Of a DNA stretch of 32,971 nucleotides, positions 1-32,971 are shown piece by piece. Below the pieces are notes generated by a model. That model was not told the origin of the DNA and made no database searches. It saw only the letters and a program-made list of their open reading frames with translations. This DNA comes from Candidatus Parcubacteria bacterium (GTDB taxonomy: Bacteria; Patescibacteriota; Minisyncoccia; Phycocordibacterales; PALSA-1337), in assembly GCA_034666165.1 (NCBI GenBank), contig JAXDMJ010000015.1, forward strand, positions 1 through 32,971, written 5' to 3'. How positions within the stretch are numbered: the first letter of the stretch is position 1; each line of letters opens with the position of its first letter. The position numbers and the translations under genes were made by a program.

Positions 1-1
1 G

Positions 2-367
2 TGGGCTTTTCCGACGAATATTCCGATCGTTCCCGGACATATCCTGGTCGCTCCGGTCAGGTGCGTTGAAAGTTTGCGAGAGCTGACGGCCCAGGAAAAA
101 ACCGCGATCCTTGACCTCATTTCCATCTTAGCCAAAGCTCTGGAACAGGCATTTCAGGCCGAAGGATTCAACTATGCCTGGAACGAAGGCGAGCTCGCCG
201 GCCAGTCGGTTCCTCATCTTCACGTGCATGTTCTGCCACGGAAAAAAGGCGACAGCGGCATCACGCGTTACGAGCCGAGAGATTTCCTCTATCGCCCCGG
301 CAGTCGCGAGATTTCGCCGGACAACGAGCTGCTCGCCGTGGCCGAATCGGTCAGAAAACACCTATGA
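2..367 (+). CDS. HIT-family (FHIT-like) nucleotide hydrolase, 5'-truncated by window edge
   Basis: Frame is open from base 2 (WAFPTNIPIVPGHILVAP...) and contains the histidine triad GQSVPHLHVHVLPR; ATGA overlap with tsaD. Confidence 0.9.
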   Translation, partial: WAFPTNIPIVPGHILVAPVRCVESLRELTAQEKTAILDLISILAKALEQAFQAEGFNYAWNEGELAGQSVPHLHVHVLPRKKGDSGITRYEPRDFLYRPGSREISPDNELLAVAESVRKHL

Positions 368-1599
368 TCACCCTTGGAATCGAAACGAGCTGCGATGAGA
401 CGGCCCTGGCGCTATTGGAATCGAGAATGGGGCCGAAGCAGCGCCGCGCGTATGTGGGCGATTTCGAGTGCCGGATCGTGAATTCACTGGTCCACTCGCA
501 GGCCGCATTGCATAGCGCCTACGGCGGCGTCTTCCCCACTCTGGCCAAGCGCGAGCATGGCAAAAATCTCGTTCCTTTGCTTAATAAACTGTTGAGCGGA
601 TCGCCCGTGCCATACCGCGCGACCCTTGAACCCCGGGATATAGCCGCGACCGCTCTCGCGCTTGAAGACGAGATTGCGCGGCAAAACCCCGACCTTTTCG
701 AGACGTTCATCCATGCCGAATTCCTGAAGCAGGTGCCGGCGATCGACCGGATAGCCGTGACCGAAGGTCCCGGACTCGAGCCGACGCTCTGGGTCGGCAT
801 CAATTTCGCTCGCCTGCTCGGTCTGCTCTGGCATCTGCCGGTCGTGCCAGTCAATCATATGGAGGGACACATCGTCGGCTCGCTCTTGGACCCCGATGCT
901 TCGTTCGGCAGCTGGCAGAGACTGCAGACGCTCCGCCTGCCGGCGATCGCTCTCCTCATAAGCGGCGGCCACACCGAACTCGTGCGGATCGACGGGATCG
1001 GGCGTTACCATATCATCGGCCAAACGAAGGACGACGCGGTCGGTGAAGCCTTCGACAAGGTCGCCCGCCTCCTCGGCCTGCCCTATCCCGGCGGTCCGCA
1101 TATCGCCAGACTCTCGCATGAAGCAGCCATGGAACAAATCAGCTCTGAAGTCAGACTGCCGCGGCCGATGATCAAAAGCAGCGATCTCGATTTCTCATTT
1201 TCGGGCCTTAAAACGGCAGTTCTCTATGCTATCAGAGCCCACGCTACGCCCGACGGATCGCTGTCGGAAACATTCAAAAAAGGCCTGGCCCGCGAATTCG
1301 AACGTGCTGTGGCCGATACCTTGGATTCGAAATTGCGTGCCGGCATTGAAAAAACGCGGGCGCGAACCGTGATCGTGGGCGGCGGCGTCTCCGCCAATGA
1401 AACGCTGCGCGCCCGATTTGAAAAAACCGCCAAGGAGTACCGGACCCATATCTATCTGCCGTCACGTCATATCTCCGGCGATAACGCTTTAATGATCGCC
1501 CTCGTAGCTGCGCTTGACGCGTCCCCCATAAAGCCGGGCGGCCGTGAACTCAAAGCGGAGGGCACCAAGAGACTCGGTATTCCCGCTCCACCTATCTGA
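364..1599 (+). CDS. tsaD: tRNA N6-adenosine threonylcarbamoyltransferase TsaD
   Basis: LGIETSCDET, HGGV-like YGGVFP, GPGL, NHMEGH, SGGHT, DDAVGEAFDKVAR, FSFSGLKTAV, GGVSAN and DNA motifs. Confidence 0.96.
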   Translation: MITLGIETSCDETALALLESRMGPKQRRAYVGDFECRIVNSLVHSQAALHSAYGGVFPTLAKREHGKNLVPLLNKLLSGSPVPYRATLEPRDIAATALALEDEIARQNPDLFETFIHAEFLKQVPAIDRIAVTEGPGLEPTLWVGINFARLLGLLWHLPVVPVNHMEGHIVGSLLDPDASFGSWQRLQTLRLPAIALLISGGHTELVRIDGIGRYHIIGQTKDDAVGEAFDKVARLLGLPYPGGPHIARLSHEAAMEQISSEVRLPRPMIKSSDLDFSFSGLKTAVLYAIRAHATPDGSLSETFKKGLAREFERAVADTLDSKLRAGIEKTRARTVIVGGGVSANETLRARFEKTAKEYRTHIYLPSRHISGDNALMIALVAALDASPIKPGGRELKAEGTKRLGIPAPPI

Positions 1600-2338
1600 A
1601 CAAATTGACTATAAAGCTCCAGAAGCGGCTTAAAATGGAAGGACTGCCGGCCGCCGCGGCATCAGGACTGCCGCCGGAATTCGCTTGCGCATTTTTATCT
1701 GCATTGTCCGCAATTTTAATATTATCATTGGCAGACGTCGGACCGTTTGAGACGCTCGGCGATTCTGATGCTATCGGCGATTCGGAGGGATTTGGCGCGA
1801 CCAATTGCACGGTCGGTCCGGGAACAGTTTCAACCGTCACTTGGCCTCCGCTCCCGGCCATAACCGTCGCGCGATTCTGTTTGAAGGCGTTCAAAACAGA
1901 CAGCTCGTGTTCATCCAAAGTCATCGGTTGCGCGCAGGCCAATTCATTTATCTTCTTCTGTGTCGTGATATAGACTTCTCCGGAGGGCTGTGACGCACCC
2001 CACGGTCCCAGGACCGAGTCGAGATAGTGCGATTGGAAATCTTTGACGGCATCTTCGGTCTTTTGATCGAACACGCCGGTGACGTCGACGTCAAGCTCCT
2101 CTCTGTCGCGGAGAAAAGCCTGAAGCTTGGAGACCTGCGCCGTGTCATTCTGCCGGCCGCTCTTCATAAATGAGGTAATGAGCGGGCAGGAGGTCGTGGC
2201 AGCGACGCTCGTTGAAGCGGGAGCTATATCTGAAACGGAAGCTGTATCGGCCCGGCTTTTGGACGGCAGAATTCCGATTACTGAGACGAGGACCAGGACC
2301 GCCGTTGCCGATGCATAATATTGGGATTTTTTAGACAT
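1592..2338 (-). CDS. Secreted protein with peptidoglycan-binding (PG_binding_1-like) domain and low-complexity tail
   Basis: N-terminal signal peptide; G..N...QVSKLQAFL...VTGVFDQKTEDAVKDFQ...SGEVYITT pattern of PG-binding helices. Confidence 0.75.
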   Translation of the reverse strand: MSKKSQYYASATAVLVLVSVIGILPSKSRADTASVSDIAPASTSVAATTSCPLITSFMKSGRQNDTAQVSKLQAFLRDREELDVDVTGVFDQKTEDAVKDFQSHYLDSVLGPWGASQPSGEVYITTQKKINELACAQPMTLDEHELSVLNAFKQNRATVMAGSGGQVTVETVPGPTVQLVAPNPSESPIASESPSVSNGPTSANDNIKIADNADKNAQANSGGSPDAAAAGSPSILSRFWSFIVNLFR

Positions 2339-2473
2339 AAAAATGGATTAATTCCTCTTACTTCTAATCAGACTGGCGTACCAGTATTGTCGTAGTGTAT
2401 AGCATATCGCAAAAAAATGTCAACGACAGTCGGTCCGTATATGCGATGCTCGAGCACCTGCTATAATGAGAGC

Positions 2474-3172
2474 ATGATAAGCGGCACCGCCTTCATTTAT
2501 TCGGTCATTGCCGGCTTACTCCCTTCCCTCATTTGGCTTTTCTTTTGGATCAGAGAAGATAAAGAGCATGCCGAGCCGCGCTACCTCCTCGTGGGCACAT
2601 TTTTCGCGGGAATGCTCTCGGTCATCGCCGCGGTCTTTGCGGAAAAATACATTGCCGATATTGTCGCCGACGAAAGTCTGCGCTACGCTCTCTGGGCGGC
2701 GGTCGAAGAGATCTTCAAATTCGCGGCGGTAGCCTTGGTCGCCTTAAAGACCGCCTCCAATGATGAGCCGATCGATGCCATGATCTATTGCATCGTGGTC
2801 GCGCTCGGCTTCGCGGCCGTGGAAAACGCGCTTTTTGCCATGGGACCTCTCTCGGACGGCTCGATCGCCGAGAGCATCGTCAGAGTCAATCTGCGCTTTA
2901 TCGGGGCGACTCTGGTGCACATGGTGAGTACCGGCATGATCGGCTTCGCTCTCGGCATGGTCTTCTATCGCGGACATATCGCGAAGATCGCCGCCACGCT
3001 CGCCGGCCTCGCGGCAGCCATCGTGTTGCACGCCGGATTCAACTTGTCTATAATTAACGCTGACGGCACAGACACGCTCCGCACGTTCGCCTGGGTCTGG
3101 GCAACCGTCATCATCCTGATCGTCATGTTCGAGGAAGTGAAGGCAGTGCGGCCGAAGATTTTGAAAATATAA
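2474..3172 (+). CDS. PrsW-family glutamic-type intramembrane protease
   Basis: Multi-TM; EEIFKF, GFAAVEN, H...T and LHAGFN motifs. Start moved to ATG 2474, 6 nt after TGcTATAAT. Confidence 0.9.
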   Translation: MISGTAFIYSVIAGLLPSLIWLFFWIREDKEHAEPRYLLVGTFFAGMLSVIAAVFAEKYIADIVADESLRYALWAAVEEIFKFAAVALVALKTASNDEPIDAMIYCIVVALGFAAVENALFAMGPLSDGSIAESIVRVNLRFIGATLVHMVSTGMIGFALGMVFYRGHIAKIAATLAGLAAAIVLHAGFNLSIINADGTDTLRTFAWVWATVIILIVMFEEVKAVRPKILKI

Positions 3173-3185
3173 ATTTTAATATAAT

Positions 3186-3665
3186 ATGGCCAAAGACAAG
3201 AAATCTTTTTTTGAACGATTGACCGGCACAGTTCGCATGGCAGATGATGAATCTGAAACGGCCGTCAAACCGGCAAAAAAGGCTTACGGCGGGAACGGCG
3301 ATGCGACGTCCTGGATGGATACTGAAACGGAACAGGAAGGCGAACTGACGGTCGACGTCTATCAGACGCCGGATATGATCGTCGTGAAGTCAATGATCGC
3401 CGGCGTCAGGCCCGAGGATCTCGACATCTCCATCACCCGCGATACCATCACCATCAGGGGCAAACGCGAAGAAGAAAAGGTGGCCCGTGATGAAGATTTT
3501 TTTACGCGCGAATTGTATTGGGGCTCTTTCTCCCGGACTATTTCCCTGCCGGAGGAAATCGACGTTGACGAGGCCGAGGCAGTCGAGAAACACGGGCTTT
3601 TGATCTTGAAACTTCCCAAATTGGACAAGAAGCGGCAATCGAAATTGAAGGTCAGGACGGTTTGA
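3186..3665 (+). CDS. Hsp20/alpha-crystallin small heat-shock protein
   Basis: VDVYQT, AGVRPEDLDISI, TIRGKR, ELYWGSFSRTISLP, GLLILKLPK. Confidence 0.94.
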   Translation: MAKDKKSFFERLTGTVRMADDESETAVKPAKKAYGGNGDATSWMDTETEQEGELTVDVYQTPDMIVVKSMIAGVRPEDLDISITRDTITIRGKREEEKVARDEDFFTRELYWGSFSRTISLPEEIDVDEAEAVEKHGLLILKLPKLDKKRQSKLKVRTV

Positions 3666-3675
3666 TGAAAGGTAA

Positions 3676-3698
3676 AGGCCTGCTTTGTGGGCAGGCCT
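3676..3698. terminator. Probable bidirectional intrinsic terminator
   Basis: AGGCCTGC-7nt-GCAGGCCT hairpin between convergent genes. Confidence 0.65.
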
Positions 3699-3716
3699 AA
3701 ATTGAGGAGGTGAACT

Positions 3717-4106
3717 CTAAAATTTTGGTTTTCGAGATTCTCCGAAGATGATGTTCATGGCGTCGTTGTAGGAGCGCCGATAGATCTGCGTGTTCTCACA
3801 GGCGTTTGCTGAGACGGCCAATTCGTGGAGGCGGCCGATTTTTTCGGGCTGACTTGTGATCTCCTGAATGAGATCGGCGTCCTCCGGGCGGTAAGCCTGG
3901 TCCGATCCTGGCGCGTATCTTTCCGCGACGGTTCGGATTTTTCGGACGGCCAGTGCGGCCCTAATTTCTTGTCTGGAAACCGTCGACAATTCGAAGATTT
4001 CTGCAGAAGATAAGCCGGCAGCTTCTCGATTACAATGAATAATCGAGAGGATGTTCTCGTACTCGTTGACATAGTCGCCGAGAAGAATTGGTTTTTCTTT
4101 ACTCAT
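3717..4106 (-). CDS. Hypothetical protein (about 129 aa)
   Basis: ORF fills the gap; start moved to ATG 4106 because the upstream part overlaps a consensus promoter. Confidence 0.7.
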   Translation of the reverse strand: MSKEKPILLGDYVNEYENILSIIHCNREAAGLSSAEIFELSTVSRQEIRAALAVRKIRTVAERYAPGSDQAYRPEDADLIQEITSQPEKIGRLHELAVSANACENTQIYRRSYNDAMNIIFGESRKPKF

Positions 4107-4139
4107 AATTTGGTGAACAATTGACTTGACTACGTATCC

Positions 4140-4169
4140 ATTATAGCATATAATGGAAGTATATGTCAA
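4140..4169 (-). promoter_or_regulatory. Sigma70-type promoter of the hypothetical gene
   Basis: TTGACA-18nt-TATAAT with extended TG on the minus strand. Confidence 0.75.
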
Positions 4170-4186
4170 GTTTTCTCGCAACGCAA

Positions 4187-4209
4187 ACGAACCCTCAATA
4201 CGGGGGTTC
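4187..4209 (-). terminator. Possible gyrB terminator hairpin
   Basis: GAACCCTC-AATACG-GGGGTTC inverted repeat about 35 nt past the gyrB stop. Confidence 0.5.
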
Positions 4210-4244
4210 TTTTACACAATTTATCGCAAATTTAGCGGATTACC

Positions 4245-6476
<2,232 letters not shown>

Positions 6477-6628
6477 TCAAGAATGTGGATTAAAATATGG
6501 TCAAAAAATGCTTGACGTCCAGCCATATAGTATGCTGATCTTCTTCTGAAAGAACATTGATTTTCAAGGCTTTAAGGCGGTGTGCCAGAACAATATGCAG
6601 AACAATTTATACAGACGATTTGCCAAAA

Positions 6629-8548
6629 TCACCTTACCTGCCATTTCTCCATTTCAATTTCCTCGTTGATTCTTTCCATTATCTTGTTCGCTTCCACGTC
6701 GGTCAGAGTCCGGTCCATTGATTGAAAAACCAGGCGGAAAGCATAGGAGGTCTCGTTCCCTTTTTTAAACATGTCGAAGAATGAGTGACGAACGAGTAAT
6801 TCTAATGCGCCGGCTTTTTTGATCCCCTTCAACACGGATTCCCAGACAACTCTCACTTCGGTTGCTTCAGGAACAAGTATAGCTATATCGCGGGTGATAA
6901 ACGGAAAGGGTGAGATCTTTGCATAGCGGTTGTTCGAAGCCGGTTCAAAATTAAAATCCCCGTACGATACCCCTGGTTTGAATTCTTTTACGATCTCGTC
7001 CAAGTTGAGTTCTGTGACTGTATGCAGACCGTCAGCGGTTATTTTGTGCTTCGAAATTGGCGTTCTTAACTCATTTCCCAGCAAACTGACTGTGGCCGAA
7101 ATAACCTTCTCGCTGCTGACTCCCTTTGCTTTCTTGACTTGCGCAGCGCCCAATCCCAGCATGACCGATTCGCCTTCCCTGCTGAAGATATGACCGATCT
7201 CGAAGATCTTTATCTCTTCGAGCCCTAATAAATCGGCATTCTGAACATTCTTCTCTAGGCAAACCAGGAGACCATCCGTCAGATTTTTGCGGGCAAAGGC
7301 CTTATCTCTGGCCAAGGGCTTGGCGATTTCGATCTCGCCTTTTGGAACCAGAGTATAGAGACTGACTTCCGAAAATCCTGCAGATATGAGGATACTCCGG
7401 ATATGTTCCATGAGATAGAACATGGCGAGGACAAGCGGATCAGCGATCTTTTCGGGAAGAACGCCCTTAATATGGTCGTATCCGTAGATGCGGCCGATCT
7501 CTTCGACAATGTCTTCAGGAATCCGCAGGTCGAGGCGTTCAAAAGGGATCGTGAGCGACCAGCGATCGTCTTTTTCCAGAATGGCGATGCCCAGACGCGT
7601 GAGAATATCTTTTGCCTCATCTCTCGGGACTTTCATTCCGAGGCGCTGGTCGGCGTAAGCGGGATCAAAATCAATGACTGTTTGAACAGCCTTGACCAGA
7701 TAGACGTCGATGATGGGACCGAATCTCGCCTCCGGGCAAATCTCTTTGATCAAGGCGCTCACATTGTTCATGGCGAGCGGCGCCAATTCGGGCGTAATTT
7801 CATTCTCGAACCTCTTTGACGCCTCGGAGCGGATATCGAGGCGCGTCGCGGTTCGCCGCACGGCTATGGGATTGAAATGCGCGGATTCAATGATCAGCCG
7901 CTTTGTCGAGGGCGTGACTTCAGCCCTCTTGCCGCCTTTGACTCCGGCCACGCCGAGCGGCCCTTCATCGTCGGCAATCAGAAAATCGTCCGGCGTCAAG
8001 GAGATTTCCTGCCCGTCCAGAAGTGTAATCTTTTCTCCTTGCTTAGCCGCGCGCACGGTGATCGCACCCTTCACTTTATCGGCATCGAAGACGTGCATGG
8101 GCTGGCCGATATCGAACATGACCAGATTGGCCGCATCGACCATCGGAGCGATGGAGCGCTGACCGAGAGCCGTGAGGAAATTTTTTAGCCACGGCGGCGA
8201 GGCCTTGATCGGATCGATTTCGACACAACGACCCATGTATCTCGCACAAAAAACTTTATCCTCTATTTTGATATCCGGCTTTGTTTCTCTATCGGTCTCG
8301 ACTGCCTTAGCCGCCCGGCTCTTTAGAGCCTGCTTCGTCATCACGGCGATCTCGTCGGCGATTCCTTTGTGACAAAGACAATTGTGCGCGCGGTCAGGCA
8401 GGACCTTAACGTCGATAACCGAATCGTTCCCGACCTTTTCGACGCCTTCGATCTCAAAAGAATGGAAAGTAATGAGCTCTGCCAGCTTTAGAGGCGCCGG
8501 GATTTTCTCGTCGAAATATGTTTGAAGCCAGTTATGCGAAATTTTCAT
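6629..8548 (-). CDS. pheT: Phenylalanine-tRNA ligase beta subunit (short form)
   Basis: MKISHNWL, B3/B4 (GQPMHVFDADK, ESAHF, SEASKRFE), B5 (RLDLRIPEDIVEEIGRIYGY) and C-terminal FDX-ACB domain (FPFITRDIA, SYAFRL..Q..DRTLTD). Confidence 0.95.
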   Translation of the reverse strand: MKISHNWLQTYFDEKIPAPLKLAELITFHSFEIEGVEKVGNDSVIDVKVLPDRAHNCLCHKGIADEIAVMTKQALKSRAAKAVETDRETKPDIKIEDKVFCARYMGRCVEIDPIKASPPWLKNFLTALGQRSIAPMVDAANLVMFDIGQPMHVFDADKVKGAITVRAAKQGEKITLLDGQEISLTPDDFLIADDEGPLGVAGVKGGKRAEVTPSTKRLIIESAHFNPIAVRRTATRLDIRSEASKRFENEITPELAPLAMNNVSALIKEICPEARFGPIIDVYLVKAVQTVIDFDPAYADQRLGMKVPRDEAKDILTRLGIAILEKDDRWSLTIPFERLDLRIPEDIVEEIGRIYGYDHIKGVLPEKIADPLVLAMFYLMEHIRSILISAGFSEVSLYTLVPKGEIEIAKPLARDKAFARKNLTDGLLVCLEKNVQNADLLGLEEIKIFEIGHIFSREGESVMLGLGAAQVKKAKGVSSEKVISATVSLLGNELRTPISKHKITADGLHTVTELNLDEIVKEFKPGVSYGDFNFEPASNNRYAKISPFPFITRDIAILVPEATEVRVVWESVLKGIKKAGALELLVRHSFFDMFKKGNETSYAFRLVFQSMDRTLTDVEANKIMERINEEIEMEKWQVR

Positions 8549-8549
8549 T

Positions 8550-9308
8550 TTAGAATTGATCGATGAACCGCAGATCGCCGTTGTATAGCAGACGGATATC
8601 GGGAATAGCGTGCTTCAACATGACCAGACGGTCTATGCCGAAGGCGAAAGCGAAACCTTGCCATTCTTTCGGGTCCAACCCGCCGGCGCGGAGAACATGC
8701 GGGTGCACTAAGCCAGCCCCTACGATTTCCAGCCATTTATCTTTCCATTTCAGGTCGCCCTCGATCGCCGGTTCGACGAAGGGAAAATAACTGGGACGGA
8801 AGCGCATCTCGCTCTTCTCTCCGAAGAGCTTCTTCAGGGCATGCTCGAGCGTGCCGATCAATTGCGCCAGAGAAACGTTCCTGTCGACCAAGAGCCCTTC
8901 GACCTGATAGAACTGGGCTTCATGCGTGGCGTCGGTGGCTTCATTACGGAAGACTTTGCCCGGCACAAATACTCGAAAAGGCGGTTTATGGCTTTCCATG
9001 AACCGGATCTGCACAGCCGAGGTTTGGGTCGTCAAGAGCCGCCGTCCGAGATTCCTGCCGGGAAAATCCGTTCCGGAGACATTCTTCACCCCTCCTTGAG
9101 CGTCTTTCAGGCCTTCCTTGATCCAAAACGTGTCTTGCATATCGCGGGAAGGATGGTCGGCCGGAATGTTGAGAGCGTCAAAATTGTAGTATTCATATTC
9201 CAATTCCGGCCCGAGAGCGACCTCGAAACCCAGTTCGTAAAAAACCGCGTAAATTTCGCGGATCGTCTGGGTAATGGGGTGCAAATGCCCGCGCTCCATG
9301 GGTACCAT
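8550..9308 (-). CDS. pheS: Phenylalanine-tRNA ligase alpha subunit (no N-terminal coiled coil)
   Basis: GHLHP, NFDALNIPADHPSRDMQDTF, FRNEATDATH, FYQVEGL, FRPSYFPFVEP, GFAFAFGIDRL. Confidence 0.96.
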   Translation of the reverse strand: MVPMERGHLHPITQTIREIYAVFYELGFEVALGPELEYEYYNFDALNIPADHPSRDMQDTFWIKEGLKDAQGGVKNVSGTDFPGRNLGRRLLTTQTSAVQIRFMESHKPPFRVFVPGKVFRNEATDATHEAQFYQVEGLLVDRNVSLAQLIGTLEHALKKLFGEKSEMRFRPSYFPFVEPAIEGDLKWKDKWLEIVGAGLVHPHVLRAGGLDPKEWQGFAFAFGIDRLVMLKHAIPDIRLLYNGDLRFIDQF

Positions 9309-9337
9309 ATGCCTACTCTAACAAAAAAGCGGAGGAT

Positions 9338-9360
9338 AAAAAAGACCCGCTCGCGGGCCT
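9338..9360 (-). terminator. Intrinsic terminator after NYN-like gene 1
   Basis: AGGCCCGC-GA-GCGGGTCT followed by a T-run on the minus strand. Confidence 0.6.
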
Positions 9361-9400
9361 GCTTCCATCATATTCCGGCTATTTCCGCACTTTCACTGTT

Positions 9401-9889
9401 TCAGGCGGGTACGAAATGCGCCACGAGAATTGACCGATCGGCGCCTCGACGAAGCTTCGGATCTAAGGTCTTGCCGCAGACAAGCACGGCACGCCTTTGC
9501 TTCTTGAGAATTTCGAGCACATCGGCAAAAGAAACATTGCTCGTGACCAGCATAACATGATGCGCCAGTCTACTGGCGTCGAGCTCCTTCATGATCAGTT
9601 CCTGAAGCACTTCATAAGGCGGCCTTCTGCTCCAGGAGATCTGAGCGCGATGCTTGGCAAACATTACATCGAGGGATTCGCGAATGATATCCGGCCCGCT
9701 CCCGCCTGTCTGGGTCGAATATGCAACCGTACAGATTGTCCTGACCTCAATGCCTTCGACTTTGAAGAAAGGCCGTAAATTTTTCATGAAACCGGCGATG
9801 CTCGGACTGTTGGAGCGCGTCACGGCCTCCCTTCCGAATCCGCCGAGATCGATATAAACGTCGACAATATTATGTAAATGAGAATTCAC
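9401..9889 (-). CDS. NYN/LabA-like (PIN-fold) domain protein, degenerate active site, paralog 1
   Basis: VYID at N-terminus; MLVTSNVSFADVLEILKKQRRAVLVCG...KLRRGADRSI resembles the NYN C-terminal pattern LvSgDxDF..l..l+..Gk.V.vvg.....L...aD.fi. Confidence 0.7.
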   Translation of the reverse strand: MNSHLHNIVDVYIDLGGFGREAVTRSNSPSIAGFMKNLRPFFKVEGIEVRTICTVAYSTQTGGSGPDIIRESLDVMFAKHRAQISWSRRPPYEVLQELIMKELDASRLAHHVMLVTSNVSFADVLEILKKQRRAVLVCGKTLDPKLRRGADRSILVAHFVPA

Positions 9890-9947
9890 TTTTCACCTGT
9901 CTTTCTTTGCTGTCCCCAAGATACCATGAAGTGGCACTGGCTCCAAC

Positions 9948-9981
9948 AAAAAAGCCGGCCCCGCATATGAGCGAGCCGGTC
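9948..9981 (-). terminator. Intrinsic terminator after NYN-like gene 2
   Basis: CCGGCTCGC...GCGGGGCCGG hairpin followed by TTTTTT on the minus strand. Confidence 0.7.
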
Positions 9982-10458
9982 TTAAGAGAGCACTTCCTTC
10001 ATGTTTATTGACGCCGTGGCCGCATTCCGGAGCGGTAACGGGCTCATGGTGCCGCAAACGACTAGGGAAAATTTCTTCTCCTTCAGAGACTGGAGCAGTG
10101 GAACGAAGTAGATGCTGTTGGTGACGAGCATCACGTCAGGCGACAGATTTTCCTCGCCCTCGGCTTTTTCAATCTCTTCTTGAAGGCGTATCTCCGATTC
10201 CTTGCTCCAGAAAAACTCGGCCCGACATCGGGTAAAAGTCGCATTCAGAGCCTGCTGAACGTTTTCCGGCACCGGCATTATGCCCTGGGACGAGCATGCG
10301 GAAACAAAGATCCGCTTTACATCAAATCTTCGAAAGTCTAAGAACTGCCGTAGATTTTTGAAGAAACTGGCGACCCGGCTGTTGTTTGGCCTGGCCATTA
10401 CGTTCGGTCCAAATCCGCCGAGATCAATGTACACATCGATCGGTTTAAGGAAACTCAC
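9982..10458 (-). CDS. NYN/LabA-like domain protein, degenerate active site, paralog 2
   Basis: DVYIDLGGFG shared with the neighbour; MLVTNSIYFVPLLQSLKEKKFSLVVCG...LRNAA. Start moved to GTG 10458 (aligns with paralog and avoids tRNA overlap). Confidence 0.7.
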   Translation of the reverse strand: MSFLKPIDVYIDLGGFGPNVMARPNNSRVASFFKNLRQFLDFRRFDVKRIFVSACSSQGIMPVPENVQQALNATFTRCRAEFFWSKESEIRLQEEIEKAEGEENLSPDVMLVTNSIYFVPLLQSLKEKKFSLVVCGTMSPLPLRNAATASINMKEVLS

Positions 10459-10536
10459 ATGCCACCGTCCTTTCTGTTCTCTACAAGCATACAACAGATT
10501 AACACAAATATCAAGGATGCGGCAAAATTTCCACGG

Positions 10537-10609
10537 AGCCACCTCCCAGGGTCGAACTGGGGACCTTCGCTTTACAAAAGCGTTGCTCTACCGACTGAGC
10601 TAAGGTGGC
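10537..10609 (-). tRNA. tRNA-Thr(UGU)
   Basis: Cloverleaf GCCACCT/AGGTGGC, D-arm GCTC/GAGC, anticodon loop TT-TGT-AA, TTCGA T-loop; CCA not encoded. Confidence 0.95.
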
Positions 10610-10617
10610 GATTATCC

Positions 10618-10998
10618 CTATTTATCAGCGATGCGGCGCAGATAGAAGGAAGCGCCCTCATATTTGATATCTGCCCGGCCGCGGACGGCGTCGATGACCT
10701 TGCGGCTGTGGGGATTGGCGAGCGCGCGCTCCTTCGCCGCGACAAAAATCTTATTGACCCGGACGAGAACGTGAAAAGCAATCCATTGCATGATCATGAT
10801 GAATGTTTTTTTGTTGACGTAGGACACACCGTGTTTTATGGTCGAGAAGACTGAATGACAGAGGTGATCGCTGCCCTTTCCCAGGCGCGATACGACGCTC
10901 GCCCGGCCGGATTTGATCTCATGGCGCTTCAGGCAGATCATGGCGATGATCCCGATGAGAGCTGCATAGAACGCGGCCATCACTATATATAAGGTCAT
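10618..10998 (-). CDS. Hypothetical membrane-anchored basic protein
   Basis: N-terminal hydrophobic segment; 12 nt downstream of tsf, same strand. Confidence 0.8.
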   Translation of the reverse strand: MTLYIVMAAFYAALIGIIAMICLKRHEIKSGRASVVSRLGKGSDHLCHSVFSTIKHGVSYVNKKTFIMIMQWIAFHVLVRVNKIFVAAKERALANPHSRKVIDAVRGRADIKYEGASFYLRRIADK

Positions 10999-11010
10999 AA
11001 TGGTTGATGA

Positions 11011-11598
11011 TTACTGTTCGAGCACCTTGAAGCGGGCGAAGCGCCCGATGGCGATCTTCTCGCCGAACTTGAGCACCGCCTGATCAATCAAGTCCTGAAT
11101 GGTCAAGTTCCCGTTCTTGATGAACGGCTGGTCGGAAAGCACCATCTCCGAAAAATAGGCATTGAGCTTTCCGTTCAAAATCTCCCGTTTGACGGCTTCC
11201 GGCTTGCCCTTGACCTCTGTTTCAAAGACATCGCGGGCCGTTTTCTTGTCGGCTTCTTTGATGTCCTCTTTGCGCAGGAACGTCGGATTGGTGGCGGTTA
11301 CGTGCATCGCGATGTCGCGCGCCAAAGCCTTGAACTCGTCGTTATTGGCTACAAAGTCCGTCTCCGAGAGCATCTCTATTATAGCACCGACCGTGCCGTT
11401 CGAGTGTATATAGGCCTGAATAGTGCCGGCTCTGAACATGCGGTCGCCTTTTTTCGAGGCGAATTCGCCGCTTTTCTTGCGCAAAATGACCAGCGCCTTG
11501 TCCATGTCGCCCTTGGCTTCTTCCAGAGCTTTTTTGCACTGCATGATGGAGACTCCCGTCAGATCGCGGAGCGCTTTGATTTGTTCGGTGGTGATCAT
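11011..11598 (-). CDS. tsf: Translation elongation factor Ts (short form)
   Basis: IKALRDLTGVSIMQCKKAL, ETDFVA, IAMHVTA, FGEKIAIGRFARF; start set at MITTEQ (ATG 11598). Confidence 0.95.
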   Translation of the reverse strand: MITTEQIKALRDLTGVSIMQCKKALEEAKGDMDKALVILRKKSGEFASKKGDRMFRAGTIQAYIHSNGTVGAIIEMLSETDFVANNDEFKALARDIAMHVTATNPTFLRKEDIKEADKKTARDVFETEVKGKPEAVKREILNGKLNAYFSEMVLSDQPFIKNGNLTIQDLIDQAVLKFGEKIAIGRFARFKVLEQ

Positions 11599-11748
11599 GG
11601 TATTTCCGGAGTTGCTGCTCCTTGCCGAGAGCATCATCTCAGGCTGCCGCGGCAAGAAATCATGTGGTTTGCTTTGGTTAATGGGGTTCGTCTCCTGTTT
11701 CTTCGCTCGGTCCGACTTGAAAAAAAATGGTCCGATCATGTTGATGCA

Positions 11749-12456
11749 TTACATGCCGCTCTCCGATTTGCCGGCGCTTTTGCCTGCCTGATAGGTTTTA
11801 GCGATCTCGTCGACGAAAAATTGGATGCTCCCTTTCGAGCCGTCATTGCCAACGATCGGATAGGTGACTTCGGCAATATTACAATCCGAGCCGGCCAACG
11901 CTATGATCGGAATATTGAAATCAGCCGCTTCTTTGACCGCGCCTTTCTCATGGCGGGGATCGACGACGAAGAGGGCGTCTGGACCTTTCTTGAGCGAGAC
12001 GATGCCCAGAAACATCTTTTCGAGCGAAGCGACCTCTTTGTCTATGAGCATGCGCTCGCGCTTGGTATACTTCGCCAATTCGCCTTTTTCTCGGTCCGAA
12101 ACCAGCTTCTCGTAACGGTCAATGCGCTTGCGCATCTGTCCGAAGTTAGTGATCGTGCCGCCGATCCAGCGTCCATCCACGTACGGCATGTTCAGTGACA
12201 AAGCGGCGTTTTTGACGGCGGTCGAGGCTTCTTTCTTTCCGCCCACGAACAATATGATCTTTCCCTCGTTAGCCAGAGTGGTCACGAACTCTTTGGCCTT
12301 TTCGAGCAAATTTTCGGTCTTCTCGAGATCAAAGATATCGGTATTGTTTTTTGTCCCGAATATGTAGGGCGAAACCGTTGGGTGCCGGCGCGAGCGCCCC
12401 AATCCAAAATGCGCTCCGGCGTTGAACATCGTCCCGATAGTCTTTTTGGTATCCAT
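11749..12456 (-). CDS. rpsB: 30S ribosomal protein S2
   Basis: AGAHFG, IFDLEKT, ILFVGGK, RWIGGTITNF, PDALFVVDP..E..AVKEA, YPIVGND; start ATG 12456. Confidence 0.96.
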   Translation of the reverse strand: MDTKKTIGTMFNAGAHFGLGRSRRHPTVSPYIFGTKNNTDIFDLEKTENLLEKAKEFVTTLANEGKIILFVGGKKEASTAVKNAALSLNMPYVDGRWIGGTITNFGQMRKRIDRYEKLVSDREKGELAKYTKRERMLIDKEVASLEKMFLGIVSLKKGPDALFVVDPRHEKGAVKEAADFNIPIIALAGSDCNIAEVTYPIVGNDGSKGSIQFFVDEIAKTYQAGKSAGKSESGM

Positions 12457-12466
12457 AGACTGATAC

Positions 12467-12495
12467 AAGCTATCAAAAGCCCCGGTCCAAGTCAA
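12467..12495 (-). promoter_or_regulatory. rpsB-tsf promoter
   Basis: TTGACT-17nt-TAGCTT (with extended TG), 10 nt from the ATG. Confidence 0.55.
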
Positions 12496-12542
12496 CCACA
12501 TTTTAGCCCGTTTTCCGCTTGCTACCCCGCCCCATGTGTAGC

Positions 12543-12570
12543 TTGCTATTTCTCTGATTTTCCGTATACT
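12543..12570 (+). promoter_or_regulatory. Response regulator promoter (leaderless)
   Basis: TTGCTA-16nt-TATACT, 6 nt before ATG 12577. Confidence 0.6.
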
Positions 12571-12576
12571 TCGGCC

Positions 12577-13266
12577 ATGAAATTGCTTATCGTCGAGGAC
12601 GACAAAATTGTCGCCCAAATGCTCAAGAACGGCTTGAATTCAAGGGATCATACCGTAGAAGTCGCTGATGACGGGGCCGACGGGTCGTTCATGGGCCGAA
12701 GCTTCGATTATGACGCAATCGTGCTCGATTACGACTTGCCGCGAAAGAATGGCCTGACCGTTTGCAAGGAAGTCAGGACGTCGGGCCGGGCAACGCCCAT
12801 TGTCTTTCTTTCCTCGAATGACGACGCTGAACTCAAAGTCAGGGCCCTGGACCAAGGCGCGGATGATTATATCACCAAGCCATTTGCGCTGAATGAGCTC
12901 TTTGCCCGCCTGCAAGCGGTCACCCGGCGGCCGCCCGCAATCAAAGACTCCGTTCTCTCGGTGTCCGATATTATTTTGGACACTGACCGACACATCGTCG
13001 AACGCGGCGGCCGCCGGATCCATCTGACTCGCAAAGAATTCAACCTGCTTGAGTATCTGATGAAAAATATCGGCTTCGTCCTGTCGCGAGCTCTTCTCTT
13101 GGAGCACGTCTGGACATCCGACAGCAATCCTTTTTCGAATACGGTCGAGGCTCACATCCGAAATGTCAGAAAGAAGCTCAATGCCGGCGGACGGCCCAAT
13201 TTGATCGGCAATATTCCCGGCCGCGGCTATGTCGTAGACACGCCTCAAAATCTGGCCAAACTGTAA
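12577..13266 (+). CDS. OmpR/PhoB-family response regulator
   Basis: Receiver domain MKLLIVEDD...LD..LP..NG...GADDYITKPF; winged helix LTRKEFNLL, NTVEAHIRNVRKKL, GRGY. Confidence 0.95.
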   Translation: MKLLIVEDDKIVAQMLKNGLNSRDHTVEVADDGADGSFMGRSFDYDAIVLDYDLPRKNGLTVCKEVRTSGRATPIVFLSSNDDAELKVRALDQGADDYITKPFALNELFARLQAVTRRPPAIKDSVLSVSDIILDTDRHIVERGGRRIHLTRKEFNLLEYLMKNIGFVLSRALLLEHVWTSDSNPFSNTVEAHIRNVRKKLNAGGRPNLIGNIPGRGYVVDTPQNLAKL

Positions 13267-13498
13267 AAAATTTCATCTTTCGTCAGAATTTAAAGTTATT
13301 TAATCAGGACTTGATATGGTCCTGCTATGATTCGCCAGCTATGAGTCGAGTAGCGTTTACGAGTCTAACCACATCAATATGATGCGCGCATCTTCCCCTG
13401 TCCGGGATATACTTTCCGGTCTATGTGCGTCAGGTTACCCCAAGCTCCGGGACGGCTGATAAATGAGTTTTTTCACACTGCAGGCGCGTGAAGAAACT

Positions 13499-13540
13499 GC
13501 CGCCGTACTCTTTTGGACTGCGTCCAAGGGGCACGGCGGT
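13499..13540 (+). terminator. Long hairpin, possible terminator
   Basis: CCGCCGT/ACGGCGG outer and TTGGAC/GTCCAA inner stems followed by TTCTGTATTT. Confidence 0.5.
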
Positions 13541-13565
13541 TCTGTATTTGCTATAATTCGTCCAT

Positions 13566-13778
13566 ATGGATCCAACTGTCGAAAAAGAGCTGCGCGAGCA
13601 ACGGGTCATGATCGAAAAAATCTATGTTTCGGTCGAAAAAACCCGCAAATATTATCTCTGGACGATGATCGGAACGATCATAGTTTTCGTTCTGCCGCTC
13701 ATCATTCTGGCCTTCGCTCTTCCGTCATTCATCAATACATATTCCTCGTATCTTGGGGGCAGCGGCCTCGGCCTATAG
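13566..13778 (+). CDS. Small membrane protein (charged helix plus TM)
   Basis: 70 aa, charged N-terminus then long hydrophobic stretch; TGcTATAAT 8 nt upstream. Confidence 0.8.
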   Translation: MDPTVEKELREQRVMIEKIYVSVEKTRKYYLWTMIGTIIVFVLPLIILAFALPSFINTYSSYLGGSGLGL

Positions 13779-13800
13779 GCGGCTCCGATCAAAGGGCCGA

Positions 13801-14709
13801 TTAATTGAAAAGGATCGCTTTGAGCGCGCTCGGGACGTCTTGGCTCGGCCAATGCATATTCATGTCAGACGGGCTGATCCCGTAATTAAGAGAATTGACC
13901 TCGAATATGCCCGAGCTTGCGCCGCTCGCAAAAGCCTGGAAGCGGGCAGTGAAGGTCTTTGTCTGTGCGGGACCGACATAAAAGTAATCGGATCCATCGC
14001 CGTTCCCGTCGCTGTCGGAGAAATCTTGGCTGGTAATCGTGAAGCCATTGGGATTGGCCGAGGTGCTTAAGGCCACGGCCGGATCCTTCGAGACGTAGAT
14101 GGCATTATTGCCGGCAGTCAGAGCATAGGTGAAAGAGAATGCCTGCGTGCAGGATGAGAGATCGCCCGTGCAAGACTTCGATCCGTATGTCGTCGACAGA
14201 GCCGAGATTCCCATTGGGGTAGCGAGTACAGATGGCGCGAGCGGCGCGATGGTCACGGGCACCTGCGCTGGAGTCTGGATCGGAACAAAACAAATTTGAT
14301 ATTTCTGGCTCATGCGGTATTTAGCGACGGCGGCGGCGGTCTGATTGCCATAATATCCACGCGCGGCCTTGCCCGATGAGATAGCCGGTATGTCGAAACC
14401 GTTCCCTACAAGCCAAACCTGAAGATCAGAAACGGTTGTGCCAGTGCCGCCGATCTGAAGATCCGCTGGCAGAGCGTAACACGAACTGGGCGCATTTCTG
14501 GGAAACGGCGCGGCGCTCGAGACATTGGCATTGATCGGCGTGCAGGTATATCCGACCGGACAGCCCGGCACGGCAACGATCGGCGCGCAAATAAATCCCG
14601 GCGGACAATTGACAGCCTCGGCCAGCGCTCGGCCAGGCGACACGGAAATTGCCGCGATCAGCAACAGGAGCGCAGATAGTATAACGAAAGACATGCTTGA
14701 TTTATACAT
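13801..14709 (-). CDS. Secreted protein with Cys-Pro repeats and peptidoglycan-binding-like domain
   Basis: Signal peptide; CPPGFICAP/CPVGYTCTP; LQIGGTGTTVSDLQVWL...GYYGNQTAAAVAKY; Ser/Thr-rich C-terminal beta domain. Confidence 0.75.
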   Translation of the reverse strand: MYKSSMSFVILSALLLLIAAISVSPGRALAEAVNCPPGFICAPIVAVPGCPVGYTCTPINANVSSAAPFPRNAPSSCYALPADLQIGGTGTTVSDLQVWLVGNGFDIPAISSGKAARGYYGNQTAAAVAKYRMSQKYQICFVPIQTPAQVPVTIAPLAPSVLATPMGISALSTTYGSKSCTGDLSSCTQAFSFTYALTAGNNAIYVSKDPAVALSTSANPNGFTITSQDFSDSDGNGDGSDYFYVGPAQTKTFTARFQAFASGASSGIFEVNSLNYGISPSDMNMHWPSQDVPSALKAILFN

Positions 14710-14739
14710 ATTAAATTTATGTTATCACACTCCAATATG

Positions 14740-14812
14740 TGCCGAGGACCAGGATCGAACTGGTGACCCTTCCCTCTTCAGGGGAATGCTCTACCAACTG
14801 AGCTACCTCGGC
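14740..14812 (-). tRNA. tRNA-Phe(GAA)
   Basis: GCCGAGG/CCTCGGC acceptor, TTCCC-CTGAAGA-GGGAA anticodon arm, TTCGA T-loop; CCA not encoded. Confidence 0.96.
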
Positions 14813-14831
14813 GTTTATTTGTTTCAAGATT

Positions 14832-15077
14832 CTATTTTCTCAAATTGCCGATCTGCTGAATGGCATTCTGCCCTTGACTGATGATGCCGGTCGCCGCCAG
14901 CAAATATGGCTGGAGCGCATAATAAGCGCCTAAACCGAGACCGATGATGATCAGCCAATAACAGACCTTGAAAATCGCCGACCAGCGGCTGTTGCGGCGC
15001 AACTTGCGTAAAATAACGTTATTCTCTTCGGCCAGAGCGTGCGTGCGCTCCAGCAATGATTTCTCTTCAGGCGTCAC
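14832..15077 (-). CDS. Small membrane protein (coiled-coil plus TM)
   Basis: 81 aa, GTG start 6 nt after TGgTATAGT; EENN..LRKLRR followed by a hydrophobic helix. Confidence 0.8.
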   Translation of the reverse strand: MTPEEKSLLERTHALAEENNVILRKLRRNSRWSAIFKVCYWLIIIGLGLGAYYALQPYLLAATGIISQGQNAIQQIGNLRK

Positions 15078-15136
15078 AGAAATACTATACCAGATTTATT
15101 TTGGGTCAGGAAGTATGATAGGCTGAACTCGCGAAT

Positions 15137-15208
15137 GCCCCCGTAGTTCAACGGATAGAACAGTTCCGTCCTAAGGAATAGATGTAGGTTCAATTCCTGC
15201 CGGGGGCA
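15137..15208 (+). tRNA. tRNA-Arg(CCU)
   Basis: GCCCCCG/CGGGGGC acceptor, A20 in D-loop, GTTCC-GTCCTAA-GGAAT anticodon arm, TTCAA T-loop. Confidence 0.93.
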
Positions 15209-15211
15209 CAG

Positions 15212-16210
15212 TCACAGTTGGCGGTTTTCCTGCCTTGCCAGTTCAGTTTTTTCGAATTCATGCAGAGCCTCGATGATCGGCGCGATCTTGCCCGCCATTA
15301 TAGTCGGGATATTGTGCCACGATTTCTTGAGGCGGTGGTCGGTCACGCGGTCTTGCGGGAAATTATAGGTGCGGATCTTTTCCGAGCGGTCGCCGGTGCC
15401 GATCTGGTTCTTGCGGTTGGCTGAGAACTTCTTGGCTTCTTCTTCCTCTTTGAGGGCTTCCAACTTGGCCGTTAGGATCGTGAGGGCGCGCTCGCGATTG
15501 GCCGACTGGCTGCGTTCGGCGGTCGAACGGACGTCGAGGCCGCTCGGCTTATGGATGATTCGCACGGCGGTCTCCACTTTGTTGACGTTTTGGCCGCCTT
15601 TGCCTCCGGCGCGGGAAAATTCTACTTCTAAGTCAGCCGGGCTTATGATGATCTTGGATTTGCTGCGGATGGGCATGATAGCGACTGAAGCCGTCGATGT
15701 ATGGATGCGCCCCGATTTTTCAGTTTCAGGGACTCGCTGGACGCGATGCACGCCGGTTTCGCCGCGCAAGTCGTCATACGCGCCCTTCCCTTTTATGGCC
15801 ATCGAGGCTTCTTTGTATCCGCCAACGTCATTTTTTGATTCGTCAATGATATTAGTACCCCAACCTTTGGTCGCCGCATAGGCCTTGTACATTTCGAGCA
15901 GCTCCGAGGCAAAAAGTGCCGCTTCGTCTCCCCCGGCGCCGGCCCGGACTTCGAGGATCACTTCGTGTGGGACATTCGATCCAGCATCTTCATCTTTTTC
16001 CGCTTCCGTAGCCGTCAGAATCGCTTGCATCTGGTCTCCAAGCGCTTTTTTCTGTTCAAGGATCGAATTCAAATCGGAAAGCGCCATCTCTTTTAATGAA
16101 GGCTCTTTCTCAGCCATAGCCCGCGTCTCCGCCTCATCCTTCAGCAGTTTTTCATAAGCCTCGACTAGAAAAGCCGTGCGGGGATTCTTTTTATAGGTTT
16201 TGAGATTCAT
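15212..16210 (-). CDS. prfA: Peptide chain release factor 1
   Basis: [11 protein letters not shown], PxT specificity motif (QRVPETE), [28 protein letters not shown]. Confidence 0.95.
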
Positions 16211-16527
16211 TATTCTCCCTCCTTGGGCCCGTTCATTTCAGCGACTTTGTCTTGCGCCAAAGGTTTGACTGGTTTGGTCTTTGCTTTAGATTGACGGGTC
16301 TTGAATTTTTCCACGCGTCCGGCCGTGTCTATGGTTTTCTCCTGATTCGTGTAAAAAGGGTGCGAGGCGCTCGAGATTTCGATATGGTGCGCGGGATATT
16401 CTTTGCCGTCGGTCCATTTTTCCGCCGTTTTGGTCTCGATCGTCGAGGGGATCAAAAATTTGGCGCCACTGCCGTTGTCGACGAAAATCACCGGCCGGTA
16501 GTTTTTCGGATGTATCTCTTTTTTCAT
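16210..16527 (-). CDS. rpmE: 50S ribosomal protein L31, type B (Cys-free)
   Basis: [36 protein letters not shown]; TAATG overlap with prfA; start ATG 16527. Confidence 0.95.
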
Positions 16528-16674
16528 ACATGCCACGTTAGCACAAAATCCCCATCGAGGCAACATTAAGGTGCTGCGTTCTGGCTTTATTGGCTTGGCT
16601 TCGCGATGATCTGACTTTCCGCTGTCGAGAAGGGTCCGCTCATCACCAAGCCCGCATGCTATAATATTCTAAAT

Positions 16675-17844
16675 ATGGCCACACCAAAGTTCCGCCGCGC
16701 GCATATCATTTACACCATCGCGGTCATCGGCTTCATCTACATCCTGCATTCGGTCATACCGCTTTATTCAAATTCGAGCTTTCTCGCACTCTTTGCCGAC
16801 GAACGGACGATCGGCTTTATCTATATGGCCGGGGCCGCCATCTCGATCTTCTTCTATTTGATAGCGCCCGCAATCATTCGCCGCCTGGGAAATTATACGT
16901 TCACTCTGATCGTCGTCTGTCTCCAGATCGCTGCCTTTTACGGCCTCGTGGCAGCCGACTCACCGCAGGTCTTGTCCTATGTCTTCATCCTTCAATTCGG
17001 CTTGAGCTCTTTGATCGGCTTGGCCTTGGACATATTTCTCGAAGGCTATACCGACGTCGCCTCTATTGGAACCGTCCGCGGCTTCTATAACGCCACTTTG
17101 AACGCGTCTTTCGTCGTCGCGCCCTTGATCGGCACGATGCTGATCGGCGTCGACAATTACCGCAATACCTATGTGGCCGCACTAGCCATGCTTTTTCCTT
17201 TGCTCTATCTCATTTACCGGAACTTTCCGCGGTTCCATGATGAGAACTACACGCATCTCTCGCCGTGGCACCTGATCAAGCACGTCTATCGCAACGAGAA
17301 CTGGGTCAAGCTGATGTTTGCCAGCCTGATCCTGCAAACGTTCTATTCCTGGATGATCGTCTACAGTCCGATATACCTGAACAGGAATCTCGGTTTCAGC
17401 TGGCAAGAGATCGGCATCATCATCGTCGTCATGCTCCTGCCTTTCCCGCTCGTCCAGTACCCGCTCGGCAAAATGGCCGACAAGAAATACGGCGAAAAAG
17501 AGATCATGGCCATCGGCTTGGCGATCATGGGAGTATCCACCATCGCTTTGTCGTTCTTCACCATTCAAAGCGTGCTGGTCTGGGCACTCTTGCTTTTTAC
17601 GACACGGATCGGAGCGGCCGCCGCCGAAATCATGATCGAGACTTATTTTTTCAAAACCGTGCCGCCTCGCGACGCGGCCGTGCTCGGCATTTTCCGCATC
17701 ACCCGGCCGCTTTCATACTTCATCGCTCCCATGATCACGCTTATCGGACTATTCTTTACGACGGATCGATATCTGTTCATCATAGTCGGATTAGTCTGCT
17801 TCATCGGTCTCATTCCCGCCCTCTCCATCAGAGACACTAACTGA
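16675..17844 (+). CDS. MFS transporter
   Basis: About 12 hydrophobic segments; motif-A-like IIRRLG and GKMADKKYGEK. Confidence 0.9.
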   Translation: MATPKFRRAHIIYTIAVIGFIYILHSVIPLYSNSSFLALFADERTIGFIYMAGAAISIFFYLIAPAIIRRLGNYTFTLIVVCLQIAAFYGLVAADSPQVLSYVFILQFGLSSLIGLALDIFLEGYTDVASIGTVRGFYNATLNASFVVAPLIGTMLIGVDNYRNTYVAALAMLFPLLYLIYRNFPRFHDENYTHLSPWHLIKHVYRNENWVKLMFASLILQTFYSWMIVYSPIYLNRNLGFSWQEIGIIIVVMLLPFPLVQYPLGKMADKKYGEKEIMAIGLAIMGVSTIALSFFTIQSVLVWALLLFTTRIGAAAAEIMIETYFFKTVPPRDAAVLGIFRITRPLSYFIAPMITLIGLFFTTDRYLFIIVGLVCFIGLIPALSIRDTN

Positions 17845-17847
17845 AGA

Positions 17848-18468
17848 TCAATTCGTCGGCTTCGACACAGCGGCATCCTTATCCGCCATCGCTTCGGTCT
17901 TGACGATCTGCACGGCGATCCGACGCTGTAAAAATTCACGGATGTCGGCGGCTTTCTGCCAGTCGATCGGCGAGAGGATGACTTCCGTCTCGTTCTCCTC
18001 GCCCGGTTCCTCGTGTCCGGCGCTGTCGATCACCAGCCGGCTGGTACCTAGCAGCCTGTAAAGCAGGGTGCGTTGGACATTGATGTCCTGCATCTGGCGG
18101 TACGGAATGGTCACTTCCCTCCTGTATATGATGCCGCGCCGGAGCCGCAGGCTGAATTCCTGGAGCGTAAACGTGAAGCAATAATATTCGAGGATGGTGA
18201 AGACGGAAACGCCGAAGATCAAGAGGACCGAGACGGCAAAGAGGCTGTCGATGGCAAAAGAGATGTATTCAGAGACGCTTTCGATCGCAGCTTGCTGCTC
18301 GACCGGGTCGAGGTTGAAAAGCCTCAAGGCGCCGATAACGATAGCGTCATGGGCCATGGCGATCAAGAAAGCGACGACAAAGAGAGCCAGGGCGGCCAAG
18401 AGACGGCCGAGGATCATGACCACGAAGCCTCTGTTCCCAAGGTGCTGTTCGCTTTGGAGGGCGATCAT
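17848..18468 (-). CDS. Bacterial PH-domain (bPH_2/YdbS-like) membrane protein
   Basis: Two TM helices then RRGIIYRREVTIPYRQMQDINVQRTLLYRLLG..RLVIDSAG; start ATG 18468. Confidence 0.85.
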   Translation of the reverse strand: MIALQSEQHLGNRGFVVMILGRLLAALALFVVAFLIAMAHDAIVIGALRLFNLDPVEQQAAIESVSEYISFAIDSLFAVSVLLIFGVSVFTILEYYCFTFTLQEFSLRLRRGIIYRREVTIPYRQMQDINVQRTLLYRLLGTSRLVIDSAGHEEPGEENETEVILSPIDWQKAADIREFLQRRIAVQIVKTEAMADKDAAVSKPTN

Positions 18469-18605
18469 GGCCAAATTATAGCACGCAGACGGATGAGGTG
18501 GCACGTTTGCCGTTTCAAAACTTTAAATCCCATGTTATAGAATATAATCCCCAGCGAAATACGTGATATTCACAGTTTGTCCACAAGCTTTTCCCCGAAT
18601 GTCAT

Positions 18606-18633
18606 TTGACTTTTTTCGGCATGAATCTAAAAT
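18606..18633 (+). promoter_or_regulatory. Sigma70 promoter of candidate ncRNA
   Basis: TTGACT-16nt-TAAAAT with no plus-strand gene downstream. Confidence 0.65.
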
Positions 18634-18640
18634 GATATCA

Positions 18641-18776
18641 GGTTCACTTACAGGAGAGGATCCTTAACTAATCAATACGGTTGTCCACAAATACCCTACT
18701 CTGACCTCGTGTCTAGAGTCGCGGCTCAGGACACCACCTTACATTTTTCGGAATCCATCTCCTCGTAGCAGTGACC
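18641..18776 (+). ncRNA. Candidate 6S-like RNA
   Basis: 5' and 3' ends pair (GGTTCACT..TAC-AGGAGA-GGATCC with GGAATCC-A-TCTCCT-C-GTA..AGTGACC), symmetric 15/14-nt A/U/C-rich bubble, inner stem GGTTGTCC/GGACACC and apical hairpin; own promoter and terminator. Confidence 0.6.
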
Positions 18777-18785
18777 AATTATGGT

Positions 18786-18813
18786 ACAGCAACCCGCTTC
18801 GGCGGGTTGTTGT
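18786..18813. terminator. Strong hairpin terminator (probably bidirectional)
   Basis: ACAGCAACCCGC-TTCG-GCGGGTTGTTGT, UUCG tetraloop. Confidence 0.8.
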
Positions 18814-18839
18814 GCATCTCGGCTACTTACTACGGGCGC

Positions 18840-20114
18840 TTACGGTTTTTTCCGAACGACCAGTGTCCCGGCATATCTCACGAATAATATTGATGCGGTT
18901 GAAATGAAGACGCCGAGCGCCCAGCCGGCGATGACGTCAGAGGCCCAATGCACGTTCAAGATCAGGCGCGAAAGGCCGATCAGAATGACCAGAAGCGCGC
19001 AGACGACGATCATGATCTCCCTTTTGATCCAGGAACTGATCTTGGGTGCAAAAAGATATGCCGCGGCCACGAAAAAAGCCGCAGAAATAGCGGCGTGACC
19101 CGAAGGAAAGCTCGGGTCATTGACGAGTGTGACGACGGCATTGGCCGGACGGGCAAGCATAAAAAACTCCTTCAGAACGCCGACCATTAAGGCCGTCCCG
19201 CCGATCGAGAGGAGCATGACGGCGGCCGAACGCCATTTTTTCCGCACGAGAAACCAGAGGCCTAAGAGCGAGCCGACGGCCGGCAGGACAACCGTGCCGC
19301 CGACAGCCGAGACCGCTTTGGCCAAAAGAATGAAAAACGGGTGTGCTCGGCCGAAGCTGTCCATCGCGCCATTGACCCAAACATCGAAGCCGAGCTTGAA
19401 AGCCTTGTCAGTCAAACGATCGATCGTTCCGAAAAGCGCCCAGAGAGAAATGACATTCAAAGCCAAAGTAATGAGTTCGTACCGGCGGAAAATATGGAAA
19501 CGCATGTTGACGAAACGGTAGCCCCAGATGATGATCACTGCCGCGATCACGGCGATGGTGGCGAAACGGCCGAAATACGGGGCGATAGTGTGGTAGCCGG
19601 CGCCGAAAATATAGCCGGCAAAGACTGAAAGCACCGTCCAGCTCGCGCCGCCGATCAGGTTGAACAGCCAGAAACGTCCAGCCGGCGCGCGGCCGCAGCC
19701 GACCAAAAAAGGCAGAAGAGAGCGCGTGGCCGGCGTGAACCGCCCGACGATCATGGCTTTGCCGGTATGTTCCGAGAGCAAGACGCGGGCCCGTTCGATG
19801 TGGGCATCCGTCACGAAAAAAAACGGCCGGACCCGCTCGATAAAGGCCGGGCCATACTTGCGTCCGATGGCAAATCCTATGTAATCGCCTAGAACCGCTC
19901 CCGTCATAGATACGGCCAGAACCCAGCCCAGATCTAAGGTGCCTATTTTGGCCATAAAACCGGCAATGATCACCGAAATATGCCCGGGTACGGCAATCCC
20001 GATCACCGGAATGCCCTCAAGTATCGTAAAGATGAAGAGGATTACATAGCCGCTCTGTGAGATTATGCTTTCAAGATTCGCTCCGAGGGTTACAAAGAGA
20101 TGTGCATAAGGCAT
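18840..20114 (-). CDS. Bifunctional DedA-family / PAP2 phosphatase membrane protein
   Basis: DedA: GAVLGDYIGFAIGRKYG, GRFTP..R; PAP2: LKEFFMLARP, SFPSGHA, SRLILNVHWASDVIAG. Confidence 0.92.
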   Translation of the reverse strand: MPYAHLFVTLGANLESIISQSGYVILFIFTILEGIPVIGIAVPGHISVIIAGFMAKIGTLDLGWVLAVSMTGAVLGDYIGFAIGRKYGPAFIERVRPFFFVTDAHIERARVLLSEHTGKAMIVGRFTPATRSLLPFLVGCGRAPAGRFWLFNLIGGASWTVLSVFAGYIFGAGYHTIAPYFGRFATIAVIAAVIIIWGYRFVNMRFHIFRRYELITLALNVISLWALFGTIDRLTDKAFKLGFDVWVNGAMDSFGRAHPFFILLAKAVSAVGGTVVLPAVGSLLGLWFLVRKKWRSAAVMLLSIGGTALMVGVLKEFFMLARPANAVVTLVNDPSFPSGHAAISAAFFVAAAYLFAPKISSWIKREIMIVVCALLVILIGLSRLILNVHWASDVIAGWALGVFISTASILFVRYAGTLVVRKKP

Positions 20115-20122
20115 ATTTGCAG

Positions 20123-20144
20123 AGTATACCATGCATGCTATACT
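20123..20144. promoter_or_regulatory. Back-to-back extended -10 elements (divergent promoter)
   Basis: AGTATA-CCATGCATGC-TATACT gives TGnTATACT on both strands. Confidence 0.55.
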
Positions 20145-20221
20145 TGCCTCAATAAAAACATCGTGGGCGTCAGGCGCCGCGTATTTTAGGTTGTTGTGAA
20201 TTTATTAATAACCTCTATTTT

Positions 20222-20458
20222 ATGAAAAACGTAACCATTTATTCAACGCCCACGTGCGTCTATTGCAATATGGCCAAGACTTTTTTCAAGGCCAACGAGG
20301 TCGCTTATACGGAATATAACGTCGCCTCCGATCTCGCCCGCCGCAAGGAAATGATCGACAAGACTGGCCAGATGGGCGTGCCGGTCATCGATCTTAACGG
20401 CGAGATCGTCGTCGGCTACGATGAGCCGAAGCTCAAGTCAGTTCTCGGGATCAAGTGA
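20222..20458 (+). CDS. Glutaredoxin-like NrdH-redoxin (YruB-type)
   Basis: IYSTPTCVYC, GQMGVPVI...VGYD. Confidence 0.92.
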   Translation: MKNVTIYSTPTCVYCNMAKTFFKANEVAYTEYNVASDLARRKEMIDKTGQMGVPVIDLNGEIVVGYDEPKLKSVLGIK

Positions 20459-20479
20459 TCCTCGGGACAAGGGGATAGG

Positions 20480-20520
20480 AAGAAGGAAAGACGTAAATCA
20501 TTTGTTTCTTTCCTTCTTTT
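20480..20520. terminator. Probable terminator between glutaredoxin and tRNA-Gly
   Basis: AAGAAGGAAAGA...TCTTTCCTTCTT 12-bp inverted repeat followed by a T-run. Confidence 0.55.
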
Positions 20521-20542
20521 TATTTTGGAAGCGGGATCCGTG

Positions 20543-20613
20543 TGCGGGTACGGGGAATCGAACCCCGATCTGCTGCTTGGGAAGCAGCCATTCTGCCACT
20601 AAACTATACCCGC
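20543..20613 (-). tRNA. tRNA-Gly(CCC)
   Basis: GCGGGTA/TACCCGC acceptor, GCTGC-TTCCCAA-GCAGC anticodon arm, TTCGA T-loop. Confidence 0.95.
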
Positions 20614-20616
20614 AGG

Positions 20617-21018
20617 TCAGAGTCCGAATGATTGCACGATCTTCTGCCACCACGAGGTCCGTGGCGACGCCGGCGCGACCGGAGTCGACGAGGCCGACAG
20701 CGCCGCGGCAGTCTGATCTGCGTCGACGATGACCGCCACCGATTCGCCTTCCTTGACGGCCCGGTATTTCGTGCGCAGTTCGGCTTCTATGCCCTGCTCC
20801 GATCCGAGATAGCCGACTTGCGTTTCAAGCTCCTTTTGGCGTGCTTCAAGTTTGCCGAGATCGGTCTGTGCCTGGGCGAGCCTCTGCGCGCTCAAAAAGG
20901 CTTTGTCACGGATATTGGCGCTGGCTCTGGCCAGAATGATAAGTATGATGAGGAGGCCGGCTAAGAGAAACGGCGAGGCCAGGAAGCGCTTGGCGAAGGG
21001 GCGTTTGCCGTATTTCAT
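20617..21018 (-). CDS. FtsB/DivIC-like septum formation initiator
   Basis: Short basic N-terminus, one TM, coiled coil, then L.SEQGIEAELRTKY...KEGE..VIV. Confidence 0.8.
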   Translation of the reverse strand: MKYGKRPFAKRFLASPFLLAGLLIILIILARASANIRDKAFLSAQRLAQAQTDLGKLEARQKELETQVGYLGSEQGIEAELRTKYRAVKEGESVAVIVDADQTAAALSASSTPVAPASPRTSWWQKIVQSFGL

Positions 21019-21025
21019 GTCTCAC

Positions 21026-21033
21026 AGTATACT
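21026..21033. promoter_or_regulatory. Palindromic bidirectional -10 element
   Basis: AGTATACT reads TATACT on both strands, 7 nt and 9 nt from divergent start codons. Confidence 0.6.
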
Positions 21034-21042
21034 AGATTTACC

Positions 21043-21150
21043 GTGTTATTTCATGAAAAAACCCGCAAGGCTGCCGGCGTCGGCTTCATGGTCATCGGCG
21101 TCCTCGTCATAATCAGTATGATTCTGCTGTACTTCCCTATCTGGCGATGA
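21043..21150 (+). CDS. Unannotated 35-aa single-TM membrane protein
   Basis: GTG..TGA ORF MLFHEKTRKAAGVGFMVIGVLVIISMILLYFPIWR fills the gap, uses genome-typical codons (GGC, GTC, ATC) and has a -10 element 9 nt upstream. Confidence 0.75.
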   Translation: MLFHEKTRKAAGVGFMVIGVLVIISMILLYFPIWR

Positions 21151-21160
21151 AGCTCTCCGG

Positions 21161-22996
21161 CTACTCGCCGCCTCCGCGCATCATCTTGACGAAAATCTCC
21201 TGAGGAATAGTGACCCTGCCGCGCGCCTTCAGGCGCTTCTTTCCTTTTTTCTGCTTCTCGCGCAGTTTCATTTTGCGGGTGATATCGCCGCCGGAGAGCG
21301 TTCCGGCCACGTCTTTTTTCATGCCGGAGAGAGTCCGCGAGGCGATGATGCGGCCGAGGGCTTTAGCCTGGATCTTGAAGGAGAAAAGCTCGCGCGGCAG
21401 GTTCTTGTAAAGCCGCTCGACCGCAGAGGTCGCCTCCTCGTTAACGCGCTTCCGGCCGACCACGCGCGAAAATGCCGGAACGATCTCATCAGCGATCAGG
21501 ATGTCGAGACGGGTAACGTCAGCCGGACGATCCTCCCCGATATCATATGAGACTGAGGCATAGCCGGACGAAACGCTCTTGAGCTCGTCGAAAAAATTCC
21601 TCATCAGTTCCCGTAAAGGCATCTTCGAGACGAGCATCGTGCGATTGTCGCCGAACGTCTCAGTCGAGAGGACTTCGGCTTCATGGTCGTAGAGCGATCT
21701 CATCAGTCCGCCGATATACCGCGGCGGCGTGAGGATCTTCAAGGTTACGATTGGCTCCGAGACGAGGGCGATGTCGTGATCGTCGGGAAACAGCGCCGGT
21801 GAATAGATCATCACGGTCTTGCCGTCCTTCTGCTTGACCACATAAGTAATGGTCGGCATGGTCACGATCAGTTCAAGATTGAATTCGCGGCGCAGGCGTT
21901 CGGTGACGATCTCGAGGTGAAGCATGCCGAGAAATCCGGCGCGGTAGCCTTTCCCGAGCGTTCCCGAGGCTTCTTCCTCGTACGTGAAGGCGGAATCGGA
22001 CAATTTGAGGCGCCCCAGAGCCTGGCGCAAAAGCGACAGGTCATCCTGGCTTTCGGGATACAGCGACGCCCAGACGACCGGCCGCGGAGTCTCGTAGCCG
22101 GGGAGCGGCGGGCTCTGGTCGCGGACGGAAGAGACGGTGTCGCCGACAGATGCTACGCCGGGCTCCTTGATGCCTGTCACTATATAGCCGATCTCGCCCG
22201 CACTCAATGTCTCCGCCGGCGTGTGATCGGGAGCAAAGATGCCGACTTCGATCGCTTCAAATTCTTTTCGGGCTACTTTGAAGGAAAGCCGGTCATGCTT
22301 CCCGACCGCGCCGTCGAAGACGCGCACGTACACTATGACGCCGGTGTGATTTGAATAATGAAAATCGAAAATGAGCGATCTGAAAGCCTTCACCGGCCCA
22401 GCCGCCGCCGTTCCCGCCGCTTTCGCTCCCTCGGCGGCTTCCGCCGCCGATGAAAACGGTGCCGGAATGCGCCTGACGATCTCTTCCAAAAGACGGGCGA
22501 CCCCTTCACCGGTCTTGCCTGAGACTTTGAGCACGTCTTCTTTCGAACAGCCGAGCAGCTGGCAGACTTCGGCCGAAACCTCGTCCGTCCGCGCCAGCGG
22601 CGAATCGATCTTGCTCACGACCGGCAGGATCGTCAGGCCGGCAGCGCGGGCCATGTTCAAAGTCGTCAGAGTCTGGGCTTGCACGCCTTGCGTGGCGTCG
22701 ACGAGCAGGATCGAGCCTTCGACCGCCCGGAGCGCGCGCGAAACCTCGTAGGAAAAATCGATGTGTCCGGGCGTATCTATCAGATTCAGGATATACTCCC
22801 GATATTTCATGCGCACCGGCTGCATCTTGATCGTAATGCCGCGCTCGCGCTCGAGCTCCATCGAATCGAGGACTTGCTCCTGCATCTTCCTTTTTTCGAT
22901 CGTGCCAGTCATTTCGAGCAGGCGGTCGGCCAAGGTCGACTTGCCATGGTCGATGTGGGCGATGATCGAGAAATTGCGGATGTATCGGGGGTCCAT
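21161..22996 (-). CDS. lepA: Translation elongation factor 4 (LepA)
   Basis: IRNFSIIAHIDHGKSTLADR, LERERGITIK, DTPGH.DF.YEVSR, GFLGMLH, GGDITRK.KL.EKQK.GKKR.K. Confidence 0.97.
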   Translation of the reverse strand: MDPRYIRNFSIIAHIDHGKSTLADRLLEMTGTIEKRKMQEQVLDSMELERERGITIKMQPVRMKYREYILNLIDTPGHIDFSYEVSRALRAVEGSILLVDATQGVQAQTLTTLNMARAAGLTILPVVSKIDSPLARTDEVSAEVCQLLGCSKEDVLKVSGKTGEGVARLLEEIVRRIPAPFSSAAEAAEGAKAAGTAAAGPVKAFRSLIFDFHYSNHTGVIVYVRVFDGAVGKHDRLSFKVARKEFEAIEVGIFAPDHTPAETLSAGEIGYIVTGIKEPGVASVGDTVSSVRDQSPPLPGYETPRPVVWASLYPESQDDLSLLRQALGRLKLSDSAFTYEEEASGTLGKGYRAGFLGMLHLEIVTERLRREFNLELIVTMPTITYVVKQKDGKTVMIYSPALFPDDHDIALVSEPIVTLKILTPPRYIGGLMRSLYDHEAEVLSTETFGDNRTMLVSKMPLRELMRNFFDELKSVSSGYASVSYDIGEDRPADVTRLDILIADEIVPAFSRVVGRKRVNEEATSAVERLYKNLPRELFSFKIQAKALGRIIASRTLSGMKKDVAGTLSGGDITRKMKLREKQKKGKKRLKARGRVTIPQEIFVKMMRGGGE

Positions 22997-23062
22997 GATG
23001 CACGTGATGAAACCTCATTATATAGAAAGACGGCTTATCAGTATATAAAAATGCGGCCGAGG

Positions 23063-23413
23063 TCAATACCGCGCGCCGCTTGGGTAAAAATTAGCGAAAT
23101 CAGCCGAACGTTTGGCCGGCAGAACCGGCAGCCAAAACGTATAGAAATAGTTGCCAATATTGTCCCTGCCGCGACTGCCATGATGGCGACAGGCCGGTTC
23201 CCGCCAGAGCAGTCCGATAAGCCGGTCGGCATCTGTGACTGTTTCGTCGAAAGTTTTCTTGCCCGCTTCCACCGGTACATAGAAATAGACCGCGTACCAT
23301 TGGCTCTTGTGCACCTCACTGACGTGACCGAAGATGACCGGGTGCAAACGCCTCATCTTCCCGAAAAGCTTTGTTTGGAGCTCATCGGCCGATACTGATG
23401 ACTGTAACTTCAT
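23063..23413 (-). CDS. Hypothetical protein (116 aa)
   Basis: Fills the gap between murJ and lepA; GAGGAGGGG purine tract and TTGACT-type promoter upstream; no recognisable motif. Confidence 0.55.
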   Translation of the reverse strand: MKLQSSVSADELQTKLFGKMRRLHPVIFGHVSEVHKSQWYAVYFYVPVEAGKKTFDETVTDADRLIGLLWREPACRHHGSRGRDNIGNYFYTFWLPVLPAKRSADFANFYPSGARY

Positions 23414-23515
23414 AACCCACCATACTTCCCCTCCTCTGCATTGCCTTGGAATAAGTTAAACTACCGCAGAACAAAAGTCAAGCGGGGCCGATAACTGCAG
23501 ACATCCTCACATATG

Positions 23516-25195
23516 CTACATATGCTCGACTTCGGCCGGCGGCACCGGCACTTTCCAGATCTTATGATGCAGCGTCGACCAGACCTCTTCGAGTTCCTTG
23601 TTCTTGAGGATGAGGAGGACGATCACGAGGACCGCGAGACCGACGATGCCGGAACAAAGGCCTTGAAGGAAGACGCCCCAAACCTTGGTGAGCGGGAAGA
23701 CGGCGGCAAAGATTCTTAACGACAGGAAAGAGGCATAGCCCATGATGATCGAGGCGGCAAAAGTCTGGAAAAGCGAAGCTAGGACCGGCTTGGTGAAGCC
23801 GGGATAAGCGCGCTCATAGACGATCCAATGCAGGACCGTGTTCAGAGTGAGGCCGATCGAGTATGCCAAGCCGAGAACGAGCACGCTGGTGCCTGCCTGG
23901 CCGTCGACTCTGAGCAAAGTCTCGAGGAAATACTTGAAGACATCGTGCGCCAGAAAGGCCCGGTAGAGCAGGAATCCGGCAACGACCATGACGATGGCCG
24001 AGACGACGTTGATGAGAAGCGGCCGCGCCGTCTTGCCTTCGGCGTAAAAGGCGCGGACAAAGAGGACCACGAGGCTCTGGCCGATGGTTGAGACCGTGAA
24101 CAGCGCCAGCATGGCGGCCGTGAGGCGCGTGTCCGCCCAGTCGAACTTTCCGGCCCCGAGAACTGTGCGGACGATCTGGGCGCGTAGCACGATGAAGAGC
24201 ACCGCCAAGGGCATGGACCAGAAGATGATGTGCTCGGCCGAGGTGATCATTTTTTTCTTGAATTCGGCCACATCGCCCTTGAAGAGCATCAGGGAAAGCG
24301 TGGGAAAGACGGCCGACGAATAACTGGCCCCGATCAGAGTGAGCGGCACCGATTGCAGATTGAAAGCGAAATTATAGACGGAGATCGAACCGGCGGCCAT
24401 GAGCGAAGCCAGCGAGACGAGGACGAAGGAGGCGATCTGATTGGCCGAGAGCGTCAAGGTGCGCGGCAAAGTGGTCAGAGCGATTTTTCTGACATCGGAC
24501 CAATCGATGGCGGCAGTAAAACGGGGCAGCCTTTTTTCATGCTGCAAAAATGGCAACTGGATGCCCATGTGGAGAAAAGCACCGATCACCACACCCAAGG
24601 CCAGTCCGGGAATACCCAAGACCGGATAGAAGAGGAGCACGCCGGCGATGATGCCGGCATTGTAGACCACCGGGGAGGCCGCATAGACCAAAAAACGATG
24701 ATGCATCTGCGTCAGGCTGGAAAAAAGATTCGATAGGCCGAGGAAGAACGGTGACAGGAGCATGATGCGCATCGACTCGACGAGTTCGGGCAGGGCTGGA
24801 TCATGGGCAAAGCCGGGCAGGAGTAAGGGCACGATGCGAGGCGCGAGGAGAAAAATGACGGCGGCGGAGAGCGCCATGGCGCCGAAAAAGACGGTGAATA
24901 TGCCGCTCGAGAACTCTTTGCCCTTCTCCGGCGAAGCGCCGAAACGCTCGATGAAATACGGCAGGAGGATCGAGGCGGAGACCAGCGAGCCGACGGTGGC
25001 GAAGAGGAGATCGGGAATGCGGAAAGCGGCGTAATAGACGTCGAGGGCATGGCCGGCGCCGAAGGTAAAGGCCAGCAGTTTGTCCCGGACCAAAGCCAGG
25101 ATGAGCGAGAGAAAAGCGAAGGCAGCCAAGAGATACGCGGCCTCGTGCAGGCCGCGTATCTCTTGGCCGATGAATGAGAACCACCGCTTGACCAT
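23516..25195 (-). CDS. murJ: Lipid II flippase MurJ
   Basis: LALVRD..LA..FGAG..LDVYYAAFRIPD, P.VYN.GII, RAFYAEG.T.RP; many TM segments. Confidence 0.92.
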   Translation of the reverse strand: MVKRWFSFIGQEIRGLHEAAYLLAAFAFLSLILALVRDKLLAFTFGAGHALDVYYAAFRIPDLLFATVGSLVSASILLPYFIERFGASPEKGKEFSSGIFTVFFGAMALSAAVIFLLAPRIVPLLLPGFAHDPALPELVESMRIMLLSPFFLGLSNLFSSLTQMHHRFLVYAASPVVYNAGIIAGVLLFYPVLGIPGLALGVVIGAFLHMGIQLPFLQHEKRLPRFTAAIDWSDVRKIALTTLPRTLTLSANQIASFVLVSLASLMAAGSISVYNFAFNLQSVPLTLIGASYSSAVFPTLSLMLFKGDVAEFKKKMITSAEHIIFWSMPLAVLFIVLRAQIVRTVLGAGKFDWADTRLTAAMLALFTVSTIGQSLVVLFVRAFYAEGKTARPLLINVVSAIVMVVAGFLLYRAFLAHDVFKYFLETLLRVDGQAGTSVLVLGLAYSIGLTLNTVLHWIVYERAYPGFTKPVLASLFQTFAASIIMGYASFLSLRIFAAVFPLTKVWGVFLQGLCSGIVGLAVLVIVLLILKNKELEEVWSTLHHKIWKVPVPPAEVEHM

Positions 25196-25237
25196 GTGGG
25201 AACCATTCTATCACAGGATTTGATTTTCAGCAGAAAA

Positions 25238-27634
25238 TTATTTTTGTTTCTCCTTGATGGGCAGCATCGGTCGCTTCTCCGGATCGGCCGTGACCGGCGG
25301 CGCGGCGTCGGCGAAGATCGGCTTGCCCGCGCGCAGATTGACGAGGATCAGACTGACCTCCTGATTGTCGGGATTTGTTTTCGCCAATTCCGTGAATTGC
25401 GTGATGGCATCGGCGGTCTTGCCGACCCGCGCATCGGCGAGGCCGAGGAAATATCTGGCGTTGGCGTAATCGCCCTGGAGCCGGACCGCTTCGGCCAATG
25501 ATGCGGCCGCGTTCGCATAATCCTTGGAATTATACTGGAGCAGGCCCAACTGGAAATGCAGGAGCGGATTCTCGGGATTGAGCCCGAGCGCCACTTGGGC
25601 GGCGGTAATGGCTTGAGGCAGATTTCCCTTGGCGGCATAGACCTGCGAGAGGATGAAGATGGCATCAAGATAATTATTTTTGACGTTGAGAGCGGCGCCG
25701 AGGGTTTGCAGTGCGTCGTCGAGCTTGCTTTGATTGGCCTGTAGCCGCGCCAGATTGAGATAGAGAGACGGATTCGCCGGATTGCGATTGATCGCTTGGA
25801 GATAGGCATTGACCGCGTCCTCATAGTTTTGGGGCAGGCGGAAATTGGCGCCCATTTCAGCCGCGCGCGCCAGAGAAACGTAATTGAAGTAATTCGTCTG
25901 ATCGGAGGCGATGGCATTTTTCGAGAACTCGCGCGCCTGATCGATCTCGCTTGTGACTTCTCCGTAGAGGGCCTGTGAGGTCGTGGCCGGCGTAGCGGCC
26001 GTGACCGATTGCGCCAAGCTGGTGGCCTTGGACAGTGCCGCTTCCGAGCGCGCCTGCCAGTAGACATCGGAAGAATCGATCGCCAGCGCTTTCTTGAAGA
26101 AAGAATCGGCCAGATCGGCATTGCCGGCCGGCGAAAGCTCCCCTACGCCGGAAGCGAAGAAAGCCACAGCGGCAGTTTTGCGGACATATGAGAGCCCCCA
26201 GGCCGCGGCGATGATGATCAAGACTGTCACAAGGAGCGGCAGCGCCCGATATGAGAAAGATCCCTGCCGCGAAGCCAGACCGTTCCCTTCAAGCGAGCCG
26301 AACGCGAGCGAGCCGCCGAAAAAGATGCCGGTAAAAACGAAAGCCAAAAATATGAGGACGTGCGACGGCACGTAGATGAGCGCAGAGAGCCAGAGGAATG
26401 CGGCGCTCGCATACGAAGAGATCATGACGAAGCGGGCGGAAGGATCGACGGGCAAGCGCCGGCCGAGGGCCCGCACGCCGGCCATGCCGAAGAACACAAA
26501 GAACAGGATCCAGAGGATCGTGCCGATCACGCCCTGTTCGGCCACGAAGGTCGGCAAGAGGCCGAAGCCAGTGCCGAATTCAACTCCCCAGGCGCCCGTT
26601 TGATTGAGACCTGCCGGTTTAAAAGCGAGGAAGGCCTGAACGAAATGATTGGGACCGACGCCCAAGAGAGGCAGGCTCTTGATAGCGCCGGCCGTAACAT
26701 CGATCGTCATCTGCCACGGCAAAGCGAGCTCCGAATAGCTTCCGTAAAGTTTGGCCGCCGTCGAGCCGGCGACCCGCGATCCGATCGGCGAAACAAAGAA
26801 GGCAGATACGAGGCAGGCGATGATCGGCAGCCACGCCAAATGGCGGATCTTTGATCTGCCGAGAGTGTCGGTTTTTGCTTTGAAAAAATACATGTAGACC
26901 GCGAGACCGAGGAATACGAGAATTGCGGGCTGCCAGATAAGCGGCGGGTTTATGAAGATGGCGGCCAGAGCGCCGAAGATGATCAGGATCCAGTAGACCA
27001 GATGCATGCGGAAGGACAGCGGCAAGACGGATACGGCGATCAAGGAGACGAGCGCCACGACAAGTGAATATATGCCCATGTTTGGCCAATTTCCGAGAGG
27101 CGTGGCAGTCAGTGAATTGAAGACTGAAAATGAGGCGAATCCGGACCCGAGGAAAAAACGCAGAGCGTGGAACAAATACAGGATGAGGAATGCCACGACC
27201 ACCGCCACGTAAATCACGACCGCTCTTTCAGCACGCCGCGCCACCAGCGTGAAAGCCACCAGCGCGGAAACAAACAGGCAGAGGATGAATCCGGCTGTGC
27301 CGACTTCGAATCCCTGACCGAAGAGCGACTTCATGGCGTTAATGCTCAATAACGAAGAGAGGGTCATGGCTACGGCAATCAGAACGGATATGGAAGATAT
27401 GCTTTTGGGAGGCAGGGCCATTTTCCTCTCTTTGAGGGCGATTATTCCGCAGAGTATGGCCGAAATCAGAGTACCGAGAACGATTACGGCGGTTTTCACC
27501 AGATTGAGCGGCACAAAAGTGGAAGGCCAGAAAACGAGCGGAGCGAGGACGACTGTGGCCAGAAAAATATAGAAGGCGGCTGATTCGAGGCGGCTCTTCG
27601 AATGACTCTCCGTGACGGAGGACTCATTGAACAT
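25238..27634 (-). CDS. Polytopic membrane protein (O-antigen-ligase/Wzy_C-like) with C-terminal TPR repeats
   Basis: About 12 TM segments, W..T.......PLLGVGPNHF loop, TPRs (YLQAINRNPANPSLYLNLA, LNPENPLLHFQLG, YANARYFLG). Start moved to ATG 27634 because ATG 27664 overlaps the TATAAT. Confidence 0.8.
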   Translation of the reverse strand: MFNESSVTESHSKSRLESAAFYIFLATVVLAPLVFWPSTFVPLNLVKTAVIVLGTLISAILCGIIALKERKMALPPKSISSISVLIAVAMTLSSLLSINAMKSLFGQGFEVGTAGFILCLFVSALVAFTLVARRAERAVVIYVAVVVAFLILYLFHALRFFLGSGFASFSVFNSLTATPLGNWPNMGIYSLVVALVSLIAVSVLPLSFRMHLVYWILIIFGALAAIFINPPLIWQPAILVFLGLAVYMYFFKAKTDTLGRSKIRHLAWLPIIACLVSAFFVSPIGSRVAGSTAAKLYGSYSELALPWQMTIDVTAGAIKSLPLLGVGPNHFVQAFLAFKPAGLNQTGAWGVEFGTGFGLLPTFVAEQGVIGTILWILFFVFFGMAGVRALGRRLPVDPSARFVMISSYASAAFLWLSALIYVPSHVLIFLAFVFTGIFFGGSLAFGSLEGNGLASRQGSFSYRALPLLVTVLIIIAAAWGLSYVRKTAAVAFFASGVGELSPAGNADLADSFFKKALAIDSSDVYWQARSEAALSKATSLAQSVTAATPATTSQALYGEVTSEIDQAREFSKNAIASDQTNYFNYVSLARAAEMGANFRLPQNYEDAVNAYLQAINRNPANPSLYLNLARLQANQSKLDDALQTLGAALNVKNNYLDAIFILSQVYAAKGNLPQAITAAQVALGLNPENPLLHFQLGLLQYNSKDYANAAASLAEAVRLQGDYANARYFLGLADARVGKTADAITQFTELAKTNPDNQEVSLILVNLRAGKPIFADAAPPVTADPEKRPMLPIKEKQK

Positions 27635-27742
27635 GATTGGATGATTAATTCGTAATCTGTCCATTATAGCAGAAGAGGAAAATTGCGCGCGCGCCTGTCC
27701 ACAGAAAATCCACGGGTGCGGAAGTGAGAGTCATGGTCGCGC

Positions 27743-27774
27743 GAAAATCCCGCCCTTTTCGGCGCGGGATTTTC
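27743..27774 (-). terminator. rnpB terminator
   Basis: GAAAATCCCGC...GCGGGATTTTC inverted repeat directly after the RNA 3' end. Confidence 0.75.
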
Positions 27775-27776
27775 AG

Positions 27777-28141
27777 ATGTCATACCGTAAGCCGAATTCT
27801 GTTTGAGACAACCATTTATCTGGGACCGCGATCGCTCGCGGCCTCAAGCGGTTCTCCGTGCGCCATTTCTTGCGAAATGGTGCACGGCGCGACCTTGCAC
27901 CGAGGTAAGGATTTGGCCGTTGCACTCCGCGCGTTGCCGCACGGACTATTCCCGAAGGAACCGTTCACCGTTTCCGGCGAACGCGTCTCTGTTCGCACCT
28001 CTCGGATCACCCGGACGGGCGTTACCCGCTACCCTGCTGCCGTGCACCATTTCCTCGCGGAAATCGCGAACGGCCGGTGTTCGGACTTTCCTCATGCCGC
28101 CCTTTCGTTAGAAATTGCGTCACGCGGTTGTCTGGTACGAC
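27777..28141 (-). ncRNA. rnpB: RNase P RNA
   Basis: Universal P4 strands GAGGAAAGTCCG and ACAGAATTCGGCTTA, P1 GTCGTACC/GGTATGAC, P2 AGACAACC/GGTTGTCT, P18 hairpin; TATAAT at 28148-28153. Confidence 0.95.
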
Positions 28142-28194
28142 GCGGACATTATACCCTATCTTCAAGAGCTCGGCAACATAGACGAATATATGAA

Positions 28195-28223
28195 TTGACA
28201 GTATTGATAAGTCATGCTACACT
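28195..28223 (+). promoter_or_regulatory. Sigma70 promoter of the metalloprotease gene
   Basis: TTGACA-17nt-TACACT with extended TG. Confidence 0.7.
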
Positions 28224-28335
28224 ATTTTCATGTAAGCTCTTTAGATTGCTGGTTTGCGGCAGCTCCGAGATGGCACATTCTGTCTTTTCGGAGCTGCTTT
28301 AAACCATAAATATCAAAAAACGAAAGGGAAGAATA

Positions 28336-29007
28336 TTGAAAAATCTAATATTCATAATGCACGACACCAAGATCGAGGCCGATTTCGTGCGCGGCGCAGA
28401 ACAAGCGCTTAGAGAGCTCGCGGCTATTCTCGAGTCGGTGCGTGACATTGAAGTCGTGATCGAAAACCTCGGCCAGTGGCGCGATCCGAACTTCAGGCAG
28501 GAGGGCAATATCCTGGTGCCGTGGTGGAGCTTCGACTGGTACAGGCAGGATACTCGGAGGAATTCAGAACGCAAGAAGCAGTTGAATGCCGAGCACTTCC
28601 TGAATCTCTTACGAACAGAACCGTGGAGAAAAACCATCAAGCACGTTGATCTTGTAGTATTGAACGACGATCTGTACACCACTGATTGCCGATTCATCAT
28701 CGGGTTGGCACTGCGAAATGTCGGGACTATCGTCTCGACGCACCGTTTCAAGGGAATAGCCGACCGCACGACGCGCATCGAGACCTTTAAGACCGCCGTC
28801 CTGCACGAGATCGGACACGTCTACGGCCTGCCCGGCAAGGATCGCCCGTCGCTCATCGAGAGCCTTGGCGACCATTGCGGTGAGACATGCGTCATGCGCC
28901 AAGGCTTGTACGTTCCCGACGATTGGATACAAATGACCCGCGATCGGTTCGAACACGGACCGTTCTGTCGCTATTGCCTCGCGCAATTGGCGAAGTTCAT
29001 TCCCTAG
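28336..29007 (+). CDS. Archaemetzincin-like (M54-type) zinc metalloprotease
   Basis: HEIGHVYGL, HC...CVM Met-turn and FCRYC Cys4 site; upstream DDLY...FIIGLA and VST.RF motifs. Confidence 0.8.
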   Translation: MKNLIFIMHDTKIEADFVRGAEQALRELAAILESVRDIEVVIENLGQWRDPNFRQEGNILVPWWSFDWYRQDTRRNSERKKQLNAEHFLNLLRTEPWRKTIKHVDLVVLNDDLYTTDCRFIIGLALRNVGTIVSTHRFKGIADRTTRIETFKTAVLHEIGHVYGLPGKDRPSLIESLGDHCGETCVMRQGLYVPDDWIQMTRDRFEHGPFCRYCLAQLAKFIP

Positions 29008-29033
29008 CCGCTCCACACAGCGGCTTGTAACAG

Positions 29034-29059
29034 AGGCGGTCAGCAATGACCGCCTTTCC
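29034..29059 (+). terminator. Intrinsic terminator
   Basis: AGGCGGTCA-GCAA-TGACCGCCT-TTCC with GNRA loop. Confidence 0.75.
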
Positions 29060-29168
29060 TATTGCTATCTGACTGAAGGTCTGATCGAGATCGTTCTTAA
29101 CACATGGTCCAGCACGCTATCAGTACCGTTCTCTTATGTCAAATAGTTGACAGAGACGTCCGATCTGT

Positions 29169-31490
29169 TTAGACGATCTCGCAGACTCCCGCCACGCAGG
29201 CCAGCTCTTTTTTGAGATCGGTCTCGTTCTGCTTCTCATAGGTGATGATCTTTGAATAGTCGATATGCTCAAGCCGCTTGGAAAGCTCCTTGTAGGTCTG
29301 TTCTTCAATGGACTCATACGGCGCCAGCTTGTAGACCATGTCTTCGCGGGGCAGGAATGACAGGCCGCCGATAATGTCCCAATTCTTGTAGATCCAATCG
29401 GCGACGCCGATCCATTCGTCATTGCCGATGGAAATGGTCTGCGAGGGGTTGTGTTCTGTGTAATTTTCTTTGACTGTCTTCCAGTATTCGAGCTGCTCGA
29501 TGGCCGAAAGATCGTCACGGAAAATCGAGCCGCTCGGAGCCTTCACCGGAAACTCGAGCACGTAGGTCGTGGCATTCTCGGCCGTCTGCCCCACTTCCGG
29601 ATGATACGGCACGCCCTGGTCCTTGAGCATCTTGAAAAGAGAGTCTGTGGCTGAAATGCGGATGCGGCGGATATAGAATTTCGAGTGGCGCGGATGCATG
29701 CCGGACGAACAGTCGACGGTCTGCGAGAGCGTGCCCGAGGGCTTGACACAGGTTATAGCGGTAGATTCGCTCACCCCGAAGCGTTTGGCATATTCCTGAT
29801 TGACTTTGATGGCTTCGGCCTTGAGCTTGCGCATCACGTCTGCCTTGCGAACGGCCGGACTATCCCATTGGCCGGTGATGGAAACGCCGAGCAGGCGCTC
29901 GCGCTCGCAGCGCTCCTTCCATTCTCTGGAAAGATATTGGAAATTGGTCAGGGAAGACTGATAGGTGCCAATGATCGTAGCCAGACGGATCTTGCGGAGC
30001 AGGGATTTCTCGTCGTCTTCCGCCCGAGCGACGACTTCTGTAAGGTTGCAGAACTGTTTCGACTGCAAAATTATTTCGCCACAGGGATTTGTGCCGATCG
30101 GGCCGACAATATGCGCACCCGTCGGGTCGAAGTAGCCCTTGTACTCCTTCAAGACTTTGATGCGCCGCTCAGGCAGGGTTTTGGCCAATGAACCGCGGTT
30201 GAATATGCCGCGCTCGCCCGAACGGCTCTCGATCAAAGCCATCCATTCTTTGAGGAATTCCTCATTCGTCGGCTTATTGATATAGACGGCCGAATTGTTG
30301 GCCAGCATGCGATGCGGATGAGTGATATAAAAGGCGCCTTTTTTCGCGTCGCGGATCTGTTCGTCGCCGAGGTCGGATAGCGAGATCATGGCGCTTCTCC
30401 TCACGCCGCCGGCCACCACGCAGTCTCCGATCATGCAGATGATGTCGTGGAGGTCGATCGGCCGCAGGCGTTTGCCCTGGCGAGCGAGCATGATCTGCCG
30501 TGTGAACGCATGGAGCCGCTGAAGAGGCGCCGGGCCCGAGGCTTTGCCTCCCATGGTCTTCAGACGAGCGCCTTCGGGCCTGATATGCGAATAGTCAAAA
30601 TCGATCTCCTTACCGGCCGCCCAGGCTTTCATGCCGGCCGCAAGCGAATCGGCCCAGCCTTCTTTGCTGTCATCGATCACGCAGGCAGGCAGCTTTTCCC
30701 CAGTTTGCATCATGATCTGCGGGAACTTTTCGGCGTTGGTGCTCTCGACCGCCCAGCCAGCGCCGGTGCCCGACATCGAGACGTACATGATCTCCGCCAG
30801 ATCCTGGAACGATTCGGGAGCGATGAACGAGCAGTTATAGGCGCAGACATGATCGCGGCGGGCGGCCGTGCCGGAAAATTGCAGGAGGCGCATCGAGGGC
30901 ATGGCTTGCTGATTCAGAATTCCCTCGCGGATTTCCTTGTATTCGCTCTCCTTCAATTTTTCACCCAGATTCTCGCGCATGAAGCCCATGTAGCGGTCCA
31001 CCGTTTCGATCCAGGTCTCGCGTCGGGATTCGGCGTCGATCCAGCGCGAATAGGTCCGATAGTAGACGAACTCTCCCAAGGCATTGCGGAAGTATTTTCG
31101 CGAATCAGCCGAGAGTTTCCTCACATGAGGCGGCACTTCCAAGCCCTTAGCGCGCAATTTGGCGCGCTCTTCGCGATAGAGGACGTAGTGTTTGGCCGTG
31201 CGGACGTTGTCGGAGCGCATCAGTTCGGTCTCGACGATGTCCTGGATGCCTTCGACGGTGGGTACGAAGTTAGAGAATTTCTTCTTGATGCGCACCAACT
31301 CGGAAAAAACCTGGCTCGCCACCAAGCGCGCCTCGTCGGGCGAACCTTCCTTGACCGTGTTCATGCCCTTCCAGATGGCATTGACGATTTTTTCCAGGTC
31401 AAAAGGGACTATTCGACCGTCTCTTTTTATGATTGTGGGGATAGAAGGGGCCTTGGCCGCGGCGGAAGCGGTTTTTTTCTTCTTGGGCAT
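29169..31490 (-). CDS. nrdJ: Class II (adenosylcobalamin-dependent) ribonucleotide reductase with N-terminal ATP cone
   Basis: ATP cone IIKRDGRIVPFD..KI..AI; RTYSR, MPSMR, YNCSF, GGVRRSA, TNPCGEI, FCNLTEV, TCVKPSGT, C-terminal CVAGVC; no tyrosine pair and no adjacent beta subunit. Start ATG 31490. Confidence 0.9.
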   Translation of the reverse strand: MPKKKKTASAAAKAPSIPTIIKRDGRIVPFDLEKIVNAIWKGMNTVKEGSPDEARLVASQVFSELVRIKKKFSNFVPTVEGIQDIVETELMRSDNVRTAKHYVLYREERAKLRAKGLEVPPHVRKLSADSRKYFRNALGEFVYYRTYSRWIDAESRRETWIETVDRYMGFMRENLGEKLKESEYKEIREGILNQQAMPSMRLLQFSGTAARRDHVCAYNCSFIAPESFQDLAEIMYVSMSGTGAGWAVESTNAEKFPQIMMQTGEKLPACVIDDSKEGWADSLAAGMKAWAAGKEIDFDYSHIRPEGARLKTMGGKASGPAPLQRLHAFTRQIMLARQGKRLRPIDLHDIICMIGDCVVAGGVRRSAMISLSDLGDEQIRDAKKGAFYITHPHRMLANNSAVYINKPTNEEFLKEWMALIESRSGERGIFNRGSLAKTLPERRIKVLKEYKGYFDPTGAHIVGPIGTNPCGEIILQSKQFCNLTEVVARAEDDEKSLLRKIRLATIIGTYQSSLTNFQYLSREWKERCERERLLGVSITGQWDSPAVRKADVMRKLKAEAIKVNQEYAKRFGVSESTAITCVKPSGTLSQTVDCSSGMHPRHSKFYIRRIRISATDSLFKMLKDQGVPYHPEVGQTAENATTYVLEFPVKAPSGSIFRDDLSAIEQLEYWKTVKENYTEHNPSQTISIGNDEWIGVADWIYKNWDIIGGLSFLPREDMVYKLAPYESIEEQTYKELSKRLEHIDYSKIITYEKQNETDLKKELACVAGVCEIV

Positions 31491-31611
31491 ATGGGAGCGC
31501 AGGCGGCTGCGCAAAATGCTAAAAGTTGATAATTATTTCTGACTCCGTACGTGTACTACGCGCCTGACGATTGTTTAGGTTCATTATACACCGCGCGGGG
31601 AAATAAAAAAG

Positions 31612-31620
31612 TGTGGATAA
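31612..31620 (-). promoter_or_regulatory. Consensus DnaA box upstream of nrdJ promoter
   Basis: TTATCCACA on the minus strand, about 23 nt upstream of a TATAAT at 31583-31588. Confidence 0.55.
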
Positions 31621-31653
31621 TGATTTCGATTATGATTTAAAAGAATAAATTTC

Positions 31654-32184
31654 CTAAAAAATGAGAGCGGTGCCGGCTTGTAAAGCGTATTTTTTCGTGG
31701 CGCCCGCATTTAATTCGAGAACATATAAGACCGGGCTCGGCGGCAGGAATATCTGCGGATAGCTGTCGGGCGAAATATCCGCCGAAACGCCGACGATCTT
31801 CTTATCTGCTCCAATCCAGACCATATCGAGGGAAAATTTCATGTCTTTCATCCAAAATGCCTGCATACCGGGTTCGGAAAAGACGAACAGCATGCCTTGA
31901 TTCGCCGGGAGCGAGGCACGGCCACCCAAGCCCTTCTCTTTTGACTGCGGCGTGTCAGCTACCAGAGCGGAAATCGTCCCTTGAGGAGCTTGAACGGACA
32001 CGGTCGGCGATGATGTCGGCGACTGAAGCGCGCTGTTCGCTTCTTCGCCGAGCGATCCTGTCATTTCGCTGCTTTTGCTGAAAATAACATATGCGACGAG
32101 GACAACTATGATGACTGCGACAACGCCGACGCCAAGCGCAGATCGGGATGAGGACAATTTTTTCATTTCGACCGGTTTTTTCAC
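31654..32184 (-). CDS. DUF192-family protein
   Basis: ADTP..KEKGLGGR.SLP.NQGMLFVF, FWMKDMKFSLDMVWI, YVLELNAG; N-terminal TM. Confidence 0.9.
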   Translation of the reverse strand: MKKPVEMKKLSSSRSALGVGVVAVIIVVLVAYVIFSKSSEMTGSLGEEANSALQSPTSSPTVSVQAPQGTISALVADTPQSKEKGLGGRASLPANQGMLFVFSEPGMQAFWMKDMKFSLDMVWIGADKKIVGVSADISPDSYPQIFLPPSPVLYVLELNAGATKKYALQAGTALIF

Positions 32185-32333
32185 TGCCTCTTTTTCATCA
32201 TGAGGATCAAACCGAGAACGACCAGGAGCATCGGCCCGAGAAAAGCGGGGCCGAAGCTGAAATCGAACGTCCAGCCAGAATAATAGAAAGCCAGCAACGC
32301 TCCGACAATAATGAGTAACAGAGGGAAAGCCAT
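32181..32333 (-). CDS. Unannotated 50-aa two-TM protein (LiaI/LiaF-TM-like)
   Basis: MAFPLLLIIVGALLAFYYSGWTFDFSFGPAFLGPMLLVVLGLILMMKKRQ; TGA overlaps the GTG of the DUF192 gene (GTGA). Confidence 0.75.
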   Translation of the reverse strand: MAFPLLLIIVGALLAFYYSGWTFDFSFGPAFLGPMLLVVLGLILMMKKRQ

Positions 32334-32392
32334 TTGCGTAAGAAAAAAGGTATTGCTACCATTCTACCATATTAATAATTAAGCATATAATC

Positions 32393-32806
32393 ATGTCTAC
32401 CGTCAATTTTTGGCCGATTCTGGTGGCTGCAATAGTCGCCTTTGGGATCGGCGCGCTCTGGTACTCCCCTATCCTCTTCGGCCGAGAGTGGATGATGCTC
32501 ACTAAAATGACCTCGGCCGATATCGCCGCAGCAAAAGCCAAGGGCATGTGGAAGTCCTATGTCACCCAATTCATCGTCTCGTTGGTCATGTTCTGCGTCT
32601 TGACCTTTCTCATCGTCTCGACTGGCACCGCAAGCGGCTCAGATGGTGCTTTCCTGGCCTTCATTGTCTGGCTCGGCTTTGTGGCGACCGAAGCAGTCGG
32701 ACGATTGCTCTGGGAAAACAAACCTTTCAAGCTCATCATGATCAGCGGCATCGGCTCATTGATCACGCTCGTGATCGGAGGTGCGATCATCGGAGCATGG
32801 AGGTAG
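32393..32806 (+). CDS. DUF1761-family membrane protein
   Basis: VNFWPILVAAIVAFGIGALWYSPILFGREWM, WLGF, WENKPFKL..I..G. Confidence 0.88.
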   Translation: MSTVNFWPILVAAIVAFGIGALWYSPILFGREWMMLTKMTSADIAAAKAKGMWKSYVTQFIVSLVMFCVLTFLIVSTGTASGSDGAFLAFIVWLGFVATEAVGRLLWENKPFKLIMISGIGSLITLVIGGAIIGAWR

Positions 32807-32859
32807 CATAACTCCTTTCTCTATCACTTTCCTCCACTTCTCCCCCCCCTCTCTCTTTC

Positions 32860-32970
32860 TCACACCACGAACTTCCTCTTGATGATGCCCCCTTTCGCAT
32901 TGATGACGGGCGTCTTCATGACCTCGCTGTAGGAGCCGTCGGGGTTCTTGCGGTCGATGGTAAAGACGTA
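32860..32970 (-). CDS. C-terminal fragment of a gene entering from the right edge
   Basis: Open frame YVFTIDRKNPDGSYSEVMKTPVINAKGGIIKRKFVV-stop with high GC3; product not identifiable. Confidence 0.6.
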   Translation of the reverse strand, partial: YVFTIDRKNPDGSYSEVMKTPVINAKGGIIKRKFVV

Positions 32971-32971
32971 C

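Follow-up and report, generated by a model that had tools for sequence, protein, structure and literature searches.

A free-standing RNA gene with its own promoter and terminator is located at positions 18606 to 18815 on the plus strand of the window, the term used here for the whole analyzed stretch of 32,971 nt of DNA from a Candidatus Parcubacteria bacterium. Its transcribed part, counted from the predicted start, comprises positions 18640 to 18815 (+). On one side, the gene is flanked by the gene for a bPH_2-domain protein (17848 to 18504) and on the other by that for a VTT/PAP2 membrane protein (18840 to 20132), and both adjoining genes are on the opposite, the minus strand. A small-peptide gene was ruled out because the core of the RNA (18668 to 18770) is not covered by any open reading frame of at least 30 aa and the conservation follows base pairs.

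The −35 box TTGACT at positions 18606 to 18611 (+), as read from the sequence, is followed after a 16-nt spacer by the −10 box TAAAAT at positions 18628 to 18633 (+), and transcription may be initiated at about 18640 to 18641. All 23 aligned homologues share the TTG of the −35 box and, in the −10 box, the A of the second position and the last T, and TTGAC is present in 49 of 61 members. These 61 members are those having at least 45 nt of upstream sequence. A TTGnnn-N16-18-nAnnnT pattern was found upstream of the RNA in 60 of them, with a spacer of 16 nt in 43, of 17 nt in 13, and of 18 nt in 4 members. Judged by these motifs, the promoter of the RNA gene is of the sigma-70 type and close to the consensus. 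A conserved start, cAGG, is present in all recovered homologous loci.

The fold of positions 18637 to 18817 contains a rod of 136 nt with a central bubble of 15 nt in one and 14 nt in the other strand. The 5' strand of the closing stem (18641 to 18663, +) pairs with the 3' strand (18750 to 18776, +) in 22 bp that are arranged in six runs, a pairing obtained from the minimum-energy fold and from covariation. In the 5' strand, conservation is highest at the inner end, GGAGAGGAUCC, which RNA polymerase would read while it makes product RNAs. The 5' bubble strand (18664 to 18678, +; 15 nt) is unpaired in the minimum-energy fold and opens with a near-invariant UUAA, with U in 54, U in 62, A in 62, and A in 63 of 63 sequences. 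It leads to the inner stem, composed of the 5' strand GGUUGUCC (18679 to 18686, +) and the 3' strand GGACACC (18729 to 18735, +). The apical domain between these strands (18687 to 18728, +) folds into an internal loop and a variable hairpin (18694 to 18724), which is longer in the window than in most relatives. On the way back, the 3' bubble strand (18736 to 18749, +; 14 nt) starts with ACCU, contains a −10-like UACAUU, and is also unpaired.

Rod and terminator are connected by a single-stranded linker, AAUUAUG (18777 to 18783, +), which holds the conserved UAUGG motif of the family. In the family, the linker carries a nearly invariant UAUGG(C/U)A that is preceded by CCAU or CCUACCC and could be a processing or protein-binding site. 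The intrinsic terminator (18784 to 18815, +) is, in the minimum-energy fold, a 14-bp hairpin with a UUCG loop and a G+C core between an A-rich and a U-rich arm. The main elements had been proposed in a preliminary description of this DNA, which gave a promoter TTGACT-16-TAAAAT, a closing stem of 18641 to 18663 with 18750 to 18776, a bubble of 15 and 14 nt, an inner stem, an apical hairpin, a UUCG terminator, and no credible open reading frame; each of them was recovered, at the same positions and with no frame of at least 30 aa covering the core.

The 180-nt plus strand folds with −65.5 kcal/mol compared to a shuffle mean of −42.6 (z = −5.43), and 0 of 200 shuffles were as good. The minus strand is also stable (z = −4.31), and the rod pairs, with 68 G-U versus 68 A-C, are uninformative on the strand. 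Because the pairing of the rod gives no strand signal, assignment to the plus strand relied on promoter and terminator as well as on motif order. The terminator pairs, with 43 G-U versus 3 A-C, are consistent with the plus strand.

Homologues, covariation, and gene neighborhood

A DNA search in 101 related genomes yielded clear homologues in the same genus, and local blastn identified 22 homologous loci among the 30 that were fetched, with the locus of the window itself (L001) excluded. The recovered homologues all share the −35 box, the −10 box, the rod, and the terminator, and the same minimum-energy architecture is present in 21 of 23 homologues. RNAalifold on a plain MAFFT alignment recovered the terminator only. 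The rod was missed because the closing stems, which are variable in length, had been misaligned, and this was solved with a covariance model, R1, built from 10 sequences with 43 pairs. R1 gave full-length single matches of 139 to 180 nt with an E value of 2e-9 or less in 63 of 93 genus genomes, and the tally at an E value of 0.001 or less was 70 of 93. The RNA of the window scores 129 bits with R1, and the gene is present in a single copy in its own genome according to this model.

In the alignment A5, the sequence of the window is joined by 61 further ones of the genus and by one of another family, which gives 63 in total. Standard pairs occupy 92.3% of its pair cells compared to 35 to 48% with the partners slid by 1 to 3 columns, compensatory changes on both sides occur in 42 of 43 bp, and 0 of 500 shuffles reach any of five covariation measures, all values of an alignment that was fitted to the tested model, which favors pairing, and of relatives that are not independent of each other. 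The preliminary description had tied its reading to covariation in the closing and inner stems, and this was found: both sides changed in 17 of 18 pairs of helices 1 to 3, the closing stem, and in 6 of 6 pairs of helix 4, the inner stem, with the 42 of 43 pairs referring to the whole structure. In the apical hairpin (helices 5 to 7), the sequence and the loop vary while the pairing is kept. The terminator changed on both sides in 14 of 14 pairs, and 97.5% of its cells are paired in the 63-sequence alignment.

The bubble is, in the mean of the 63 members, 15.9 nt long in the 5' strand and 13.1 nt in the 3' strand. A TAnnnT motif is present in the 3' bubble of 49 of 63 members compared to 20 of 63 in the 5' bubble, which is just as rich in A and U. 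The fold of the window RNA does not contain a hairpin in the 3' bubble. A candidate 4-bp hairpin in this strand showed 68.4% pairing versus a shuffle mean of 68.3%, with 255 of 500 shuffles as high, and an alternative “collapse” hairpin in the 3' bubble was thus rejected as being without covariation support.

Clustering of the neighboring open reading frames in 36 loci, the window's own and 35 from other genomes, revealed an enolase gene that ends about 100 to 200 nt upstream of the RNA gene on the same strand in 27 of the 36, two of these 27 enolase neighbors being confirmed against Pfam. A phosphoglycerate mutase gene is located beyond enolase in the loci of the relatives. From such a position, the RNA could be taken for a 3'-UTR or cis-acting element that belongs to the gene upstream (enolase in most relatives) and results from processing or read-through, instead of an independent RNA gene. 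Against this explanation, 60 of 61 members have a full −35/−10 promoter that separates the RNA from the upstream gene. In the window, moreover, the RNA is located between two genes of the opposite strand, and its assembly is without enolase by tblastn, but the RNA is still fully conserved, as the 129 bits with R1 indicate. An origin as a 3'-UTR element is consequently very improbable.

Enolase and a phosphoglycerate mutase of the dPGM type were both absent from the window's own assembly (G000, 92% complete) by tblastn. Either the two genes are in the unassembled part of G000, or the species lost both and the RNA gene moved. Since the neighbors in the window differ from those in most relatives and enolase is missing from the assembly, the RNA gene should be regarded as an independent unit. 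Enolase and dPGM were also not found in the available flanks of 12 RF00013-found loci (L140 to L151) or in those of L071, L078, L084, and L092. Synteny was dropped as evidence for orthology, because the enolase neighborhood is a feature of the genus only.

Searches for known RNA families

At the gathering thresholds of Rfam, the whole window contains RNase P RNA and four tRNAs only. The tRNA genes are Thr-TGT (10535 to 10609), Phe-GAA (14739 to 14812), Arg-CCT (15137 to 15209), and Gly-CCC (20542 to 20613). The RNase P RNA of class A at 27773 to 28143 (−) has a score of 109.8 bits, just above the threshold of 100, and is a reduced form, in the alignment of which extensive regions of the model are missing or substituted. 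When the region 18450 to 18900 was searched at an E value of 10 or less, only terminator-type chance matches appeared and none to the 6S RNA model RF00013, the gathering threshold of which, 46.4 bits, was not exceeded by the window RNA. The result was the same for 20 homologues of the genus, with no match to RF00013 and only terminator-type chance matches to Rfam at an E value of 10 or less. RF00013 did not match in the window's own 663-kb assembly, while control genomes gave matches, and another 6S candidate in this assembly was not found by this model. Ms1 RNA from actinobacteria and the separately modeled 6S-like families of Rfam such as 6S-Flavo are rods for which an action at RNA polymerase is assumed, and are examples of 6S-type RNAs outside the cover of the main 6S model. 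With respect to families of this type, the region in the window has no Rfam match at an E value of 10 or less except the terminator-type chance matches.

Elsewhere in the phylum, RF00013 identified 6S RNAs in 22 of 150 genomes at an E value of 0.01 or less, 7 of them over the cut-off, and these phylum 6S RNAs are compact, with 143 to 197 nt. In the order of the window, none of 150 genomes had a match over the cut-off and 8 matches were weak. Inspected by eye, 7 of the 8 weak matches, all except that of G149, have the rod and the blocks in common with the window family, and in each of them the rod is immediately followed by a terminator. Because the weak matches share rod and blocks, the order is a blind spot of RF00013 and not a group without 6S RNA.

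Evaluation of a rod without a match in Rfam needs to consider the housekeeping RNAs. A very divergent SRP RNA could be assumed, since SRP RNA is otherwise unaccounted for: the models RF00169, RF01854, and RF01857 had no match in the genome and none above the cut-off among 61 genus genomes. The protein partners of SRP RNA are, however, missing too. There was no match in the genome to PF02978, PF00448, TIGR00959, or TIGR00064, which represent Ffh and FtsY, and no open reading frame of the genome with both SRP-GTPase motifs, and the Ffh M domain PF02978 was found in 0 of 61 genus, 0 of 121 order, and 0 of 101 phylum genomes. SRP RNA has a conserved tetraloop, but the apical loop of the window family is variable in sequence and size. 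An orphan SRP RNA was rejected because the SRP RNA models and the SRP proteins were both without matches, a tmRNA piece because tmRNA is encoded on another contig, and RNase P RNA because it is located elsewhere, at 27773 to 28143 (−) of the window. With tmRNA and RNase P RNA found elsewhere in the genome, the probability of a divergent SRP RNA or another housekeeping RNA at this locus is close to nil, and the two alternatives named in the preliminary description, SRP RNA and a piece of tmRNA, do not apply. A published paper (PMC8080830) already describes the lack of SRP subunits in many CPR bacteria. In one paper on Patescibacteria, the term “6S RNA” denotes SRP RNA.

Relationship to 6S RNA

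The window RNA has in common with the 6S RNA of RF00013 that it is encoded by a free-standing single-copy gene and forms a rod in which a large central bubble separates the closing stem from an apical stem-loop. Its length of about 175 nt from the predicted start to the terminator is a further likeness. In the cmscan output for two accepted 6S RNAs from the phylum, the consensus of RF00013 around the bubble reads uGAgCC, 16 unpaired positions, GGGagccc ... gggcaCCC, ACCU with 9 further unpaired positions, and GGuUCa. The corresponding blocks of the window family are aGAUCC, 15.9 positions on average, GGGUCC ... GGACACC, AC(C/U)U with about 9 further positions, and GGAAUC. Compared by eye, the order of the blocks, their spacing, and most letters agree, the two strands of the bubble measuring about 16 and 13 nt in the window family and 16 and 13 unpaired positions in RF00013. 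The 5' strand of the inner stem in the window corresponds to GGGagccc, and GGACACC is gggcaCCC minus one C, aligned as GGACA-CCACCU with GgCACCCACCU. This loss of one G-C pair, leading to CACC-ACCU for CACCCACCU, is the main difference between the two.

Other differences concern the parts around these blocks. The apical arm has about 50 nt in the window family compared to about 70 model positions in RF00013. In place of the usual 3'-bubble hairpin, the family has a −10-like stretch that is rich in U and A. The terminator hairpin follows directly after the conserved UAUGG linker, which has no counterpart in the RF00013 consensus. According to PMC8414754, the 3'-bubble hairpin, opposite the 5' central bulge, is predicted in many 6S RNAs, and its formation was shown in B. 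subtilis 6S-1. The hairpin is not universal in 6S RNAs. The compact 6S RNAs from other families of the same phylum and order that were found by RF00013 (L140 to L167) have rods of 143 to 197 nt and share blocks with the window family, for example, GGACACCCACCU adjoining the 3' bubble. Those of the same order have, like the window family, a terminator right behind the rod. Unlike the window family, L140 to L167 keep a 3'-bubble hairpin of the CCUGG...CCAGG type and the full GGG/CCC helix.

Models built from either side connect both groups in part, with E values of R1, R2, and R3 that are rough. R2 was built only from 21 RF00013-found 6S RNAs, and its 63 positions extend over the apical domain into the beginning of the 3' bubble. 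With filters off, the best match of R2 in the whole 33-kb window is 18672 to 18744 (+), in register with the RNA, albeit a weak one of 12.6 bits and an E value of 0.1, not significant on its own. On relatives from sister families, R2 matched significantly, with 38.5 bits for L092 (E value of 4e-9) and 23.5 bits for L078 (E value of 1.7e-4). Among 47 loci of the genus, 22 have a weak match of 7 to 17 bits on the apical domain and the right strand; the 36 matches listed for these 47 loci divide into 22 on the apical domain, 8 on the terminator hairpin, and 6 elsewhere. R1 matched in full length with 32.0 bits on L078 and 28.8 bits on L092, scores to be read in light of the terminator hairpin, which inflates the R1 scores of distant relatives and yields up to about 28 bits alone. 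L092 has a marginal RF00013 match of 19.9 bits at the same place, and L078 shares the derived CACC-ACCU state with the window family.

A core-only genus model without the terminator, R3, from 60 sequences, matched at the 6S site of L071 with 28.7 bits (E value of 4e-4), of L084 with 23.1 bits (E value of 0.007), and of L078 with 19.2 bits (E value of 0.05), and weakly matched the RF00013-type RNAs L163 and L162 at the 6S site. R3 matched none of L140 to L160 and had no match on L092 at an E value of 10 or less. R1 had a match at 0 of 12 6S sites of RF00013-confirmed 6S RNAs from other families. Only within the order did the genus models reach RF00013-found 6S RNAs, and there weakly. Since the models of the genus miss confirmed 6S RNAs, the link to 6S RNA rests on two or three intermediates and on the match of the motifs by eye.

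Genome G141 from a sister family has two tandem matches to the family model, L084:1269-1419 and L084:1501-1663 (+), and a separate weak match of the RF00013 type on another contig (L165). These may be 6S paralogues.

An RNA that is specific for the lineage and only resembles 6S RNA, with bubble strands binding another protein or other RNAs and without a role at RNA polymerase, is the explanation that needs to be weighed at this point. It would account for the complete lack of Rfam matches, for the strong sequence conservation of the bubble strands, which is as expected for a specific contact with a protein or RNA, for the only moderate statistical link to the 6S RNAs of the RF00013 type, and for the UAUGG linker that has no counterpart in the RF00013 consensus. 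The conserved blocks, on the other hand, are the same as in RF00013 and are present in the same order and spacing, intermediate forms exist in sister families, and RF00013 found no other 6S RNA in the genome. A conserved neighboring protein gene that hints at a partner is also missing, as the enolase and phosphoglycerate mutase genes of the relatives are not present beside the window's copy. This explanation is therefore rated as unlikely, and positions 18640 to 18815 (+) are most likely, with some room for doubt, the 6S RNA gene (ssrS) of this lineage in a shortened and divergent form. The subfamily is characterized by an inner helix next to the bubble that is one base pair shorter, a short apical arm, and a hairpin replaced by a −10-like TAnnnT.

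This agrees with the compact divergent 6S RNA of the preliminary description, a proposal now backed by the architecture, the sizes of the bubble, the flanking blocks, the 6S RNAs of the phylum, and the intermediates in sister families; the negative cmsearch with RF00013 fits the divergence it had assumed. A new class of noncoding RNA, which it had offered as the alternative, receives no support, and neither does its rating as the best candidate for an undescribed system in the window. This kind of RNA is already known; new is the divergent, shortened subfamily that is missed by the Rfam model across a whole order. The literature search, which did not include the survey “Dissemination of 6S RNA among bacteria,” revealed no report of a 6S RNA in this bacterial group.

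Possible action on RNA polymerase and biological meaning

As excerpts of PMC8414754 describe it, 6S RNA binds the housekeeping holoenzyme in competition with promoters, and its large 5' central bulge contains the start site of product RNAs, which rearrange the 6S RNA and release the enzyme when they are of sufficient length. In analogy to these 6S RNAs, the rod of the window RNA would take the place of open promoter DNA in the housekeeping sigma-RNA polymerase holoenzyme, bound in its active-site cleft. In this mimicry, upstream DNA would be represented by the apical arm, downstream DNA by the closing stem, and the melted −10 region by the bubble, with sequestration of the enzyme as the result. 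As regards a target, the genome contains three open reading frames of the sigma-70 family, one long with an open frame of 460 aa and two short. Coming from the apical arm and leading to the closing stem, the 3' bubble strand has the polarity of a nontemplate strand.

When nucleotides return, the 5' bubble strand may serve as a template, with a start in the invariant CCUUAA box (18662 to 18667), and synthesis would continue into the closing stem in the direction of 18653. By unzipping the conserved inner part of this stem, the short product RNA would release the polymerase. The most conserved stretch of the family, GAUCCUUAA, is located at the junction of the closing stem and the 5' bubble, with C in 63 of 63 and UUAA in 54 to 63 of 63 sequences, and should, if the analogy holds, contain the start of the product RNA. 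PMC8414754 names two hallmarks of product RNAs, a conserved GG at positions 4/5 or 5/6 and, adjoining the start, an A. If synthesis began opposite U18665, A18666 would adjoin the start, 18653 to 18664 would be read, and the GG complementary to C18662 and C18663 would occupy positions 3 and 4. With a start opposite C18668, GG would occupy positions 6 and 7, so that both candidate starts agree with the hallmarks only roughly. Because the 3'-bubble hairpin is absent, the release of the polymerase may differ in detail. A shift between sigma factors is possible, as is a general brake on transcription, and both are compatible with three open reading frames of the sigma-70 family. The dormancy switch that the preliminary description had considered is a hypothetical role.

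A further, rather speculative idea concerns the −10-like strand. The subfamily might imitate a promoter more literally than all 6S RNAs studied so far, with region 2 of sigma reading UAnnnU in a base-specific manner, which would mean sequence-specific binding and a different rearrangement for release. If true, the 3'-bubble hairpin that helps to eject the polymerase in model 6S RNAs would have been lost, and such binding and release would operate in organisms with very few regulators.

Even very small genomes are expected to encode 6S RNA, one of few global regulators for which this holds. The 63-sequence alignment and the models would permit annotation of its gene in the blind spot of RF00013, and they define a minimal 6S RNA with a rod of 136 nt. 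This RNA differs from the model systems in having no 3'-bubble hairpin, and a −10-like strand instead.
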